DNA of 64,000 bases from a virus (lineage: Duplodnaviria > Caudoviricetes). The stretch lies in the IMG/VR virus record IMGVR_UViG_3300044840_000108, positions 1 to 64,000 of that record; one strand, written 5' to 3'. The position numbers and the translations under genes were made by a program. The first letter of the stretch is position 1; every line of letters begins with the position of its first letter. Of this stretch, positions 1 through 64,000 are shown piece by piece. Under the pieces are notes generated by a model that was given only the letters and a program-made list of their open reading frames with translations, had not been told where the DNA came from and ran no database searches.

Positions 1-1521
1 TCACGCTCGCGAGAACGGTGACTGGGTGACCATGCCGCGTTGCGGGGGGTCCTCGTCCTCGTCGGTGACCCACAGTTGGTCGGTGTACTGCGGCACGATC
101 ACCATCGGCGGTGGTGTCCCTGCGTCCTGCTCGGCAGGCTTGTCGTCCTCGAATAGGGTGAACTCCGGGCCGGTGCCGAGATTGGTGAGCAAATAACGAA
201 TCCCATCGGCCGCATGGTCAGACGCTGCCGTGTCGGCGTCCTCCGGGTTGCCCTTCGTGGCGTGTGGCAAGTCCTGTAGCTCACGGAACAGGTTCGGGCA
301 CGTTGAGAAGATGTGCATCCGGGGACACGTTGCCCACCCTTGGGCGCGGTGGTGCGGGCACGCCGGGCCCTCACCGAGGTAGGAGTGGACACGCTGCCAC
401 CCGATGACCCGCGACCCCTTCCCTTTCCCCGCCGGGGTGAGGTACACGTCGTGCTCGGCGTACACGTCAGCGATCGGCCGGGCATCACCGCGGGTCGCCC
501 ACATCGCGTCGTCGGCGTAGCGGGCCACGATGTGTTCATCATCGGATTCGGCCGCCAGAATGCGACGCGCCTGGTCAGCTTCACCAACTTGAGTGGCGTA
601 CACCTCCCGGTACACCCACACCCGGCCGTCCTCATCGACCGCAGCCCACAGCACGCACCACGGGGCGGTGTAGCCCCAGTCCACGCCGTTGTAGCGCCGC
701 CACGACGCCGGCAGAGTGATCGGGTCGATGACGTGCCGATCTCGGGACAACTCCCGGAACATCTGTCCCGCGAACGCGCCCCAGTCGCCGTCGCGCATCG
801 CCTTGCGCTGCTCTTCGGGCAGCAACGCCAGGTCGGCCTTGTACTCCTCGTTGAGGTGCGGGTTGTCCAGCATCGACGAGCGGATGAACCGCACGGTTCG
901 GCCGCGTTTGTCGGTGACAACGGTCCGGCCGTAGTCGGTGGCGTCCACATACTTGGCCCGGACCGCACCATGCCCCGGTCCGCCAGGGTTCGCTGATGAC
1001 CGGATTCCCAGCACCGGGACGGCGGCTAGGCCGGTTCGCAGCCGAGTTTCCAGGTAGGTGACCACGAGCGGCGGGGTCAGGGTGCGCTCATCGAAGATCA
1101 GGAGTTGGTATTGGCCACCCTGCCGACGGGTCGCGTCAACCACGGTCTCCGCATAGCGGAACATGACGATGGCGCCGTTGCGGAACCGCAGATCATGGGT
1201 GGTGCCGTTCCACGATGCACCCAGCGCTCTCGCGAACTCCCGCTGTGCCAGTTCGGCCAGCAGGGACTCTTCCATTTCCGGGTAGGACCGGCGGAATGCA
1301 CCCACCCGCAGCCCCGGGTAGTGGACACATGCCCGGATGGCATGCATGAGCAGCGCGCAGCTTTTGCCGCCGCCAAGACTTCCGCCGAAAAGCACGTCGA
1401 ACTCGGTGGCGTCGTGAAACAACTGCTGCTTCGGTGTTGGCACGTACCCCAGGGCGTCGAACACTGGCTGATCAGGGGGGTCCAGGCGGTCAGCCAGCAG
1501 GGAAGCAAACGGGGACGGCAT
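1..1521 (-). CDS. terL: Phage terminase large subunit
   Basis: Walker A GGSLGGGKS, Walker B LLIFDE, SANPGG coupling motif, RNase H-like nuclease GVDWGY...DHAADGIRY. Confidence 0.92.
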   Translation of the reverse strand: MPSPFASLLADRLDPPDQPVFDALGYVPTPKQQLFHDATEFDVLFGGSLGGGKSCALLMHAIRACVHYPGLRVGAFRRSYPEMEESLLAELAQREFARALGASWNGTTHDLRFRNGAIVMFRYAETVVDATRRQGGQYQLLIFDERTLTPPLVVTYLETRLRTGLAAVPVLGIRSSANPGGPGHGAVRAKYVDATDYGRTVVTDKRGRTVRFIRSSMLDNPHLNEEYKADLALLPEEQRKAMRDGDWGAFAGQMFRELSRDRHVIDPITLPASWRRYNGVDWGYTAPWCVLWAAVDEDGRVWVYREVYATQVGEADQARRILAAESDDEHIVARYADDAMWATRGDARPIADVYAEHDVYLTPAGKGKGSRVIGWQRVHSYLGEGPACPHHRAQGWATCPRMHIFSTCPNLFRELQDLPHATKGNPEDADTAASDHAADGIRYLLTNLGTGPEFTLFEDDKPAEQDAGTPPPMVIVPQYTDQLWVTDEDEDPPQRGMVTQSPFSRA

Positions 1522-1536
1522 GACCGCCTCCCTGGT

Positions 1537-2130
1537 CTATCCGGCCACACGCAAGTGGCGGGCTACTCGGGATCGGGCGTCCCGCTGCTGCTCGTGCGAC
1601 AAGCCCATCTCGGCGAGCACCGCTCCCAACGCGGAAGCCACGGTCGCCGCCTGCTCCTCGGACACCCGAGCTAGGCGTTCGTCAATGTTCAGCCGGCCGA
1701 TCCCCAGGAGGAGGTGTCCGAGCCGGTCCATCGCACGTTCCAGCAACTGCACCTCAGCCTTGACCTGCTCACCCACGGCACCGGCATAGCCGAGACTCGT
1801 CAGCCCCGAGACGCGTTCGGCAACCAGTTGTTTCCACCGTTTCGCCTCGCCAGCCAGCACCTGAAGTTCCCGTAGCGGGTCCTCTACCGGGTCGGCCGTG
1901 CCAAGGAGGGAGGTCAGGGCTTGCTGGTCGCGGTGTAGTTGCTGCTCTACCAGGGCGAGGTGGCCGCTGTTCTGGTGGTTGCGGGTGCTGCCGCCGTGGA
2001 ACTTGCACCGGCCGGCTCCAGCGTGTGGGGTGCCCCATCCGGCGGGACGTCGGCAACACCCGTCGCCCTGCCGCTTCTTGCCGCCACACAGTGACCGGTC
2101 ATGACCTGGAGTGGGGGGCTGGGCTGTCAT
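1537..2130 (-). CDS. Probable terminase small subunit (HGGxSTG-like Zn motif plus helical domain)
   Basis: CGGK...CCRRPAG...CKFHGGST motif; directly upstream of terL; ATG at 2130 chosen. Confidence 0.65.
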   Translation of the reverse strand: MTAQPPTPGHDRSLCGGKKRQGDGCCRRPAGWGTPHAGAGRCKFHGGSTRNHQNSGHLALVEQQLHRDQQALTSLLGTADPVEDPLRELQVLAGEAKRWKQLVAERVSGLTSLGYAGAVGEQVKAEVQLLERAMDRLGHLLLGIGRLNIDERLARVSEEQAATVASALGAVLAEMGLSHEQQRDARSRVARHLRVAG

Positions 2131-2149
2131 GGCCTCATGCCCCCTGACA

Positions 2150-2194
2150 CACCATATCGATGTGGTGCGTTCCGGTGACATGTGGTGCTATGAT
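2150..2194. promoter_or_regulatory. Divergent promoter region: near-palindrome CACCATATCGATGTGGTG and extended -10 TGcTATGAT for a leaderless RHH gene
   Basis: Palindrome 2150-2167; TATGAT 2189-2194 lies 6 nt before ATG 2201; ATGTGGTGC repeated at 2160 and 2180. Confidence 0.5.
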
Positions 2195-2200
2195 GGTGTC

Positions 2201-2425
2201 ATGGTGAACCGCAAACAGAAGTCGGCAGAGGGCATTGCTGTCTTCTCGGTGAGACTCCCCCAAGAGCTGGCGAGAGCCGTCCAGAGCGAGGCTGACCGGG
2301 AGTCCCGCTACCGCAACAACATGATCCAGGTGTTACTCAAGGAAGCGCTCCAGCACCGGCAAGCCGCTTCGTCCGCTCGACGGCGCCAGGGATCGACACC
2401 GGACGACACCCTCCCAACCGCCTAA
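2201..2425 (+). CDS. Arc/ribbon-helix-helix DNA-binding protein
   Basis: FSVRLPQELARAVQSEADRESRYRNNMIQVLLKEAL fits the beta-alpha-alpha RHH pattern. Confidence 0.75.
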   Translation: MVNRKQKSAEGIAVFSVRLPQELARAVQSEADRESRYRNNMIQVLLKEALQHRQAASSARRRQGSTPDDTLPTA

Positions 2426-2460
2426 ACTCCTCCACCACGAAAACGGGAGACGATAACCCA

Positions 2461-3405
2461 GTGACCAGTGTCAACGACCAACCACCACCAGATGACAGCC
2501 GTATCGCGAAGAACCTGCGTGCGCTGGCCAAACTTTGGTTCCGTGGCCTTGACCTGCCCGAGACGGTAGCGCGCCTGAACGAGCTACGCTCCGTGCTCGC
2601 CGAGTTCAGCCCGTTCAGCTCCGAACCGGTCGACTACGTCGAGTGGGTACCTGCGGAAGATGTCCAGGCCAACAGTTACAACCCGAACACTGTGGCTGCT
2701 CCCGAGATGGAGTTGCTGCGACTGTCCATCCTGGCGGACGGGTTCACCCAGCCCATCGTGTCGAACGCCGAGGACGGGCACCGCGAGGTCGTTGACGGCT
2801 TCCACCGGTCCAGAGTCGGCAAGGAGTCCCCCGACGTAGCGGAACGCGTCAAGGGCTACCTGCCACTGGTACAGATCCGGTCGGACCGCGGTGACCGCTC
2901 GGACCGGATGGCATCCACGATCCGCCACAACCGGGCGCGCGGCAAGCACCAAGTCGTGAAAATGTCCGATATTGTGCTTGACTTGAAGCGGCGCAACTGG
3001 TCAGACAACAAGATCGCCAAAGAGTTGGGCATGGACCCCGACGAAGTGTTGCGCCTGACCCAGATCACCGGCCTGGTAGAAGCGTTTAAGGACCGCGACT
3101 TCTCGCAAGCATGGGAACACGTCGGGCCTGTTGAGGATATCCCAGACCCTGACGGTGAAGACGACGGCCCGGTCAACCTGGAATGGATGAACGGGATGGC
3201 GCCGCCGAAGCGACCGGCTGGCTGGTACGAGCGGACCCCGTCAAGTCACGTGCTGTACGGCGAGACCGGGGGGCAACTTGGGCTGATCCAGAAGAGCCGG
3301 TTCGCCGACGAATGGTTCTGGTACGCCTACACGCAGCCCCTGTCCGAAGGGCGGGCGGCGACATCAACAGACGCCATGCAGGCTGTCGACTTGGCCCACG
3401 CGTGA
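2461..3405 (+). CDS. ibrB: IbrB/YbdM-like ParB/Srx-domain protein with C-terminal extension
   Basis: ANSYNPN, GFTQPIV, VVDGFHR and STIRHNRARGKH motifs typical of this family. Confidence 0.85.
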   Translation: MTSVNDQPPPDDSRIAKNLRALAKLWFRGLDLPETVARLNELRSVLAEFSPFSSEPVDYVEWVPAEDVQANSYNPNTVAAPEMELLRLSILADGFTQPIVSNAEDGHREVVDGFHRSRVGKESPDVAERVKGYLPLVQIRSDRGDRSDRMASTIRHNRARGKHQVVKMSDIVLDLKRRNWSDNKIAKELGMDPDEVLRLTQITGLVEAFKDRDFSQAWEHVGPVEDIPDPDGEDDGPVNLEWMNGMAPPKRPAGWYERTPSSHVLYGETGGQLGLIQKSRFADEWFWYAYTQPLSEGRAATSTDAMQAVDLAHA

Positions 3406-3785
3406 AGCGGATCTATCACCACTTCGTCCTGTGGGAAGAGTGGCCAGCGGGAATGTGGCGCATCGACCCGGTCGAGTTCGAGTTCGAGGTTGCCGTGGTA
3501 CTCATGCGCAACACGGCACGGTGGGTAGCAGCGATGCGCCAGGTTGCCCGCATGTGGCCCCGCTCATGTGAGCAAAACTTGTCGCATACCGAACACAATC
3601 GGGTGGCGTGGCTCGGCCAGGCCGCCGTGTGTCTCGCCGTGGGGCAACCGGCCGTGGTCACCCGGAAGACGTGGTGGCAACTCACCAGGGGCCAGCAAGA
3701 CCAGGCCAACGCGGGGGCGCAGGCCACGATTACAGAATGGGAGGCCAGTCAATGCCCAGACAATCAATTGGCGTTGATGTTCTGA
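3402..3785 (+). CDS. Trp-rich hypothetical protein between ibrB and ibrA
   Basis: GTGA overlap with ibrB; KRIYHHFVLWEEWPAGMW...NRVAWLGQAA. Confidence 0.7.
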   Translation: MKRIYHHFVLWEEWPAGMWRIDPVEFEFEVAVVLMRNTARWVAAMRQVARMWPRSCEQNLSHTEHNRVAWLGQAAVCLAVGQPAVVTRKTWWQLTRGQQDQANAGAQATITEWEASQCPDNQLALMF

Positions 3786-4993
3786 CAGCCGCGCGGCAAC
3801 GTGTCGCGCTCGCGTTCGATCATTTTGAGAAGATTTGCGTCAGTTACAGCGCAGGCAAGGACAGTACCGTCCTACTTCATCTGGTGATGGAGGAGGCGAG
3901 GCGGCGGAACCGCAAGGTTGCGGTACTTCTCATCGATCTGGAGGCACAATATCGATCCACGATCGAACACGCCGAAAAGCTGTACGACATGTACCGGGAC
4001 CACATCGAGCCCTACTGGGTAGCGTTGCCGTTGCATCTGCGGAACGCGGTCAGTGTGTTCGAGCCGTTCTGGCAGTGCTGGGACCCGGAGGCGCGAGAGG
4101 CGTGGGTCCGGCAACCGCCAGCGATTGCTATCACCGACCCCGGTTACTTCCCGTTTTTCCGGCAAGGTATGGAGTTCGAGGAGTTCGTCCCCCAGTTTGC
4201 CGAGTGGTACTCGAACGGTGTCGCTACGGCGTTTTTTGTGGGCATTCGCACTCAGGAGTCCTACAGTCGGTTCTTGGCCATCGCGTCAGGCCACAAGTCG
4301 ATGTGGGATGGCTACCGGTTCACTACCGGCGTGTGCGAACGCTCGGACTCGTACAACTTCTACCCGCTGTATGACTGGGCCACCGAGGACATCTGGACCT
4401 TCCAGGGCCGCCATCCCGAGTTGCCCTACAACGGCGTGTACGACCTCATGCACTTGGCTGGCGTGTCGATCCATGTTCAGCGAATCTGCCAGCCGTACGG
4501 GGATGACCAGCGGCGAGGGCTGTGGCTGTACCATCTGCTGGAACCGGACACGTGGGGCCGTGTCGTAGCCCGAGTGAACGGGGCTAACAGCGGGGCTATG
4601 TACTCGCAGGAACACGGCAACATTAACGGCTACCGCAAGGTGTCCAAACCTCCGCACTTGACTTGGAAAGAGTTCGCCTACCTGTTGGTGCAGTCCCTGC
4701 CGCGAACGACGCAGGAGCACTACGCGAACAAAATCGGCATCCACGTGAAGTGGTGGACCGACCGTGGCTATCCAGAAGGCATCCCGGACGAAGCCGACTA
4801 CGATCTGGAGATCGCCAAGAAGGTCCCCTCGTGGCGGAGGGTGTGTAAATGCTTGCTGCGGAACGACTGGTGGTGCAAGTCGCTTGGCTTCACCCAGCAC
4901 AAGTCAGCCGCGTACACCGCCTACCTGGAGTTGATGCGGAAACGGAGGGCGCGGGCTGGCGAAGAGCAGCAACTCGCCTTAGCCGCCACGTAA
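3752..4993 (+). CDS. ibrA: IbrA/YbdN-like PAPS-reductase-fold (PP-loop) protein with DUF3440 C-terminus
   Basis: PP-loop SYSAGKDS, GIRTQES, YPLYDW, RICQPYG, PSWRRVCKCLLRNDWWCKSLGF; GGGAGG RBS before ATG 3752. Confidence 0.88.
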   Translation: MPRQSIGVDVLTAARQRVALAFDHFEKICVSYSAGKDSTVLLHLVMEEARRRNRKVAVLLIDLEAQYRSTIEHAEKLYDMYRDHIEPYWVALPLHLRNAVSVFEPFWQCWDPEAREAWVRQPPAIAITDPGYFPFFRQGMEFEEFVPQFAEWYSNGVATAFFVGIRTQESYSRFLAIASGHKSMWDGYRFTTGVCERSDSYNFYPLYDWATEDIWTFQGRHPELPYNGVYDLMHLAGVSIHVQRICQPYGDDQRRGLWLYHLLEPDTWGRVVARVNGANSGAMYSQEHGNINGYRKVSKPPHLTWKEFAYLLVQSLPRTTQEHYANKIGIHVKWWTDRGYPEGIPDEADYDLEIAKKVPSWRRVCKCLLRNDWWCKSLGFTQHKSAAYTAYLELMRKRRARAGEEQQLALAAT

Positions 4994-5039
4994 CCTAGGT
5001 CTCGTCACCCCCGATGCCCCAAAGGGAAGAGGAAGCCAC

Positions 5040-5654
5040 ATGCCACTACATATCCCCACATTTGAATACCACGGCGCTCACATGCCGCCGGTTGACGCCC
5101 CTTCTGTCAGGCGATGGGAAGGGCCAGGGTGTACGGCGTTCAGGCACGACCTCATGTCTTCGCGCGTATTGCCTGCCGAGTTCGACCGGTGCGACGTGCT
5201 TGTCACGGACCTGCCGTGGCAGAAAGGGTACGCGACATTCAACAAGCGTGCGGGCCTCACCAAGGCCCGCACGTACGCCGCGTTCATGGTGCGGGTCTCC
5301 GAGGTCGTGAAGGCCACCACCGTGCCGTTGTACCTGGTAACAGGTCGGCACGCGCTGGTGAAGCTACCGGCACCAGATGTGGTGTTGCCGATGCGGTTAA
5401 ATGAGGACGAAGCGGTCGCGGTCGGCTATCGGCCAGGGAGTGAGGCGGATGGCCGGTACGGGGTGGCGCCGGAGTTCTTACACGCCTTGGCGCAGCGCTA
5501 CAACGTCGCAGGGGACTTCTGCTGTGGCTATGGCCGCACGGCCCGGTTCTTCCTGCGTTCAGGCAAGCAGGCTGTCATGTCGGACGTCAACCCGACCTGT
5601 ATCGGGTATATCTCCCAGTATGCAACCTCATGGAGAGGGACCGGCAATGTCTAA
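5040..5654 (+). CDS. Small SAM-dependent amino-methyltransferase-like protein (motif IV before motif I)
   Basis: DVLVTDLPW (DPPY-like) and GDFCCGYGRT...SDVN (FxGxG-like). Confidence 0.55.
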   Translation: MPLHIPTFEYHGAHMPPVDAPSVRRWEGPGCTAFRHDLMSSRVLPAEFDRCDVLVTDLPWQKGYATFNKRAGLTKARTYAAFMVRVSEVVKATTVPLYLVTGRHALVKLPAPDVVLPMRLNEDEAVAVGYRPGSEADGRYGVAPEFLHALAQRYNVAGDFCCGYGRTARFFLRSGKQAVMSDVNPTCIGYISQYATSWRGTGNV

Positions 5655-5832
5655 CTTCACCGACCAGGCAGCCGACCGGCTGGAAGCCGTCGGCGATCTG
5701 ACACCAGGCTATGCCGCCGTACTAGTCAACCTCGCGGGCGATATTCGCGCGGCGGGCAACGGGATTGCGTGTGAACATGGCGGCACCGAATGGGCCGACG
5801 ACCTCGCGGCCGTGTTGCTGGGGATCACTTGA
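5647..5832 (+). CDS. Small hypothetical protein
   Basis: GGAGAGGG RBS; overlaps the upstream stop. Confidence 0.5.
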   Translation: MSNFTDQAADRLEAVGDLTPGYAAVLVNLAGDIRAAGNGIACEHGGTEWADDLAAVLLGIT

Positions 5833-5979
5833 TGCCCTGAATCGTCCCTCACCTCCCGTGTCACGACAGGTGGGTGTACCGGATGGTGCCTACCTGTTGG
5901 CTCATCTATGGTGGTAGCCATTCGCCAGCGTGACGTGACAGTTCCGGCTGGTAATGACTAAGCAAAGGAGGGTCAGCGG

Positions 5980-6426
5980 ATGGCGCAGAAGGTGCTAGTC
6001 GAACTGGTGGACGATCTTGACGGTTCCGTCGGGGATGACATCGAGTCGGTGACGTTCGGACTGGACGGGGTCGAGTACGCGATCGACCTCAACGAGGACA
6101 ACGCGGAGAGGCTCCGCGAGATTCTCGGCGAGTTCGTGGAGGTGGCCCGCCGGACCGGTGGCCGCATCAAGAGGGGCACATCGGCTGGCGGCAAGAAGCT
6201 GGCTCCCCGGTTGACGGTGGTGCCGACGTCGGTGCACCGGCCGAAGGAGGTGACCCAGGCCATCCGAGAGTGGGCAAGGGCAAACGGTCACGATGTCGCG
6301 GACCGGGGCCGTATCCCGGCGGCGGTGTTGGAGGAGTACGACGAGGCGCACAAGCCGGCGGTGGCCGACAAGCCCCAGCGGGGTGGACGGAAGGGCCCGG
6401 CGGTGTCGCCGCGGTTCACGGGCTGA
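5980..6426 (+). CDS. lsr2: Lsr2 nucleoid-associated protein / xenogeneic silencer homolog
   Basis: [43 protein letters not shown]-hook; AAGGAGG RBS. Confidence 0.95.
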
Positions 6427-7264
6427 TAGGCACCATCGCACCACTGGCCTCTACCGGATTGGTAGGGGCCAGTGGTGCGTCCGGGGGCAGGCGGGCAGTG
6501 TCGAGGGTGGCGAGCGCGTCGGCCCACCACGCGGCGACCTCGGGTATGTCGTCGGGTCGGGGGATGCCGGGGTGAGGCCAGAACTCGGGTTCGACCCCGC
6601 ACACCACCAAGCGAAAATCACACGCGAACACCTCTGATGCGGCGTCGTGCCACCGGCCACCGGACCCGTGGTGCACGTCAGGCAGGCCGCGCAACGCGGC
6701 ATATTCGGTGACCACCGCATCATCGCGGGCATGTTTCGCGCCGCGCGCCACCGACAGCATGTACTCCACGTTGTGCCCGTACTCGTGTGCCGCCAAGTAG
6801 CGGGTCAGCGCCGGGTGCGGCGGGACTCGTTTCCCGGACAGCACAATCAACCCGGTCGGGGTGTCTTTGACGTAGTCGTCGCCTGCGTAGTGCCCGCCGT
6901 CGTGGACGTTGCTGAACCCGTTGGATCGGCCGATCTCTTCGCGGTCCGCGATCCACACCTCAACATTCCATGTGGGTGGGCAGCATCGGGAGACGTGCGC
7001 GACCGTTTCCTCCACGACTGCGGTGTCGTGGGGGTAGGCGGGGAACGGGTCGAACGTGCCGGTGATCGAGCCGTGTTCGGGGTGGTACCAGTGGGGCAGC
7101 GCTACGGCGTCCCGGAAATGCCAGGTCGCCGCTTTCATTACCGCGAGTTCGTGCACCGTGACCGACGGGTTCGACACAGGCATCCCCCCGGTGTGGTGGT
7201 TGGCTACAGGAACACGGACAGGGAAAGGGTCAGGTTCAGCAGCAGGGACAGCATCCGCGGTCAC
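6416..7264 (-). CDS. Putative zinc metallopeptidase-like protein
   Basis: HEYGH (HExxH) plus downstream SEVFA. Confidence 0.55.
6437..6479. terminator. Hairpin at the junction of convergent genes (likely terminator)
   Basis: CGCACCACTGGCCTCTACC/GGTAGGGGCCAGTGGTGCG, 19-bp stem with one G-T pair and a 5-nt loop. Confidence 0.6.
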
Positions 7265-7698
7265 CCCCTCTCGTCCGGTGAGGTCGCCGGGTCGGGCGGC
7301 GGGATACCGAGGCGGGTTTCGATGCGGGCCAGGCGGCTGTCCTGGGTGGCGTTGATCGCGGCGACCGTGTCCACGGTGGTGTGCACGCTGGTCAGGGCCT
7401 GGTGGTCGGCTTCCGCTTTCGCCACCCGCGCCACATCAGCTTGGTTCGCGACATAGGTGAGCAGTGGCAGCGCCCACAGTTGAATCCAACCGCTGGCCAG
7501 GTAGAACACCACGGCCTGGACGTGCGCCGGGAACAGCAGCACCACCAGGGGTGCCACGATGAACAGCCACACCGCGGTGGTCGCGCCAAACAGGACCGCG
7601 AGGTGGTTGGCTGCCCACCCGCTGGCCCGCGCTACCGCGCCGCGCCGGGTGGGCATCAGGTCTTGGGGGTGCGGCACCCGAGAGTGCGTGGCCACCAC
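7261..7698 (-). CDS. Membrane protein, DUF1003-like
   Basis: Two hydrophobic helices, IQLWALPLL...NQAD, coiled C-terminus; start uncertain. Confidence 0.5.
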   Translation of the reverse strand: MVATHSRVPHPQDLMPTRRGAVARASGWAANHLAVLFGATTAVWLFIVAPLVVLLFPAHVQAVVFYLASGWIQLWALPLLTYVANQADVARVAKAEADHQALTSVHTTVDTVAAINATQDSRLARIETRLGIPPPDPATSPDERG

Positions 7699-7703
7699 CG
7701 CCG

Positions 7704-7949
7704 TTACACCACCTGCCGGATCGCGAACCCAGGTATGCCCAGGCCAAAGTCTGGGTCGGATGACGCCGGCCGCAGCGGCGACAGCCCGGCGGCCGGACCG
7801 ATCCACCGGAACGGCTCGTCACAGTCGGCGCAGCGGACGCGAATGTCCGCGCTGTAGGCGTCGACCGGGCCGCCTTCGGTGGCGCACAGCCGGTTTACCT
7901 CGACGACGCAGGCGAAGTTTTCGTGCGGGCATGCCCGGTCAGGGTCCAT
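7704..7949 (-). CDS. Small Zn-binding hypothetical protein
   Basis: CPH...CADC; AGGAG RBS. Confidence 0.55.
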   Translation of the reverse strand: MDPDRACPHENFACVVEVNRLCATEGGPVDAYSADIRVRCADCDEPFRWIGPAAGLSPLRPASSDPDFGLGIPGFAIRQVV

Positions 7950-7970
7950 GGCAGGCTCCTGGAGTGATCC

Positions 7971-8270
7971 TCAGGTGGTGTCGGACTGCACAGGCCGCAC
8001 CGTGCGGGTGCCGTCCGCATGAGTCCACTCCACCGCGTGCAACACGACCGGGTCCGGTGCATTCGGCGGGTCACGCACGTAGGACGGCGCCATCTCCGCC
8101 GCGCCATTGGGCGCGTCCGGGGCGTCCACGTCCAGCACCAGCAGATCCAGCAGCCACCCGGTGGGCCCGGTGACGGTGTCCATGCGGGCGCCGGTGATGT
8201 GGTAGCCGTCGGGGAGGTGCAGGATCATCCGCAGCAAGTCGGGGGTGATCTTCAGGGCGACGGTGGGCAT
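7971..8270 (-). CDS. Hypothetical protein
   Basis: ATG 8270 overlaps the upstream stop; GAGGG RBS. Confidence 0.55.
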   Translation of the reverse strand: MPTVALKITPDLLRMILHLPDGYHITGARMDTVTGPTGWLLDLLVLDVDAPDAPNGAAEMAPSYVRDPPNAPDPVVLHAVEWTHADGTRTVRPVQSDTT

Positions 8271-8788
8271 CAAACCCTCTCGGGCCAGTGCCACGTACCA
8301 CCGGGGTAGCCCCGAGGAGGAACCCCGGCGGCGGTGGTTTCGTAGCCGTTGTGGCGATGGCAGCCACCAGTGGCGAGGGGATGGAAGAACACGCCGGTCG
8401 GGTTGATGGCGGCTAACCCGACCAGGCCAGGGTCGGCCGGGTCGACCTCGGTGACGGTCGCGGCACGGCATTCGCTGCGGAACTCCCCACCGGGGGTGCC
8501 GTAGGACACGTAGTGGACCTGTCGGCCAACAGTGGGGTCCGGTTCGGGCGGCGGAGTGATCGGCGTGTAGGTCGCGGTGATACCCGGCTTCCCCTGAGTT
8601 GTCGTCAGATACGACACTCCCTGGTTCGGATTGCTGATAAGGGGCTGCACGGGCGCTCCTTCCTCGCCTCTGTGCGCGTCCAGTGCGCAGTCCGGGCACA
8701 CCGCAGGGCCGCCACACCGGGCGACCGCATCGGGTGGCGTGGTGGGGTCATCGGCGCCGTACCAGTGGCCGTGGCGGGTGTACGGCAT
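8270..8788 (-). CDS. Actinophage hypothetical protein
   Basis: PTVGRQVHYVSYGTPGGEF...CRAATVTEV...GGTWHWPER pattern; N-terminal RCGGPAVCPDC. Confidence 0.6.
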   Translation of the reverse strand: MPYTRHGHWYGADDPTTPPDAVARCGGPAVCPDCALDAHRGEEGAPVQPLISNPNQGVSYLTTTQGKPGITATYTPITPPPEPDPTVGRQVHYVSYGTPGGEFRSECRAATVTEVDPADPGLVGLAAINPTGVFFHPLATGGCHRHNGYETTAAGVPPRGYPGGTWHWPERV

Positions 8789-8962
8789 CAGTCGCCAACA
8801 CCCGATCCGTCTGCCGGTGGGTGCGCAGGGCTGGCCAGAGACTCGATCTCGTCGGCCGCGCGACACAGGTGCTTAGCGAACACCCTCAGCACCGCGGCGA
8901 ACCGGGCGGTGTCCGGGGTGACCTCAATCTGCAACGGCGGCGTCGACACCAGCCACCCCCGG

Positions 8963-9121
8963 TCAGTGCAGGGCCAGCACGTCCACCACCAGCACCACCC
9001 CGACCAGTACGGTCGCAGCGATATCCAGGAGACGTTGCGCGGCGGCGTGGGTGATCAGCCGGGCCACACACAGCAGAAACACGCCGAGGACCAGCAGGAA
9101 CGCCAAGACGGTGGCGTCCAT
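8963..9121 (-). CDS. Small two-helix membrane protein
   Basis: Two hydrophobic stretches; TAATG overlap. Confidence 0.5.
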   Translation of the reverse strand: MDATVLAFLLVLGVFLLCVARLITHAAAQRLLDIAATVLVGVVLVVDVLALH

Positions 9122-9360
9122 TACGACTTGGCGGTCGGGGACGGTTTGGTGGCACCCGCCACGGCGTCCTTGGCGACCTGGACGTCTTCGGCGACCTGGC
9201 CGGCCACGAGCTTCTCGTCCGCGACAGCCTGCTGGTGGACGTGCTCCGCGACAGCGTGCAGGGCTTCCTTGAGCTTCTCGGCCCACGGACCGAGGTCCTT
9301 TTCGACGCGCTGCACGAGTGCCGCGATTTCCGTCTTGAGCGTTTCCAGGTTGAACGCCAT
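9121..9360 (-). CDS. Small helical hypothetical protein
   Basis: GGGAG RBS; amphipathic, Ala/Lys/Glu-rich. Confidence 0.6.
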   Translation of the reverse strand: MAFNLETLKTEIAALVQRVEKDLGPWAEKLKEALHAVAEHVHQQAVADEKLVAGQVAEDVQVAKDAVAGATKPSPTAKS

Positions 9361-9389
9361 GGGGGTATCTCCCGGCTGTAGGCAGCAAG

Positions 9390-9419
9390 AAGCCCCCGTC
9401 CTGGGGTGGACGGGGGCTT
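9390..9419 (-). terminator. Terminator-like hairpin downstream of the tRNA
   Basis: AAGCCCCCGTCC/GGACGGGGGCTT, perfect 12-bp stem followed by CTTG on the minus strand. Confidence 0.6.
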
Positions 9420-9445
9420 GTCCCTCGGTCGAGGGTTATGTGTTG

Positions 9446-9519
9446 TGGCGGCGACCGGATTCGAACCGGTGACCTGCGAGTTATGGGCCCGCCGAGCTAC
9501 CGAACTGCTCTACGCCGCG
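9446..9519 (-). tRNA. tRNA-Met(CAT), initiator (fMet) type; CCA not encoded
   Basis: Cloverleaf CGCGGCG TA GAGC-AGTTCGGTA-GCTC G GCGGG-CCCATAA-CTCGC AGGTC ACCGG-TTCGAAT-CCGGT CGCCGCC A; 1:72 mismatch and G29-G30-G31. Confidence 0.92.
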
Positions 9520-9668
9520 TTGGCACCGGCCAGCCCGTGACGAACTGGCCGGTACGGGCAACTCTACCCCCGGCGGGACGGCGGAAGGCCCACCGGGGGA
9601 TCAGTTGACCCCGGCGCAGGGGGGCGCCAGGTCTGCCCCCTCACTGAAGAGGTGGGGGGAGTGTAGAT

Positions 9669-9713
9669 ACGGCAAGGACCCCCAGCCGGGTGGTAGCTGG
9701 GGGTCCTTGCCGT
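9669..9713. repeat. Perfect 18-bp inverted repeat (processing site or terminator) between Ro60 and the tRNA
   Basis: ACGGCAAGGACCCCCAGC / GCTGGGGGTCCTTGCCGT with a 9-nt loop. Confidence 0.75.
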
Positions 9714-9822
9714 GGCCGACCCGCCTGATTTCGGGCAGCGTCGGTCAGTCACGCGACACTCTACAGTCGACAGACCGCACCGCAACTACTCCACCTGGTG
9801 CGGCGTGTCGCGGGGTGAATGG

Positions 9823-11514
9823 TCATGCGGCAACCGTCGAGTCCAACCATGGCCACGTCCCGTTCCGGCCGGCTTCCAACAGGGGCAGGAGCCGGAATGT
9901 GGCGTCGGTCAGGCCGCCCAACTCGTGCCGGTTGCCGGACCCCGACGGGATGACGCCCTTGGCGTAGCCGGCCAGATTGAAGCCGTACACCGGGACGTTG
10001 TCGGGTACGAGGCGGGTGACCGGCACGGTCCGGCCGTGGATGTCCAGCGCGGTGTAGCCGTAGCCGGGGACGGGGGCGGTGGGCATGGTTTGCATGTCGG
10101 AGATCAACACCACCCGGTCGTGCCCGTTGTAGGTGGCCTGCACTGCCGGTCCGATGCGGGTGCCGTGCCCGACCTCCCCGATGCGCTGGCAGAACGCCTG
10201 CACCTCCCGCAACACTGACGCACCGGACGGCACGCGGTGCCGGAACACGCCGTCAGCGAAACCGTGCAAGTCGACCTGTTCGCCTCGTGCGGCCAGCGCC
10301 ACCCCGAACAGGGCTGCCACTTCCACGTTCGTCATGGTCGACTTGCCGGACACGCTGGCCTGCATGGATGCGGAGGTGTCGACCAGCACGAGGGTGCGGC
10401 CACCGAACCGGGGCAGGTTCGACAGGGAGTGCTGCAGTGCCTGCTCCAGGGCGTGACCCCACCGCAGCGACGGCGCCGCCTTGTACGCCGAGTAGAACCG
10501 GTACGGGAACTGGCGGGATCCGGCGATCTCGTCGGGGTTCGCGAACTGGGCCAACACCGGTTGGATCACCGTGTCGGGCACACCGGCCTGATCAAGGTTC
10601 CGCAGGTTCCGCAGCCGGGCCATGATGCCCATCGACGGGAGGCTCGCCGACCATGCCGCCGCGTCCATCGGGCCCTGCAACCATCCGGCCAGCGCTTCCC
10701 ACGTGATGCCGGCGCGCCGCAGCAGGTCGGGGTCTTCCAACACGGTGCGGCGTTCGTCCACGGGCATCGCGAGCAGGGTCGCCCGCCGGGTGAGGGTGCC
10801 CAACGTTTCGGGGATGGGTGTGTCCCGGTAGGGCTGGCCCACGATGTACCCGAACAGGTCGTGTTGCCACTCGCCGCGGAGGTGTTGCGCCGCGCCGGCA
10901 CGGTCGCCGGGGTGGCACAGGTTCAGGAGGTCCGCGAACCGCACCCCCCGCGATTCGGAATCCCATTTGACGTAGTTGAACTCGGTGCCCAACCGGAGGA
11001 TGGCGTCCCCCACACCGCGTTTGACGGGCTTGGGGAGGTTCCGGCCGTACCGGTTCACCCAGTACGCCACCAGTTCGCCGGGTTCGTCGGCGCGCCGCAG
11101 GACGCTGTCCACAACGGTGCGGCCCGCGCCGCGTTCCCGCCGGCTGTGCGCGTCCTCCACCACCCCGGCGTCCAGCCGGGCCTTGACGAACTCTGCGGCA
11201 CCGACGATCGCGGCCGTGCGGATGTTGCCGTCCCGGCGTAGCCACGCCAGGAACTGGGCGACCCACGTCGGGTCGGTGAGGGTCACGGTGCGCACCAACT
11301 GCCGGTACCGGTCGCCGCGGTCGGCGCCGGTCTCGTAGAAGCTGTCCTCCTCGACCAGGCTGGACACGGCGGTGAGGAACAGTTCCGCGCGGGGTTCGCG
11401 GGTGTAGCCGGGCCCGCCTTCGTGGGTGACGGCGTCCGGCGTGCTGGTGCTGGTGGTGGCGAACGGGGATGTGCGGGTGGCACCGGGCGGGCGCCGAAGG
11501 TTGTGCTTTGCCAC
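9823..11514 (-). CDS. rsr: Ro60/Rsr TROVE-domain RNA-binding protein with vWA domain
   Basis: THEGGPGY...ELF...EDSFYE N-terminus, RADEPGE, PKPVKRG, MARLRNLRN, SRQFPYRF, MIDAS LVDTSASM...GT...ISDMQ; GGAG RBS. Confidence 0.93.
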   Translation of the reverse strand: MAKHNLRRPPGATRTSPFATTSTSTPDAVTHEGGPGYTREPRAELFLTAVSSLVEEDSFYETGADRGDRYRQLVRTVTLTDPTWVAQFLAWLRRDGNIRTAAIVGAAEFVKARLDAGVVEDAHSRRERGAGRTVVDSVLRRADEPGELVAYWVNRYGRNLPKPVKRGVGDAILRLGTEFNYVKWDSESRGVRFADLLNLCHPGDRAGAAQHLRGEWQHDLFGYIVGQPYRDTPIPETLGTLTRRATLLAMPVDERRTVLEDPDLLRRAGITWEALAGWLQGPMDAAAWSASLPSMGIMARLRNLRNLDQAGVPDTVIQPVLAQFANPDEIAGSRQFPYRFYSAYKAAPSLRWGHALEQALQHSLSNLPRFGGRTLVLVDTSASMQASVSGKSTMTNVEVAALFGVALAARGEQVDLHGFADGVFRHRVPSGASVLREVQAFCQRIGEVGHGTRIGPAVQATYNGHDRVVLISDMQTMPTAPVPGYGYTALDIHGRTVPVTRLVPDNVPVYGFNLAGYAKGVIPSGSGNRHELGGLTDATFRLLPLLEAGRNGTWPWLDSTVAA

Positions 11515-11561
11515 GTGCGGGGCTCCAAACAGTCACGTGGGGGCACGTGACGTGCAGGGCA

Positions 11562-11631
11562 GGCCCGAGGTCTTCGTGATTCGACGGCAGCGTTTCTTGT
11601 TGTGAAGTAACTGTCATCAGCGCACCGGGCC
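11562..11631 (-). ncRNA. Y-RNA-like unit A (about 70 nt)
   Basis: GGCCCGGUGCG...UUACUUC...GACCUCGGGCC; ends pair; shares motifs with four neighbouring units; adjacent to Ro60. Confidence 0.7.
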
Positions 11632-11647
11632 AGCACCCACACGTGGT

Positions 11648-11763
11648 GCCTCCCGAGGTCAGGTTGATCACGGCGCCGGCCCCGCAAAGGACCGGGGTGA
11701 GGATTCGAACCCCGCCGGTTGCCCGGATTTGCCGAAGTAGCCGTGGTCGTCGCACCGGGAGGT
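11648..11763 (-). ncRNA. Y-RNA-like unit B (YrlA-type: T arm plus loop-closed acceptor stem)
   Basis: CUCCCGGUGCG...CUACUUC...GGUUCGAAUCC T-loop, CCGGUCC/GGGCCGG hairpin...UGACCUCGGGAG. Confidence 0.8.
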
Positions 11764-11778
11764 GCGTGTCGTGTTGGA

Positions 11779-11890
11779 GCCGCCCGAGATAAGAGAGCTG
11801 GTGAGCGGTCTGGTGTTCCCGGATCGTGGCCGGGGACACCCGCGAGCATGTTTGGCAGCGGAAGGAACGCTCACCTGCGCACCGGGAGGC
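11779..11890 (-). ncRNA. Y-RNA-like unit C
   Basis: GCCUCCCGGUGCG, GGUGAGCG/CGCUCACC inner stem, UUCCUUC motif variant, GGUGUCCCCGG/CCGGGAACACC hairpin, 3' AUCUCGGGCGGC. Confidence 0.7.
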
Positions 11891-11901
11891 ATGCAAGTCG
11901 G

Positions 11902-12035
11902 TGGTGCCCGAGGTCAAGTCGACGGCGGTCGAAGCGCTCTACCGTTGAGCTACGGGGGCGAACCCCCGAAAGGACTCGAACCTTTAACCACTCGCTTAAC
12001 AGGCGAAGTAACCGCTGTCTGCGCACCGGGCACCA
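11902..12035 (-). ncRNA. Y-RNA-like unit D containing a circularly permuted tRNA-Asn(GUU) cloverleaf
   Basis: Order: anticodon arm UUCGC-CUGUUAA-GCGAG, UGGUU, T arm AAAGG-UUCGAGU-CCUUU, acceptor CGGGGG-UUCG-CCCCCG, UA, D arm GCUC-AACGGUA-GAGC, all inside the shared scaffold. Confidence 0.88.
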
Positions 12036-12054
12036 ATGAAGTTGTGGGGACAGG

Positions 12055-12129
12055 CTCCCGAGGTCAGGTGGCCTGGCGGCGGGTGTTCGCTTGTGAAATC
12101 GAAGTAGCCGCTGGGTCGCGCACCGGGAG
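12055..12129 (-). ncRNA. Y-RNA-like unit E (about 75 nt)
   Basis: CUCCCGGUGCG, GCGGC/GCCGC inner stem, CUACUUC, 3' UGACCUCGGGAG. Confidence 0.7.
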
Positions 12130-12525
12130 ATCATCCGGCGCGGACGGTACCTCAACCACGGCGCCGGCGCCTGCTGTTTCTCGTTCGACACGCCAGCGAG
12201 CCAGTCCATCCAACACCGCATCGAGCCGGAACAGCCCGGAGTGTTCGCGGGGGATGCGGCCCCTTTTCCACCACTGCCACACCGTGCCGTACTTCTCGCC
12301 CAACGCGGCAGCGAGGTCGGTGAGGGTGAGCAGTTCGGCGTCCGTGTGCTGCGGCGCCCCGGTGATCCACGTTTCGCCGAGTTCCACCGCAGCCTGGTCC
12401 AGGGCGGCGCACCGGTCCGGTGCCTCCGTGGCAAGGGCGGCACGGTACTCCCGCGCGATGCACCGGGCCCGATCCACGGCGGTGTCTGCAGGCCGGGGCC
12501 AGGGCCGCCGGCGGGTTTTGATCAC
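12064..12525 (-). CDS. HTH (MerR/Xis-like) DNA-binding protein
   Basis: LLTLTDLAAALGEKYGTVWQWWKRGRIP...FRLDAV. Confidence 0.7.
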   Translation of the reverse strand: MIKTRRRPWPRPADTAVDRARCIAREYRAALATEAPDRCAALDQAAVELGETWITGAPQHTDAELLTLTDLAAALGEKYGTVWQWWKRGRIPREHSGLFRLDAVLDGLARWRVERETAGAGAVVEVPSAPDDLPVRDPAATSISQANTRRQAT

Positions 12526-13304
12526 GCCACGATGGGGGCGAGGGGCCGCGACCGGGCCAGCGCGGACACCAGGATGGTGTAGTCCTCTCCGGTGTAGACG
12601 CGGTGACAGGCGGCGCAGTACACCGACGCGTCGCCGTTGTCACGGCACAGTGCGCGGCGCTGGCACGCGGGGCACGGTATGGGCTGGCGGTGCACCAGGC
12701 GGGTCATGCCGGTGTAGTGGCGGGCCCGGCGGTGCAGGTCGATCACCGCGACCGCTCCGTCCACGCCGTCCCGGAGTTCCGGGCCAGCGTGCAGGCCACC
12801 GTCGTCCCACACCATGACGGTCCAGTCGCGGACCGCCAACATCGCGGACAGTGCATGACCCAGGAGGCGGGTGGCGCGCTGCAGGACCGCGCCGGGCCGG
12901 GTGTGGTGGGCCACCTCGTGGCTGTCCCAGTCGACCCCGAGTTGTTCCGCGACAGGTTCGGCCCAACAGCTTGTTTCCCACACCATCGCGGCCTGCAGCG
13001 CCTCGATCGGCAGGCGTAGGGGGGTGGGGAGTTCCCGGGTGGTGGCGACGGGTTCGTTCAGGGCTGACACCGACGACTTCCCGATGATCATGTTGAGTTC
13101 GGTGTAGTCCATCGGCAGGTCGGCCAGGCAGCACGCGAGGTGCCGGGTGCAGGCCGGGCACAACCCCAGCGACGAGTTGATGGCGGCCCCGACCCGGATG
13201 TACCCGTCGATACCCGAATCCCACCAGTCCCATTCGGCGCACCGATCGGCGCGGTAGCAGCGGTACAGCATGGCGTCCGAACAGGACAGGGCGGTATCGG
13301 TCAC
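12522..13304 (-). CDS. Zn-finger protein, candidate late-gene regulator
   Basis: LCPAC and CPAC...CAAC motifs; located at the end of the early/middle block. Confidence 0.55.
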   Translation of the reverse strand: MTDTALSCSDAMLYRCYRADRCAEWDWWDSGIDGYIRVGAAINSSLGLCPACTRHLACCLADLPMDYTELNMIIGKSSVSALNEPVATTRELPTPLRLPIEALQAAMVWETSCWAEPVAEQLGVDWDSHEVAHHTRPGAVLQRATRLLGHALSAMLAVRDWTVMVWDDGGLHAGPELRDGVDGAVAVIDLHRRARHYTGMTRLVHRQPIPCPACQRRALCRDNGDASVYCAACHRVYTGEDYTILVSALARSRPLAPIVA

Positions 13305-13570
13305 AACGGGACTCCGATCAGCGCTGGGCAGTCACACTCCGTAAAACAGCAGCCCGCACACCACCAGCACGGTGACCGACAGGGAAACCAGAAGGCACGC
13401 CCCGATCGTGCGCCACCAGTCCACCGCCGATTACCTCCGCCGACCCGACATACCGCCATGTTCGGGGCGTCGCGAACAACACTACCCAGACATGCCAGCA
13501 CCCCCCGACGTTGACGCTGTCGGGGGGTGCTGGGTGTAGCCGGGGCAAATCGAGGGGGGTACCGCCGAGC

Positions 13571-13786
13571 CTACCGGCGTCGCCCTGTCCTCGCCACACG
13601 CCGCCACCAGGACTGCCGCGGCACGGCCGGGTGGAACCGTATCGTCACCACACCCACCCAGATGTAGCCGACGACCCCGAGAACACCGGTCACACAGGCC
13701 AGGCCGGTGAGGATCAGGCCGTGCCGCGCCCAGTGCCGCCGATACACCTCGTCCGCGACATCTCCCACCGAATCGCCGCTACCCAC
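13571..13786 (-). CDS. Small membrane protein
   Basis: Single long hydrophobic helix with a basic tail. Confidence 0.4.
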   Translation of the reverse strand: MGSGDSVGDVADEVYRRHWARHGLILTGLACVTGVLGVVGYIWVGVVTIRFHPAVPRQSWWRRVARTGRRR

Positions 13787-13994
13787 GTACCCCTCCCCCT
13801 TTGTATGCCTGCCAGCATGTCTCGTGGAACACGGCGCACATCCGGTCGTGGGTGCCGGCGAACACGACCACCACAACCCCGCCCATCGGTTTGGCGCATT
13901 CGGACCAGGCACACCGTAGCTTCCCTGGGCCTGATGGGGGACACAAGTCGGTGTAGCCGTATCGCCACACCCCACCTGTGTCCGGATTGGTCAC
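13779..13994 (-). CDS. Small Zn-finger protein
   Basis: CAWSEC...FHETC; GTGA overlap. Confidence 0.5.
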   Translation of the reverse strand: MTNPDTGGVWRYGYTDLCPPSGPGKLRCAWSECAKPMGGVVVVVFAGTHDRMCAVFHETCWQAYKGGGVRG

Positions 13995-14929
13995 GGGCGC
14001 CAGGACGTGTCGGTCGCACCCGCTTCCTCCAGGGTGGTGCCAGCCTCAGTCAGCACCGACGCCAGCGCGGCCTGTGCTGTCGCCTGCCGCGTGGTTCTCG
14101 CCCGGGGCAGGCCGGTCACTTCGCCGACGCCGGCGTAGAGCCGGGACCGGGACGGGGCCTCCGCCGGCGTGATGCCGGTGTCGGGATGCCAGTCCGGCAC
14201 CCACACCACGCCCGGCTGCACCAGCCGCAACCCATCGAACAAGGCCGTCACCTCCGCCAGGGTGCGGACCGCGGTGTGGTTCTGCGACTGTTCGTCGTAC
14301 AGGTGCGCCACATCCATCACCGCCGGGTCGCTGTCCGCGGTGCCGTGCGAGATGACCACCACCGAGCCGGGCGCCAGGTCGGCCCGGATCTGCCGCATGA
14401 TCCCGGCAGGATCGTCCGCAGCCACGACGAAGTGCATGACTGCGGCCAGCACGACGGCCACCGGCTCCGTGAAGTCGATCAACCGTAGGGTGACGGGGTC
14501 GTCCAGGAACGAACGGGGGTGCCGCAGGTCCGCCCCGACCACGCCGATACCGGCCATGTCCTTCAGGATCAGTTCGCTGTGCGCCACCGCGACCGGTTCG
14601 TTGTCGACGTACACGATCCGCGCGTACGGGTCCACCGACCGCGCGACCTCGTGTGTCGCGCCGACCGTGGGCAGGCCGCATCCCACGTCGATGAACTGGG
14701 TGATGCCCTGGGTCCGGGCGCACCACCGGACCGCGCGTTGCAGGAACCGGCGGTTGGCGAACGCCGCGAACTGGGCATCCGGAACCAACTTCACCACCTG
14801 TTTGGCCAGTTCACGGTCACACGCGAAGTGGTGCGCACCACCCAGGTAGTAGTCGTACAGGCGGGCCGCGCTCGGGGTGTCGGTGTCTATGGTCGGCGGG
14901 ATCCAGTCGGACGGCGGGGGATAGGGCAT
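13991..14929 (-). CDS. SAM-dependent methyltransferase, actinobacterial Methyltransf_19 type
   Basis: PSAARLYDYYLGG, QFIDVGCGLPT, VYVDNEPVAVAH, ADLRHP, AVMHFV, LVQPGVV. Confidence 0.9.
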   Translation of the reverse strand: MPYPPPSDWIPPTIDTDTPSAARLYDYYLGGAHHFACDRELAKQVVKLVPDAQFAAFANRRFLQRAVRWCARTQGITQFIDVGCGLPTVGATHEVARSVDPYARIVYVDNEPVAVAHSELILKDMAGIGVVGADLRHPRSFLDDPVTLRLIDFTEPVAVVLAAVMHFVVAADDPAGIMRQIRADLAPGSVVVISHGTADSDPAVMDVAHLYDEQSQNHTAVRTLAEVTALFDGLRLVQPGVVWVPDWHPDTGITPAEAPSRSRLYAGVGEVTGLPRARTTRQATAQAALASVLTEAGTTLEEAGATDTSWRP

Positions 14930-15018
14930 CGGGAGGCTCCTTTTCGGGTTCGTGGTGGGAGTGGCGTTGCCGTGGACGGCCCCCCGCCGTCTCGGTGGTG
15001 TGATGGGATGGTGCCGGA

Positions 15019-15504
15019 TTACCGGCCCGTAGCGGCGCTCTCAGCCGATGTTTCTGCATCACTGCTGGTGGGGGCCACAGTGTTGATGTCCATGGTGAAG
15101 GCTCGGGGCGCGCGGGATGGGTACTTCGCCTGCAACGTCCGGTAGCGGTGTTTCGCTGACACGCCCGCACCGGCCGGTGCGTACCCGAGCGCGTCGCCGA
15201 TCTCATTCCACCCCACGCCCGCGTGGCGTGCCGCTTCGAGCAGGGTCAACTCGGCGTCTTCCATGCGGGTAACGAACGCCTCCCGGGCCGGATTGACCAG
15301 GATCAACGCGTCCAGCACATCTGCCACGGTCGGCACGGGCAGGTTCACGGCTTGGCGAAGCTGATCCGTTTCCACCAGGTTCATCGCTACCTCGCTGGGC
15401 GCCTCCGTGATACCCACGTACCGGTATTGCGACGCGTACCGGTCCTCGATGTGCTGTTCAGCAGCCTTCACCATTTCCGAGTACCGCCAGCGGGCCTTCA
15501 CCAC
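15019..15504 (-). CDS. Putative HTH protein
   Basis: AARHAGVGWNEIGDALG motif. Confidence 0.55.
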   Translation of the reverse strand: MVKARWRYSEMVKAAEQHIEDRYASQYRYVGITEAPSEVAMNLVETDQLRQAVNLPVPTVADVLDALILVNPAREAFVTRMEDAELTLLEAARHAGVGWNEIGDALGYAPAGAGVSAKHRYRTLQAKYPSRAPRAFTMDINTVAPTSSDAETSAESAATGR

Positions 15505-15752
15505 AACTCCCGCGCGGTCACCTTGGCGGACCGGCGGGCTTGATCGAACAGGAACAGCGCGCGACTGAATCCTTCGACCTCGCCGTGATGGATGTAGAAA
15601 TCGTTGTGCAGCCGGTCGTACTCCATCGTTCCGCGTTGCAGCGTTCGCATCGCTTCATGCACCTTGTCCGCCTTGGCACTGGCGTCAACCAAGCCCTGGT
15701 ACAGGCTGGCGCGTAGGGCATCCAACCCGGCATCGGTGAGAGCCATCGTCAC
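15498..15752 (-). CDS. Hypothetical protein
   Basis: GAGG RBS; GTGA overlap. Confidence 0.55.
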   Translation of the reverse strand: MTMALTDAGLDALRASLYQGLVDASAKADKVHEAMRTLQRGTMEYDRLHNDFYIHHGEVEGFSRALFLFDQARRSAKVTARELW

Positions 15753-16186
15753 ACCTCGTCATTCCCGAGATGACTGGCGGCGCTGGCGGCGCGTTCCATC
15801 ACCGCGCCCATCGAACCGGCGGCTCGGCGGGCCTCGCCCAATGCTGCCGACACGGCCAGGGCGGTGCGGTGCGCCGGATAATTCCCGTTCCGGCGGTCGT
15901 CGTACAGGCTCGGGTCGCCGGCCTGCTGCTCCATGAACTGCGCCAACTGGTCCAGCAACTGGGGGAGCAGGCCCGCCATGCTGGCCAGGTTGCTGGTCAC
16001 CCGGTACGCGGTTGCGGCGTACGGCAGGGACCTGCTGTAGCCGGTGGCGTTGTTCAGGTATCGGACCAGGCGGCCCAGCGCCACCGCCGCAGCCTCGACG
16101 CTGTCTGCGGAGTGCGGGCCGTCGAAAGGCCACACACTGTCAACGAGCCACTCGGGATTGTCGTAGTCAACCTTGAATCGTGCCAT
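15749..16186 (-). CDS. Hypothetical helical protein (paralog of 27394-27819)
   Basis: GAACAGGAG RBS; WP...AA.A...L..YLN...LDQLA...SHL shared with the paralog. Confidence 0.7.
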   Translation of the reverse strand: MARFKVDYDNPEWLVDSVWPFDGPHSADSVEAAAVALGRLVRYLNNATGYSRSLPYAATAYRVTSNLASMAGLLPQLLDQLAQFMEQQAGDPSLYDDRRNGNYPAHRTALAVSAALGEARRAAGSMGAVMERAASAASHLGNDEV

Positions 16187-16221
16187 GTTGTGCTCCTGTT
16201 CTGTCGTGGTGGAAGGTCTTG

Positions 16222-16503
16222 TCAAACGGTGATGGTCTTGCCGGACTCCAGCGTGACCGAGATCGGGCAGTTGCAGTCCGCGACGCAGTTTGCGCCGCAC
16301 TTGTGGCATCGGTTGCAGTACGGGGAACCGCCACACATGCAGCAGTGGTCGATCACGTATTGGCCTCCCCCGCCGCAGCGGAAGCAACTCCCGGTGCCGT
16401 CGTAGTCGTCGGCGTCCTCACAGTCGCAGTCAGTCCATTCGGCGTACGGGCAACAGTCGGGGTACTCATCGCCGTCAAGGAACTCGACCGCGGTCACGCT
16501 CAT
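16222..16503 (-). CDS. Cys-rich acidic small protein
   Basis: 15 Cys in 93 aa; AGGA RBS. Confidence 0.65.
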   Translation of the reverse strand: MSVTAVEFLDGDEYPDCCPYAEWTDCDCEDADDYDGTGSCFRCGGGGQYVIDHCCMCGGSPYCNRCHKCGANCVADCNCPISVTLESGKTITV

Positions 16504-16531
16504 CGCATCCTGTTCTTGTGGTGGAAGGGTG

Positions 16532-17563
16532 TTACGGGTTGGTTGGTGGCCCCAGCAACGCTCGGGACACCTTGTGCACGGGGGACCGGTCGAGCCTGTT
16601 GCGGGCCCGGTCGTACCGGCGGGTGGTTCGCGGGTCCTTGTGGCCCATCGCGTCCTGGACATCGTCGATGCTGGCCCCGCCGTCGAAAGCGAGCGTTGCG
16701 AACGTGTGCCGCAGTGAGTGTGGCGACAGCTTCGCCGCGCCCGGAATGTCTGCGGCAGTGGCGATGCGCTGGACGGCACGGAACAGCCACGCCGGGTCGG
16801 GTCGGGTGCCGTTCGAGGTCGGGAACAGTGGCCCGGTGGTGCGCTGTTCCCGCGCGATGTAGGCGTCGATCACGCGGGCCCCGTCGCCGAGCGCGAGCTT
16901 TTGCAGCTTCCCACCCTTGCGGGTCACGGTCAGTGTCCGCACTCCCCGGTCGTAGCCGAGATCTTCGACCTGGGCGGCGCTGATCTCTTCGAGCCGGCCG
17001 CCGGTGCACAGCATCAACGTCACGATGGCATAGTCCCGGTCGGCGGCTTTCCACATCGTTGTCAGCCGCACTGTTCGGCGACCAGCCGCTGCCGCCGCTT
17101 CGAGGCGTTGGTGGTGTTCTCCGGCGAGCCGTTCAGCGGTGGCCACCATGCGCTGTGCCTCGTCCAAGGTCAACCCGGACGTGGGGGAGTAGTCCGGGTC
17201 CACCTTGGGGCGCTTCGCCTTCTCGGCCGGGTTGCGGTCGATCGCCCCGACTTGTTCGCAGTACGTGTAGAACGAGCTGACGACGGCGAGGCGGTGAGCA
17301 ACCGTGGATGCCGGCGCCCCTTCGGTTTCCAGCGTCCGCCGGTAGCCGTTGACGTGGTCGCGGGTCACAGTGAGCAGACCGGTGTCCGGCACCCCGCGGT
17401 CAGCGAGGAATGTGGCCCAGTGAAGGAAGCCGCGACGGTAGGCGGCTTCCGTGTTGACGGAGTGCGCGGCGTCCAGCAGCCACCCGCTGAACAGTTGGTA
17501 CAGCGGGTGGCTGCGGTCGTATTCGGTGGCATCCGCCGTGCCGGAGCGGACGAGGTCGGTCAC
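16532..17563 (-). CDS. XerC/D-like tyrosine recombinase
   Basis: SAM-like N-domain (NTEAAYRR), TGGRLEE, RKGGK, HSLRHTFAT, MGH, TTRRY; no arm-binding domain. Confidence 0.92.
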   Translation of the reverse strand: MTDLVRSGTADATEYDRSHPLYQLFSGWLLDAAHSVNTEAAYRRGFLHWATFLADRGVPDTGLLTVTRDHVNGYRRTLETEGAPASTVAHRLAVVSSFYTYCEQVGAIDRNPAEKAKRPKVDPDYSPTSGLTLDEAQRMVATAERLAGEHHQRLEAAAAAGRRTVRLTTMWKAADRDYAIVTLMLCTGGRLEEISAAQVEDLGYDRGVRTLTVTRKGGKLQKLALGDGARVIDAYIAREQRTTGPLFPTSNGTRPDPAWLFRAVQRIATAADIPGAAKLSPHSLRHTFATLAFDGGASIDDVQDAMGHKDPRTTRRYDRARNRLDRSPVHKVSRALLGPPTNP

Positions 17564-17787
17564 CACATCAACTCGTGTACAGCGGCAGGGTTCTCGGTGG
17601 CCAGTTGCACGAGTTCGCGCGCGGTCATCTCCCGCTGTTGCGCGCCTTCCCATACCAGTTGGGGTGCAGCCGCGCCGACCAGGAGTTGCAAAGTCGTTGC
17701 ACAGAACTGCGCCATGATCCCCGCGTCAGTGGCGTGTGCTGAACCCGCCTTATTCGCGGCGACCAAGGCTTGCTGGTAGGTGGCCAT
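17560..17787 (-). CDS. Hypothetical protein
   Basis: Translationally coupled to both neighbours. Confidence 0.6.
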   Translation of the reverse strand: MATYQQALVAANKAGSAHATDAGIMAQFCATTLQLLVGAAAPQLVWEGAQQREMTARELVQLATENPAAVHELMW

Positions 17788-18044
17788 CAGACACCGGCCT
17801 GCGGGTGCCAGATTTGGACAGTGGCCCAGTCGAGCGCCTCGGCACTTTCGGCCACCATCGCAGCAGCCGACTTGAGATTCCACGAAGACGGGTAAACGCC
17901 GTTCTTGGACAGCACCTCGCCGGTGGCGATGACCTCGACGCCGTATCCGGGACGGGCGGATCGGAACGACCCTCGGCGACCGTTCTCGGTCCAAGTCACG
18001 CCAGCGAGGCTAATGGCCCGGTGCGTCGCCGTAGTGGTAGTCAT
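17787..18044 (-). CDS. Hypothetical protein
   Basis: GGAGG RBS before ATG 18044. Confidence 0.6.
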   Translation of the reverse strand: MTTTTATHRAISLAGVTWTENGRRGSFRSARPGYGVEVIATGEVLSKNGVYPSSWNLKSAAAMVAESAEALDWATVQIWHPQAGV

Positions 18045-18192
18045 TCGAACCTCCGTGGTTGTGGATCTCTTCGTGGTGTCTAGAGACATCATAACATGCA
18101 TTATGGAGACTGAACAGAGTGGTCCGGGGGACCGATCCGTTTCGCTGATTACCGAACTGGGCAGACCGCCCTGTACCCGACCGATCGGCCAG

Positions 18193-18222
18193 AACCCCCG
18201 ATAAGCAAGGTTATCGGGGGTT
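18193..18222. other. dif/lox-like recombination site
   Basis: AACCCCCGATAA-GCAAGG-TTATCGGGGGTT: perfect 12-bp arms, 6-bp asymmetric spacer with ATAA/TTAT borders, upstream of the recombinase operon. Confidence 0.65.
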
Positions 18223-18253
18223 ACCCACCGTCCGAGAAACCTTGTTCCCGTAG

Positions 18254-18302
18254 TTGACATCTTCGTGCCCTACGGCTATCGTTGTACCCGTAGGGCACGA
18301 AG
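18254..18302 (+). promoter_or_regulatory. SigA-type promoter with a 15-bp inverted-repeat operator around the -10
   Basis: TTGACA(18254)-17 nt-TATCGT(18277); CTTCGTGCCCTACGG 18261-18275 / CCGTAGGGCACGAAG 18288-18302. Confidence 0.7.
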
Positions 18303-18328
18303 GTAACTCCACAGAGACCAGGTCCCCC

Positions 18329-18634
18329 ATGAGCACCGTCACCCACATCAAGGCCGCCCACTACGCGATGGTCATCCAGGCCGCGATTGCTCCCGAATTG
18401 GCCGCCAATGCCGAACGCCGGAACGCCTATGCCTTCCGCACCATCAACGCATGGGTAATCGATGACCACACGATCGGCCTGACCGCCAGCGGAGACGCCT
18501 CCACTGCCGACGCTTGTTGCACGATCGCAGTGGACCACGCCTTCTGTGCGCTGGAAGGCAGCCCGTATGACATGCCGCTGGAACAGGGCTACATCAGCAG
18601 CTGGCACAACGGAATGATCACTTACAGTTGGTGA
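18329..18634 (+). CDS. Hypothetical protein
   Basis: Follows the promoter; 11-bp hairpin 18643-18675 after the stop. Confidence 0.6.
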   Translation: MSTVTHIKAAHYAMVIQAAIAPELAANAERRNAYAFRTINAWVIDDHTIGLTASGDASTADACCTIAVDHAFCALEGSPYDMPLEQGYISSWHNGMITYSW

Positions 18635-18698
18635 CCTTCCACAACACCCCCGGAGAGGCCCTCCCCGGGGGTGTTCGTCATAGAACAGGAGCAACGCC

Positions 18699-18944
18699 GT
18701 GACCACTCTCCACCTGTCCGACTCCGACATCGCCCAATGGTTCGGCGTTGAGCCGAAAACCGTGTACCGATGGGTACAGCGCTTCCCCGTCGACTCGTCA
18801 CACCCGTTCCCTACCGCTGACGTGTCCGTCGGTACCGTACGGCCGGTGCTCGGATGGCTCCCCGCTCGCCAGCAAGAGATCCGGCAGTGGCACGCCAGCC
18901 GGCCCGGCCAGGGATCGGGTGGCGGTCGCCCGGCTGCCACATGA
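18699..18944 (+). CDS. AlpA/Xis-like HTH DNA-binding protein
   Basis: DSDIAQWFGVEPKTVYRW...FPTAD...GW; GAACAGGAG RBS. Confidence 0.75.
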   Translation: MTTLHLSDSDIAQWFGVEPKTVYRWVQRFPVDSSHPFPTADVSVGTVRPVLGWLPARQQEIRQWHASRPGQGSGGGRPAAT

Positions 18945-19133
18945 TCTTAATTGTGTGGCAGCAGAACCGGACTGTTCCCGAGATGCGCTAGCGGCCAGAT
19001 CCACCGTGATCGGCTCATCCGCCATCAACCGGGTGACGTTCTCCCCGGACAGGCCCAGCAGCACGAAGGGCCGCCCGTCGCCGGTCCGGCCGGTCGCCTT
19101 GATCACCGCGTGCCTCCTTCTACACTCCTGGGC

Positions 19134-19841
19134 ATGACCCGCCTTGGCCCCCCATCAGCAGCCGAATACCTTGCCATCATCGACACGTGGAACGCCGAGA
19201 CGCAGCGGCTGTGCAGTGAGCAACCCGAGCAGGCCGCCGTGCGCCAAGCCCTGCTCCATGCCGAGAAGCGCACCCATGAACGCGGATGGGACGGACCACC
19301 CGAAGTGTTCACCCTCGGTCGGCACCGGGGCAAAGTGCACTACAGCCGGCAGGACGAGTTCACCAGCATGGTCCGCGACTTGCCGCAGCGTCCGCCCGCC
19401 ACCCTCGAGGCCATCGCCGCCATTATGGAAGCAGCGCGCACTGAAGCCACCCAGGGCGGCATGACTGACGATCTCATCACCAACCGTCAAGGCGCCGTCT
19501 TTCAGGGCATCGGGTTCATGTTCGAGGGCTGGATGGTGTTGGGCACCGACAGTGTTGCCGCCAACAAGTACACCGATGCCCTTGCCAAGGAGCACCTCCT
19601 GAAAACCCACCCCGACCGGCGAGAGGTGCGGATAGTGTCGTATGCGGCGCGCGACGGCTACGTCTGGGATGTCCAGCGCTTTCGCCGCCAACCCGACCTG
19701 GCGTTGCCGCGCTACACCCGCGTTCTCACCCAGGACGATGACGACCCGACCGCCGGATCGGTGCCGCGGTCCTTGACCCGCATGTGCAATGCCATCGCGA
19801 GCAACCCGGTACCCCTGGCGTCGTACGGCGAGATCGTCTGA
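19134..19841 (+). CDS. Hypothetical protein
   Basis: Long ORF with coding-like composition; EGW...HPDRREVR. Confidence 0.6.
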   Translation: MTRLGPPSAAEYLAIIDTWNAETQRLCSEQPEQAAVRQALLHAEKRTHERGWDGPPEVFTLGRHRGKVHYSRQDEFTSMVRDLPQRPPATLEAIAAIMEAARTEATQGGMTDDLITNRQGAVFQGIGFMFEGWMVLGTDSVAANKYTDALAKEHLLKTHPDRREVRIVSYAARDGYVWDVQRFRRQPDLALPRYTRVLTQDDDDPTAGSVPRSLTRMCNAIASNPVPLASYGEIV

Positions 19842-19876
19842 CCCAACAGGGTGTCCTACGCTGTTCCGCCGCGTGC

Positions 19877-20308
19877 TCAGTAGCGCCACGCCCGGATCGC
19901 CTCAAGGTGGCCTGCGTTCAGCCCGGTCCGCTCGTCAACCGGGACCAGCAAGGTCGGGGCGACATCGGCGGACCGGAGTTTCGCCCACGTGTAGTCGGCG
20001 GCGTGGAACTCGTCGTCCAGCCACGCCAATGGCCGCTGGCCGGCGTAGGCGGCGATGCGGGACGCCTTCCAATGCGCCACGACCCGGATCGGTTCCACGC
20101 CAGTCATGTCAACCACTGGGAGGTCCGGCAGGCCGATCGCCGGGCCGACCCACCGGTTCGCTTGCTCGCCGTGCCCGGTGGCCCACGCCAGTTGGGCGTT
20201 GAGGTCGTGGGCGAGTTCGAGCAGCATCCGGCCGTGGTCTACGTCCAGCCAAGGGGCGAGGACACCATCCACGTCCAGCGCGATCACCAGGTCGTTGGCG
20301 CCCATCAC
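19877..20308 (-). CDS. HAD-family phosphatase (Swiss-Army-knife RNA-repair-like HAD type)
   Basis: LDVDGVL, WAT, WK, WLDDE and VDERTGL motifs. Confidence 0.75.
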   Translation of the reverse strand: MMGANDLVIALDVDGVLAPWLDVDHGRMLLELAHDLNAQLAWATGHGEQANRWVGPAIGLPDLPVVDMTGVEPIRVVAHWKASRIAAYAGQRPLAWLDDEFHAADYTWAKLRSADVAPTLLVPVDERTGLNAGHLEAIRAWRY

Positions 20309-21111
20309 GCAGTGCCTGCCTGGCGCGCGGTAGGGCTCGGCTTGCAGTTAAACCGGCCCTGGGTGTTGCAGCTCGAACAGTCACAACTGGCGTACGACGG
20401 ATGGATCGCTGCCGGGCCGGAACAGTTCGCGAGTTCGGTGCACTCGTAGGTGCCGTCGTTGTGGTTCGTGATGTGGCCAGCGCAGGACAGGGTGGCGCGG
20501 CGCTGGGTCGGGTCGGCCTGGACCCACTGCTGTTCGTACTGTGCCGCCGCTGTCCAGCACTTGCCGCGGAGGTGGAAGGTCACTGGCGGTCCGGCGGGGA
20601 TTTCCATGTTGTCAGCGAACGTCAATGACTTCTGGCGGCCAGTGACGGGTTCCTCGCAGGCCGGGCACACGCCGGGGTTTTCGAATCGGGTCATCCGGTC
20701 CAGTTCGCGGGTGGCGAAGCGCTGCCCCATCCGTTCACGACACGGCGGGGGCTCCCCGCACAAGGCGCACACCGGGTAGTGCTCATCCTGGTACACATAC
20801 CAGGTGGTGAAGGAATGGTGCCGTAGGTGCTTGTCGTGGTTACGTGCCTTGACGTCGTCGCTGGTGATCTGGACCGGGCGGATGACAACCACGGCGGGTT
20901 CCGCCACGTTCCGGTAGGCCGGTTTCACGCCGCGTACCGCTTGGTGGTCGTGTTCGGTCCACAAGTCGGCAGGTACCGGGTTGACCTCGATCACGCGCCA
21001 CACGGCGTGGTCGTAGGCGACCAGTCGACCCGGTTCCGGCGGGTGGTGCATGGACATGGTGTTGGCTGGGAACCACCTATCGGGCCGGCTGGCGGGGAGC
21101 ATCCAGTTCAT
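20305..21111 (-). CDS. Cys/His-rich (Zn-binding) hypothetical protein
   Basis: CALCGEPPPC, CPAC, CDCSSC; ATGA overlap. Confidence 0.6.
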   Translation of the reverse strand: MNWMLPASRPDRWFPANTMSMHHPPEPGRLVAYDHAVWRVIEVNPVPADLWTEHDHQAVRGVKPAYRNVAEPAVVVIRPVQITSDDVKARNHDKHLRHHSFTTWYVYQDEHYPVCALCGEPPPCRERMGQRFATRELDRMTRFENPGVCPACEEPVTGRQKSLTFADNMEIPAGPPVTFHLRGKCWTAAAQYEQQWVQADPTQRRATLSCAGHITNHNDGTYECTELANCSGPAAIHPSYASCDCSSCNTQGRFNCKPSPTARQAGTA

Positions 21112-21620
21112 ACCCGGTCCCTCCCGCCGAGGCGCAGCGAGTGCGCCGAGTACCGCCACGGCTCCGGTAGCACCGCCCGGTGCACGGCACGCTGCACCGC
21201 GTCGTTGATGGCGTCCCCCGTCATGCCGGCGTGCCGAGGAGTGTCGTAGCTGGTGATGGACCAGAACAGCGGCCCGGACAGCACTGGCGCACCGACAGCC
21301 ATTGTGAGCGCGGTCAGCCAGTCCTGGTGCCACTCCCCCAGGTCGTACTCAAACCCGACCAGCCAATCCGGCGGAGGTTTGCCGGCGGCTATGTCAAGCG
21401 CAGCCCGCCATCGGCTTGCCTCCCTGTCATCGTATGGGATGAACCAGGCCGGCGTGATGTCCTCGATGCGCACAGCGGCCACTCGGGAGCGGGGGGCGGC
21501 CCACGCCCACGTCAACGCCAGCAGATACCGGTCCCGGGTGCCGGCCAAGGTTTCGGGGTCGCAGGTGGCGATGAGGTGCCGCAGGTTGTCGCGGGTGAGG
21601 CGAGCCATCCTGTTCTTCAT
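21108..21620 (-). CDS. Truncated or degenerate tyrosine-recombinase catalytic fragment
   Basis: RDRYLLAL, PRSRVAAVRIEDI, GPLF, YSAHSLRLG then a stop; no nucleophile Tyr. Confidence 0.65.
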   Translation of the reverse strand: MKNRMARLTRDNLRHLIATCDPETLAGTRDRYLLALTWAWAAPRSRVAAVRIEDITPAWFIPYDDREASRWRAALDIAAGKPPPDWLVGFEYDLGEWHQDWLTALTMAVGAPVLSGPLFWSITSYDTPRHAGMTGDAINDAVQRAVHRAVLPEPWRYSAHSLRLGGRDRV

Positions 21621-22207
21621 CGCGCCACGTCCGGCAGTTCGTCGTAGACACCAACGAGCGTGGCGTGCACGTCGTTCTCATGGCAGGGAGTCAGGATGTC
21701 GTCGTCGGGCCATTCGGTCATGTCCTCAACGAGGAGGTCAGCGTCGGCGTCCTTTTCGAACCGCAGCACCACGAACTTCACTGTGGCACCGCGTCTCGCG
21801 GGTCGTTCGGGCCGTGCGCAGCGGTGCAGCCGACGTCGCCGCAACCGAGGTGTGGGTGTGCGCGTACGTGGCCGAACTGGGCGCAGCGTTCACAGTGGCC
21901 CGGGTCGCCGACGTACTGCCGGTCTGGGTTGGTGCCGCAGAGCGGATGGGTCGGCGGCGGCGGGTGCTGGAGCACGGGCATCGTTTGGCCTCCGGGCGTG
22001 TCGTGGCGAGTGGGGTCAGCGGGTGGCGAGTTCGCGGCGGACCGCGGCGTGAGGCTTGGACACCTGCCCGCGCTTGCCAAGCATCGCGGCGCGGTCGGCC
22101 AGTTCGATGTCGGCCGCGAACAGGTCGTCAATGGTCATGGTGGCGATGGCACGAGGGTTGAGGATGGCCCGGTCGGCTGGGTGATTCCCCGTCATCGTCA
22201 TATCCGT

Positions 22208-22249
22208 AGCCTACCCCGCTGACTCCCGAAAAACAACGCCTACGGGAGT
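22208..22249 (-). promoter_or_regulatory. Promoter with a 28-bp operator straddling the -35 (copy 1)
   Basis: ACTCCCG-N14-CGGGAGT 22222-22249; TTGTTT-17-TAGGCT; ATG 22201 lies 6 nt after the -10. Confidence 0.65.
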
Positions 22250-22422
22250 TAGAGTAGGTCTCTCGCGGACGAGCCCGGGCCGATTTCGGCGGCCCGGGCT
22301 CGGGATCGGGTGCCACGCAGAGCTGAACTGCCGGCACCGTAGACGACACCCTGAAGGGGGTTGCCGACATGCGCGACAGTAGCAAAGGTCGGATCCTGCC
22401 ATGACCATCTACGCTGCGCCCT

Positions 22423-22920
22423 GTGGCAGACACCCTCGCGATCACCGACCTCGCCCCACCGATCGAAGCCGCGTGCCGGCGTGCGGGCCTGCTACTGAAC
22501 CGTGCCGTGAACATCCCCACCGGCACCGTCGTCGCGGCCGTCGCGGTCACCGAGAAAGCCCTGTACGGCGGGGCGTCACTGTGGCTATCCGGGACCAGCA
22601 ATGTGCACGCCGAAACAGCCGCGATCACCTCCGCGTGCAGCGCAGGCGACCCGGCGATCACAGCGATCTGCCTCGCGGGGCGACGGGGCGACGGGACCTA
22701 CACCGACCACGTCACACCGTGCGGCGGGTGCGGCCAACTCCTCACCGACCTCGCCATCTACACCGGCCACCCCATCACGATCTACTCGCCGGACAGCCAA
22801 CTCAACCGGGTCCGAGTGATCCCCCACATCGACCTGTTGCCTCACGCCTACGTGTCCCGCCGGTTGTCGAATGCGAGGATGGCGTCGTGGCCAGCGCCAA
22901 TGGAGACCAAGCCTTCCTGA
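22423..22920 (+). CDS. Cytidine deaminase-like protein
   Basis: HAE...PCGGC Zn motif; TACGCT -10 just upstream (leaderless). Confidence 0.8.
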   Translation: MADTLAITDLAPPIEAACRRAGLLLNRAVNIPTGTVVAAVAVTEKALYGGASLWLSGTSNVHAETAAITSACSAGDPAITAICLAGRRGDGTYTDHVTPCGGCGQLLTDLAIYTGHPITIYSPDSQLNRVRVIPHIDLLPHAYVSRRLSNARMASWPAPMETKPS

Positions 22921-23580
22921 TCTGCCTGACGGCGGACACCATCCCGCCGCTACCGAGCATGCAGCGTCGCTGCATCCCGTGCCTTGAGAAGCACGGGACA
23001 GTCACCGAACTGTGGGTCAGCCACGCCATGGTCGACCCGGTCGACAGTGGCGGCGTGACACCGATCTGCATGGCTTGCACCGAGGTCTCCATGGATGCCC
23101 GGAAGGAGTGGTCCGCGATGGTGGCACCCGAGCAGGTTGCGGACCTGGCGAATCTCGGCCTGCTCGGGTTCGCGGACCAGTTCACAACGCACGTCAACCG
23201 GACGCGTCGCTGGCCGGGGTCTCCCCGTGCGTAACCGGGTCGCGGGCTGGTGGTTGAGTCTCGCCCAGCGCGTGTACGGCCGGGACCGGCTCGCCGACGA
23301 GTCGTGTCTGTGTTGCCGGACCCCCGGCGAGGTGGGTGTGGACTGGCGTGCCCGCCTCGCCGGATGGATGTTGAGGCTGCACCGGTTCTAGGTTGCCAGC
23401 ACTTCAGCCAGCGCCAGGGATCCGGCCACGTCGGCGGCAGTGTGGATGCTCGGTTCGAGGTGTCCAGAGGTGCGCGAGTGGAAGACTCGGTTGTCGGGTA
23501 GGAGGTACCAGCGTGCACTGTTGGTGCGTCCCCGTTCCGCGAACACGCGGGCGCCAGCGAGATCCAGGGCAGCCATTTCG

Positions 23581-24051
23581 TTAGCCAGCCTTTCGTAGGT
23601 CTGCCATCGGCAGTTCGGTCAGCAACCCGGACAGGGTCACGTAGTGCGCCGTATGCACGCTCAATTCCAGGTGGCCCGGTCTGCGGGAGTGCCACACGTG
23701 GTCGGCTGGGCGTTGGCCGGGGATGATGTACCAGCGTTCGGTGGTTGTGTTGTACCGCTCCGCGTACACGCTGGCGTTGGTGAGGTTCGCCGGCGGCGCG
23801 GCAGCATTGGCCTTGGCGTCGAACTCGGAGGTCCAGCGGCGGGCAGCCATGAGGGTGCCGAACCACTGCTCACCCCACTCGCCGCGCTTGGTCACGATCC
23901 ACGGGGTCGTGGGCATCTCTTCGCGGCTGTAGACCCAGCGGTTGTCAGCGGACACGGCGCCCCAGATCTGGAGTTGGCCAGTGCGTAGGTTGCGTCGCCG
24001 GTCCGTTGTCACCTTGTCCAGCGGTGTCGGCTGGCGGGCTGGCTTGGCCAT
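23581..24051 (-). CDS. Hypothetical protein
   Basis: TGATG coupling; Trp-rich. Confidence 0.55.
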   Translation of the reverse strand: MAKPARQPTPLDKVTTDRRRNLRTGQLQIWGAVSADNRWVYSREEMPTTPWIVTKRGEWGEQWFGTLMAARRWTSEFDAKANAAAPPANLTNASVYAERYNTTTERWYIIPGQRPADHVWHSRRPGHLELSVHTAHYVTLSGLLTELPMADLRKAG

Positions 24052-24416
24052 CAGAGGTGGCCCCGACCGTGGTTTTCCCCGCCGCAGGAACAGTCGCAGG
24101 CCGGGCCGGTGGCGCCCATGCACTTGCCGTTGCAAACCTTCTCCGCGTTGCGGGTGAACTGGCCGCCTGTGAAGGTTACGACCCGCTTGTGTTCGGGACA
24201 TTCGAACCCGGCGCGCCGCATGGCGTCGGCCCAGTCCTTGCCACCGAGGTAGTACAGCGGCCAGTCGCGGCCGTTGGCGTCCAGCACGGTCAGCACGTCG
24301 CTGCTGGGGGTCGTGTAGCGCTTGAGGTGCGGGGTGGTGGTCTCTTCGATGACGCGGCGGTGTTTGCAGCCGGTGATGGGGCAGCGGCCGAAGTAGCGGA
24401 GGGTCGTGGCGGCCAT
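24051..24416 (-). CDS. Zn-binding phage protein
   Basis: CNGKCMGATGPACDCSCGGENHG; AAGGAG RBS. Confidence 0.7.
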   Translation of the reverse strand: MAATTLRYFGRCPITGCKHRRVIEETTTPHLKRYTTPSSDVLTVLDANGRDWPLYYLGGKDWADAMRRAGFECPEHKRVVTFTGGQFTRNAEKVCNGKCMGATGPACDCSCGGENHGRGHL

Positions 24417-24453
24417 GTGATGCTCCTTGCGGGGGTCTTCGTGGTGTGCCCCA

Positions 24454-24495
24454 AGCATAGCCTGCCCACTCCCGTAAAGCAAGGGTTACGGGAGT
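24454..24495 (-). promoter_or_regulatory. Promoter with a 28-bp operator straddling the -35 (copy 2)
   Basis: ACTCCCGTAA-AGCAAGGG-TTACGGGAGT 24468-24495; TTGCTT-17-TATGCT. Confidence 0.7.
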
Positions 24496-24850
24496 TGGGT
24501 CGGGTGTTCGGCATCAGCGGCCAGCCACTCCCGCACCGACGGCATGTGATCCGCCGGGCACCACACCAACTCCACCGGAAACCCGTTCTCGTCGCGCCGG
24601 GTCGTGTGCCAGTGCGGCCGGTCCGGCTCTGTCGGCAACGGCTCCCCCGCCGGTATGAAACGGCACGCCCGTTTGATGGAGACACTGTCGATGCCCCACA
24701 GCGTTTGGGACCGGACCCGACACGGCCGCCCGTGGTGCTCCCACCGCCCAGACGGGAACGCCCGCGCTGGCCGGCCACACGCACCGCACCGGCCCTCCTG
24801 GGGCCACATCGCAGTCACTGCCAACAGCCGTCAACTTTCGTCAGGATCTG

Positions 24851-25357
24851 TCAACGCGCCGTCTGTCGAGTGGCAGCGTGCCGGGTCGAAGCCCTGCACC
24901 ACGGGCACCACAACCGCAGCCGCGCGTGCGTCGAATAGACGTGCCGCAACACCCCGTACGTCAGCCAAATCCACAGCGCCGGCGGAAACACGAACCCCGA
25001 CAGCCGCCACCACCACACCGCGCCCTGCGTAGTCGCTGCAACCAGAATCAGCATCACCAGCATCACGGCGGTCAGCACGCCGGGGGTGAGCCGGTGGTAG
25101 CGGCGCAACACCTCCGACCGCCCGGCCGCGACATCCTCGTCGCACCATCCACACGACCGCGCGTCATGCCGTTTGGTGGCACTCCACTCAGTGCCGATGT
25201 ACCACCCCGACAAGAAGACCAGCAGCAGTCCCGCCAGCACGGACGCCACCGAATCGTCCACCGCTGCCAGGACTGCGGCGCCGGTTACCAGTGCCAGCAC
25301 GGGCCCCACCGGGTGGTGCACCATCCACCGCTGTGCGGCTACCGGCAGGACCATCAT
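24851..25357 (-). CDS. Membrane protein with paired H..CxxC motifs
   Basis: Four hydrophobic segments; HDARSCGWC and HARLRLWCPWC. Confidence 0.6.
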   Translation of the reverse strand: MMVLPVAAQRWMVHHPVGPVLALVTGAAVLAAVDDSVASVLAGLLLVFLSGWYIGTEWSATKRHDARSCGWCDEDVAAGRSEVLRRYHRLTPGVLTAVMLVMLILVAATTQGAVWWWRLSGFVFPPALWIWLTYGVLRHVYSTHARLRLWCPWCRASTRHAATRQTAR

Positions 25358-25489
25358 GGCGTCATGCTAGCTGGCATCGTTCGGCCGGTTGGCGTAACTC
25401 GTGGGTTGGCGCCTGTCCGCAGGGCTGCCGGATGCAACGGGTGCGACCTGCGGTTTCCTAGCATAAATACCCACCGGTAACCGGCTGGG

Positions 25490-25918
25490 TTAGGTGCCCG
25501 GTTGGATCCGGATGGAGTAGGCCCGCGGGTAGTGGGCGCCGTTGGGCGGGTTCGCGTTGCCGGCGAACGTGATGAGGGTGCCCTCGTCGAGCCGGGTGTG
25601 ACCGCAGGGAAGGTCGTGGTCGGAGACGAACCAGCACTCCCCGGCGAGGTCGGTGGCGAAGCCGTAGCGCCGGTCGGGTGGCCAACTGTGGATGATGCCG
25701 GCCCGGCGGTCGGTTTGTAGGTCGGCGTGTTCGAGGGTTTGCCGGGCGGCGTGGCGGGCGAAGTCGTCGGGTCTCACGCGGAGGGCGGCGCCAAGGTAGC
25801 GGGTTTGGTTGGTGTGGTGTGCCCGCCCGTACTGGTCGGCTGCATGTTGGGTGTCGAACCGGTCGTCTACCGCGATTAGGTTCGTGCCGTCGTAGAACAC
25901 CGCATCATAGTGGATCAA
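25490..25918 (-). CDS. Protein with a C-terminal cold-shock (OB) domain
   Basis: GIIHSWPPDRRYGFA...WFVSDHDL...LDEGTLITF...PRAYSIR. Confidence 0.6.
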   Translation of the reverse strand: MIHYDAVFYDGTNLIAVDDRFDTQHAADQYGRAHHTNQTRYLGAALRVRPDDFARHAARQTLEHADLQTDRRAGIIHSWPPDRRYGFATDLAGECWFVSDHDLPCGHTRLDEGTLITFAGNANPPNGAHYPRAYSIRIQPGT

Positions 25919-26623
25919 GGGTTGGGGGTCTCTCTGTGACGGCGGGTGTTGCGGTAGATCCACGGCCCGTGCCCGTCGAGGCGGATGGCGCCGCACGCGC
26001 ACCGTTCCGCATCCACCAGGTCATGTGGGGTGTAGAGGGTGGACCAGGGTGTGCAGCGGAGCCAGCGGCGCGGGATGGGGGCGTCCCGCCACGAGGCGTC
26101 GCCGCGGTCGTGGACGCGGTCGCTGTCCTGGGGCCAGCGGGTGAGAGAGTGCGGTATCACCGGGTTGTTCACGTCGCTGGCCGGGTCGTCGCCCGGCGAG
26201 TAGAAGCGTCCCATTCTGTTCCGATCCGTTCTACGGCCTTGCTACCAACCCGGTCATGGTTCCATGCTGGTGGTGCGTCCTCCTCTCTCTCTGTGGTCCC
26301 AGGCGGGTCGGCGTTGGTGAACAGCGGTGGCGGGCCCTGGGTCCAACGGGGCCCGCCACCGAGTCAGGTCCGCGCCGGGCGTTCGAGTTCGTCGGCCAGG
26401 TCGATGCCGTCATCGGCGAGGTGCCGCAGCAGGTCAGCGGACAACTCGATATGGACTGTGGCCGTGCCGGCAGGATGGTCCAGTTCGGCGGTGATGACCG
26501 CGAACCCCGCGTCGTCTGGTTTGTACAGGGTGAACTCGGCGGCGGTGTCGCCGATGGCTTGGCGGTAGACGATGCCGTCCCCCTCGGTACGGCGGTCCTC
26601 GCGGGTGGTATGGGGGATATCGG

Positions 26624-27397
26624 TCACGTGCGGCTGACTCCTTGCATGGTGTTGAGTCGGCGCAGTCGCCGGTACTTCTCGTCGGTGGTGTGCCGGTCCC
26701 ACTGGGCGCGAGGATCGTCGCTGTGAACGACGGGCACGGACCCGACCAAGTCCCGGTCGTCAGGGTTGATGTGCCAGGACAGTTGCCCCGTGGGGCTATC
26801 GATGTACAGGACTGGCCAGTCTGGTTCGTTCGGGTCGTTGTAGGACAACACCGACGGGTATAGGCGGGCAAGGTGCGCCACGAGATGGGTTCGTTCGCGG
26901 TACACACCATCGCGGGCCGTGTCCCCCGATAGCGGGAGGAGCTTCCCCGGCAAGGTCGATCCGGCGGCCAGTTCGAGGAACTGCATCACGGCGTGGGCGC
27001 GTTCGTGGGCAAGGTCGTTGTCTGCGGATCCTTCGGGCGTGGTTTCGGCGCCGTCGCGGTAACCGACCCGGGTGAGAATCGCGTGGTACAGCTCCTCATT
27101 GTCGATGTCCCGACCTCCCGCAGCGGTTGCGAGCGTGCCAGCGAGATCAACGACGAACTGGGTAGCGCGGATATGGTCGTTGGGCGTGGCCTGCGGCGGG
27201 GCACCCGCCACAGGCCCAGTTGGCCACCCCGCGCGGCCAGCGGCGAACTGGGCCGTTAGGGTCTCCGTAGCGTCGCAGACGATGCAAACGTCGGTAGGTT
27301 TTCCGTCGGTCAGGTCAACTGCGAGTTCGTGCGGGGATTTCCATTCCAGGCACGTTGCACACTGCACAAGCTGAGTGCCTACTTCGGCAGGTTTCAT
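26624..27397 (-). CDS. Hypothetical phage protein
   Basis: N-terminal CxxC pair; YRER...GQLSWHI...WDRHTTDEKYRRL C-terminal domain. Confidence 0.65.
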   Translation of the reverse strand: MKPAEVGTQLVQCATCLEWKSPHELAVDLTDGKPTDVCIVCDATETLTAQFAAGRAGWPTGPVAGAPPQATPNDHIRATQFVVDLAGTLATAAGGRDIDNEELYHAILTRVGYRDGAETTPEGSADNDLAHERAHAVMQFLELAAGSTLPGKLLPLSGDTARDGVYRERTHLVAHLARLYPSVLSYNDPNEPDWPVLYIDSPTGQLSWHINPDDRDLVGSVPVVHSDDPRAQWDRHTTDEKYRRLRRLNTMQGVSRT

Positions 27398-27819
27398 TCG
27401 GCGACCTCATCGGGTTGCTTGTGGAGGTGGGACAGTTCGTTCGCGGCGGACGCCAAGTGGTTGTACAGGGTGCCCAGGATGTCGCGTGCCGCAGTGAGTT
27501 GCCTGGCGGCGTAGCTCGCGGTCAAGGCCGGGTTGGTGGCTGGCCGGTCCTCGGTCAGGACCCCCGACCCGGCGAGCCTGGTGACCGCTCGGGCCAGTTG
27601 GTCCAGGACAGGCCCCGATCGGGTTACGGCGGCGCCCACATTGGTGGTGACCGTGTGGATGGTGATCACCTCGCGGAGCGTGTCCGGGGTAGCGGTGTGG
27701 TTGAGGTAGTGGAGCAGTAGCCGGACGGCGATCGCCGCGCTGGTGACGTCGTCCTCGGTGGGCTTGCTGGTGGGTGGCCAGCACGTGTCAATGATGGTGT
27801 CCCGGTCAGGACGTGGCAT
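27394..27819 (-). CDS. Hypothetical helical protein (paralog of 15749-16186)
   Basis: Aligns by eye with 15749-16186. Confidence 0.65.
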   Translation of the reverse strand: MPRPDRDTIIDTCWPPTSKPTEDDVTSAAIAVRLLLHYLNHTATPDTLREVITIHTVTTNVGAAVTRSGPVLDQLARAVTRLAGSGVLTEDRPATNPALTASYAARQLTAARDILGTLYNHLASAANELSHLHKQPDEVAE

Positions 27820-28429
27820 CGACGGCCTTCCCCGTGTCATGCAAGCCCGGCGCGGTGAGACGACGGGCCACCTCGCCCGTAACGGTCGCGGACACTTCAG
27901 TGACACGAGGTGCCCAGCGATCGATTACGCACATGTGGACGCTGCTCTCGTCACTCATGTCGTGGCAGGCGCCGATACATTTCAGGCAGAAGTGACCGAA
28001 GATGGACCCCGGTCGGTCAGGGTCGTGCACGCCGTGGCTGCGGCACTTCTGACACAGCGGCGGCTCGACATGAAAGTGGTCCTGATTGCAGGTCTCGCCG
28101 CAGCCCTCAGCCAGTGCAGCTTCCACCGTGGCGGGACGCCCGGACTTCGGCCGCTCCCACAACGGCATCCCGGCCGCGTCCTGGCCGTCGAACTCCAGCT
28201 CTGCACTGCGGCCGTCGGCGTGCGTCCCGAACGAGGACCAGCCGTCGCGCTCGGCGAGTCGGAACGCCTCACGGACCCACTGTTGCCGTTCGGCATCGAG
28301 TCGTTTCACCCGGTCGACAATCGGATACAGCTCGCCATCGTCCGGATTGAGACCGACCAGGGATGCGATCTCGCCCAACACCTGTCCCAGCGCGAGGGCT
28401 GTCGCCGCATGGAAGTCGGCGTCGCTCAC
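27806..28429 (-). CDS. Hypothetical Zn-binding protein
   Basis: AAGGAGG RBS; several CxxC motifs. Confidence 0.55.
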   Translation of the reverse strand: MSDADFHAATALALGQVLGEIASLVGLNPDDGELYPIVDRVKRLDAERQQWVREAFRLAERDGWSSFGTHADGRSAELEFDGQDAAGMPLWERPKSGRPATVEAALAEGCGETCNQDHFHVEPPLCQKCRSHGVHDPDRPGSIFGHFCLKCIGACHDMSDESSVHMCVIDRWAPRVTEVSATVTGEVARRLTAPGLHDTGKAVDATS

Positions 28430-28443
28430 ACGATCCCCCTCCT

Positions 28444-29136
28444 TCACCGGTACCCCAACTCCTCGTCCGCCTGGTCGGCCAGCAACCGGTACGCCTGCTG
28501 GTAGGTCTCCTCATCCGGTCGGAGGTTGGTGACCAGTTCGTTGGCTCGGTCAAGGACGGCTTGCCAGTCGTGCTCACCGATCTCCGGGTAGTCACTCCAG
28601 TCGATCTCCACCACGGTCTCGGCCGGACCACCGTAGCTACGGGCCACGACGTATCGGGCCACCGTGGCGATCGCGTCGTCCGGCGTCACTGCTTCCCCCC
28701 ACTCAGTGCCGCAAGAGCGGCACTGAGCCAAGGCGCTGTAGGTCGCCCGGTCGCTTTTGGAGGCGGACGCCCAAGACTTGTAGAACGAGTTGGGCGAGTC
28801 ACTGTCGTGCAGTGCCGCCGCCAGCCGCTCGGCCGTCGCTTCGTCGTCTGCTGGTGCCGCAGGGGAGGCGGCCCCGAACCGCCAGCCGGCTTTGAGTAGG
28901 CCGTCCGGTGCCGGTGCCGGTGCCGGTGCCGCGAGCAGACCGGCATCGTCCAGCGTGTAGGCCACCATGTACGTCTGCGTCAGCGACTCGGTGACGGTGA
29001 TCAGCGCGCCGGCCGCGCGGGCCACGTGGACGGGATGCGGTGGCTCGAGGCGCGTCACCCACGGCTCGACACCGGTGTCGGGGACGGCCCGCATCCCGTC
29101 CATCTCGGCCTGGACGTGTGCCGGTCGGTCAGCCAT
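28444..29136 (-). CDS. Hypothetical protein
   Basis: GAGG RBS; Ala-Pro linker. Confidence 0.5.
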   Translation of the reverse strand: MADRPAHVQAEMDGMRAVPDTGVEPWVTRLEPPHPVHVARAAGALITVTESLTQTYMVAYTLDDAGLLAAPAPAPAPDGLLKAGWRFGAASPAAPADDEATAERLAAALHDSDSPNSFYKSWASASKSDRATYSALAQCRSCGTEWGEAVTPDDAIATVARYVVARSYGGPAETVVEIDWSDYPEIGEHDWQAVLDRANELVTNLRPDEETYQQAYRLLADQADEELGYR

Positions 29137-29572
29137 GTCGCGCATCCTCTCGATCGTTGCCTTGGTGGCGGGCGGTGAGCACTTCCTGCGGCGGCCGGTA
29201 CAGGCGCCGTTGTCCGGGCCCGGAGATGGGGGCCACGAACCGCGCGGGGTTGGTGAACATCCAGTGGTAGACGTGCGGGCCCGGTTCGCCCCACTCTGGG
29301 CAGCACCCCGTGGACTGGTGCACACCGATGAGGATGGCGGTCCCGATGTAGCCGGTGGGCTGTTCGCGGGGATCGGATCGGAAGCGGACGCCCCGTATGC
29401 GTGCCAGGATGGCGCCATCCACGTCGAACGCCTTGCCAGCGTGGATATACACCAGGCCCCGGTAGGTGGTGGACCAGGTGCGGTTTTCGATGTCCTTGTC
29501 GCCGTTGATGATGAGTTCAGCCCAGGGGCGACGGATGGACAGGGCGCGGGCATCGGTCACGGTTGCCGTCAC
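29129..29572 (-). CDS. ASCH-domain (PUA-like RNA-binding) protein
   Basis: ALSIRRPWAELIINGDKDIENRTW...YIHAGK. Confidence 0.9.
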   Translation of the reverse strand: MTATVTDARALSIRRPWAELIINGDKDIENRTWSTTYRGLVYIHAGKAFDVDGAILARIRGVRFRSDPREQPTGYIGTAILIGVHQSTGCCPEWGEPGPHVYHWMFTNPARFVAPISGPGQRRLYRPPQEVLTARHQGNDREDARHG

Positions 29573-29958
29573 GCTGATACCTCGGTCACGACCGTGAGGG
29601 TGATGTACTCGCCCTCGTCGCCGTCCGAATCCCACTGCACCTGGTAGACGCCAGGCGGCAGGCCCAGGTCCAGGACTGCATCGTGGGTGTTGTCGCCGTC
29701 CTGTACCCAGCACTGGGTAGTGGGGTAGGCGAGCCATCCGGCTTCCGGCATCCAACGGTGCCCAGCGGATGAAGCAGGGCACGGCTGGTCGTCGCTGCCC
29801 GGGTCGTCCGGGTCGATCGGTTTGCATCCGCACTGCTCAAACAAGGTGCACACCCGGTCCGGGCCGGTTCCGGCGGGACAGGTCAGCGTGTAGCGGAGGT
29901 CGTCGAGATCTTCGGGTGGGTGGATGGTGAGGGTGTGCGGGTCGGGGATGTTGGTCAC
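29569..29958 (-). CDS. Hypothetical protein
   Basis: GTGA coupling at both ends. Confidence 0.5.
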   Translation of the reverse strand: MTNIPDPHTLTIHPPEDLDDLRYTLTCPAGTGPDRVCTLFEQCGCKPIDPDDPGSDDQPCPASSAGHRWMPEAGWLAYPTTQCWVQDGDNTHDAVLDLGLPPGVYQVQWDSDGDEGEYITLTVVTEVSA

Positions 29959-30143
29959 GGTCGCTGCTCTCGTTCGATCGCGCCAGCGGCTGCCATCCAC
30001 GCCTGCACAGTGCGCTCCGGTAGATCCGCCCATTCGGGCATGTTGCGGCCGTCGAACGTCTTGCCGCCGGTGTGCGCGGCGTAGCCCCGGTAGCCGGCTT
30101 CGGCCAGTTCCATCGGGGACGGGTGCTGGTTGTCAGCGGTCAT
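29955..30143 (-). CDS. Small phage protein
   Basis: GGKTFDGRNMPEWADL...AW; GAACAGGAG RBS. Confidence 0.65.
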   Translation of the reverse strand: MTADNQHPSPMELAEAGYRGYAAHTGGKTFDGRNMPEWADLPERTVQAWMAAAGAIEREQRP

Positions 30144-30309
30144 GCTGTTGCTCCTGTTCCGTGGTGGTGGAGGGCTTGTCGGCGGGCGCGGTGGCGAGCC
30201 AGCGAGCGATGGCATAGGCGCCTCCACTGCTGACTGACCGATGCTCCGCGCGGCACCGTGCCTTCATCTGTTCGCCGAGTTCGTCATCGACATAGATGGT
30301 AATCATCAC
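30133..30309 (-). CDS. Ribbon-helix-helix protein (leaderless)
   Basis: ITIYVDDEL...RSVSS; TATGAT -10 at 30316-30321. Confidence 0.6.
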   Translation of the reverse strand: MMITIYVDDELGEQMKARCRAEHRSVSSGGAYAIARWLATAPADKPSTTTEQEQQHDR

Positions 30310-30358
30310 CACCTCATCATACCGCATAGTGCCGCATATCGCGTCGTTTGTAGGCGCC

Positions 30359-30919
30359 ATGCTGCCGCCGGGTTTGCCGGATAAGCTGATCAACGTGAGG
30401 AAGCTCGACATCGCTGATACGCGGTCGGCATCGCGCCAGATCGCAAGCGCCATCGTGGCCGCGATCGCGGACGGCGAGTTGGACCCGGGCGATCCGCTTC
30501 CCAGTCGCCGCGACCTTCAAGCCCACTTCGGGGTGGCCAACGCTACGATCCAGGCCGCACTGGACCGATTGAAGGCGGAAGGGACGGTGACCGGCCACCA
30601 AGGTCGCGGGGTGTTCGTGAATCCAGATGTAGCACCGATGAGCATGGGCACGCTTGTCTCCCGGCTGGACACTGCGATTGACCAAGCGCAGCGCGACGCC
30701 GAGGCTGGTCTCATTCGGGTAGAGGACCCTGTTGGCGGCTGTGTCGGCATGCCCGTCCCGGTGCTGGTGGCCAGGACGTTGATCCGCCGCTGCCAGGGAG
30801 ACCGGCGCATCGTTGCGGCCCTGTCCACGCCACTGCCTGACGAGCACAGTCCTGGCGGTATCGCACTCTGTGAACTCGCCGCGTCTTATGCGACCGTTCG
30901 GAGGCATCGCAACGGCTGA
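30359..30919 (+). CDS. GntR-family winged-HTH regulator
   Basis: IADGELDPGDPLPSRRDL...FGVANATIQAAL..L..EG...GRGVFV. Confidence 0.85.
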   Translation: MLPPGLPDKLINVRKLDIADTRSASRQIASAIVAAIADGELDPGDPLPSRRDLQAHFGVANATIQAALDRLKAEGTVTGHQGRGVFVNPDVAPMSMGTLVSRLDTAIDQAQRDAEAGLIRVEDPVGGCVGMPVPVLVARTLIRRCQGDRRIVAALSTPLPDEHSPGGIALCELAASYATVRRHRNG

Positions 30920-31283
30920 CCAGCGGGTTACTGTGCGGTATGGATGCGCAGACCCCGTTCAGCCCATTCATCACCGCATTGGCGCGACAACACCTCGCCC
31001 GCTTCGCGGGTCACAACGCCCGCGTGTCCAGCTCGCCGGTTGTGCACGCCATGAAACCCCAGCGTCTGCTCAACGTCCCAGTGCCCGGTCTGGCCTGCGG
31101 CACCGCCGTCGGCGGATGGGACTGGATGCGGCTCGAACCCACCACCCTTGCGGTGACCTGCCACCACTGCCTACGCCACGACGAACACGGGGTACCAGGT
31201 CGGCGACAGTGCGGGACGCAGTTGGTGCTGCACTTACGGCTGCCGTAGCAGCAACCATCCCCAGGAGGGTTTGGGAGCTACGA

Positions 31284-31424
31284 CTATCCGGCTTCGTCCG
31301 GCGAGTTGGCAAGGCGATCGATGGTCTCGATTCTCAGGCTCTCCACCACGTAGGCGCGCAGAAACTCCGGGTCTTTCAAGTCCTCGACCAGGTCATCCCA
31401 GAACGTCATAGGGGCTGTGGCCAT
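31284..31424 (-). CDS. Small acidic peptide resembling an antitoxin N-terminus
   Basis: FWDDLVEDLKDPEFLRAY; GGAGG RBS. Confidence 0.5.
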   Translation of the reverse strand: MATAPMTFWDDLVEDLKDPEFLRAYVVESLRIETIDRLANSPDEAG

Positions 31425-32006
31425 GGGGATCACCTCCAAACCAACCGCCGATGGTGTAACACGCACGCTACGCGATTCGCAGCGCCACGTCAGGACCTGC
31501 GCTTTAGTTGTCGTCCGGCCTGAACAGTTGCAAGGCTTCCTTGTCGATCTCGAACGACGGGCAGGCGCATGGCAGGTCGTAGGAGTCCTTACCGCCGCAA
31601 CGACCGGTGCGATGCAGGTGCGCTTCGACGCTGTGTCGACAGGTACACCCCGCCAGCTCGGCGTCGGTCCTCGTTTCGTCACGCCGTGCCAGTTCGCGAA
31701 CCACCAGTGCCGCCGACGACGTCTTGGGATAGCCGGTGCCGGTCATGACGCACCGGTTCGCGCCGGGATCCCACAACGCGTCGGGCTGGCCGCACACCGG
31801 TTCGTGCGGATGCTCTTGGACGGCACCGTCAGCTCGCGCGAGGCCGGCGTGCTCGTCGCAGGCCACGAGTCCACACCGGCCGTAGCGCACGTCTTCGACC
31901 ATGACATGCACCGCCGCCGTTGACGCGCACGCCGTACCGGACCCGAGCGGCTCGTAGGTACAGGTCGCGCCGTGGCTGGCGGCGGCCGGCCCGACCCGGC
32001 GGATGG

Positions 32007-32792
32007 TCATGACACCTCCAGGCCGGCAGCCTGGGTGACACGCCGCATTTCGGCGAGGTCCCACACCGCGGTGTTGTTGGCCAACGAATCCTCCTCGCGA
32101 CTCATCCCCTCGACCCGGCAGGTGCGGGCCGGGCTGGGCCGGTACGTGGTGTAGCGGGCGTGGTAGTGGCCGTGGATCAGCCACGCCGGCCCGACCTCGT
32201 CCACCACGGAGCCCAACAGGGCGCGGTGTGCATCTGCGGCCGGCTCCTCCGGAACCCACGCGGCAGGCAGCGGCGACACCAACCCGGCGGGGGTAACACC
32301 ACTGGGGCAGTCGTGGGTGACCATCACATCGGCCGGGCCCTGGGCGATCGCCGCCAACACCTGGACGGGGGTGATCGCCTCCTGGGGCCACCAGTCCTGT
32401 CCAGGGGTGCGAAACCGGCGGTCGATGGAGTGGGCGCCACCCAGCGCCAAGAACCGCAGCCCGCCCCACGTCCAGCGGTAGCCGCGCGGGAGGTGCCAGA
32501 TCTGGTCGGCCACCGGGTGCAAGCCGTGCTCGTCGGGCGCGATGTGCGCCAGGCCAGGGTGGTCGTCGTGGTTTCCGTCGACCCACAACATCCGGACCCC
32601 GTGCTGATGCAGGGTCACCGCGAGGGCTTCCATCGGTGCGGACCGCACCCAATACCCGAGGTCCCCGGTGTGCACGATCACCTGGGCACCCTGGTCGGCG
32701 GCGTAGCGGATCGCGGTCCGGGCGTAGCGGGTGTTGCCGTGCCAGCACCCGGCGAACGCCACCCGCGTCGGTTCGGCGAGCGGGCCGGTCAC
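32007..32792 (-). CDS. Calcineurin-like metallophosphoesterase
   Basis: GCWHGN, HTGDLG, DGNHD, THDCP, HGHYH. Confidence 0.88.
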   Translation of the reverse strand: MTGPLAEPTRVAFAGCWHGNTRYARTAIRYAADQGAQVIVHTGDLGYWVRSAPMEALAVTLHQHGVRMLWVDGNHDDHPGLAHIAPDEHGLHPVADQIWHLPRGYRWTWGGLRFLALGGAHSIDRRFRTPGQDWWPQEAITPVQVLAAIAQGPADVMVTHDCPSGVTPAGLVSPLPAAWVPEEPAADAHRALLGSVVDEVGPAWLIHGHYHARYTTYRPSPARTCRVEGMSREEDSLANNTAVWDLAEMRRVTQAAGLEVS

Positions 32793-33154
32793 GGCAGCCA
32801 GTGCAGGTCGGCCATCCACACCTGCGCCTCCAACGGGTCGATGTGCAGGCCATCCTCTTCTGCGGTCACCCCAGGGAACCGGGCGCCGAGCACGTGGCAC
32901 AGGTCATTCGCGGCGCGCTCCAGGTAGCGTTCCCACTCCTGCACCGTGAGGATCTTCTTGTCGAGGAGGGCCAGGCCCATCGCCGTCAGTTCGGCGCGGT
33001 GCAGCAACGACGCCTCCCGGTGATCCCGCACTGCGGCACACTCCGGGTCCGTCAATGGCCGGGAGCCCAACTGCCAGCCGGCGAACAGGGACCGCCACTT
33101 GACGAGGACGTTCAGAGCCCGCTGTGTCCGCTCGTGCTGGGTAGCGGCGTTCAT
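32789..33154 (-). CDS. Hypothetical protein
   Basis: ATGA/GTGA coupling. Confidence 0.6.
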   Translation of the reverse strand: MNAATQHERTQRALNVLVKWRSLFAGWQLGSRPLTDPECAAVRDHREASLLHRAELTAMGLALLDKKILTVQEWERYLERAANDLCHVLGARFPGVTAEEDGLHIDPLEAQVWMADLHWLP

Positions 33155-33531
33155 CCCGTGATCCCATTGGCGTCTCGGCACAGTGCGTGGGCCAGTTCGC
33201 CGCCCAACATCTCGTCGTGGCAGTAGAGGTCGGATGGGTCGCCCTGTCCGTCCAGCGAGTCCGCCTCGTGCCCGGCGGCATCGTCACCCAAGATGCGCAA
33301 CAACGCCTCCAACGGCGGGCCGATCGTGGGGCGCGTCAGCACGATCCATGCGATGTCGGCATGGGTCACATCGTGGGCGACGAGACGGTCCCGGTCGTCA
33401 TAGATCTGGCCGGTAGGCTGGCCGTTGTTGGAATCAACCCATTCCAGGTCCTTGCCGACGCCCACCGCGAGGGTGGCGTCGCGTACCCAGTCAGCGGCCC
33501 GGTACAACACGACACTGAGCGGTTCACCCAT
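33151..33531 (-). CDS. Hypothetical protein
   Basis: Coupled ORF in the operon. Confidence 0.5.
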   Translation of the reverse strand: MGEPLSVVLYRAADWVRDATLAVGVGKDLEWVDSNNGQPTGQIYDDRDRLVAHDVTHADIAWIVLTRPTIGPPLEALLRILGDDAAGHEADSLDGQGDPSDLYCHDEMLGGELAHALCRDANGITG

Positions 33532-33917
33532 CGGTGCCTGCCCGGCGTTGGAGGCGGGTTTCGCGGCTCGCCTGGTGCCGTTCCCATCGACGGGTGCGGC
33601 GTTTCACCGCCGCGGCGGCACCCGCGCGTTGGGTCCACACATAGCGGCGGCGCCACGCGGTGTGGACATCCTGTTCGTCGCCGGTGCGGATCGGCCTGCG
33701 GTTCACTACCTCACCCGCCTACGTCGCTGCACTTTCCACACCGTGTAGCCAACCATCGCGACCAACCCCACCGCGACCGCTGACAGCAACCAACCCCACG
33801 CCACCCACCCTGATATCAGCAGCACCACGCTCACCACCAGTGAATACAACGCCATCCCTGCCGTGACGTGCGGCGTCCACCGCCCCCACAAGTACCCCAC
33901 AGTCCCCCTCACTTCTG

Positions 33918-34466
33918 TCACCACCACTCGCCCGGCGGCAGTGCCGGCACCGCCGATGACTTACCCGCCTTGGTGCAACGCGGGCACGGCACCCCACCGC
34001 GGCCGCCCCGGCACATCTCGAACGCATGGACCTGGTGCGCCAGACGCACCCACCCGGTACCGCCGCACGGGTCGAATGCGTTCACCGCGGCCACCGCCAA
34101 CGCCGCGTCGGCAGCCGAGCCCATCACCCCGATCAACCGGCCAAGAGGATAACCAGGGTCGGTGGTGGTGACGATGGTGCGCAACCAGTGCCGGCCCGTA
34201 CGCCACGGCATGCCGCTGAGGATGTCGCCGTCCGGGTCGGGCCGGTTGCGGGTGGACAACAGCATGTACAGGTCCACACCCAGTTCGTCGGCCACATCGA
34301 GGAGCGTGGGGACCTTGGGCCAGCGCCGCCCGACCTCCCAATGGTTCACCGCCGCGCGGGTCACCCCGACCGCGGCGGCGAGTTGGCTCGTGGACCAGCC
34401 CCGTTCCATGCGTAACGCCCGGATACGGCGCCCCACCTGTACGGCGACAGTGTCGGGCGCGGTCAT
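33918..34466 (-). CDS. XRE-family HTH protein with an extra C-terminal domain
   Basis: IRALRMERGWSTSQLAAAVGVTRAAVNHWEVGRRWP. Confidence 0.85.
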   Translation of the reverse strand: MTAPDTVAVQVGRRIRALRMERGWSTSQLAAAVGVTRAAVNHWEVGRRWPKVPTLLDVADELGVDLYMLLSTRNRPDPDGDILSGMPWRTGRHWLRTIVTTTDPGYPLGRLIGVMGSAADAALAVAAVNAFDPCGGTGWVRLAHQVHAFEMCRGGRGGVPCPRCTKAGKSSAVPALPPGEWW

Positions 34467-34615
34467 GCTGGGTTGGCTTCCGTGCTCACCTGACGGCACC
34501 AACAGTTACCGACGCGGCCTGGCGCGCTCGACGGGCCAGGCGCGCAACGGTCCAGCACGGGCCACACCAGGCGCGTCGGCGGCTTAACTTCTCGGCTCGC
34601 CGCTGACCGCAGGTC

Positions 34616-35137
34616 TCACACGTCACCCAGCCAGGCACCGGGCCGCCCGGTGCCTCCCGTCGCTTCACGGCCTGCACCCTCCGTCGCTGGTGATGTCCGT
34701 TCGATGACGAGTATCCCAGCAGTGCGGGCCCAGTCTGTGCACTGCGACGCGCCGGGCGAGTGGTCCCGAATGAACGACACGCATACTGCCGCACCGAGGT
34801 GGACCATGCGCAGGTTGCGGATCATGCCGGCGCGCGGGCAGTAGTCGCCGTGCCGGTTGGTGCGGCGGTGCCCACCGGGGCAGTCCTGTTGGCAGCGACC
34901 AGCCCAGTCCGCAGGATGCAGCTCGACCTGCCCACCCCAATGGGTCCAGCAGTCCTCCATCAGCCGGTCCCCGCCACGCGGGCACGCCCCCAGCACCAAC
35001 GTTGTCGCCGGGTGCCACACCAACGCCAGAGTGTCCCGGACGACTATCGGGTCATTCCACGTTTGGGAGCCGGTGCCCAGCACCCGGTACGGGCCGTCCG
35101 GGCGGTTGGCCAGCCACTGCTGTTCCGGGGTCGTCAC
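34616..35137 (-). CDS. SLOG-superfamily (DUF2493/YspA-like) protein
   Basis: GTGSQTW, GACPRGGD, HPADW, AGMIRN..MV, SPGA. Confidence 0.75.
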   Translation of the reverse strand: MTTPEQQWLANRPDGPYRVLGTGSQTWNDPIVVRDTLALVWHPATTLVLGACPRGGDRLMEDCWTHWGGQVELHPADWAGRCQQDCPGGHRRTNRHGDYCPRAGMIRNLRMVHLGAAVCVSFIRDHSPGASQCTDWARTAGILVIERTSPATEGAGREATGGTGRPGAWLGDV

Positions 35138-35709
35138 AACTCCCCCAACAGCGCGGTGACCGTGTCGATGGACACGGGCGCGTAACCCCACACGTCCACG
35201 CCCACGTTGATCTGCGGTGTGCCGTTCGCTGTCCGGTGGACCTTCCACGCATCGTGGACATGCCCACACAACAAGGGCACTCCGCAGTCCGGCAGCCGGT
35301 ACTCCGGGTACCGCTCCACCTCAGTCGAGTCGCCGCTGTACGGCAGGTGTGACAGCAGCACATACCGGCCGTACAGGCTGCGTCTCGCGTACGCCTGCAC
35401 GCTCGCGAAGTGCTCCAGCCACTCCCGCTGACGTCGGTGCGCATCCCGGTGTCCCGGCCACGGCTTGTCGTGGTTACCGGTGATGAGGTGGATCTCCCCG
35501 TGCAGCCGATCCACCAACGGCCAGAACACTGCCGGTGGGCACATCGCGACATCCCCCAAGTGCACCACCTGATCACCCGGCGCGACTGTCGCATTCCACC
35601 GCCGGATGATCTCCTCGTCGTGTTCGGCGGCGTCCGCGAACCCTCTCATCTGGGCGATCGTGTTGTGCCCGAAGTGGGTGTCCGCTGTGAACCACACAGA
35701 CGAGGCCAT
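35134..35709 (-). CDS. Phage metallophosphoesterase
   Basis: ADTHFGH, HLGD, GNHD, SHLP, CGHVH, INVGVD. Confidence 0.9.
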   Translation of the reverse strand: MASSVWFTADTHFGHNTIAQMRGFADAAEHDEEIIRRWNATVAPGDQVVHLGDVAMCPPAVFWPLVDRLHGEIHLITGNHDKPWPGHRDAHRRQREWLEHFASVQAYARRSLYGRYVLLSHLPYSGDSTEVERYPEYRLPDCGVPLLCGHVHDAWKVHRTANGTPQINVGVDVWGYAPVSIDTVTALLGEL

Positions 35710-36158
35710 CACGCCACCGCCGTGAGCAGGGCGGCCACGAACAGCCACAGCCAGTGGAACGACTGGTCCAGCGCGTAGGCACCGGTCCCCAACGTGGGGT
35801 TGTCCTGATGGCCCTCCCGGGGTGCACCGAGCCGGTAGAACTCACCCTTGCCCAGCAACCGGGCCAGCCACGCCAGCGTGCTGCGCCGATCGGCCCAGTA
35901 GTGCGTGACCGCGCTGACCACCTGGCCAACGACGAACCCGGCGGGGGTGATCGACAGGTGCAGCACCCACCACGCCACCACCGTGACCAGGGCGGTAACC
36001 AGAGTGTAGCTGGCCACATGTCCCGCGCACGCCCGTCGACCAGGCCAGCCCGGCAGGCCCTTGCGATTGGCTTGACGACTGGACTGCACCCAGTGATCAG
36101 CCACGGTGTGCGCCACCAGCAGGGCTGGTAGCACCGCGGCGAACGCGACGGCGTTCAC
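35709..36158 (-). CDS. DUF3307-like membrane protein
   Basis: AHTVADHWVQ, HVASY, THYWADRR, LDQSFH. Confidence 0.8.
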   Translation of the reverse strand: MNAVAFAAVLPALLVAHTVADHWVQSSRQANRKGLPGWPGRRACAGHVASYTLVTALVTVVAWWVLHLSITPAGFVVGQVVSAVTHYWADRRSTLAWLARLLGKGEFYRLGAPREGHQDNPTLGTGAYALDQSFHWLWLFVAALLTAVA

Positions 36159-36661
36159 GAGCCGGCCGACACGCTGGCAGCGGTCTTGCCGCCCGGCACG
36201 CCGAACCCGCCGCGTTGGATGCTGCTGTTCGCGGTGCCCTGATTCGACGACCCCGACCCGGTATGGACGCTGCCGGCCAGCGTTGACTGGCTACGCACCG
36301 CGGACGCGGTCCCACCGGATCGCGGTACCCCGCGGTACACCGAGACGTTCGCGGGCGCGGTGTGCACCACCGTGATGTTGGTGACGTTGATCCGACGCCC
36401 ATACGCCGGCACCACATAGGTGGGGTAGCGGACCGTGTCGATGTAGTCCCACTCGTCGGCCAGGGCGACCGCGCCACCGGACTCGTACAGGCCGCACTGG
36501 TCGTCCGGCACTCGCTGCTGTGTGGCCCGGTCTACACACACGCCGACGTACTGGTCATCCGGCGCCGTGTCACACGCCGTGACCGCGGCAAGGAAGCCCG
36601 CGCCGGCCAGGGCCGCCAACAGGTAGGTCGGCGGTGTGAGCGACTGGCGTCTGTGCGTCAT
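36155..36661 (-). CDS. Lipoprotein with an RGGFG tail
   Basis: Signal peptide plus VTAC lipobox; C...RVPDDQC; SIQRGGFG. Confidence 0.65.
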   Translation of the reverse strand: MTHRRQSLTPPTYLLAALAGAGFLAAVTACDTAPDDQYVGVCVDRATQQRVPDDQCGLYESGGAVALADEWDYIDTVRYPTYVVPAYGRRINVTNITVVHTAPANVSVYRGVPRSGGTASAVRSQSTLAGSVHTGSGSSNQGTANSSIQRGGFGVPGGKTAASVSAGS

Positions 36662-36815
36662 CGAGTCCGTCCTTGTCGCCTGTCGGCCATGGTCACCAAC
36701 GCCTGGCCGAATTCTCGCAACACGTCGTCATTCGGCACGGTGAACACCTCGTGCCCGTCCACGAACACGTACACCGTGCCGTTCGCGACCCGTTCCGACT
36801 CAACCGAGTGCCTGG

Positions 36816-37718
36816 TCATCTCGCCGCCGCCAATCCGGGGTACTCATCCCAGGTGCGGCCGTCCAGTTCCCGGCCGCCAGCCTTCGGGGTGCGCCCACCC
36901 ACCTGCTTGAACAGGTAGGACACTGCTGCTGTGACGCACTGGTCGCGCAGTGACCGTGCCCAATCCAGATCCAGCGGGCGGAAGCCGCTGCCGCTCTCGC
37001 CGCCGCCGATGACCCAGTCGATCCCGCTGGGTTCGGGTGTCATACACCCGGCACAGCATCCGATCGCGTCCGGCGCGCCAGCCGGGCCGGCACCACACCC
37101 GCACGTCGGCGGGGTGTCCAGCCACCGCGACAAATCGACCGGGCCGAGCAGCGGCTCGCAGGACAAGAACCGCACCGCTGCCGGGGTATCCAGCAGCAGC
37201 GGAATCCGGACATCGGCCCACTTCTGGTCCTCAACGCTGACCCCGAGCCACACGTTCGGTAGCGGGCCGGCGATTGGCCCGCACCACCGCATGTGGTGAT
37301 CTCGCCAGTGCCAGTCGTCGGCCTCCCATCGTTTCAGCAGTGACCGCATCCGGCCCGGTCGCTTCGTGAGGATCTGGTAGGTGTGCTGCGGGGTGAGAGC
37401 CATCGTGTTCCACACCGACCCGATGAACTCGTCGGTCACCTTGGCGTGGAACAGGTCGGACATGGAGTTGACGAAGATTCGGCGTGGCCTGCGCCAGTGC
37501 AGCGGGGCGCCCAGTGAATCCGGGTGCATCGCCAGGCCGAACCCCGGTCCGCTGGTGCGCGGATCACCGTCGGTCTGGTACTTCGCCGACCCCATCGCCT
37601 TCAACCGCTTGGCGAGGGTCAGGGCGTAGCAGTTGGTGCAACCAGCCGAGACTCGGTCGCAACCGGTTGTAGGGCCCCATGTGGTGTCTGTCCACTCGAT
37701 GGCGCTGTTGTCAGACAT
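36816..37718 (-). CDS. Gp37/Gp68 (DUF5131) family protein
   Basis: IEWTDTTW, GCDRVSAGCTNCYA, FVNSMSDLFH, LTKRP, SCEPLLG, GGESG, FKQVGG. Confidence 0.92.
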   Translation of the reverse strand: MSDNSAIEWTDTTWGPTTGCDRVSAGCTNCYALTLAKRLKAMGSAKYQTDGDPRTSGPGFGLAMHPDSLGAPLHWRRPRRIFVNSMSDLFHAKVTDEFIGSVWNTMALTPQHTYQILTKRPGRMRSLLKRWEADDWHWRDHHMRWCGPIAGPLPNVWLGVSVEDQKWADVRIPLLLDTPAAVRFLSCEPLLGPVDLSRWLDTPPTCGCGAGPAGAPDAIGCCAGCMTPEPSGIDWVIGGGESGSGFRPLDLDWARSLRDQCVTAAVSYLFKQVGGRTPKAGGRELDGRTWDEYPGLAAAR

Positions 37719-38016
37719 TCGCTCCCCCGTTGGCTACCTTGAGTAGAAGATTCCTGTGACACGGCTGATCAAGGCCACACCAGCAAATGAGATCCTGACC
37801 CGCCAGTTCGCGGCGCACCTCGTCGTCGCTGGGGTAGCCCGCGGTGTGCCGTTCCCGTTCGAACCGGTCCACCGCCGCGGCCTGGCCAGCGATGGTGCCG
37901 TCACCACGGAACGGGTTGCCCCACTTGCCGTAGTCGCCCCGGCCGCGACCGACATACACGCCGGGCGGCATGGTTGCGCCCTTCGTGCGACGCCGTTGGC
38001 GTCCTTGCGGAGTCAT
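37711..38016 (-). CDS. DUF4326-like protein
   Basis: VYVGR...KWGNPF...LAGQDLICWC...CH. Confidence 0.8.
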   Translation of the reverse strand: MTPQGRQRRRTKGATMPPGVYVGRGRGDYGKWGNPFRGDGTIAGQAAAVDRFERERHTAGYPSDDEVRRELAGQDLICWCGLDQPCHRNLLLKVANGGANV

Positions 38017-38525
38017 CGAAGGTCCCCCGTACTGGCGGCGGACCGAAGCAGGCACGCCAGCCAAGACCGTTGCACTGACCGCCGCTCGACAGTCCCAGGC
38101 AACAGTTGAGCTGATCGCGCCCGACGCAGAACCGGGCCCGCCGAGGTGTCGGCCCGATAGAGCAGCCCCCACGACAGTGGCAACTCGCCCAAGCTCACGA
38201 TGTCCAGACTGGCCACCACGATCCAGAAGCGATCCACCCGGCTCGTAAACACGGCCGACTTTCCGGGTTGCTTCAACTCTCGTAGCCAGTCCGACCGGCT
38301 GCACTTCATCTCGAACCCGTGCAGGACCAGGCCCTTGGATGGCCACAGGTCCATGACGACCGCGTCAATGGTGCGTTCGGCGTCGAACCCGGCCGCGGAC
38401 CGGACGTGTGGCAGGTACGCGTAGCGGGGGGCGTTGCCGGACAGGATCGTGTACCGCTGGCGCAACAGCACGTGGAGGTCCGCCTCGGTACACGACCGCG
38501 TTGGTGTGTTCTGGATGGCGGTCAC
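38013..38525 (-). CDS. PD-(D/E)xK nuclease-like (MmcB-like) protein
   Basis: TIDAV...HGFEMKCSRSDWLREL...FWIV...WGL. Confidence 0.7.
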   Translation of the reverse strand: MTAIQNTPTRSCTEADLHVLLRQRYTILSGNAPRYAYLPHVRSAAGFDAERTIDAVVMDLWPSKGLVLHGFEMKCSRSDWLRELKQPGKSAVFTSRVDRFWIVVASLDIVSLGELPLSWGLLYRADTSAGPVLRRARSAQLLPGTVERRSVQRSWLACLLRSAASTGDLR

Positions 38526-39481
38526 GGGCGGTCCAACATGGGGTTCGCCAGCAATGCAGCCTCCTGCAACCCGACAGCACGGCCAGCGGTCCACAGTGCC
38601 TCGCCGATCCGCATATCCACCTCCTGCTGGCCGGGGTCCAGTCGGTCCCATGGCAGCAGCCAGGACAGCTTCGGGCGGTACTGCTCCTTGGCCCACTCCA
38701 CCCAGACCTGACGCACCAGCATTCCTGCCGCGAGCCGCGGTTCAGCCGGGTCGCCGGGCTTACCAGCCGGGCGGATGCCGTAGTGGGTGAGCAGCGCGGT
38801 GAAGGCACTGCACGGCGCGGCCACGGTGCACTCCGTTGCGAACTGCCCTTCCCACTCGCCTGCCCAACTGCCGGCGACCACCGAGCACGCCCCGCATCCG
38901 AACCACGAATCCTCCCGGCACTCTGCCGGGCCCTCGTGTTCGCAGTCGCCATCACAGCACTCCTCCGACATCAGCAGCACCGGGCCGTGACGGGTGGCGT
39001 GCACCAGCAGGTCCTGCACGTGCGGGTGGTCCTGGTCGTAGCGGTCGGTGGCCAGGATCGCCTCGTACAGCCGGCACGCCAAGTCTGGGTCACCGAGCGC
39101 CTTGGCTGCCGCATCCCGGTCCGGGCCGGTGAACCGCATCGCCTTGATCACTGCCGCCGTGGTGCCGGCCTCGACTGCTACTTCCCATTCGCATTCCGGG
39201 CACACCCGATGGGTGGCGAGGTTCTCGTTGTCGCGGTCGTAGCCGCCCCAGGTGCGGGCGACCCCAACCTGGCGGTGACACACCGAGTGGGTGGTGATCC
39301 GCCACTCGGACGGGTTGGCCAGTGCCGCCTTGGCGGCGTCACGGTAACGGACCGCGTGCAGCCGGCCACCGTCCAAGCCGATCAGGTAGTCGACGTCGGT
39401 GGGTAGCGGCGGCGGTGGGTCGTTGTGGTCGTCGGCCAGTTGCATCATGGCCATGTGGGCGGGTTCGATGCGGTCCGTCAC
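38522..39481 (-). CDS. Cys-rich hypothetical protein
   Basis: Coupled ORF; CPEC, CCDGDC, CGAC. Confidence 0.55.
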   Translation of the reverse strand: MTDRIEPAHMAMMQLADDHNDPPPPLPTDVDYLIGLDGGRLHAVRYRDAAKAALANPSEWRITTHSVCHRQVGVARTWGGYDRDNENLATHRVCPECEWEVAVEAGTTAAVIKAMRFTGPDRDAAAKALGDPDLACRLYEAILATDRYDQDHPHVQDLLVHATRHGPVLLMSEECCDGDCEHEGPAECREDSWFGCGACSVVAGSWAGEWEGQFATECTVAAPCSAFTALLTHYGIRPAGKPGDPAEPRLAAGMLVRQVWVEWAKEQYRPKLSWLLPWDRLDPGQQEVDMRIGEALWTAGRAVGLQEAALLANPMLDRP

Positions 39482-39957
39482 TGGTTCCTCCCCGGGGTAC
39501 AGCACAGGTCCTGGTAGATGTTCACCACGTCGGTCAGGAAACCGTCGCTGACCGTGGTGTTGTACAGCGTGTCGAGCCGCTGCCGCAGAAGGTCCGCCAG
39601 CGCCTCGCTTGGGCCCCGGTTGGGCGCGATGTCGTGAACAGCGGCGATCACCCGCTGTGCCGTCGTGGTGGGCAGGTACCACAGGCCGGCCAGGATGTCC
39701 GCGCCGTCGACCACGACGTGGGCGGGTTCCGTGTCCGGCCCGGTGTCCGTGTGATGGGGGCACTGGCACGTCGTGCCAGCCGGGTCGGAGCATTCGGTGT
39801 GGTAGCCGATGCTGCATTGCCGCTTTCGGCTGTGGTTGTAGGGGTTGCGGCCGGTTCCGTCGGCGCCGGTCAGCCGGTCGGTGTAGGCGTCGTCGGTTTC
39901 GCCCGGCAAGCTGGGCGGGGGCGTCGGATACCAGGTACCGCGTTCGGTGGGGTCCAT
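39478..39957 (-). CDS. Hypothetical protein
   Basis: CSIGYHTECSDP...CQCPHH; GAGG RBS. Confidence 0.6.
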   Translation of the reverse strand: MDPTERGTWYPTPPPSLPGETDDAYTDRLTGADGTGRNPYNHSRKRQCSIGYHTECSDPAGTTCQCPHHTDTGPDTEPAHVVVDGADILAGLWYLPTTTAQRVIAAVHDIAPNRGPSEALADLLRQRLDTLYNTTVSDGFLTDVVNIYQDLCCTPGRNQ

Positions 39958-39991
39958 GCGGGTCCTCTCGGATGTGGTGGAAGGGTGGGTA

Positions 39992-40486
39992 CTACCGGTT
40001 GGCGGCGCGGCGTTGCTGGCGCCGCGCGGTGAGGTCGGTGGCGCTGGCCAAGCCGGTGATGTAGCCCCGGAACTCGTCCGGGTGCGCGGCGGCCAACGCG
40101 GCGAGCGCGCGAAGTTCCGCAGTCAACGCCGCCCGTTCGGCGTGCCGGCGGGAGAGTCGCTGTCCGTCGCCGTCGCGCGGCACATGCCCCGTCTCCGCCT
40201 CGCCGACCCGCTTGATGTCCCTGGCCAGCACCGAGATCGGGTCCTGTTCCCAGGACTTGACCCATCGGATGCGGTCTGCGCAGGTCATGCACACCGTGAA
40301 CGCCGCGCGGGCCTGCCCTACCCGTTTGATGCGGGCCCGGATCTCGTCAACTGTCGCGATGGACTGGACCTCAGTAACCGGGCGGCCACATTCGGTCACG
40401 GCGTCCTCATGGGCACGCCACGGCGGTAAGTGCCGCACCAGGTGGTCCAGGTTCGCGGGTTTCCTGGTCAGGTCGTCGTCAGCCAC
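39992..40486 (-). CDS. Hypothetical Zn-binding protein
   Basis: TECG...VCMTC; GAGGG RBS. Confidence 0.6.
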   Translation of the reverse strand: MADDDLTRKPANLDHLVRHLPPWRAHEDAVTECGRPVTEVQSIATVDEIRARIKRVGQARAAFTVCMTCADRIRWVKSWEQDPISVLARDIKRVGEAETGHVPRDGDGQRLSRRHAERAALTAELRALAALAAAHPDEFRGYITGLASATDLTARRQQRRAANR

Positions 40487-41024
40487 AAAGGCTCGCCCTC
40501 TCTGCTGCTCAGTTTCTCACGTCAGAATACCCCGTGTAGCACACTGTTCGCAATGCTATCCAGCAGTGCGCACAGTGTATCGAATGGTGTATTGGGTGCC
40601 TGAGACATCGCCAGCGCGAGGAGGGTTTTCGCGTTGCCGGGATCGCCCGAGGTGCGGTATCGGACAACCCCGGCAACGTGGGCGGTGGGACCTAGCGGGG
40701 GTACTACACAGCCTGGGGTAGCTGCGCAAACGGCCCCGATCACCGACGCCAGTATGACCCGCCGACCCGTGGCGGTCCGGTCCCGACATGCCGACAAACC
40801 ACCGATCACCGACGGGGCCGCGCGCCAACCCCGCAACGACGGCAACGGGGGAAGGTCCGTGGTGTGTCCGCAGCCCAGCCACACCACGGCCAGGTGGTGC
40901 ACCGAGACCGGAGAGCGCTGACCGCACGTCCCGCACTTCGGGCACGGTGTGGTCACCACATTGAGGACCGGGCCGTGTTCGGCCACATAATTCGATGCTC
41001 GGCGCGCGGCGTCTTCTAACGTCG

Positions 41025-41501
41025 TCACCCCAACTCGCCTACCTCACCGTCCAGGCCGTCCGGGTCGGACAGGAGGTCCCCGGTGAGGGGCAGCGGGTGG
41101 TGGGTGTCGTCGAACAGGCGCAGGTCATCGCTGGTGATCGGTACCCGCCGGATCGGGTTCGCAGGGTCTGGTAGGCCCACGAACTCCGACAGGCCCCGGA
41201 CCTCGGTGGACAACTGGATGGGGCAGGCCCCTCCACCAACGGTGCCGGTGACGATGACCCCGCCGTCCAGGGGGTGGGCGTGGGCGGTTTCGACCTCGAC
41301 TGCCGGGTTTTCGAGGGTGTCGACCCAGTCGGCGAGGGCACTGGCCTGCCGGATGATGTAGTCGCGGAGGTACCGGTGGCCGCCGATCTCGTCGATCGCG
41401 GGCAGGTGTGGGTGGGCTTGCATGTGCTGGGCGAGCAGGAACCACTGTTCGGCCTGCAACTGGGCGGCGGTGCGGGCGGGTGCGGTGAGGATGTCGGTCA
41501 C
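41025..41501 (-). CDS. Hypothetical protein
   Basis: GGAGG RBS before GTG 41501. Confidence 0.55.
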   Translation of the reverse strand: MTDILTAPARTAAQLQAEQWFLLAQHMQAHPHLPAIDEIGGHRYLRDYIIRQASALADWVDTLENPAVEVETAHAHPLDGGVIVTGTVGGGACPIQLSTEVRGLSEFVGLPDPANPIRRVPITSDDLRLFDDTHHPLPLTGDLLSDPDGLDGEVGELG

Positions 41502-42172
41502 GGGTGGTCTCCTCCCGGAACGGCGGGTGCCGTCCTGTGTCATGGCGGTGGGGTCACGCATAGCCATCGATTGTGGCGGTGCGGGCCATTCGGGGGAACG
41601 GTTTACGGCCCACCACTCCACGTGCCATCACTGGGCGCGCTTGACTGGTCGCTTTCCGCCATCGACAACGGTCAAAAGCGGGCGCCGCCCCATCGATCCA
41701 CGCCAGCAGACCGCGGTGCGGCCGGTCATCCGGGGTCATCGCCACCGCCGCGAACGCCAACGCGATCAGCCGCACCGGATCTTCCGAGCCCCACCGCGCC
41801 AGCGTGCGCCACACCTCCGCCGGATCCAGGCACCGCAGGTCCGTCGACAACCGGCCGGCGTCCGCTACCGCCCGGTTCGCCATCCGCATCCTGTCCCCCG
41901 GCGGTATGCCCGCACCGGCCGCGTGGTCCCGGCGCCGCTGGCCAGCCGGGTTCCCGGCCGTCACCGCGCCGTACGTCGTGTCCGCAACCACCGGGGTAGC
42001 TGCCGCACCGCGATCCACACCGCGACCGCCGCGCACACCACGCAACCCACCACGCCTTCCACAGTGGGGCCCAGGCGCACAGCCCCGTCAGCGAACATGC
42101 ACGCTGCCCCCAACGCCACCCCGAACCCCAACAGCGGCGAGCGGCCCACCGTCGGGTGCGGCCGTTCAGGTG

Positions 42173-42652
42173 TCACGTCGTAGTGGGGCACGGCCCTTCC
42201 TCTCTGGTCTCTGTCGGAGCGTCCCGCGGCGAGTCGCTGGTGTTGTCCAGCCGCACCCACCGTTGCTGGCGGTACCACACCCGCTTCGATGCCGGGTCGC
42301 GCCAGCCCGGCACGATCCAACCCAGGTGCTCGTATTCGGCCCGGTTGCCGTTCGTGTTGGTCACGGCGCCATGACATCGCCAGCACAAGTGCAGTCCATT
42401 GCAAGGCAGCCAGAGACCCTGCTGGGATCGGTTGCGACGGTGATGCCACTCAGTTGCCTGACCGACACAGATGCCTGGTATCTGGATCTCGCAGATGCCC
42501 TTGGATCGCCTCCACAATGCCCGCCGGCCAGCTCTTTCCGCCGCCGACTCGCCCGGCTTTGGTGTGGCGCGCTGGCGCATCGGTGCGTGGCGATGCGGCA
42601 TCGGGGTGCGTTGCCTCAGCCCCGCGCCTCGGTGTAGTGGGGTCCGCTTCAT
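42173..42652 (-). CDS. HNH endonuclease-like protein
   Basis: MKRTPL..., CEI...C...EWHHRRNRSQ...NGLHLCWRCH. Confidence 0.8.
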   Translation of the reverse strand: MKRTPLHRGAGLRQRTPMPHRHAPMRQRATPKPGESAAERAGRRALWRRSKGICEIQIPGICVGQATEWHHRRNRSQQGLWLPCNGLHLCWRCHGAVTNTNGNRAEYEHLGWIVPGWRDPASKRVWYRQQRWVRLDNTSDSPRDAPTETREEGPCPTTT

Positions 42653-42760
42653 CAGCGCCAACCCTACGCTTGCGCCACACTGGATACAATGCTGTTCGCT
42701 ATCCGATCCAGCGTGCTAGACCGCTTGCTGTCCGGCATCGCGAGCGCCTATCATGCGGGC

Positions 42761-43036
42761 ATGACGTGGACACCCGCGATGAACGATGAGCTGCTGGCCT
42801 GGATCGCGTCCGGGCAGGCCAGGGACTGGCGTAAAGCAGCCCGGCTGACCCTGGTCCAGGCAGCAGCAGAGGTGGAGGTCTCGTGGAACACGGTAGCCGC
42901 ATGGGAGAAGCCTTCGGTGCCCCCCGAACAACGACAGAAGCCAACCGGGCACAACGCGCAGCGCTACTACGCTCGCCTGAAGGCTTGGCGTCGGCAGGCC
43001 GAACAGGCGTCCTCGGCACTTCGGGACCAGTCGTGA
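42761..43036 (+). CDS. HTH DNA-binding protein (leaderless)
   Basis: ARLTLVQAAAEVEVSWNTVAAWE; TATCAT 6 nt upstream. Confidence 0.7.
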   Translation: MTWTPAMNDELLAWIASGQARDWRKAARLTLVQAAAEVEVSWNTVAAWEKPSVPPEQRQKPTGHNAQRYYARLKAWRRQAEQASSALRDQS

Positions 43037-43467
43037 CCAGGCTGCCCGGTGATGCCGAGCCGGCGCGGTGGGAGATCCCCGTCCCCCTCGTCATGCGCCG
43101 GAAGACCGGCTACTACCCGCTGACCATGAACGCCCGGCTGCACTGGCGACCCAAGGCCGAACTGGTGGCCAAGATCCGGGAGGCTGTCGGCTGGCACGCG
43201 AAGAACCTGCGCATCCCGCCGCAGGAGCACGTCACGGTGTGGTTGTGCTACGCCTCCGGCAGTCAACGCAAGATCGACGGCCCCAATCTGGCCGCCACGG
43301 TCAAGCCGGCTGTGGACGCGCTCCAGGACGCAGGGATAGTGCCCGGCGACGACGCGCGGTACGTCACCGAACTGCCGACCGAGTTGATCTCTGACGGTGG
43401 CCCACGGAGGGCGTGGCTCGTCGTTGCGGCTACCCCACGCGCCGAGACCGAGGAGGCCCCGAAGTGA
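43033..43467 (+). CDS. rusA: RusA-like Holliday junction resolvase
   Basis: MNARLHW, RKIDGPNL...KPAVDALQDAGIVPGDD. Confidence 0.75.
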   Translation: MTRLPGDAEPARWEIPVPLVMRRKTGYYPLTMNARLHWRPKAELVAKIREAVGWHAKNLRIPPQEHVTVWLCYASGSQRKIDGPNLAATVKPAVDALQDAGIVPGDDARYVTELPTELISDGGPRRAWLVVAATPRAETEEAPK

Positions 43468-43751
43468 GCGACTTGAGATGGACCCTTCTGCGACACCGAG
43501 TCCTGCGTGACGTGGCGGCTGACAATGCCAGCGCTAACTTCCGGTACTGGCCGTCAACGCCGGGAAGTCCGCGCGCGTTCGAGCACAAGCGCCACGATCT
43601 AGCCCCACAGGAGAAGACCACGCTGGCGACGCTCCTAAGCGAGAGTTTGATCCTGCCGAGACAGATCGGTGACCGCACTCTTGCGCATGGACTTGAGATA
43701 CCGGCCGAAGGTGCTGTCCTGCTGTCCCGCTGGGATCGGGAGCAGCGATGA
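43464..43751 (+). CDS. Hypothetical protein
   Basis: GTGA/ATGA coupling. Confidence 0.55.
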   Translation: MSDLRWTLLRHRVLRDVAADNASANFRYWPSTPGSPRAFEHKRHDLAPQEKTTLATLLSESLILPRQIGDRTLAHGLEIPAEGAVLLSRWDREQR

Positions 43752-44056
43752 CGAACGACGTGCGCGAAGGCACGATCGTCGCGCCATGGAGTACCGAGAC
43801 GGTGGAGGCGCTCAACGCCTACCAAGTTGCTGGCGTGATGCACCCATTCACCTGCGCCCTGGACAGCGGTCATGGCGCCGGTTACCTCCTGGCTACCAAG
43901 CAGGGCTGGGTGTGCACCGAGGACGGCTGCGGCTACACCCAGGACTGGGCACACGACTTCATGACCACGAAGGCCGCGCGCACGCCGTTCTGGCAGCGCG
44001 CCGAAGTGCCCGCCAAGGCGGATGCCATGCAATTGTCAGCGGTCCGTGGATCATAG
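43748..44056 (+). CDS. Small Zn-ribbon protein
   Basis: HPFTC...WVC...C.Y.Q.WAH. Confidence 0.65.
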   Translation: MTNDVREGTIVAPWSTETVEALNAYQVAGVMHPFTCALDSGHGAGYLLATKQGWVCTEDGCGYTQDWAHDFMTTKAARTPFWQRAEVPAKADAMQLSAVRGS

Positions 44057-44219
44057 GTAGGGACGGCGGTCGGTAGGTGTTTGACGATGGCCGGGTGCGC
44101 GTTTCCGCGAGCCCGGTTTTCGGCTGTTTTGCCTGCTCAGAGGTGGTTTCGCGGTTGACTTTGACACCGTTTGGGTGTGTACTGGTGGGGTCCACCACGA
44201 CACCCCGCAAGGAGCTTCC

Positions 44220-45692
44220 GTGTCTTCTGCTGTCTCCACGTCGAACCGCACATTCAACAACAAGCCGAAGCGGCCGCCGCAGCCCCCATTGCCGGACGGC
44301 CCGTCAGCCGCCATTCAAGCCCGGCACCGGCCGCCGACCGGAAAGCCCTCCTGGACCCGGCTGCTGATCTCCGGCGGGACCGGGGCACGCAAGTCGTGGG
44401 TAGCCGCGGAGTTCGCCACCGACGACCGCATTGATGGCATGTACTGGCTAGAAGTCGGCGCGGGCGAGGACACCGCCGACGAATACGGCATGATCCCCGG
44501 TGCCAACTATCAGATCATCGTGCATGACGGCACCTACCGGGACATCTACGAGCAGATCTGCGCGCACTGGGATCTCGCCAAGAAGGCCGAGGCGGCTGGC
44601 CAGACCATCGCGTTGACGGTGGACGCCATGTCGGGGATCAACAACATGCTGTCGAACATGAGTGACACCCGGGCCCGCCGGAAGCTGGCCCACCAGTTGC
44701 GGGACGCCAAGCAAAATCCCGACCTGGCGTGGTCTTCCGAGCGGGACGTCACGATCACCCCGGACCTGCACACCCTGGTCCGGAAGCGCCACGAACAGCT
44801 CATGGCGAAGATCCTCACGTGGCCCGGCCCGGTCATCCTGATCACCCGGGAGCGGATCGCCACGGTGTTCGAGGGCGGCGAGCCCACGAAGGTCAAGGAG
44901 TGGTCCGTTGAGTGTCGCAAGGATCTTCCGTCGCAGTGCACCTCGTGGATCCGACTGCACCAGGACAAGCCGCCCACGCTGCTGAAGCTGCGGTCCGGCC
45001 GGCAGGGCGTGCTGGGGGAAGCCCAGCGGCAGGAGGAGCGCAAGGACTTCACGGTCGCGAAACTGATCTTCGAGTGGGTGGGGTGCCAGGCGGGTGTCAG
45101 CCGGGCCCCTGAATCGCGGACCTGGGACGCGGACCAGCCCATGGCCGGCGAGAACCCGGTAGCTGAACGACTGCGAGCCGAAGTGATCGCCGCGGCCAGT
45201 TTCGCCGAGATCCAGGAGCTGTGGCAACGGGCCAGTGTCGCCGACATGGCAGACGTGCCGGTACTCAACGCCGACGGCCGGTCCACGGTCACCCTGGGGG
45301 ACCTGATCTATCTGCTGGGCAGCAAAGCCAAAGCAGCCGAGACCGAAGCAGCGTCGCCAGCGGAACCCGCCAGTGCCGTAACTCCGCCCGTGACGGCCCC
45401 GGTCGCACCTGCGACGGCACCGGTCGCCGCTACTCCTTCTCCAGTGACGCCAGCGGACGAGGTCATGGCCAGCCGAGCCAACCCGGAGCAGGTCACCGCG
45501 ATCCAGGCCAGGTTGACGAAACTCGGGCATGGCCGCGTGGTGGACCAGATCCGGGCTGTCGCCGCACTGGTGGGTCGCCAAGTGGGCATCCTGGGTCGGT
45601 TGACCGCCGCCGAAGCGGTCTCCGTGCTGGCGGTGCTGGACAAGCCTGACGCCGATGCCATCATCGGTGCCGCGTTGACGACCGGTATCTAA
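44220..45692 (+). CDS. RecA/Sak4-like P-loop ATPase (recombination protein) with an Ala/Pro linker
   Basis: LLISGGTGARKS Walker A, LTVDAMS Walker B, VILITRE; AAGGAG RBS. Confidence 0.7.
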   Translation: MSSAVSTSNRTFNNKPKRPPQPPLPDGPSAAIQARHRPPTGKPSWTRLLISGGTGARKSWVAAEFATDDRIDGMYWLEVGAGEDTADEYGMIPGANYQIIVHDGTYRDIYEQICAHWDLAKKAEAAGQTIALTVDAMSGINNMLSNMSDTRARRKLAHQLRDAKQNPDLAWSSERDVTITPDLHTLVRKRHEQLMAKILTWPGPVILITRERIATVFEGGEPTKVKEWSVECRKDLPSQCTSWIRLHQDKPPTLLKLRSGRQGVLGEAQRQEERKDFTVAKLIFEWVGCQAGVSRAPESRTWDADQPMAGENPVAERLRAEVIAAASFAEIQELWQRASVADMADVPVLNADGRSTVTLGDLIYLLGSKAKAAETEAASPAEPASAVTPPVTAPVAPATAPVAATPSPVTPADEVMASRANPEQVTAIQARLTKLGHGRVVDQIRAVAALVGRQVGILGRLTAAEAVSVLAVLDKPDADAIIGAALTTGI

Positions 45693-46019
45693 ATGGCCCG
45701 CCTCGACCCGCGGGAGCGGTACGACTGGGTCACCGGCAGGTGGTATGTCCTGCCAGCCCGGGTACCGCTCCCGCGGGTCCAGCTCATCACCCACCGGCAC
45801 GTCTGCCCGGACGGCACCGCGGTGACGGTGAAGGCGCAGTGGATCTCCCCCGTGCAGGCCACCCTGTACCGGTGGTCGATCGCGGGCGAGCGGGCCGGGT
45901 GCACGTCGTCGCTGTCCCTACCGGAGACGCCACCGGACTGGTCTGGTGTGGACGACCTGCACCCTCAGCCAATTCTGGACGTTTCCGGATCAACAGGTGC
46001 GTGTCGCGTCGCGCGGTAG
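45693..46019 (+). CDS. Hypothetical protein
   Basis: ATG directly after the upstream stop. Confidence 0.45.
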   Translation: MARLDPRERYDWVTGRWYVLPARVPLPRVQLITHRHVCPDGTAVTVKAQWISPVQATLYRWSIAGERAGCTSSLSLPETPPDWSGVDDLHPQPILDVSGSTGACRVAR

Positions 46020-46157
46020 CGGTACCGCGCGTAGAAACCAGGCTTAGGCGGGTGCGCCAGCATCCTTCGCTGTCAGCCAATGCTGACGCACCCGCGTGAC
46101 TGGACGGTAGCGCACACCTGCCGGGCATGATCCGGCCGGGAAGGGGAACAGCGACCG

Positions 46158-46940
46158 ATGAACGATGTGGACACGGTGCAGGTGCCGCGACTGGCGAAGG
46201 GGTCGCATCACCGGGGCGCCGGAAAAATGTGTGCGATGAACCTGGTGTCGTGGGAACACGGCGACCACCTGATCACCGACTATCCGGCGAGCGTGGCGCC
46301 CGCGTTGGCGCGGCTGGCACAGCACCTCAACGACAGGGTGTGTGTGCACGGCGCGGTCGAGGCGGACCTGTTGTGCCCGCCCTGCTCGATGGGAGTGGTC
46401 GACGTGGCGCACGCCATGGTCGGCACGGGCGGTGGGACGGCGGAGTTGTCGTGGCGGTGGGCAGCCGCGGTGGCGGAACTCGCGGTGGAGGTATTCCGGT
46501 TCGAGTTCCCAGGGTTGGCGACGGAGCGGCAGCGGACAGCCGCGTCGTGCCGGGACATCGCCCGGCAGGTCGCGGAGACCCCGCGGGCTGGGATCAGCAC
46601 GCACACGGAGGCGCGGGCGGCCGGACAGTCCGCGTCGTCAACGTTGGGCATGGTGATGGCGCGGTCGGAGCCGGCGCGGACGATCGAGTTCGCGGCGCGG
46701 GCGGTGGCGTTGTGGCACGAGTTGGCGGCCAGCACCCCTGTGGTGGTGGAGCCTGCGGTGCAGGCCCGGGCGTGGACTGCGGCGATGGAGGCGGCGGTCC
46801 AGTACCGCGCAAACGTGACGTTCACGGCCCCGGCGGGGATGTTTTCCGCGCCCGCCTCCGCACCTGTGGCGGTGTCGCCGGTGTGGTTGCCGTCCGTGTT
46901 GGCGTCGGGGTACGGGTCGTCACTGATGTTGACCATCTGA
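46158..46940 (+). CDS. Hypothetical actinophage protein
   Basis: L..GSH...CAM..VSW..G...TDYP...ND motif. Confidence 0.65.
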   Translation: MNDVDTVQVPRLAKGSHHRGAGKMCAMNLVSWEHGDHLITDYPASVAPALARLAQHLNDRVCVHGAVEADLLCPPCSMGVVDVAHAMVGTGGGTAELSWRWAAAVAELAVEVFRFEFPGLATERQRTAASCRDIARQVAETPRAGISTHTEARAAGQSASSTLGMVMARSEPARTIEFAARAVALWHELAASTPVVVEPAVQARAWTAAMEAAVQYRANVTFTAPAGMFSAPASAPVAVSPVWLPSVLASGYGSSLMLTI

Positions 46941-48006
46941 ATCCGCCGCCAGGGGCTGGGGCTGGGCGCGTTGGTCTGGTTTGTCGCCGCGTTCGGGTGA
47001 ACAAACCGGGTCTATGCACCCATATGGACACTGAGCGTTCGCGCTTGTGACCGCTTTGTGTCTTCCGTTTGGCGTACTACTTGCGGGTAGGAAGTACGAT
47101 CCGGCGGTCTGCCAGTGCAGGTGCACATGCCGTGGTGGTTACCCCGAGCGCGGCTCGCGTTTCGCTGGCAGACACCGACACGACTCCGCCCTGCCCCCGC
47201 GGAGGTCCCCCATAGCGAAGTAATGCCCGGCCGGTGCTTGCAACACCGGCCGGGCGACTAACCCAGGTCCCACCGCCAAGAGGGAGTCATGGGCTTGCCG
47301 CGCATTGTTGCACCAAACGCACCGCCCGACGGGCATCGGCGATACGTAATATCTGGTGATTCGTCGCCCTCCCCCGTTTCGTTCCACCTTCCCCCACGGG
47401 GACACCCCTCGGTGGGGGAAGGGGGTCCTACGGAACACCCGCCGGGGCCCCGGGGCCGTGGCCAAGTTTGCGCTGGTGACGAGCCCGGCCGCCGGGGGTG
47501 CCGTGGCGGGGAGGGAGTGATACGGCACCCCCGACAAATACGTGTAATCAGTAGACCCCCGGGGGGTATCGGCGCACACTGGATCACGTGCGGGCCTGGC
47601 GTGACCTCCCGTGCCCAGGGCACGGCACCGACCTGGCGTGGACCCCAATCGGCCCACGCGTCGTCGGCACATCCCCACTCCGCGTCCCCTGCCAGTTCTG
47701 CCGAGCCCCCATCGGCCACGCCTGCACCCGCCTCGTGCCCCGCCGCGGCCACACCCGCCGGCCACCGCACAACATCCGGATCAGCGACGCAGAAGCCGCC
47801 GCGGAGGCACCCGACTGGTGATGCCCCGTGATCGCGGCACTACCCCCCCACCCGACCTGGCCGGTCGGCCGACACCGCCATCACACCCGCCGCCACCGGC
47901 ACACCCATCACACCGCGCACCTCGGGATGTGGCTCACCCGATGCCGCGGTGACCTCGCCGTCACCGTCGTCCTGATCGCCGCGATCTGGCTGTGGGTGGC
48001 ACTCGC

Positions 48007-48378
48007 ATGACCCACCGCGCCCCCCACGGACGCCGGCCCACGACACGCGACCCGCTGTTCGGACTGACACCCGTCACGGACAGCTCCGAATGGGCGTGGT
48101 GGATCAGCCGAAAAGCCTGCCTCACCGCCCTCGACCCCGCCACCCTCACTCGCCACCGGACGGCGCTGCACGCCGCAGCGGCCCACCTGATCTGCCCGCA
48201 CCTGGTGTACGAGTGGGCGTTGCACGGCTACACCGTGACCCTCGTCCCGGCCGCCGTGTTCGCCCCCGACCGGGCCGACGACGCCACCTACCAGCGGGTA
48301 GCGAACGCCGCGTCTGCCGCAATCGAGCCCGGCCAACTCCTCGCGGCTGCCGGCGTCACCCCCGGGATCCGCCGTTGA
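48007..48378 (+). CDS. Hypothetical protein
   Basis: ATGA coupling. Confidence 0.45.
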   Translation: MTHRAPHGRRPTTRDPLFGLTPVTDSSEWAWWISRKACLTALDPATLTRHRTALHAAAAHLICPHLVYEWALHGYTVTLVPAAVFAPDRADDATYQRVANAASAAIEPGQLLAAAGVTPGIRR

Positions 48379-48708
48379 CCGGACGGGTAGGCAGCGAACT
48401 GGGCGACCGCGGCCACACCGTCGGAGCCTCCACCCAACCCGGCCAAGACATCCAGCGGCGCCGAGCCTTGTACGTGGCGTGGTGGGTGCTGCACCACATC
48501 GACCCCAACCTGCCAGCGTCCCCCGAAGCGCAGAAGACTGGTCTAGAAACAGCGCAAGCCGAAGTGTTGGCGATGCTCCTGGACGAGCTGGGGCTGAATG
48601 GACGACCAATCCGGTCAACCCGCACTGTCACCGCCGCCCGCCGGAGACGGCACTCCGCTGGAGACGGCAAGTAGTTCGCAGTCGCTATCACACGAAGGAG
48701 CACACACC

Positions 48709-50115
48709 ATGGCGACACGCCACTCCGAACAACGCAAACTGGTCGACGAACTCCAGCCACTCACCGACTACGGGTGGACCATCGTCGAAAGAGGCACACG
48801 ATGCATCGTCACCAACCCTGAACACCAGCAGTGCATCATCAACGTCGGCAGCAACGGCGGGCGCTCCACCAACCACCTCACCGTTCTCACGAAACTCAAC
48901 CGCATGGGCCTGCAAGAAGCACTCCAGCAGGTCGCGACCGATAAGGAGATCGAACGGCACGAACGGATCCGGGCCGACCGGGCCCGGGTGAAACCTGTCG
49001 TGTCGCAGATCCCGTTTGCCGAACCAGCCGCGCCCGAACCTGCCGGCACTGTCGTCACCTCCCCGGATCCGGCTCCCCCCGTGGCGGCGGCAACGTCACG
49101 GCGCACCGCCGAGACTCCCCCGGCGCCAACGAACTCAACACCGGCGGCCACCCAACCCGGCGGGCCCCAATGGAACCTGGACGAGCTGCCGAACATCGTT
49201 ACCCGCACCGAAATCATCACCCCCGAACGGGCCCAACAACTGCTGGACCAAGGCTTCACCACCCGCCTGCGCAACGGCAAAGTACTGGTGCCGCGGCCCG
49301 TCAAGAAACGCAACAAAGACAAGTACGTGCGGATCATCGAAGACAACGCGTGGATCCTCATGCCCGGCGGGATCTCCCTCGCCGAAGACACCGGAGACCC
49401 GCTCAACGGACGACACCGGTTGACTGCGGTCGTGGAAACCGGGTGGGCCATGCCGTTCCGGGTGCACTACAACGTGCCCGCCGAGACATTCGCCGCAGAG
49501 GACACCAACATGATCCGGTCGTCCTCGGACGTGCTGCACATGAAGGGTCGCACCAGCACTCACGGGCTGGCGTCGTCGTTGACGCTGCTCATGGCGTACG
49601 ACACGTGGCGGGCCGACCCGGAGGAGGTCCCGTCGTGGCCGTCCTGGACACGGCTGCTGTTCACGAACGATGAACGGTCCGAAGCCGACGACCGCTACCC
49701 CGAACTGCCGGACCACTTGAAGGTCGCGAACGCGGCGGCTACGTCGGCGCACCTGACGGCCTCCTCGATAGCGGTGTTCCGGTATGTCGCGGCCAGGGCG
49801 TGGCCTGAAGCGTTGAGCACCTACGACGAGAAGGGTGCCCGCATCGATACGGGCGAGTTGGATCGGTTCTGTGACCGGCTGGCGTCCGGGGAGGGTCAGC
49901 GGACCGAGCCGGCGTTCACGTTGCGGCAGTGGGCGATCCGGCGCATCAAGGACCCGGTGCGGCCTGCCCGGGAAATCCACTTCCTGCTACTGGTGAAGGC
50001 GTGGAACCTGCACATGGCCGGGAAGCCGCTCGGTAACATCATGTACCGGACGGGGGAACCGATCCCCGCTTTGTGGACCCCGCCGGCAGCCACTCGCCGG
50101 GCCAAGCGTGGGTGA
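48709..50115 (+). CDS. ParB/Srx-like protein with an N-terminal HicA-like domain
   Basis: ITPERAQQLL, PLNGRHRLTAV (DGQHRL-like), DT...RS..D; AAGGAG RBS. Confidence 0.65.
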   Translation: MATRHSEQRKLVDELQPLTDYGWTIVERGTRCIVTNPEHQQCIINVGSNGGRSTNHLTVLTKLNRMGLQEALQQVATDKEIERHERIRADRARVKPVVSQIPFAEPAAPEPAGTVVTSPDPAPPVAAATSRRTAETPPAPTNSTPAATQPGGPQWNLDELPNIVTRTEIITPERAQQLLDQGFTTRLRNGKVLVPRPVKKRNKDKYVRIIEDNAWILMPGGISLAEDTGDPLNGRHRLTAVVETGWAMPFRVHYNVPAETFAAEDTNMIRSSSDVLHMKGRTSTHGLASSLTLLMAYDTWRADPEEVPSWPSWTRLLFTNDERSEADDRYPELPDHLKVANAAATSAHLTASSIAVFRYVAARAWPEALSTYDEKGARIDTGELDRFCDRLASGEGQRTEPAFTLRQWAIRRIKDPVRPAREIHFLLLVKAWNLHMAGKPLGNIMYRTGEPIPALWTPPAATRRAKRG

Positions 50116-50169
50116 CGACCCCGTCTCCTGGTGGTGTGTCGAGGAGCGGCCGACACACCACCAGGTCTG

Positions 50170-50550
50170 TTAACGGCGGCGCTTTCCCAACCACTCCCGC
50201 ACGCTTGACCGGCCCACGCCTATCTCTCGGGCGAACCCGGACTCCGACTCGATGCCCTGCCCATCGTCCACGACCAGGGTGATCGCGCACTGCCTGGCTT
50301 CGGCCAGCGCACGAAGTACGGCGACGCGCGCCCGGGTCAACTCGGCGGCCACGTCTTTCACCACCACCCGGGGGTCCTCCGTCATCAGGCGGTGAGCAGC
50401 GATCAGGGCCGCGTCACGCTCGTCCTGGTCATCCTCGTCCGGGTAGCGGGCCTCGATCTCGGTGGCGGCGGTGGTGAACTGGTCGACCTGCTCGTTGGTG
50501 AGACCGTGGTCGTCCCCGAGCCACGCCTCCATCTCGTATCGCTGTGCCAT
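50170..50550 (-). CDS. Protein with a C-terminal HTH
   Basis: SESGFAREIGVGRSSVREWLGK. Confidence 0.7.
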   Translation of the reverse strand: MAQRYEMEAWLGDDHGLTNEQVDQFTTAATEIEARYPDEDDQDERDAALIAAHRLMTEDPRVVVKDVAAELTRARVAVLRALAEARQCAITLVVDDGQGIESESGFAREIGVGRSSVREWLGKRRR

Positions 50551-50782
50551 TTCACGGACTCCCTTCAGCGCGTCGCTGCCCACCAGGTGAACCAGCCGAC
50601 CGGTGCGGCGACAAGCAGCCCGATCACGCCGGCGACGCTGAGAATGAACCTGGCGCGGTCTCGAATGCGTCCTGCGTCTCCGGTCGCTTCCAGCCATAGC
50701 GTGTGGGCGATCCGGGCCCTGTGCTCCATGCGCCGCTGGTAGCGGTCGAACCAGCGCTGAAGCCAGTTGTCGGGAACCTCGC

Positions 50783-51079
50783 TCACGACGTGGCTTTCTC
50801 AAAGATCGGGATGAGGTCAAGGTCTTCGATCTGCTGGAGGATGTCGTCCACCCAGTCCCCGGACAGGTCGGCGTCGACGTTCACGATCAGTTCACTGAAG
50901 GACCGGCGCCAGGTGCCACCGGTGACCGACTCAATGATCTCTTTGTAGGCGTCGAGCGCGTCCTCCACGAACTGGTCGGCCGGTGCACCAGTGGTGTCGC
51001 CGGCCCAGGCGTACAGGCCGTCGATGAGCGTGTTGGTGATCAGGTTGCCGGTGAGTTTGATGGTGGTGAAGGTGGGCAC
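50783..51079 (-). CDS. Acidic hypothetical protein
   Basis: AAGGAG RBS; strongly acidic. Confidence 0.6.
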   Translation of the reverse strand: MPTFTTIKLTGNLITNTLIDGLYAWAGDTTGAPADQFVEDALDAYKEIIESVTGGTWRRSFSELIVNVDADLSGDWVDDILQQIEDLDLIPIFEKATS

Positions 51080-51105
51080 GGTCGGCTCCTTGCGGGTCTG
51101 GTGGG

Positions 51106-51369
51106 TCAGGCGAACAGAGTGCCGTGATTGAACGCCCAGCGCGCGGTGCGCTCGGCGCTCTCCAGCGTCTTGTGACAAACGGGGGTGTCGCTGATGCCCA
51201 GGTTCGGGAGCAGGTAGCCATCCTCGGTCGGCAGGACGGGAATCGTCCACACCTGCACCGCCCCGGACCACGGGCCGCTTGTGATGACGGGATCGGCGGT
51301 ACGCAGGGCGTTCGGCCAGCGTTCGCGGACGGCGGCGAGCAGGTCGTCGGTGGTCTGAGTGGTGGGCAC
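51106..51369 (-). CDS. Hypothetical protein
   Basis: AGGAG RBS. Confidence 0.55.
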   Translation of the reverse strand: MPTTQTTDDLLAAVRERWPNALRTADPVITSGPWSGAVQVWTIPVLPTEDGYLLPNLGISDTPVCHKTLESAERTARWAFNHGTLFA

Positions 51370-51410
51370 AGGTACTCCTGTGGTGGAAGGGACTGGGTTT
51401 GGCGGGTAGA

Positions 51411-51794
51411 TCAGTCGTTGTCCCAGATCTGGGTGCTGTAGCGGCCCGAGCCGTCGGAGTCGTACTGGGTGGCACCGGGCTGGTTGCGGTAGACCCGGCC
51501 TTCGCCGAATGCGCTGTTGCGGACGGTGCGGTAGGCGCTGGTTCCGACGGTGGCCAGGGCGGCGGTGGTGGCGGCTTCGCGCTGGGCGGCCTTGTCGAGG
51601 CGGTCGGACAGCGCGCTCAGCAGCACGGGGATCGCGGTCTCGGCGGCGTCCTGGGTGGGGTAGACGGTGAAGCCGAGGTTTTTGCCGGTGGGGGCGTCGC
51701 AGACGATCCAGCCGGCCTCGCGGACGACGCGGCCGTTGCGGCGCTTCGCGGTCTGCTCGTAGACCTTGGCCTGGATGTCGCTGATGTCTGCCAT
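51411..51794 (-). CDS. Hypothetical protein
   Basis: GGAGG RBS. Confidence 0.6.
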   Translation of the reverse strand: MADISDIQAKVYEQTAKRRNGRVVREAGWIVCDAPTGKNLGFTVYPTQDAAETAIPVLLSALSDRLDKAAQREAATTAALATVGTSAYRTVRNSAFGEGRVYRNQPGATQYDSDGSGRYSTQIWDND

Positions 51795-51878
51795 GATGTC
51801 CTCCGTGGTGGCTATACCTGTATAGCCACCCAACAGTCATGGTTGTGTCTATAGCCTGTCAGTGAAATCCTGACAGGC

Positions 51879-52670
51879 ATGACGACCCCTCCCCGGATCA
51901 CCACAGCCGAACTGGTCGAAACGATTCAGCACATCCGCCGCAGGCACGCCGCAGCCGACGACCCCTCCTGGGGCTTGATTACCACCGACCCCCGCGACGT
52001 CCTGGACTACCTCGCCGACTACGCCCACAACCCCGACAACCCCGAAGGAGTCCGATCTGCCGACGCGGTCGACCGGATCACCCTCACCGTGTGGCTGTGG
52101 TGGGATGATCGACGCCGCCACCGCGACGTCCTGCGGGACGCCATGCGCTTGCTTCCCGCATCCCAGGTGGGTGCCGCGCTGGGCCTGACCACCCGCCAGG
52201 GTGCACGGGACCGGCTGGACCGGCTGGATGCGCTGCTGAGCGGGGATCGGCCCGACGAGAAGCTGACCCGCGGCGCCCGGCGGGAAGCCGCCACGCTGGG
52301 CCAGCACGGCGACGCGCGGGCCGCATGGATCGCCACACACCACGCGGTGCTCGATGACGCCGCCACGCGCCTCCTGGACGCCGCCGACCACTATCAGATC
52401 ATCGAGCGGGAGTGGCTGGACGAACTCGCCGCGGACCAGGCCGCAGGGGCATGGACACCCGGCTCGATCGGGGTGCTCGGACTGGCCATCGCGGAGATCC
52501 GCGCCGACCCAGCCGTCCTCGCCCTGCCCGGGCATCACGCCGTGTTCCGGGCGTTGGCCGCGGCCGACCGGATTCGCGCCGACTTCGCCCGGATCGGCTG
52601 TTTCACCTACCACCACAACACCCCCGAAAGGGGCTGGGGGCTATGCGTTACATCGTCGTGCTCGGGTTAG
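51879..52670 (+). CDS. Helical protein with an HTH-like motif
   Basis: SQVGAALGLTTRQGARDR. Confidence 0.6.
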   Translation: MTTPPRITTAELVETIQHIRRRHAAADDPSWGLITTDPRDVLDYLADYAHNPDNPEGVRSADAVDRITLTVWLWWDDRRRHRDVLRDAMRLLPASQVGAALGLTTRQGARDRLDRLDALLSGDRPDEKLTRGARREAATLGQHGDARAAWIATHHAVLDDAATRLLDAADHYQIIEREWLDELAADQAAGAWTPGSIGVLGLAIAEIRADPAVLALPGHHAVFRALAAADRIRADFARIGCFTYHHNTPERGWGLCVTSSCSG

Positions 52671-52909
52671 GTGCCCTCGTGTGGCACCGACCGGAATCAC
52701 CCAGTGTGTGGCTACTTGTGGTCATCACATTCGTCTTGTGGGCCATCCACTCCGCGATCTGGCCACAACGGAACTGCCGGCACTGCACCGGCGGCGACAA
52801 AATCTACGACCCCGTCACCGGCGGGTCCTACCACCCGTGTGGCCGGTCGGATTGTCACGGTGGCCGGGTGTGGCGGGTCCTGCCGAAACTCACTGGCCTG
52901 GGCCGGTAG
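52643..52909 (+). CDS. Membrane protein with a DnaJ-like Cys motif
   Basis: Two TM helices followed by CRHCTG...CGRSDCHG. Confidence 0.55.
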   Translation: MRYIVVLGLGALVWHRPESPSVWLLVVITFVLWAIHSAIWPQRNCRHCTGGDKIYDPVTGGSYHPCGRSDCHGGRVWRVLPKLTGLGR

Positions 52910-52920
52910 CGTCTGCCTGG

Positions 52921-53325
52921 CTACCGGAAGCCGTAGAACGCGACCTCGTCGCCCCCGGCCTCGACCAGGAGCCGGTCCACGCTGGCTGCGGCCGCTTTGT
53001 TACGCCGCCCGGTGGCCCGTTTCGACTCCACGAACTCCCTGAACTTCTCCCCGTCCTGCCGTTCGCCGTATTCGTTCTCTATACGCCAGCCCTCCTGGCG
53101 CCGGTCGGCCAGGAATGCGAACCACTCCGTCGGACAGGTCAGGTCCGGCAACTCAACACCAGACGGCTGTGTCTCCCGCGGGAACACCGGCTCCGCGTGG
53201 TAGCCGTGCCACAGGAACACCCACCCCACGCTCGACTTCCCGACGTGGATCCCGGTGGGGTTCTCCCCGCACGACGCGCACACCGGCGTGTCAGTGTCCC
53301 GGACCAGGTAAAAGTTGGTGCCCAT
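52921..53325 (-). CDS. Phage hypothetical protein
   Basis: MGTNFY...HVGKSSVGWVF...NEYG. Confidence 0.7.
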   Translation of the reverse strand: MGTNFYLVRDTDTPVCASCGENPTGIHVGKSSVGWVFLWHGYHAEPVFPRETQPSGVELPDLTCPTEWFAFLADRRQEGWRIENEYGERQDGEKFREFVESKRATGRRNKAAAASVDRLLVEAGGDEVAFYGFR

Positions 53326-53590
53326 CGCGTGCCCTTCCTGGTTCAGTTCCACGGCCGGTCGTCGGGGTCCTCCCCGAGCGTGGTGGCCGCCATCCAGCAC
53401 AAGGCGTGCCCGCGGCGGGGATTCCCGGCGTGGCCGCCGCCCCACGCACTGCACGCCGCGACCGCAATCGCCCGCCACGTGAACCCCTGGGCGACCCGCC
53501 ACGCCCGGATCCGATGGGCCCGTTCCCCCGTCATCGGGGCATCCCCGACCAGCCACACCGCGACACTGTCCGGAACCTCCGGAGTGGCTG

Positions 53591-54322
53591 TCACAGGGCA
53601 CCAGGCAGGTTGTAGCGGTACGCACCCCACCGTTCTGCTGGTTGCACAGACTCGCCGTACTCCAGTGCGGTGCCGTCCGACGCCACCCACGTGCAGCGGA
53701 TCCGCAGCACCGCCGACCCCGGTTCGATCGCCAGTTCGTGGGCCTCAACGTCAGTGGCGGTGCTGGCCGCGACGTGGTCCACACCGCTCACCGGGCCGTG
53801 CCGTCCCGTGTTGATGGCGACATATGCGGCGGTGCCACCCTTGATGCGGTCCGTCACCAACAGGGCCGGGCACTTCTCCAGGCACAGTGCCGCATGAAAA
53901 TACGATGCCGATGTTGATACCGGCTGGTGGTGGCTGTTGAAAGTGGTGCGCACCCGCGCCACCACGTCACTGCCCCGCACGATGTTCAGGGCGTCCGCGA
54001 CGCGGTCCGCCGCCGGCCCTACACCGGTGAGGCGGATCGTGGCGTAGTGACCTGGCGGGTAGATCCGACCGGTGTGCACCACCGCCAGCGCCCGGTCCGC
54101 TGGCGTGAACGCGCGGGGCGTGAAGTCCGATTCCATCGGGGACGCCATCCCTCCCAGTTTGGTGAACCACGCAACGGTGGTCTCATGCAGTGCGACGGCG
54201 GCGGCGAGGGCACGAGTGGCGGCCGTCTCTGACCGGGTCGCAGCTCGTGCCTGCGCCCAACTCACGGCGAACACCACCAGGGAGGCCAGCGCGGCCAGCG
54301 TGCCCCATGGCCAGGCGGTCAC
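53591..54322 (-). CDS. UTRA-domain protein with an N-terminal hydrophobic helix and no HTH
   Basis: TGRIYPPGHYA, VADAL...VARVR, SASYF, EAHELAIEPGSAVL, LEYGES. Confidence 0.7.
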   Translation of the reverse strand: MTAWPWGTLAALASLVVFAVSWAQARAATRSETAATRALAAAVALHETTVAWFTKLGGMASPMESDFTPRAFTPADRALAVVHTGRIYPPGHYATIRLTGVGPAADRVADALNIVRGSDVVARVRTTFNSHHQPVSTSASYFHAALCLEKCPALLVTDRIKGGTAAYVAINTGRHGPVSGVDHVAASTATDVEAHELAIEPGSAVLRIRCTWVASDGTALEYGESVQPAERWGAYRYNLPGAL

Positions 54323-54467
54323 CGGGGGTTCGTCCCGTCGCGCTTGCGGACCTGGCGCGGCTCGTATCCGCGCCCTGCTTCGCCGGCCAGGTGTTCGATC
54401 ACCGCGTCGGTCAACTCGACACCCCCCGAGGTTCCCCATCGAATCGGTAGCGCCTTGCTGTCATCGC

Positions 54468-54899
54468 TCACCTGTCGGCCTCCCGTTCAGCGTCGGCGGC
54501 TTCCTGCGCCAACCCCGCCGCGATGTTCTCCCCCGCTGGTGCCGGCAACGCCAGGTGGTAGTCGTAGGTGTTGGTTGCCGTCGACTGCGCCAGCAACCCC
54601 GCCATCAACAGCCGTTGCAGGTTCTCCAGCAGCGCTGTCGCGACGAACGCGTCGTAGGTGAGCGCCCGGAACCCGGGGTGCTCGGCGGCGGGGGTGCACA
54701 CCACCTTCGCGACGTGGGTGGTGTAGAACGCGGGCAGGTCAAGGCCGCGGAGCAGGCCGGTGTCGTCGGCGGCGTCCGCGAGGGCTTCGATCAGCACGCT
54801 GAACACCATGCTCCCCGCCGCCAGGTTCGTCACCCTGATGTATTTTCGGTATTCTCCCTTGTCTACCAGGTTCGCCCACGACGCCTTGTTCCACTCCAT
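54468..54899 (-). CDS. Hypothetical protein
   Basis: AAGGAG RBS. Confidence 0.6.
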   Translation of the reverse strand: MEWNKASWANLVDKGEYRKYIRVTNLAAGSMVFSVLIEALADAADDTGLLRGLDLPAFYTTHVAKVVCTPAAEHPGFRALTYDAFVATALLENLQRLLMAGLLAQSTATNTYDYHLALPAPAGENIAAGLAQEAADAEREADR

Positions 54900-54929
54900 C
54901 GGTCTCCTTTCAGCGGTTTTAGATGATTC

Positions 54930-56282
54930 TTATGCCCGGGCGAGGTCAACGAACCGGCTGTAGTGCAGTTGGTGGGCCACGGTAATGGTGCTGGTTGGGC
55001 CGGCGCGGTGTTTCGCGATGATCAGGTCAGCTTCGCCCGCGCGAGGGTCGTCCCGTTCCCACGCGTCCGGGCGGTTGAGCAGGATCACCAGATCCGCGTC
55101 CTGTTCCAGCGAACCGCTTTCACGCAGGTCAGACAGCATGGGTCGTTTGTCGGTGCGCTGCTCCGGGCCGCGGTTCAACTGCGACACCGCGATGACCGGG
55201 ACATCCAGCTCTTTAGCGAGCAACTTCAGGTTTCGGGAGAACTCCGACACCTCCTGCTGCCGGGACTCGACCCGCTTCCCGGAGGTCATCAGTTGCAGGT
55301 AGTCCACGACGATGAGGCGCAGGTCGTTGCGCTGCTTGAGCCTGCGTGCCTTGGCCCGGATCTCCATCATCGTCAGGTTCGGCGAGTCGTCGATGAACAG
55401 GGGGGCTTCGTTGATTTCCCCCATACGGCGGGCGAGCCGGGTCCAGTCGTCGTCGGACATGCGGCCACTACGCATGTCCTGCAACCGGATCTTGCATTCG
55501 GCGGACAGGATGCGCATCATGATCTCGCTGCGGGACATCTCCAGGGAGAAGATGGCACTCGTCAGGTGTTGGTCGATTGAGCAGCTTCGGGCGATATCGG
55601 TTGCTAGCGTGCTTTTGCCGACTCCCGGCCTGGCGGCAATGATGATCATCTGGCCGCCTTGCAAGCCGTGGATCAAATCGTCCAAGTCGGTGATCCCCGT
55701 CTTCACCCCCAGCGAATGGCCGCCGCGGGATGCGATCGCATCCAACTCGTCCACCGTGGGCTGCAACAACGCCTCGAACACCTGGTAGTCCTCGGCCATG
55801 CGCCGCTCGGTGACCTGGTACACCTCGGCCTGCGCCCGATCCACCACGCCATCGACGGTGGCCCCGTCCGCGCCGGCATAGCCCATCTGCACAATCCGGG
55901 TGCCGGCCTCGACCAGTCGGCGCAGCACCGCCTTCTCGGCCACGATCTCCGCGTAGTAACCCGCGTTGGCCGCGGTCGGCACGGTGGCGATCAGCGTGTG
56001 CAGGTAGGGCGCGCCACCGACCCGTACCAGTTCCTTGCGGCGCCCCAACTCCGCAGCCACTGTCACCGCGTCTGCCGGCTCACCCCGGCCATACAAGTCC
56101 AGGATGCAGTCGTACACGGCCTGGTGTTTCGGCAGATAGAAGTCGTTTGGCCCCAGTCCCTCGACCACGTCGGCAATGGCGTCCTTGGACAGCATCATCC
56201 CGCCGAGCACGGACTGTTCGGCCTGCAAGTCCTGCGGCGGCATCCGCTCGCCAGTGCTCGGATACAGCTCGACAACGGTCAC
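54930..56282 (-). CDS. dnaB: Replicative DNA helicase DnaB
   Basis: PPQDLQAEQSVLGG, AARPGVGKST, VVDYLQLM, SQLNRGPEQR, LRESGSLEQDAD, KHRAG. Confidence 0.97.
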   Translation of the reverse strand: MTVVELYPSTGERMPPQDLQAEQSVLGGMMLSKDAIADVVEGLGPNDFYLPKHQAVYDCILDLYGRGEPADAVTVAAELGRRKELVRVGGAPYLHTLIATVPTAANAGYYAEIVAEKAVLRRLVEAGTRIVQMGYAGADGATVDGVVDRAQAEVYQVTERRMAEDYQVFEALLQPTVDELDAIASRGGHSLGVKTGITDLDDLIHGLQGGQMIIIAARPGVGKSTLATDIARSCSIDQHLTSAIFSLEMSRSEIMMRILSAECKIRLQDMRSGRMSDDDWTRLARRMGEINEAPLFIDDSPNLTMMEIRAKARRLKQRNDLRLIVVDYLQLMTSGKRVESRQQEVSEFSRNLKLLAKELDVPVIAVSQLNRGPEQRTDKRPMLSDLRESGSLEQDADLVILLNRPDAWERDDPRAGEADLIIAKHRAGPTSTITVAHQLHYSRFVDLARA

Positions 56283-56791
56283 AGTTCTGGCCCGTCCTCG
56301 TCGGGGCGCAGATCGAAGATCGTTACCTCGATGTCGCCCCCGTGGCCGCCGATCCCGTCCCATTCGAGGCTTTGGGCTTCCTTGGGTCGGACTCCTGATA
56401 GGCCACCCCGGTCGGGTTCCAATGACCGCAGCACGAACATGTGCCAGTCGGTCACCCATAGCCACGGCTTCCTTGTCACGTGCACCGTCCAGTGCAGGTA
56501 CGCCGCCCACGTTCGGATGCGTTCTACCGCAATGCCGTACTCGTGAGAAGGCACTGGGCAACAGGTCGTGTGTGTTGTGCGCCATGGCATGTAGTTCTCG
56601 CTGGCTCCCGACGACGGTTCGAAGACTTCCGAGAGGTCACAGATGTGCGTTGCGTGGTCCGGCAGCGCGGTGTTCATGGTCAGCTCGATGGCTTCGCTGC
56701 GCTCGACCCAGACGTGACCCTCGCCATCAGCAATCGGCTGAACACAGATGTCACAAATCGCCTGTAGATCCGGGGGTGGCTCATTGGTCAC
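56279..56791 (-). CDS. Zn-binding hypothetical protein in the replication module
   Basis: ICDIC...HTTC; coupled between rep and dnaB. Confidence 0.6.
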   Translation of the reverse strand: MTNEPPPDLQAICDICVQPIADGEGHVWVERSEAIELTMNTALPDHATHICDLSEVFEPSSGASENYMPWRTTHTTCCPVPSHEYGIAVERIRTWAAYLHWTVHVTRKPWLWVTDWHMFVLRSLEPDRGGLSGVRPKEAQSLEWDGIGGHGGDIEVTIFDLRPDEDGPEL

Positions 56792-57813
56792 GATGGGGTT
56801 CCCTTCGGGGTGGTGGAGGTAGAACAGGCGACGACATCGGGGTGGCAGTCGCAGCGAACGGTGCCGCCGGTCACCGGGTCGCGGCGGAGCCGCAGTCTGG
56901 GATTCCGTTGCGCGGCAGGCGAGTGCGCCAAACATTCATCACACGCTGGCGGCAGGACGGTCACCGATGCCTGGTGATCGATCGGCCGCTGATCGTCGGT
57001 GGCCGTGATGTCAACGAGTCGGTCCGGCGCGAACGCGCCGAGGACGTACGCGACGGTGCGTGCTTCGGCCAGTTTCGTTCGCAGGTACGCCGAGACGTCG
57101 GGTAGCGAGTATCCGGCGGCCAGGGCGACTGCGGCCAGGTCGCGGATCTGGCCGCGTTGCCGGGGCCGGGCGTCAACGGTCCTGAAGTCGAGCTGGTTGA
57201 TCAGGGTTGCGGCGGCGTCCTGTTCTTGTTTCGTTGGGCTGCGAACTCCGTCCGTCGATCCGTCCGTCGGAACGGAAAGGATCTCTTCGGAACAAGAAGA
57301 CGGATCATGCTGTCCGAATCTCGGACCCCCCCCGTCCGAATCTCGGACCCCCGTACCGTCCGGCTCCCGGACGGGCCCCGTCCGAATCTCGGACCCCCCC
57401 CCGTCCGAATCTCGGACAGGCTGTGGATAACCGCCCGTCGCCGTTGACGAAGGCGTGGGACCTGCGGAAACGAACGGATTTGCGGTACTGCCTCCCTCGT
57501 CGTCAAGGTCATCGTCCGCGATCTGGATCGCACGCAACAGCGGCACGTTGATCCAGAACCGGGACGACAGCCGAGAGCCCTTCTCCCCCGTGCGTTCGTC
57601 CCGCTGGATCAAGCGGTCATCGCTCTCCAGCTTGCGCAGCAACTCGAACATGGTGGACCGGCTGATGCCGGTTTTGCGACACAGGGTGGGGATCCGCAAA
57701 CGGAGCACCTTGCCTTGGTCGTCCGCGGTGTCGGCCAGCGCGAGCATCACGAACCGTTTCGCCGACTCGGCCAGTGTGGAACTCCACACCAGGTTCATGA
57801 CCCTGATGCTCAC
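56788..57813 (-). CDS. Replication initiator (lambda O-like, N-terminal winged HTH)
   Basis: KRFVMLALADTADDQG...TLCRKTGISRSTM; internal iterons; upstream of dnaB. Confidence 0.8.
   Translation of the reverse strand: MSIRVMNLVWSSTLAESAKRFVMLALADTADDQGKVLRLRIPTLCRKTGISRSTMFELLRKLESDDRLIQRDERTGEKGSRLSSRFWINVPLLRAIQIADDDLDDEGGSTANPFVSAGPTPSSTATGGYPQPVRDSDGGGSEIRTGPVREPDGTGVRDSDGGGPRFGQHDPSSCSEEILSVPTDGSTDGVRSPTKQEQDAAATLINQLDFRTVDARPRQRGQIRDLAAVALAAGYSLPDVSAYLRTKLAEARTVAYVLGAFAPDRLVDITATDDQRPIDHQASVTVLPPACDECLAHSPAAQRNPRLRLRRDPVTGGTVRCDCHPDVVACSTSTTPKGTPS
57312..57430. repeat. Replication origin: iterons plus DnaA box
   Basis: GTCCGAATCTCGGAC at 57312, 57334, 57380 and 57403; variant GTCCGGCTCCCGGAC at 57358; TGTGGATAA at 57422-57430. 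Confidence 0.85.
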
Positions 57814-58124
57814 CCGGCACCAGCCATCAGGGTCACGTACCCGTGGCCGTCCAGTTCCCGCAGGCAGGCCGCGATCACGTCGGAGGTGTCGGTGCACCGC
57901 TCCCCGATCATGGCCACGGTGATGTGTCGGTGTGCGTCGGCGATGTAGGACGCCACCACGCAGGCTGTGCCGGCCGCAGCGTTGCTCAGGGAGGCGTCGC
58001 GGGCGACTGCCATCGCGAGGGCCTCCGCGGCGCTGTAGGTGTGGCCCACGTACAGGTACGGGGCGTGTGGCAGCCATCCGGACGGGTCGGCGACCTCCAC
58101 CGCGATCAACGTGTCGTCGGTCAT
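57810..58124 (-). CDS. Hypothetical protein
   Basis: Coupled ORF. Confidence 0.55.
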   Translation of the reverse strand: MTDDTLIAVEVADPSGWLPHAPYLYVGHTYSAAEALAMAVARDASLSNAAAGTACVVASYIADAHRHITVAMIGERCTDTSDVIAACLRELDGHGYVTLMAGAG

Positions 58125-58432
58125 GCGGGCTCACCGCCGACCAGGTCGATGTAGCCGTAGTCGGCCAGCTCGCGCAATGCTGTCGTGATCGGCCCGTACA
58201 AGCCGGGGTTGTCCTCGATGAGGGTGTCCGCGGGGACCTCGGTCTTGCCGTCGGCGGCGTAGGACGCCAGGACCGCCGCGATGCCCTTGGCGAACTCGGT
58301 CAGGCCGCCCTGGCTGTCGATGATCTCGGTGATGAGGCCGTCAGGCGGCCAAGTGGTGTAGCCGAGCGGGGCGTTGACGCACTCCCCCCATCGGTCACCT
58401 AGACATACCGTGGGGTGGTTGAACTCACGCAT
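58121..58432 (-). CDS. Winged-HTH-like small protein
   Basis: AKGIAAVLAS...ALRELADYGYI; GGAGAGG RBS. Confidence 0.55.
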   Translation of the reverse strand: MREFNHPTVCLGDRWGECVNAPLGYTTWPPDGLITEIIDSQGGLTEFAKGIAAVLASYAADGKTEVPADTLIEDNPGLYGPITTALRELADYGYIDLVGGEPA

Positions 58433-58726
58433 ACGTGCCTCTCCGACACGTCGCGCAGACTAGTGCTACCTGGTTCGGACCATGTAGCATAAGCGGCACA
58501 ACGTGTTCGCTGTCAGCGTGCGGGCGTTACCGGGTCAGGAGTTAGCGCTCCTGACCCGAACACGTTTCTGGGGGTTCCTGGTGGATCAATCCTTGCTGGT
58601 TACACCCTCCTTGTTCAACCGTGCGGCCTAGTGAGTCTTTAGGCCATCTGGGTGACGACTCGTCGGTAACACTGCTGGTGAACAGGTGTAACGGCTGGCC
58701 AGGTAGCTAGCCACGGCCCGGCGATT

Positions 58727-59518
58727 TCACCGCCGTCCGTCCAGTGGCCGGTAGTACATACCCTGTGCCTGGCGGATCTCCAGGGCGTGCCGCTCAAGCA
58801 CCCGAGCCGCCTGCTGTAGCGCCGTTGACCAGTCCTGGCTGGGCATCGGTTGGTGTCGCATCTCGTCAACGACAGCCGCCGCTGCTTCCCACACTGCCGC
58901 CTCCCCAGTCGGGTCGTACCGATCGAAGCTGGGCAGCCGCGAGGGTGCGGGGAACGGCAAGGTGTCATCGATCAGCCGGTTCCGGGTGTCCCCGCCTGCG
59001 GTGCGTAGTTCGGCGACACGTTCGAACAGTGCCCCCGACTGCCGGCCCGGCGCGCTCCGCACGTCAACGGCCCGGAACCCCCGATCCTGGTAGTACCGGT
59101 GCAGGCCAGTGTTGGTGCGCCAGCAGTCCAAGCGCAGGTACAACGCGCCGGCCATCTCGGCACGAGCGCAACACCAGTCGAGCAGCAGGTCCCCCAACCC
59201 TCTGCTGCGACGATCCGAGCGGATCATGAACTTGTAGAGGTACAGCGCCGGCTGCGCCGCCTCAAGGGGAGTCCAGAAGTCCATATCGGCAGCGTCCAGG
59301 GTGAGGCTGGCAGCGATGTCGCCCGCGCCGGTGGTGATGACATAGGTGGTGCCCGCGTTGATCGAGTCGCGAATGTTGCGCTCTCCCGTGCTGGACACGG
59401 TCCACTGCTCGATTCCCTTGCAGCGCAACCATTTCTCTGCGTGAGCGCGCAAGCTGATAACAGCGTCAGTGTCGGCAGGCGTGGCGTAGCGGATGTGGTA
59501 GTCCACGGTAGGCGTCAC
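58727..59518 (-). CDS. GNAT acetyltransferase with a C-terminal extra domain
   Basis: GIEQW, YLYKF...RSRGLG, LRLDCWRTN..L..YY...GF. Confidence 0.85.
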   Translation of the reverse strand: MTPTVDYHIRYATPADTDAVISLRAHAEKWLRCKGIEQWTVSSTGERNIRDSINAGTTYVITTGAGDIAASLTLDAADMDFWTPLEAAQPALYLYKFMIRSDRRSRGLGDLLLDWCCARAEMAGALYLRLDCWRTNTGLHRYYQDRGFRAVDVRSAPGRQSGALFERVAELRTAGGDTRNRLIDDTLPFPAPSRLPSFDRYDPTGEAAVWEAAAAVVDEMRHQPMPSQDWSTALQQAARVLERHALEIRQAQGMYYRPLDGRR

Positions 59519-60339
59519 TCGGGCTCCTGTGTGGGTGTGGTGGAAGTGTCGGGTTGCGGCACGTCAAGCACATACTTCAGGTACTGCGAGGCGGCGTCGA
59601 TCACGTTGACGATGACTCGTATGCGTCGCCCAGTCTCGTCCATGCCGACTCGGGCAAACTCAAGAACTGGTGTGCCAGGCTGAAGCGCCAAAAGCTTGAT
59701 CTCGTCATCGGACGGCATCCGGGCCCGGATCTCGTCCACAAACTGGGTCTGCCGAATGCCAATTGACCGCATGATCCCGCCGTGCTTCGTAATGTTTTCG
59801 GCAATCAGCAACGGCGGCTCGCCGTCAGCGTCGGTCCGGACTGCGATGTCGTGCGGAAACCAAGAGTCGGCTATCACAACCGGTACCCATGGCATGTCGG
59901 AGTCTTGTCGCACCATGCGAATACGACGCCGACGGAGCAGCCGCGTCCGGATCTCCGTGTCCAACCATCGGGCGATTGGCCGGGTGGCCTTTTCCCAGCC
60001 CACCGTCACCTCCTGGCGGGCTTGCCAATTCTGAGCGGCTACATCCTGCCCCCACTGGTCCCGGCCCTGGTCGGGGTCGTCAGCGTAGACGCGCTCAAAT
60101 TTCGACGCATCGAAATACAGCTCCAGATGTTGTCGAACCACGCGGCCCGCGCCACGCCGGGTGGCGACTAGGCCCGCTTGTTCCAGTTGCGAAAACGCCC
60201 GCCGGGCAGTGTCTCGCGAGCAGCCGTATCGCTCCATTAGGTCGTTCTCGGTCGGCAGCCGATCGCCGGGCATGTAGTCGCCCTGGTCGATCTGGGTGCG
60301 CAGGTCGTCGTACATGACCTGCCATCGCGGCCGCCTCAA
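59515..60339 (-). CDS. GntR (HutC/KorSA-type) repressor with UTRA domain
   Basis: PGDRLPTENDL..YGCSRDTARRA, GAGRVV, DSWFP, EIRARMPS..E...L....GTPVL. Confidence 0.92.
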   Translation of the reverse strand: MRRPRWQVMYDDLRTQIDQGDYMPGDRLPTENDLMERYGCSRDTARRAFSQLEQAGLVATRRGAGRVVRQHLELYFDASKFERVYADDPDQGRDQWGQDVAAQNWQARQEVTVGWEKATRPIARWLDTEIRTRLLRRRRIRMVRQDSDMPWVPVVIADSWFPHDIAVRTDADGEPPLLIAENITKHGGIMRSIGIRQTQFVDEIRARMPSDDEIKLLALQPGTPVLEFARVGMDETGRRIRVIVNVIDAASQYLKYVLDVPQPDTSTTPTQEPE

Positions 60340-60367
60340 CGCGCTCCCTCCGTTCGTTGCATGTTGA

Positions 60368-60437
60368 TGACCGTACAGCACTTGCGCCCGTCCGACAAAG
60401 CTCGTACTGTACGGATGTAAGCAAGTTTGACCGTACA
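60368..60437. promoter_or_regulatory. Divergent promoter/operator region next to the GntR gene
   Basis: TGACCGTACA at 60368 and 60428, inverted TGTACGG at 60408; TTGCGC(60382)-17-TACTGT(60405). Confidence 0.6.
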
Positions 60438-60483
60438 AAGACCTTCCACCACGAAGCTCCGCACCCTGAAGGGAGTCCGCGAG

Positions 60484-60675
60484 ATGGCCAGCAAGCGCCG
60501 GACCCGCCGCGGCACCACCCCCAACCTGTCCACCGCTGTCCTGGACGCCATCATCGTGGCGGCCGGGAAGCCGAACCGCCGTAACCGCCAGCGCCTCGCC
60601 CTGGCCCTCGCCGCCGACTCGGCCCGCGTCACCGCTGCCCTGTTCGGCACCGAGACCCTGGCGGAGGTGGCGTGA
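60484..60675 (+). CDS. Small basic protein
   Basis: GGGAG RBS; ends EVA with a GTGA overlap. Confidence 0.6.
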   Translation: MASKRRTRRGTTPNLSTAVLDAIIVAAGKPNRRNRQRLALALAADSARVTAALFGTETLAEVA

Positions 60676-60971
60676 CCGTGTCCACCACTTCCGCCGGCAC
60701 CAGCCCCCGCACCCTTGAGCAGATCCGGGCGACCCGCGTGTCCGTGAGCGACGACGTCATCCTGTACGCCCTGCCGGCCTACGCCGAGAACGAGTTCCGC
60801 ACCCTGATCGCCGAGGGCGCACCGCTCGACTACGCCGTCGAGGGCGCTGCCCGGATCGCGGTCGCCGAGGAACTGCGCCGGCTCATCGAAGAGGCACCGG
60901 AAGCGCTCGCCATCACCGTGGCGAAGTTGCGGGCCCGCGCCGACTATCTGGACCCGGACGGTGCCCAGTGA
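60672..60971 (+). CDS. Hypothetical protein
   Basis: GGAGG RBS; coupled. Confidence 0.65.
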   Translation: MTVSTTSAGTSPRTLEQIRATRVSVSDDVILYALPAYAENEFRTLIAEGAPLDYAVEGAARIAVAEELRRLIEEAPEALAITVAKLRARADYLDPDGAQ

Positions 60972-61699
60972 GCACCAGCGGCATCAAGGTCGGCCAGTGG
61001 CCCGACGGCACCCCCATGTGGCCCGGCGGTAGTCGATCCGGCAAGTCCCGACTGGTCGATTTGTTGGCCGTGCAGACGGACCGTGCCTACGCCTTCGGCG
61101 AGAAGAACCTCGATGAGGACACCCGCATTGACCGCCCCGCGCCCCGGCGTGCTGTCCGCCGGTCCTGCCAGCCTCGCCGCATGACCGACACCACGTCCCC
61201 GCTCTCCCCGGGCCCGGTCTTCCTGCCCAGCATGGCCGGTGCGATCGTCACCCAACTCAGGAACAACGGGTTCGACCCGCTCGGCGTGCTGTGCGTCGCG
61301 GAAGAGGCAGGCGAAGTCGTCGGCGCGTACCGCCGCTACGCCGGCCTGGCCCGCCGCCCGGGAACCCTCGCCGAACTCGGCGCGGAACTCGCCGATGTCG
61401 TGATCACCTCGTACGTGTCGGCCCACGCGATGCTGTTCGACCTGGACGCCGCGATCGGCGACACCGTCCTGGTCGGGGGGAACCGAGAACCGAAACTCCT
61501 GGTCCAGGCCCTGTTCGTCCAGGCGTCCCGGTTCGTTGAGGTCTACCCGCACCCGGCTAGCCGGTTCGCACTCGCGGGTCTGGCCGTGGCGGCCCGCTCG
61601 GTCGCCACCGCCCTGGACATCGACCTGGACGCAGCGATCCGGGACAAGGCGACCGTGATCTTCAGTCGTGGCTGGCGCGAAGGCGGTGACCAGTCGTGA
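60968..61699 (+). CDS. MazG-like NTP pyrophosphohydrolase domain protein
   Basis: AEEAGEV...ELADVVI; duplicated DLDAAI; start may be 61181. Confidence 0.7.
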   Translation: MSTSGIKVGQWPDGTPMWPGGSRSGKSRLVDLLAVQTDRAYAFGEKNLDEDTRIDRPAPRRAVRRSCQPRRMTDTTSPLSPGPVFLPSMAGAIVTQLRNNGFDPLGVLCVAEEAGEVVGAYRRYAGLARRPGTLAELGAELADVVITSYVSAHAMLFDLDAAIGDTVLVGGNREPKLLVQALFVQASRFVEVYPHPASRFALAGLAVAARSVATALDIDLDAAIRDKATVIFSRGWREGGDQS

Positions 61700-61917
61700 C
61701 GACCCTGCCCATGTCGGTCGGCACCCAGCCCGCTGGCCCCGGTGACGGATTCGACCACATCGTGGGCGATGTCCAGTACTGGCTGGACCGGCTCGGCGTG
61801 AAGATCCCCCGCGCGTTGTGCGGCGAGTCCCTGGCTGGCGAGGAACCGGCCACGCGCGAGGGCAACGGGCGACCGGTGTGCCCGACGTGTGCCGCGAAAG
61901 CGGGGTGGCGGGCGTGA
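61696..61917 (+). CDS. Small Zn-finger protein
   Basis: H...ALCG...VCPTC. Confidence 0.6.
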   Translation: MTTLPMSVGTQPAGPGDGFDHIVGDVQYWLDRLGVKIPRALCGESLAGEEPATREGNGRPVCPTCAAKAGWRA

Positions 61918-62153
61918 CCACCAGCATCAAGTCGCGCCCCGCCGACACCCTCCGGGACTACGACGACGTCATCGAGGGCGACTGCCCCACCTGCAAGCAC
62001 GGGCCGTGGCCCCTGACCGACGAGGGCCGGGTACCGCAGCACGACCGACGCCGCCCCGGCAAGGGCCACGTGAACTGTGTCGGCGCCTACCGTCCCGCAG
62101 TCAACACCCGGGTCCGGCCGTACGTGTTCGTGGAGGGCGTGGTGTTCCTGTGA
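61914..62153 (+). CDS. Small Zn-finger protein
   Basis: CPTC...H...C. Confidence 0.55.
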   Translation: MTTSIKSRPADTLRDYDDVIEGDCPTCKHGPWPLTDEGRVPQHDRRRPGKGHVNCVGAYRPAVNTRVRPYVFVEGVVFL

Positions 62154-62262
62154 GCGACATGAAGAAGCTGTTGCAGGACCTGACCCGGCTGGTCGACGTG
62201 GACGACGCCCCACCCCAGGACGTGTCGGACCTCGTCGCGAACGCTACCGACAGCGGTGCACG

Positions 62263-62571
62263 GTGACCGCCCCCGCTGACCTGGCCGTGTTGGCACTGCT
62301 GGACCAGGTGGTCGTCGGCGGTGCCGTACCGGCATGGCAGGACGCCGCACTGTGCGCCCAAATCGATCCGGACCTGTTCTACCCGGAGAAGGGCGGTACG
62401 ACCGCGGGCGCCAAGCGGATCTGTCAAAGCTGCGACGTGCGGGCCGAATGCCTTCAGGACGCCCTGGACAACCGAGACGAGTTCGGCATTTGGGGCGGAA
62501 AGTCAGCGCGGGCGCGCCGGAAGTTGCTCACCCCACGTTTCCCGAAGCCCAGTCAGGAGGTAGCAGCGTGA
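62263..62571 (+). CDS. whiB: WhiB-family Fe-S transcription factor (WhiB2-like)
   Basis: WQDAALCAQIDPDLFYPEKGG...CQSCDVRAECL...FGIWGG. Confidence 0.93.
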   Translation: MTAPADLAVLALLDQVVVGGAVPAWQDAALCAQIDPDLFYPEKGGTTAGAKRICQSCDVRAECLQDALDNRDEFGIWGGKSARARRKLLTPRFPKPSQEVAA

Positions 62572-62915
62572 TCACCATTCGACCGGGCCACGTCGCGGCG
62601 GGCGTGCTCCTCGCGGTGACCCTCGCCCGGGGACCGGCTGGCTGCCAAGCGCCACCGACCGGCCCTGCCGCACCCGTCGACCAGCCCCCGGTAGCCGCAG
62701 TCATACATGACGCCGGTAAGTGCCTGCCGGGTTGGGTGTGCACCCCCGGCACCAACCGGTGCAGCCCGGACTACGTGTGCGGCACCTGCCCAGACACGAA
62801 GGACTACAAGGGCAACTCGTGGAGCTACCTCAACGACGGCTCCGAACTGGCCCGTGAGTTGCAGACCGACCCCCGGTTGATCCCGATCGTCGATCCGCGA
62901 AGGCCGTGTGGGTGA
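62568..62915 (+). CDS. Secreted Cys-rich small protein
   Basis: Hydrophobic N-terminus, multiple Cys; AGGAGG RBS. Confidence 0.5.
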   Translation: MITIRPGHVAAGVLLAVTLARGPAGCQAPPTGPAAPVDQPPVAAVIHDAGKCLPGWVCTPGTNRCSPDYVCGTCPDTKDYKGNSWSYLNDGSELARELQTDPRLIPIVDPRRPCG

Positions 62916-63207
62916 TGCGCCAGTCACGGGAGTTGACGGACCAGGAGTACCTGGACCTGTGCGACTGCGCTTGCGACCTGGTGCAGGGCACCCATCCGGC
63001 CGGGCAGTGCGGATCGAGCCGGCCGCAGCAGTGACCGCCCGACCTGTTTGGTAATCGACGAATAAGGCAGACGCGACGTAAGGGAGCGGTAGTGGACGAG
63101 ATGGCGGGACAGGCTGTGTCGGTCGGTGACCCCACGCGGGGCCAAGGCCAAGATGCCGCCATGCCCACCACCCGCACGCACAAACTTCGCCAGGAGGCGA
63201 ACTGACC

Positions 63208-64000
63208 ATGTGGCCATTCACCGCCCGCCGCTCCCCCCTGCACGCCGCCGAACCAGGCAAGCCCACCCTGTCCCGCGCTGCCCGCCGGCGCCGGGAACGC
63301 ATCGACCTGAACAAGCGGGAGACGCTCGCGCGGCTGGAGACCCAACGCCGAGAGCTGGAAGTCACCCGCGAGTTGGATGTCTACGCGGAGGAGAAGGCGG
63401 AACGGGCGGAATCCCGCAAGGCGGGCGCCACCCGCCAGGCCCGTGAAGCGCTGAGCCGGCGACTGCGGGCGTTCCGGACACGACTGGACAACGACCGCCC
63501 CCTGCTGGCCGCGCTGATCGTGTCCGGGCTGTCCCTGATCGCCACGATCGCAGGCCAGTTGATGGTCTACACGTCCCTGAACTGGCACGGCTACGCCGCG
63601 CTGGCCTACATCCTGCCGTTCATCGTGGAGGGTGCGACCTGGTCGTTCGCGATCTACTCGCAGTGGCTCGCCACCAGGCCCTGGCCGTTGCCCTATGCCA
63701 AGTACACCCGCCTGATGTGGCTGTTTGCCGCCTACGCCGCGACCGCGAACACCTATCACGTCAGCCACACCCTGCGGGATGTCGTCACTGGCGCGCTGCT
63801 TGGCGGTGCCAGTCTGGTCGGTCCGTTCGTGTGGCACTCCTACATCACCCTGACCCGGACGGCCCGGTCCGGTCGGTCCGCCGCACAGATCCGGGCGGCC
63901 CTGTTGCAGCGACTGTTCAACCCGTTGCTGTCGCTGCGCACAGCGAAACTGTGGGCTGCGGCGGGTGGCGCGATGACCCGGGACCAAGCCTGGCTGTTGG
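63208..64000 (+). CDS. DUF2637/SpdA-like multi-pass membrane protein (runs off the window)
   Basis: Not in the ORF track because it has no stop in the window. AGGAGG RBS, coiled N-terminus, then LIATIAGQ...PFIVEG...NTYH...SLVGPFVW TM segments. Confidence 0.65.
   Translation, partial: MWPFTARRSPLHAAEPGKPTLSRAARRRRERIDLNKRETLARLETQRRELEVTRELDVYAEEKAERAESRKAGATRQAREALSRRLRAFRTRLDNDRPLLAALIVSGLSLIATIAGQLMVYTSLNWHGYAALAYILPFIVEGATWSFAIYSQWLATRPWPLPYAKYTRLMWLFAAYAATANTYHVSHTLRDVVTGALLGGASLVGPFVWHSYITLTRTARSGRSAAQIRAALLQRLFNPLLSLRTAKLWAAAGGAMTRDQAWLL

What the first reader, a model, noticed from the sequence alone, without database searches (positions are those of the whole stretch)
11935..12007. 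Complete circularly permuted tRNA-Asn(GUU), anticodon loop included, embedded in a Y RNA
Seen (minus strand): anticodon arm UUCGC-CUGUUAA-GCGAG, variable UGGUU, T arm AAAGG-UUCGAGU-CCUUU, acceptor stem CGGGGG/CCCCCG sealed by UUCG, UA, D arm GCUC-AACGGUA-GAGC, G. All four arms are present, but the chain opens between the D and anticodon arms and has no free CCA end. CUUCG occurs both before the anticodon loop and after the D arm, so two alternative pairings with CGAG are possible. Known: YrlA RNAs carry D, T and closed acceptor arms, with the Ro-binding stem replacing the anticodon arm. Inference: the retained canonical 7-nt GUU loop suggests an unchargeable decoy for anticodon nucleases or modification enzymes, a conformational switch, or a precursor that could be ligated and reopened into a real tRNA.
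Basis: partly seen in the sequence, partly recalled or inferred. Interest (0 to 1): 0.82.

Follow-up and report, generated by a model that had tools for sequence, protein, structure and literature searches.

The report
Y RNA containing a permuted tRNA
A phage small RNA that partners with the Ro protein carries a complete tRNA-Asn look-alike, anticodon loop included, wired in rearranged order; it belongs to the known YrlA family, but the anticodon-like loop, published as a "variable arm", is conserved in about half of its relatives.

Summary
On the minus strand, 12007-11935 reads anticodon arm (UUCGC-CUGUUAA-GCGAG), 5-nt variable loop, T arm, a 6-bp acceptor stem closed by UUCG, UA, D arm and G26. 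Re-permuted in silico, ARAGORN calls it tRNA-Asn(GUU). Outside the anticodon arm it is 81% identical to a genuine actinobacterial tRNA-Asn.

It is the tRNA-like domain of a YrlA-class Y RNA (Rfam E 9e-8, below the gathering score). It is unit 2 of five Y-RNA units directly upstream of a phage Ro60/Rsr gene.

The hairpin is not unique. Of 77 YrlA-type elements from phages and actinobacteria, 41 have it in exact tRNA register. U33 is 95%, R37 98% and A38 93%, but there are 22 different triplets.

Covariation shows a hybrid anticodon stem. The top two pairs use the strand after the D arm (39/41, all Watson-Crick). The lower three use the upstream strand. So the Ro-binding stem branches from inside the anticodon stem, not between the D and anticodon arms.

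The papers I could read call this hairpin a variable arm and state that YrlA lacks an anticodon loop. This is a known family with a new reading of one part. The loop's function is untested, and a tRNA-precursor role is unlikely.

The parts
11902..12035 (-). Whole YrlA-type Y RNA unit, second of five tandem units upstream of rsr
   Evidence: Sequence read. Rfam RF02553 matches 11916-12018 at 42.8 bits, E 9.3e-8.
12027..12033 (-). 5' strand of the terminal stem, GUGCCCG, which pairs with CGGGCAC at 11904-11910
   Evidence: Perfect 7-bp complement. The same CCCGG...CUCGGG ends occur in all five units.
11904..11910 (-). 3' strand of the terminal stem, CGGGCAC
12019..12026 (-). GUGCGCAG, the presumed Ro60/Rsr-binding 5' motif, facing CGACUUGACCU at 11911-11921
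   Evidence: Conserved in the other units and in homologs such as L034, L080, L126 and L141. It resembles the GNCGAAN0-1G motif of PMC4201824. Binding was not tested.
12011..12018 (-). Inner Y stem 5' strand, ACAGCGGU, which pairs with ACCGCCGU at 11922-11929 with one A.C mismatch
   Evidence: (Rfam alignment)
11922..11929 (-). Inner Y stem 3' strand, ACCGCCGU
12006..12010 (-). Junction strand UACUU, part of the conserved UUACUUC motif. Its last two U (12007, 12006) could also pair with G43 and A42.
   Evidence: Motif seen. Pairs 27h:43 and 28h:42 show no covariation.
12003..12005 (-). C29 G30 C31, the 5' strand of the lower three anticodon-stem pairs, which pairs with G39 C40 G41 at 11993-11995
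   Evidence: Strong covariation in homologs: 7, 14 and 21 double-sided changes.
11996..12002 (-). 7-nt anticodon-like loop CUGUUAA (C32 U33 G34 U35 U36 A37 A38)
   Evidence: The loop signature is conserved in 41 homologs.
11991..11995 (-). G39 C40 G41 A42 G43, the 3' strand of the anticodon stem
11986..11990 (-). Class-I variable loop UGGUU. U48 forms the Levitt pair with A15.
   Evidence: 15:48 is A:U in 37 and G:C in 37 of 77 elements.
11969..11985 (-). T arm AAAGG-UUCGAGU-CCUUU
11953..11968 (-). Closed acceptor stem CGGGGG-UUCG-CCCCCG, 6 bp with no free 3' end
   Evidence: The acceptor helix is full of compensatory changes in homologs.
11936..11952 (-). U8 A9 followed by the D arm GCUC-AACGGUA-GAGC
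11933..11935 (-). G26, then C27 and U28, which make the top two anticodon-stem pairs with G43 and A42
   Evidence: 27a:43 is paired in 94% and 28a:42 in 91% of elements, with four pair types each. The replicate set gives 83% and 96%.
11930..11932 (-). Junction strand UCG leading back into the Y stem
9823..11514 (-). rsr, a Ro60 homolog of 563 aa with TROVE and vWA domains
   Evidence: Pfam hits. It is 38-41% identical over 94% of its length to 'Ro-like RNA binding protein' of Streptomyces and Gordonia phages.

Best explanation
The locus is the effector (tRNA-like) domain of a YrlA-class Y RNA made by a temperate actinophage, transcribed with four other Y-RNA units just upstream of the phage's Ro60/Rsr gene. 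The domain is an entire tRNA-Asn(GUU)-type cloverleaf in circularly permuted order. The acceptor stem is sealed by a UUCG loop, so it cannot be charged. The RNA's two ends leave the cloverleaf through the anticodon stem and pair to form the Ro-binding Y stem. Family-wide covariation shows where the ends leave. The strand after the D arm makes the top two pairs (27:43, 28:42) as in a real tRNA. An upstream strand makes pairs 29:41 to 31:39 and carries the 7-nt loop. The Y stem is therefore the third arm of a three-way junction inside the anticodon stem. This hairpin is the 'V' stem-loop of the 2014 YrlA description, and it is better read as a retained anticodon arm. It is most likely inherited from the first copy of an ancestral tRNA dimer, with Asn-type the best guess for this element. 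How it works, by inference from the family: Rsr binds the Y stem, and the full L-shaped mimic presents elbow, anticodon stem and a U-turn loop to tRNA-recognising proteins. Selection keeps the loop's architecture (U33, R37, A38) but not the triplet. That points to recognition of a generic anticodon loop, for example as an uncleavable or unchargeable competitor or docking site, rather than decoding.
For: Identity as YrlA: Rfam E 9.3e-8 and 1.4e-9. It lies on the same strand directly upstream of a TROVE+vWA gene. The Levitt pair 15:48 covaries in 74 of 77 elements. Permuted tRNA-Asn: ARAGORN on the re-joined sequence. Its best match among the 58 tRNAs of a Nonomuraea genome is tRNA-Asn(gtt), 0.81 identity outside the anticodon arm. 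The Rfam YrlA model also hits tandem tRNA-Asn gene junctions in actinobacteria at 36-42 bits. Conserved anticodon arm: 28 of 53 and 13 of 24 elements have it in fixed register, with U33 39/41, R37 40/41 and A38 38/41. There are 22 triplets, GUU is the commonest at 8/41, and 23/41 lie within one change of GUU. Hybrid stem: pair counts on alignment A1. RNAalifold independently predicts the after-D pairs. Among the 41 hairpin elements the after-D strand makes both outer pairs in 39, all Watson-Crick. The hairpin strand can do so in 19, only 2 of them Watson-Crick, and never exclusively. The same loop CUGUUAA occurs in Microbacterium phage SM23, a Nonomuraea genome and several uncultured phages.
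Against: In the window both pairings are possible, so the hybrid is shown for the family and only inferred here. The match is below Rfam's gathering score (42.8 against 69). Family-wide, D/V/T-arm similarity does not single out Asn: Asn 0.778, Gly 0.774. The Asn ancestry is therefore solid only for this element and a few others. No expression, Rsr-binding, modification or effector data exist for this RNA. The two reviews most likely to discuss the hairpin (Sim & Wolin 2018; Sim et al. 2020) could not be read.
Confidence: 0.8

Rival explanations
1. Conformational switch. The RNA toggles between a self-contained 5-bp anticodon hairpin and a form in which CGAG pairs with the CUUCG after the D arm, changing what the Ro RNP can bind.
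For: In the window both strands can pair with A42 and G43. In 19 of 41 homologs both outer pairings are possible. The full hairpin is about 5-6 kcal/mol better in the nearest-neighbour model.
Against: The hairpin's outer pairs show no covariation: 55% against 54% shuffled, and 66% against 62%. The replicate set gives the same result. In 20 of 41 elements they cannot form at all. The slipped CUUCG/CGAG register is at background in homologs (slide +1). At most a 2-bp branch migration at the junction is left.
Confidence: 0.12
2. Evolutionary relic. The hairpin is a decaying leftover of the first tRNA of an ancestral tRNA dimer and has no role of its own.
For: About half of YrlA-type elements lack it in this register. 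The crystallised Salmonella YrlA has none (bioRxiv 10.1101/312249). The triplets are scattered around GUU.
Against: The stem has turned over many times with compensatory changes, while U33, R37 and A38 stayed at 93-98% and positions 34-36 drifted to 1.4-1.8 bits of entropy. Neutral decay would erode all seven loop positions alike.
Confidence: 0.12
3. Long variable arm (the published 'V' reading). The hairpin corresponds to the extra arm of class II tRNAs, and the Y stem alone stands in for the anticodon arm.
For: PMC4201824 names it V and places it upstream of the T arm.
Against: A normal 5-nt class-I variable loop (NGGUY, with 48 in the Levitt pair) already lies between the hairpin and the T arm. 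The two nucleotides 3' of the hairpin pair with the strand after the D arm, so the hairpin sits at positions 29-41, not 45-46. The stem, the 7-nt loop and U33/R37 match an anticodon arm.
Confidence: 0.05
4. Permuted tRNA gene or precursor. The RNA is circularised or ligated across the Y stem and opened at the acceptor loop to give a working tRNA-Asn.
For: M. smegmatis YrlA is cut by RNase P in the acceptor loop and receives CCA in vivo (PMC4201824). Permuted tRNA genes exist in algae and one archaeon, as cited in bioRxiv 10.1101/312249. The record has no tRNA-Asn of its own.
Against: The acceptor stem is 6 bp closed by a tetraloop. The 6-bp Salmonella form is not cut, whereas the 7-bp M. smegmatis form is (PMC4201824). 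No bulge-helix-bulge motif is visible at the junction. The 104-kb record has no RtcB or CCA-adding enzyme. The triplet varies freely among homologs.
Confidence: 0.03

Closest known systems
YrlA (Y RNA-like A), Rfam RF02553; Salmonella Typhimurium YrlA crystal structure 6CU1
   Same: It is encoded beside rsr. The T arm lies 5' of the D arm with a closed acceptor stem. The elbow nucleotides and the Levitt pair are conserved. The Ro-binding stem is formed by the 5' and 3' ends, and the strand after the D arm pairs with the strand before the variable loop.
   Different: Salmonella YrlA has no hairpin and is stated to lack the anticodon loop. Here a 3-bp hairpin extension and a 7-nt U33/R37 loop complete the anticodon arm, making a three-way junction. 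The score is below Rfam's gathering cut-off, as for every actinobacterial and phage element examined.
Actinobacterial and mycobacteriophage YrlAs with a 'V' stem-loop (Chen et al. 2014, PMC4201824)
   Same: Same four stem-loops (V, T, AS, D), same position upstream of rsr, and several Y RNAs processed from one transcript.
   Different: The published reading is a variable arm. The data here place the stem-loop at tRNA positions 29-41. M. smegmatis YrlA has a 7-bp acceptor stem that is cut by RNase P, whereas this one has 6 bp.
Tandem tRNA-Asn(GUU) genes of actinobacteria
   Same: The junction of two copies gives the same order: anticodon arm, V, T, acceptor 3' strand, short spacer, acceptor 5' strand, D. 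The T loop, D arm and CGGGGG/CCCCNG acceptor are nearly identical, and the junctions are hit by the YrlA model.
   Different: These are two complete, separately matured tRNAs with no Y stem and no Ro association.
Circularly permuted tRNA genes (Cyanidioschyzon merolae and others)
   Same: The 3' half is encoded before the 5' half, and the acceptor is initially closed.
   Different: Those are processed via a bulge-helix-bulge splice site into real tRNAs. No such motif or enzyme is seen here, and the triplet is not conserved among homologs.
tmRNA tRNA-like domain and TYMV tRNA-like structure
   Same: They are L-shaped tRNA mimics embedded in a larger RNA.
   Different: Those keep a free CCA end and are aminoacylated. 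This one is sealed at the acceptor end but keeps an anticodon-loop mimic.

Membership tests
YrlA-class Y RNA | Encoded within a few kb of, and on the same strand as, a Ro60/Rsr (TROVE) gene | tested here: met
   The RNA is at 11902-12035(-) and rsr at 9823-11514(-). TROVE and vWA domains; phage Ro-like homologs.
YrlA-class Y RNA | T arm 5' of the D arm, separated by a closed acceptor-like stem-loop | tested here: met
YrlA-class Y RNA | tRNA tertiary-interaction nucleotides conserved, including a covarying 15:48 Levitt pair | tested here: met
   The window has A15:U48. The family has A:U in 37, G:C in 37 and other pairs in 3 elements.
YrlA-class Y RNA | 5' and 3' ends pair into a stem carrying a Ro-binding motif (GNCGAAN0-1G-like) | tested here: inconclusive
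   The stem is present. The motif here is GUGCGCAG, conserved across the five units and in homologs. Binding was not tested.
YrlA-class Y RNA | Reaches Rfam RF02553 gathering score (69 bits) | tested here: not met
   42.8 bits, E 9.3e-8. None of the hits in 151 actinobacterial genomes reaches the cut-off either, so the model under-calls this clade.
YrlA-class Y RNA | Bound by Rsr in vivo | not testable with these tools
   This needs immunoprecipitation.
Canonical tRNA gene (tRNA-Asn) | Linear order acceptor-D-anticodon-T-acceptor with a free 3' end, and a score above the Rfam tRNA cut-off | tested here: not met
   The linear call at 11960-12033 scores 19.6 bits against 29 and has no D arm.
Canonical tRNA gene (tRNA-Asn) | Cloverleaf with a GUU anticodon once the pieces are put in tRNA order | tested here: met
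   ARAGORN calls tRNA-Asn(gtt) on the re-permuted sequence.
Circularly permuted tRNA gene | Bulge-helix-bulge splice motif at the joined ends, plus a splicing endonuclease and ligase | tested here: not met
   No 3-nt/4-bp/3-nt motif is seen in the Y stem by inspection. The record has no RtcB.
Circularly permuted tRNA gene | Acceptor loop opened by RNase P/Z and CCA added | not testable with these tools
   The 6-bp stem with a tetraloop argues against it, by analogy with PMC4201824. The record has no CCA-adding enzyme.

The most novel reading that the evidence does not exclude
The anticodon-loop mimic is the working end of phage and actinobacterial Ro-YrlA particles. It would be a sealed, unchargeable, complete tRNA decoy that titrates or senses host anticodon-loop nucleases, or anticodon-loop modification enzymes or synthetases. 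The loop triplet (GUU here; UCU, CAU, CUU, GAU elsewhere) would be tuned to the tRNA species under attack, and Rsr would couple that recognition to RNA decay or repair.
Probability: 0.12. Interest if true: 0.85.

Novelty: new variant of a known kind. Interest (0 to 1): 0.55.

Why it matters
Y RNAs tether Ro60 to effectors, but the effector of the tRNA-like YrlA class is still unknown. The only solved structure lacks an anticodon loop, and the field describes YrlA that way. This work shows that about half of phage and actinobacterial YrlAs carry a selected anticodon stem-loop, built as a hybrid stem with the Ro-binding helix branching from it. That widens the list of candidate partners to proteins that read the anticodon loop: nucleases, modification enzymes and synthetases. 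It gives the competitive-inhibitor idea of Hughes et al. 2020 a concrete structural basis. It supports the tRNA-dimer origin model with an almost unaltered example. It also has a practical side. These elements are annotated as tRNAs in GenBank phage records (SM23 tRNA-Asn, VanLee tRNA-Arg), and Rfam's gathering cut-off misses them.

Tried and rejected
- The protein-pattern search for Rsr relatives in viral contigs found nothing. Homologs came instead from DNA patterns, the phage tblastn and genome scans.
- The linear ARAGORN tRNA-Asn at 11960-12033 was rejected as an artefact.
- A family-wide isotype test on the D, V and T arms did not discriminate Asn from Gly, Thr, Arg or Lys. I therefore do not claim that all YrlAs descend from tRNA-Asn.
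- I looked for a match between the hairpin triplet and the isotype most similar in the D/T arms. None was evident in the examples printed.
- Nearest-neighbour energies do not support the hybrid stem for the window RNA. I rely on covariation and say so.
- RNAalifold on A1 recovers the after-D pairs, T, acceptor and D arms but not the hairpin, which only about 55-70% of the sequences have.
- The supplements of Chen 2014 and the reviews Sim & Wolin 2018 and Sim et al. 2020 are not held. I could not see the published drawings of the V arm or confirm that nobody has called it an anticodon arm.
- Searches for RtcB and a CCA-adding enzyme in the record were negative.

Full report
**What is there.** The window is part of a 104-kb IMG/VR provirus record. 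On the minus strand, 12035-11902 is a 134-nt unit. Its ends pair as GUGCCCG/CGGGCAC, with an inner stem ACAGCGGU/ACCGCCGU. Its centre reads, 5' to 3':
- UUCGC-CUGUUAA-GCGAG
- UGGUU
- AAAGG-UUCGAGU-CCUUU
- CGGGGG-UUCG-CCCCCG
- UA
- GCUC-AACGGUA-GAGC
- G
- CUUCG

The Rfam YrlA model matches 11916-12018(-) at 42.8 bits, E 9.3e-8. That is below the gathering score of 69. Over the whole record the E-value is 1.4e-9.

Directly downstream on the same strand lies a 563-aa TROVE+vWA protein at 9823-11514. It is 38-41% identical over 94% of its length to the 'Ro-like RNA binding protein' of Streptomyces and Gordonia phages. It is 53-57% identical to genes in Amycolatopsis, Actinokineospora and Nonomuraea.

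The unit is the second of five tandem units sharing CCCGGUGCG...UACUUC...GACCUCGGG ends.

**Check of the 'permuted tRNA' reading.** I re-joined the pieces in tRNA order: acceptor 5' strand, UA, D arm, G26, hairpin, variable loop, T arm, acceptor 3' strand. ARAGORN then draws a clean cloverleaf and calls it tRNA-Asn(gtt).
- Against all 58 tRNAs of a Nonomuraea genome, the best match outside the anticodon arm is tRNA-Asn(gtt). Identity is 0.81, and the next best is Thr at 0.78.
- That match shares the same unusual short D loop (AACGGYA), the same T loop, and acceptor and T stems that differ by one covarying pair each.
- ARAGORN's linear 'tRNA-Asn' at 11960-12033 is an artefact. The tRNA model gives it 19.6 bits against a cut-off of 29 and skips the D arm.
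- The record has one genuine tRNA (Met), no RtcB and no CCA-adding enzyme.

**Is the hairpin conserved?** A blastn hit led to Microbacterium phage SM23. It has the same arrangement, with the same CUGUUAA loop, upstream of an 'RNA-binding protein', and GenBank annotates it as tRNA-Asn. Rfam sees only YrlA there.

I then collected YrlA-type elements without using the hairpin as a criterion:
- a pattern scan of viral contigs for a T loop followed by a D-arm start;
- the rsr neighbourhoods of actinobacterial genomes and phages;
- an Rfam scan of 151 evenly sampled genomes of the class.

After removing true tRNA neighbours, 53 non-redundant elements remained. A second scan with a different T-loop/D-loop variant gave 24 more.

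I anchored each element on the T arm and D arm, with a fixed 5-nt variable loop. That register is validated by the Levitt pair 15:48, which is A:U in 37, G:C in 37 and something else in 3 elements. In this register, 41 of 77 elements have three consecutive pairs 29:41, 30:40 and 31:39 closing a 7-nt loop.

In those 41:

| Loop position | Conservation |
|---|---|
| U33 | 95% |
| R37 | 98% |
| A38 | 93% |
| C32 | 78% |
| 34-36 | 1.4-1.8 bits of entropy |

- There are 22 different triplets across positions 34-36.
- GUU is the commonest triplet (8/41).
- 23/41 lie within one change of GUU, against about 16% by chance.

This is the signature of an anticodon loop kept for its architecture, not for decoding.

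**Where the chain opens.** Per-pair statistics in the first set:

| Pair | Strand | Paired | Shuffled | Note |
|---|---|---|---|---|
| 27:43 | after D arm | 94% | 48% | four pair types |
| 28:42 | after D arm | 91% | 54% | four pair types |
| 27h:43 | upstream hairpin | 55% | 54% | no signal |
| 28h:42 | upstream hairpin | 66% | 62% | no signal |
| 29h:41, 30h:40, 31h:39 | upstream hairpin | 68-70% | 39-49% | 0 of 2000 shuffles reach this |

- The pair-count tool on MAFFT alignment A1 agrees. Columns 43:117 and 44:116 are 94% paired with 20 and 23 double-sided changes.
- The hairpin's inner pairs have 7, 14 and 21 double-sided changes. Its outer pairs have only 2 each, with 15-16 unpaired cells.
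- Slid controls fall to about 40%.
- RNAalifold on the same alignment predicts the after-D pairs on its own.
- The replicate set gives the same picture.
- Among the 41 hairpin elements, the after-D strand makes both outer pairs in 39, all Watson-Crick. The hairpin strand can do so in 19, only 2 of them Watson-Crick. In 20 elements only the after-D pairing is possible, and in none only the hairpin pairing.

The family rule is therefore a hybrid anticodon stem. The top two pairs are as in a real tRNA. The bottom three pairs and the loop come from an upstream strand. The Ro-binding stem is the third arm of a three-way junction.

For the window this gives a perfect stem: C27-G43, U28-A42, C29-G41, G30-C40, C31-G39.

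One caveat applies. For this particular RNA both outer pairings are possible. The nearest-neighbour model, which ignores coaxial stacking and tertiary contacts, prefers the full hairpin (-43.9 kcal/mol) to the hybrid (-38.0).

**Relation to what is known.**
- Chen et al. 2014 (PMC4201824) found YrlAs beside rsr in 254 bacteria and 22 phages. [quoted passage not shown]
- They also showed that M. smegmatis YrlA, with a 7-bp acceptor stem, is cut by RNase P and receives CCA.
- Wang et al. 2018 (bioRxiv 10.1101/312249) solved the Salmonella domain. They state that 'YrlA lacks the anticodon loop' and cite a model in which YrlA arose from a dimeric tRNA transcript.
- My data fit that model closely. 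The element equals one tRNA-length unit of a tandem repeat cut at 28/29.
- The Rfam YrlA model also hits tandem tRNA-Asn gene junctions in actinobacterial genomes, at scores (36-42 bits) equal to those of true YrlAs.
- Family-wide, however, the D, V and T arms do not single out Asn. An Asn origin is well supported only for this element and a few others.
- The hairpin cannot be a class II extra arm. A normal 5-nt variable loop lies between it and the T arm, and the two nucleotides 3' of it pair with the strand after the D arm.
- I could not read the two reviews most likely to discuss this, nor the 2014 supplements. The claim that the anticodon-arm reading is new therefore rests only on the papers I could read.

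**How it probably works.**
- Shown: sequence, fold conservation, genomic linkage to rsr, and a sealed acceptor end.
- Inferred from the family: Rsr binds the Y stem, and the L-shaped domain is recognised by tRNA enzymes (TruB, DusA, RNase P and the CCA enzyme in other species, PMC4201824).
- Inferred here: the loop is kept as a generic U-turn anticodon loop. The particle would then offer a complete but unchargeable tRNA surface.
- Hughes et al. 2020 (PMC7790460) suggested that YrlA may competitively inhibit an anticodon nuclease. A conserved anticodon-loop mimic makes that idea, or docking of another anticodon-loop reader, more concrete. Nothing here tests it.
- A tRNA-precursor role is unlikely: the acceptor is a 6-bp stem with a tetraloop, there is no splice motif, no ligase or CCA enzyme is present, and the triplet is free to vary.

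**Verdict.** This is a member of the known YrlA family, of the hairpin-bearing subclass. That hairpin is best read as a retained, selected anticodon arm with a hybrid stem. That is a moderate but real revision of how this Y RNA class is described.

Noticed in passing
window 11562-12129 (-): Five tandem Y-RNA-like units lie upstream of rsr, each with a 5' CCCGGUGCG...UACUUC and a 3' GACCUCGGG. Only unit 2 has a full tRNA-like domain. M. smegmatis has two such RNAs (YrlA and YrlB) processed from one precursor, so five is unusually many.
   Followed up: partly
window 11648-11763 (-): Unit 4 has a T arm (GGGGUUCGAAUCCUC) and a closed acceptor-like hairpin but no D arm. This resembles the YrlB 'possible T-arm' described for M. 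smegmatis.
   Followed up: no
window 9446-9519 (-): This is the only genuine tRNA of the record, a tRNA-Met(CAU) just downstream of rsr. It has C33 instead of U33 (loop CCCAUAA), a C1xC72 mismatch and a G30-U40 wobble (alignment).
   Followed up: no
L002 2984-3090 (Microbacterium phage SM23, PQ655446); L130 2126-2229 (Gordonia phage VanLee, MZ028627): GenBank annotates 'tRNA-Asn' and 'tRNA-Arg(tct)' here. Both are the Y-stem strand, anticodon-like hairpin and T arm of YrlA-type elements next to Ro genes. The tRNA model scores below cut-off or not at all, while YrlA matches. Phage tRNA counts are probably inflated by such calls.
   Followed up: partly
L143, L144, L145, L148, L156 (actinobacterial genomes): Rfam's YrlA model hits the junction of tandem tRNA-Asn(GUU) genes at 36-42 bits, the same range as true actinobacterial YrlAs. 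No hit in 151 genomes reaches the gathering score of 69. The model neither separates nor captures this clade.
   Followed up: partly
L123 and L124 (Amycolatopsis), 1-4700: Here rsr and its YrlA sit inside an array of about 20 tRNA genes, like the tRNA arrays of large actinophages. Streptomyces phage pSt2308 shows the same arrangement.
   Followed up: no
alignment A1 columns 22-29; L034, L080, L130: The conserved UUAC of the UUACUUC motif (the YUAY of Chen 2014) can pair with GUCA on the 3' strand with a constant U.C mismatch. This extends the Y stem right up to the junction. It may correspond to the UA kink seen in the Salmonella structure.
   Followed up: no
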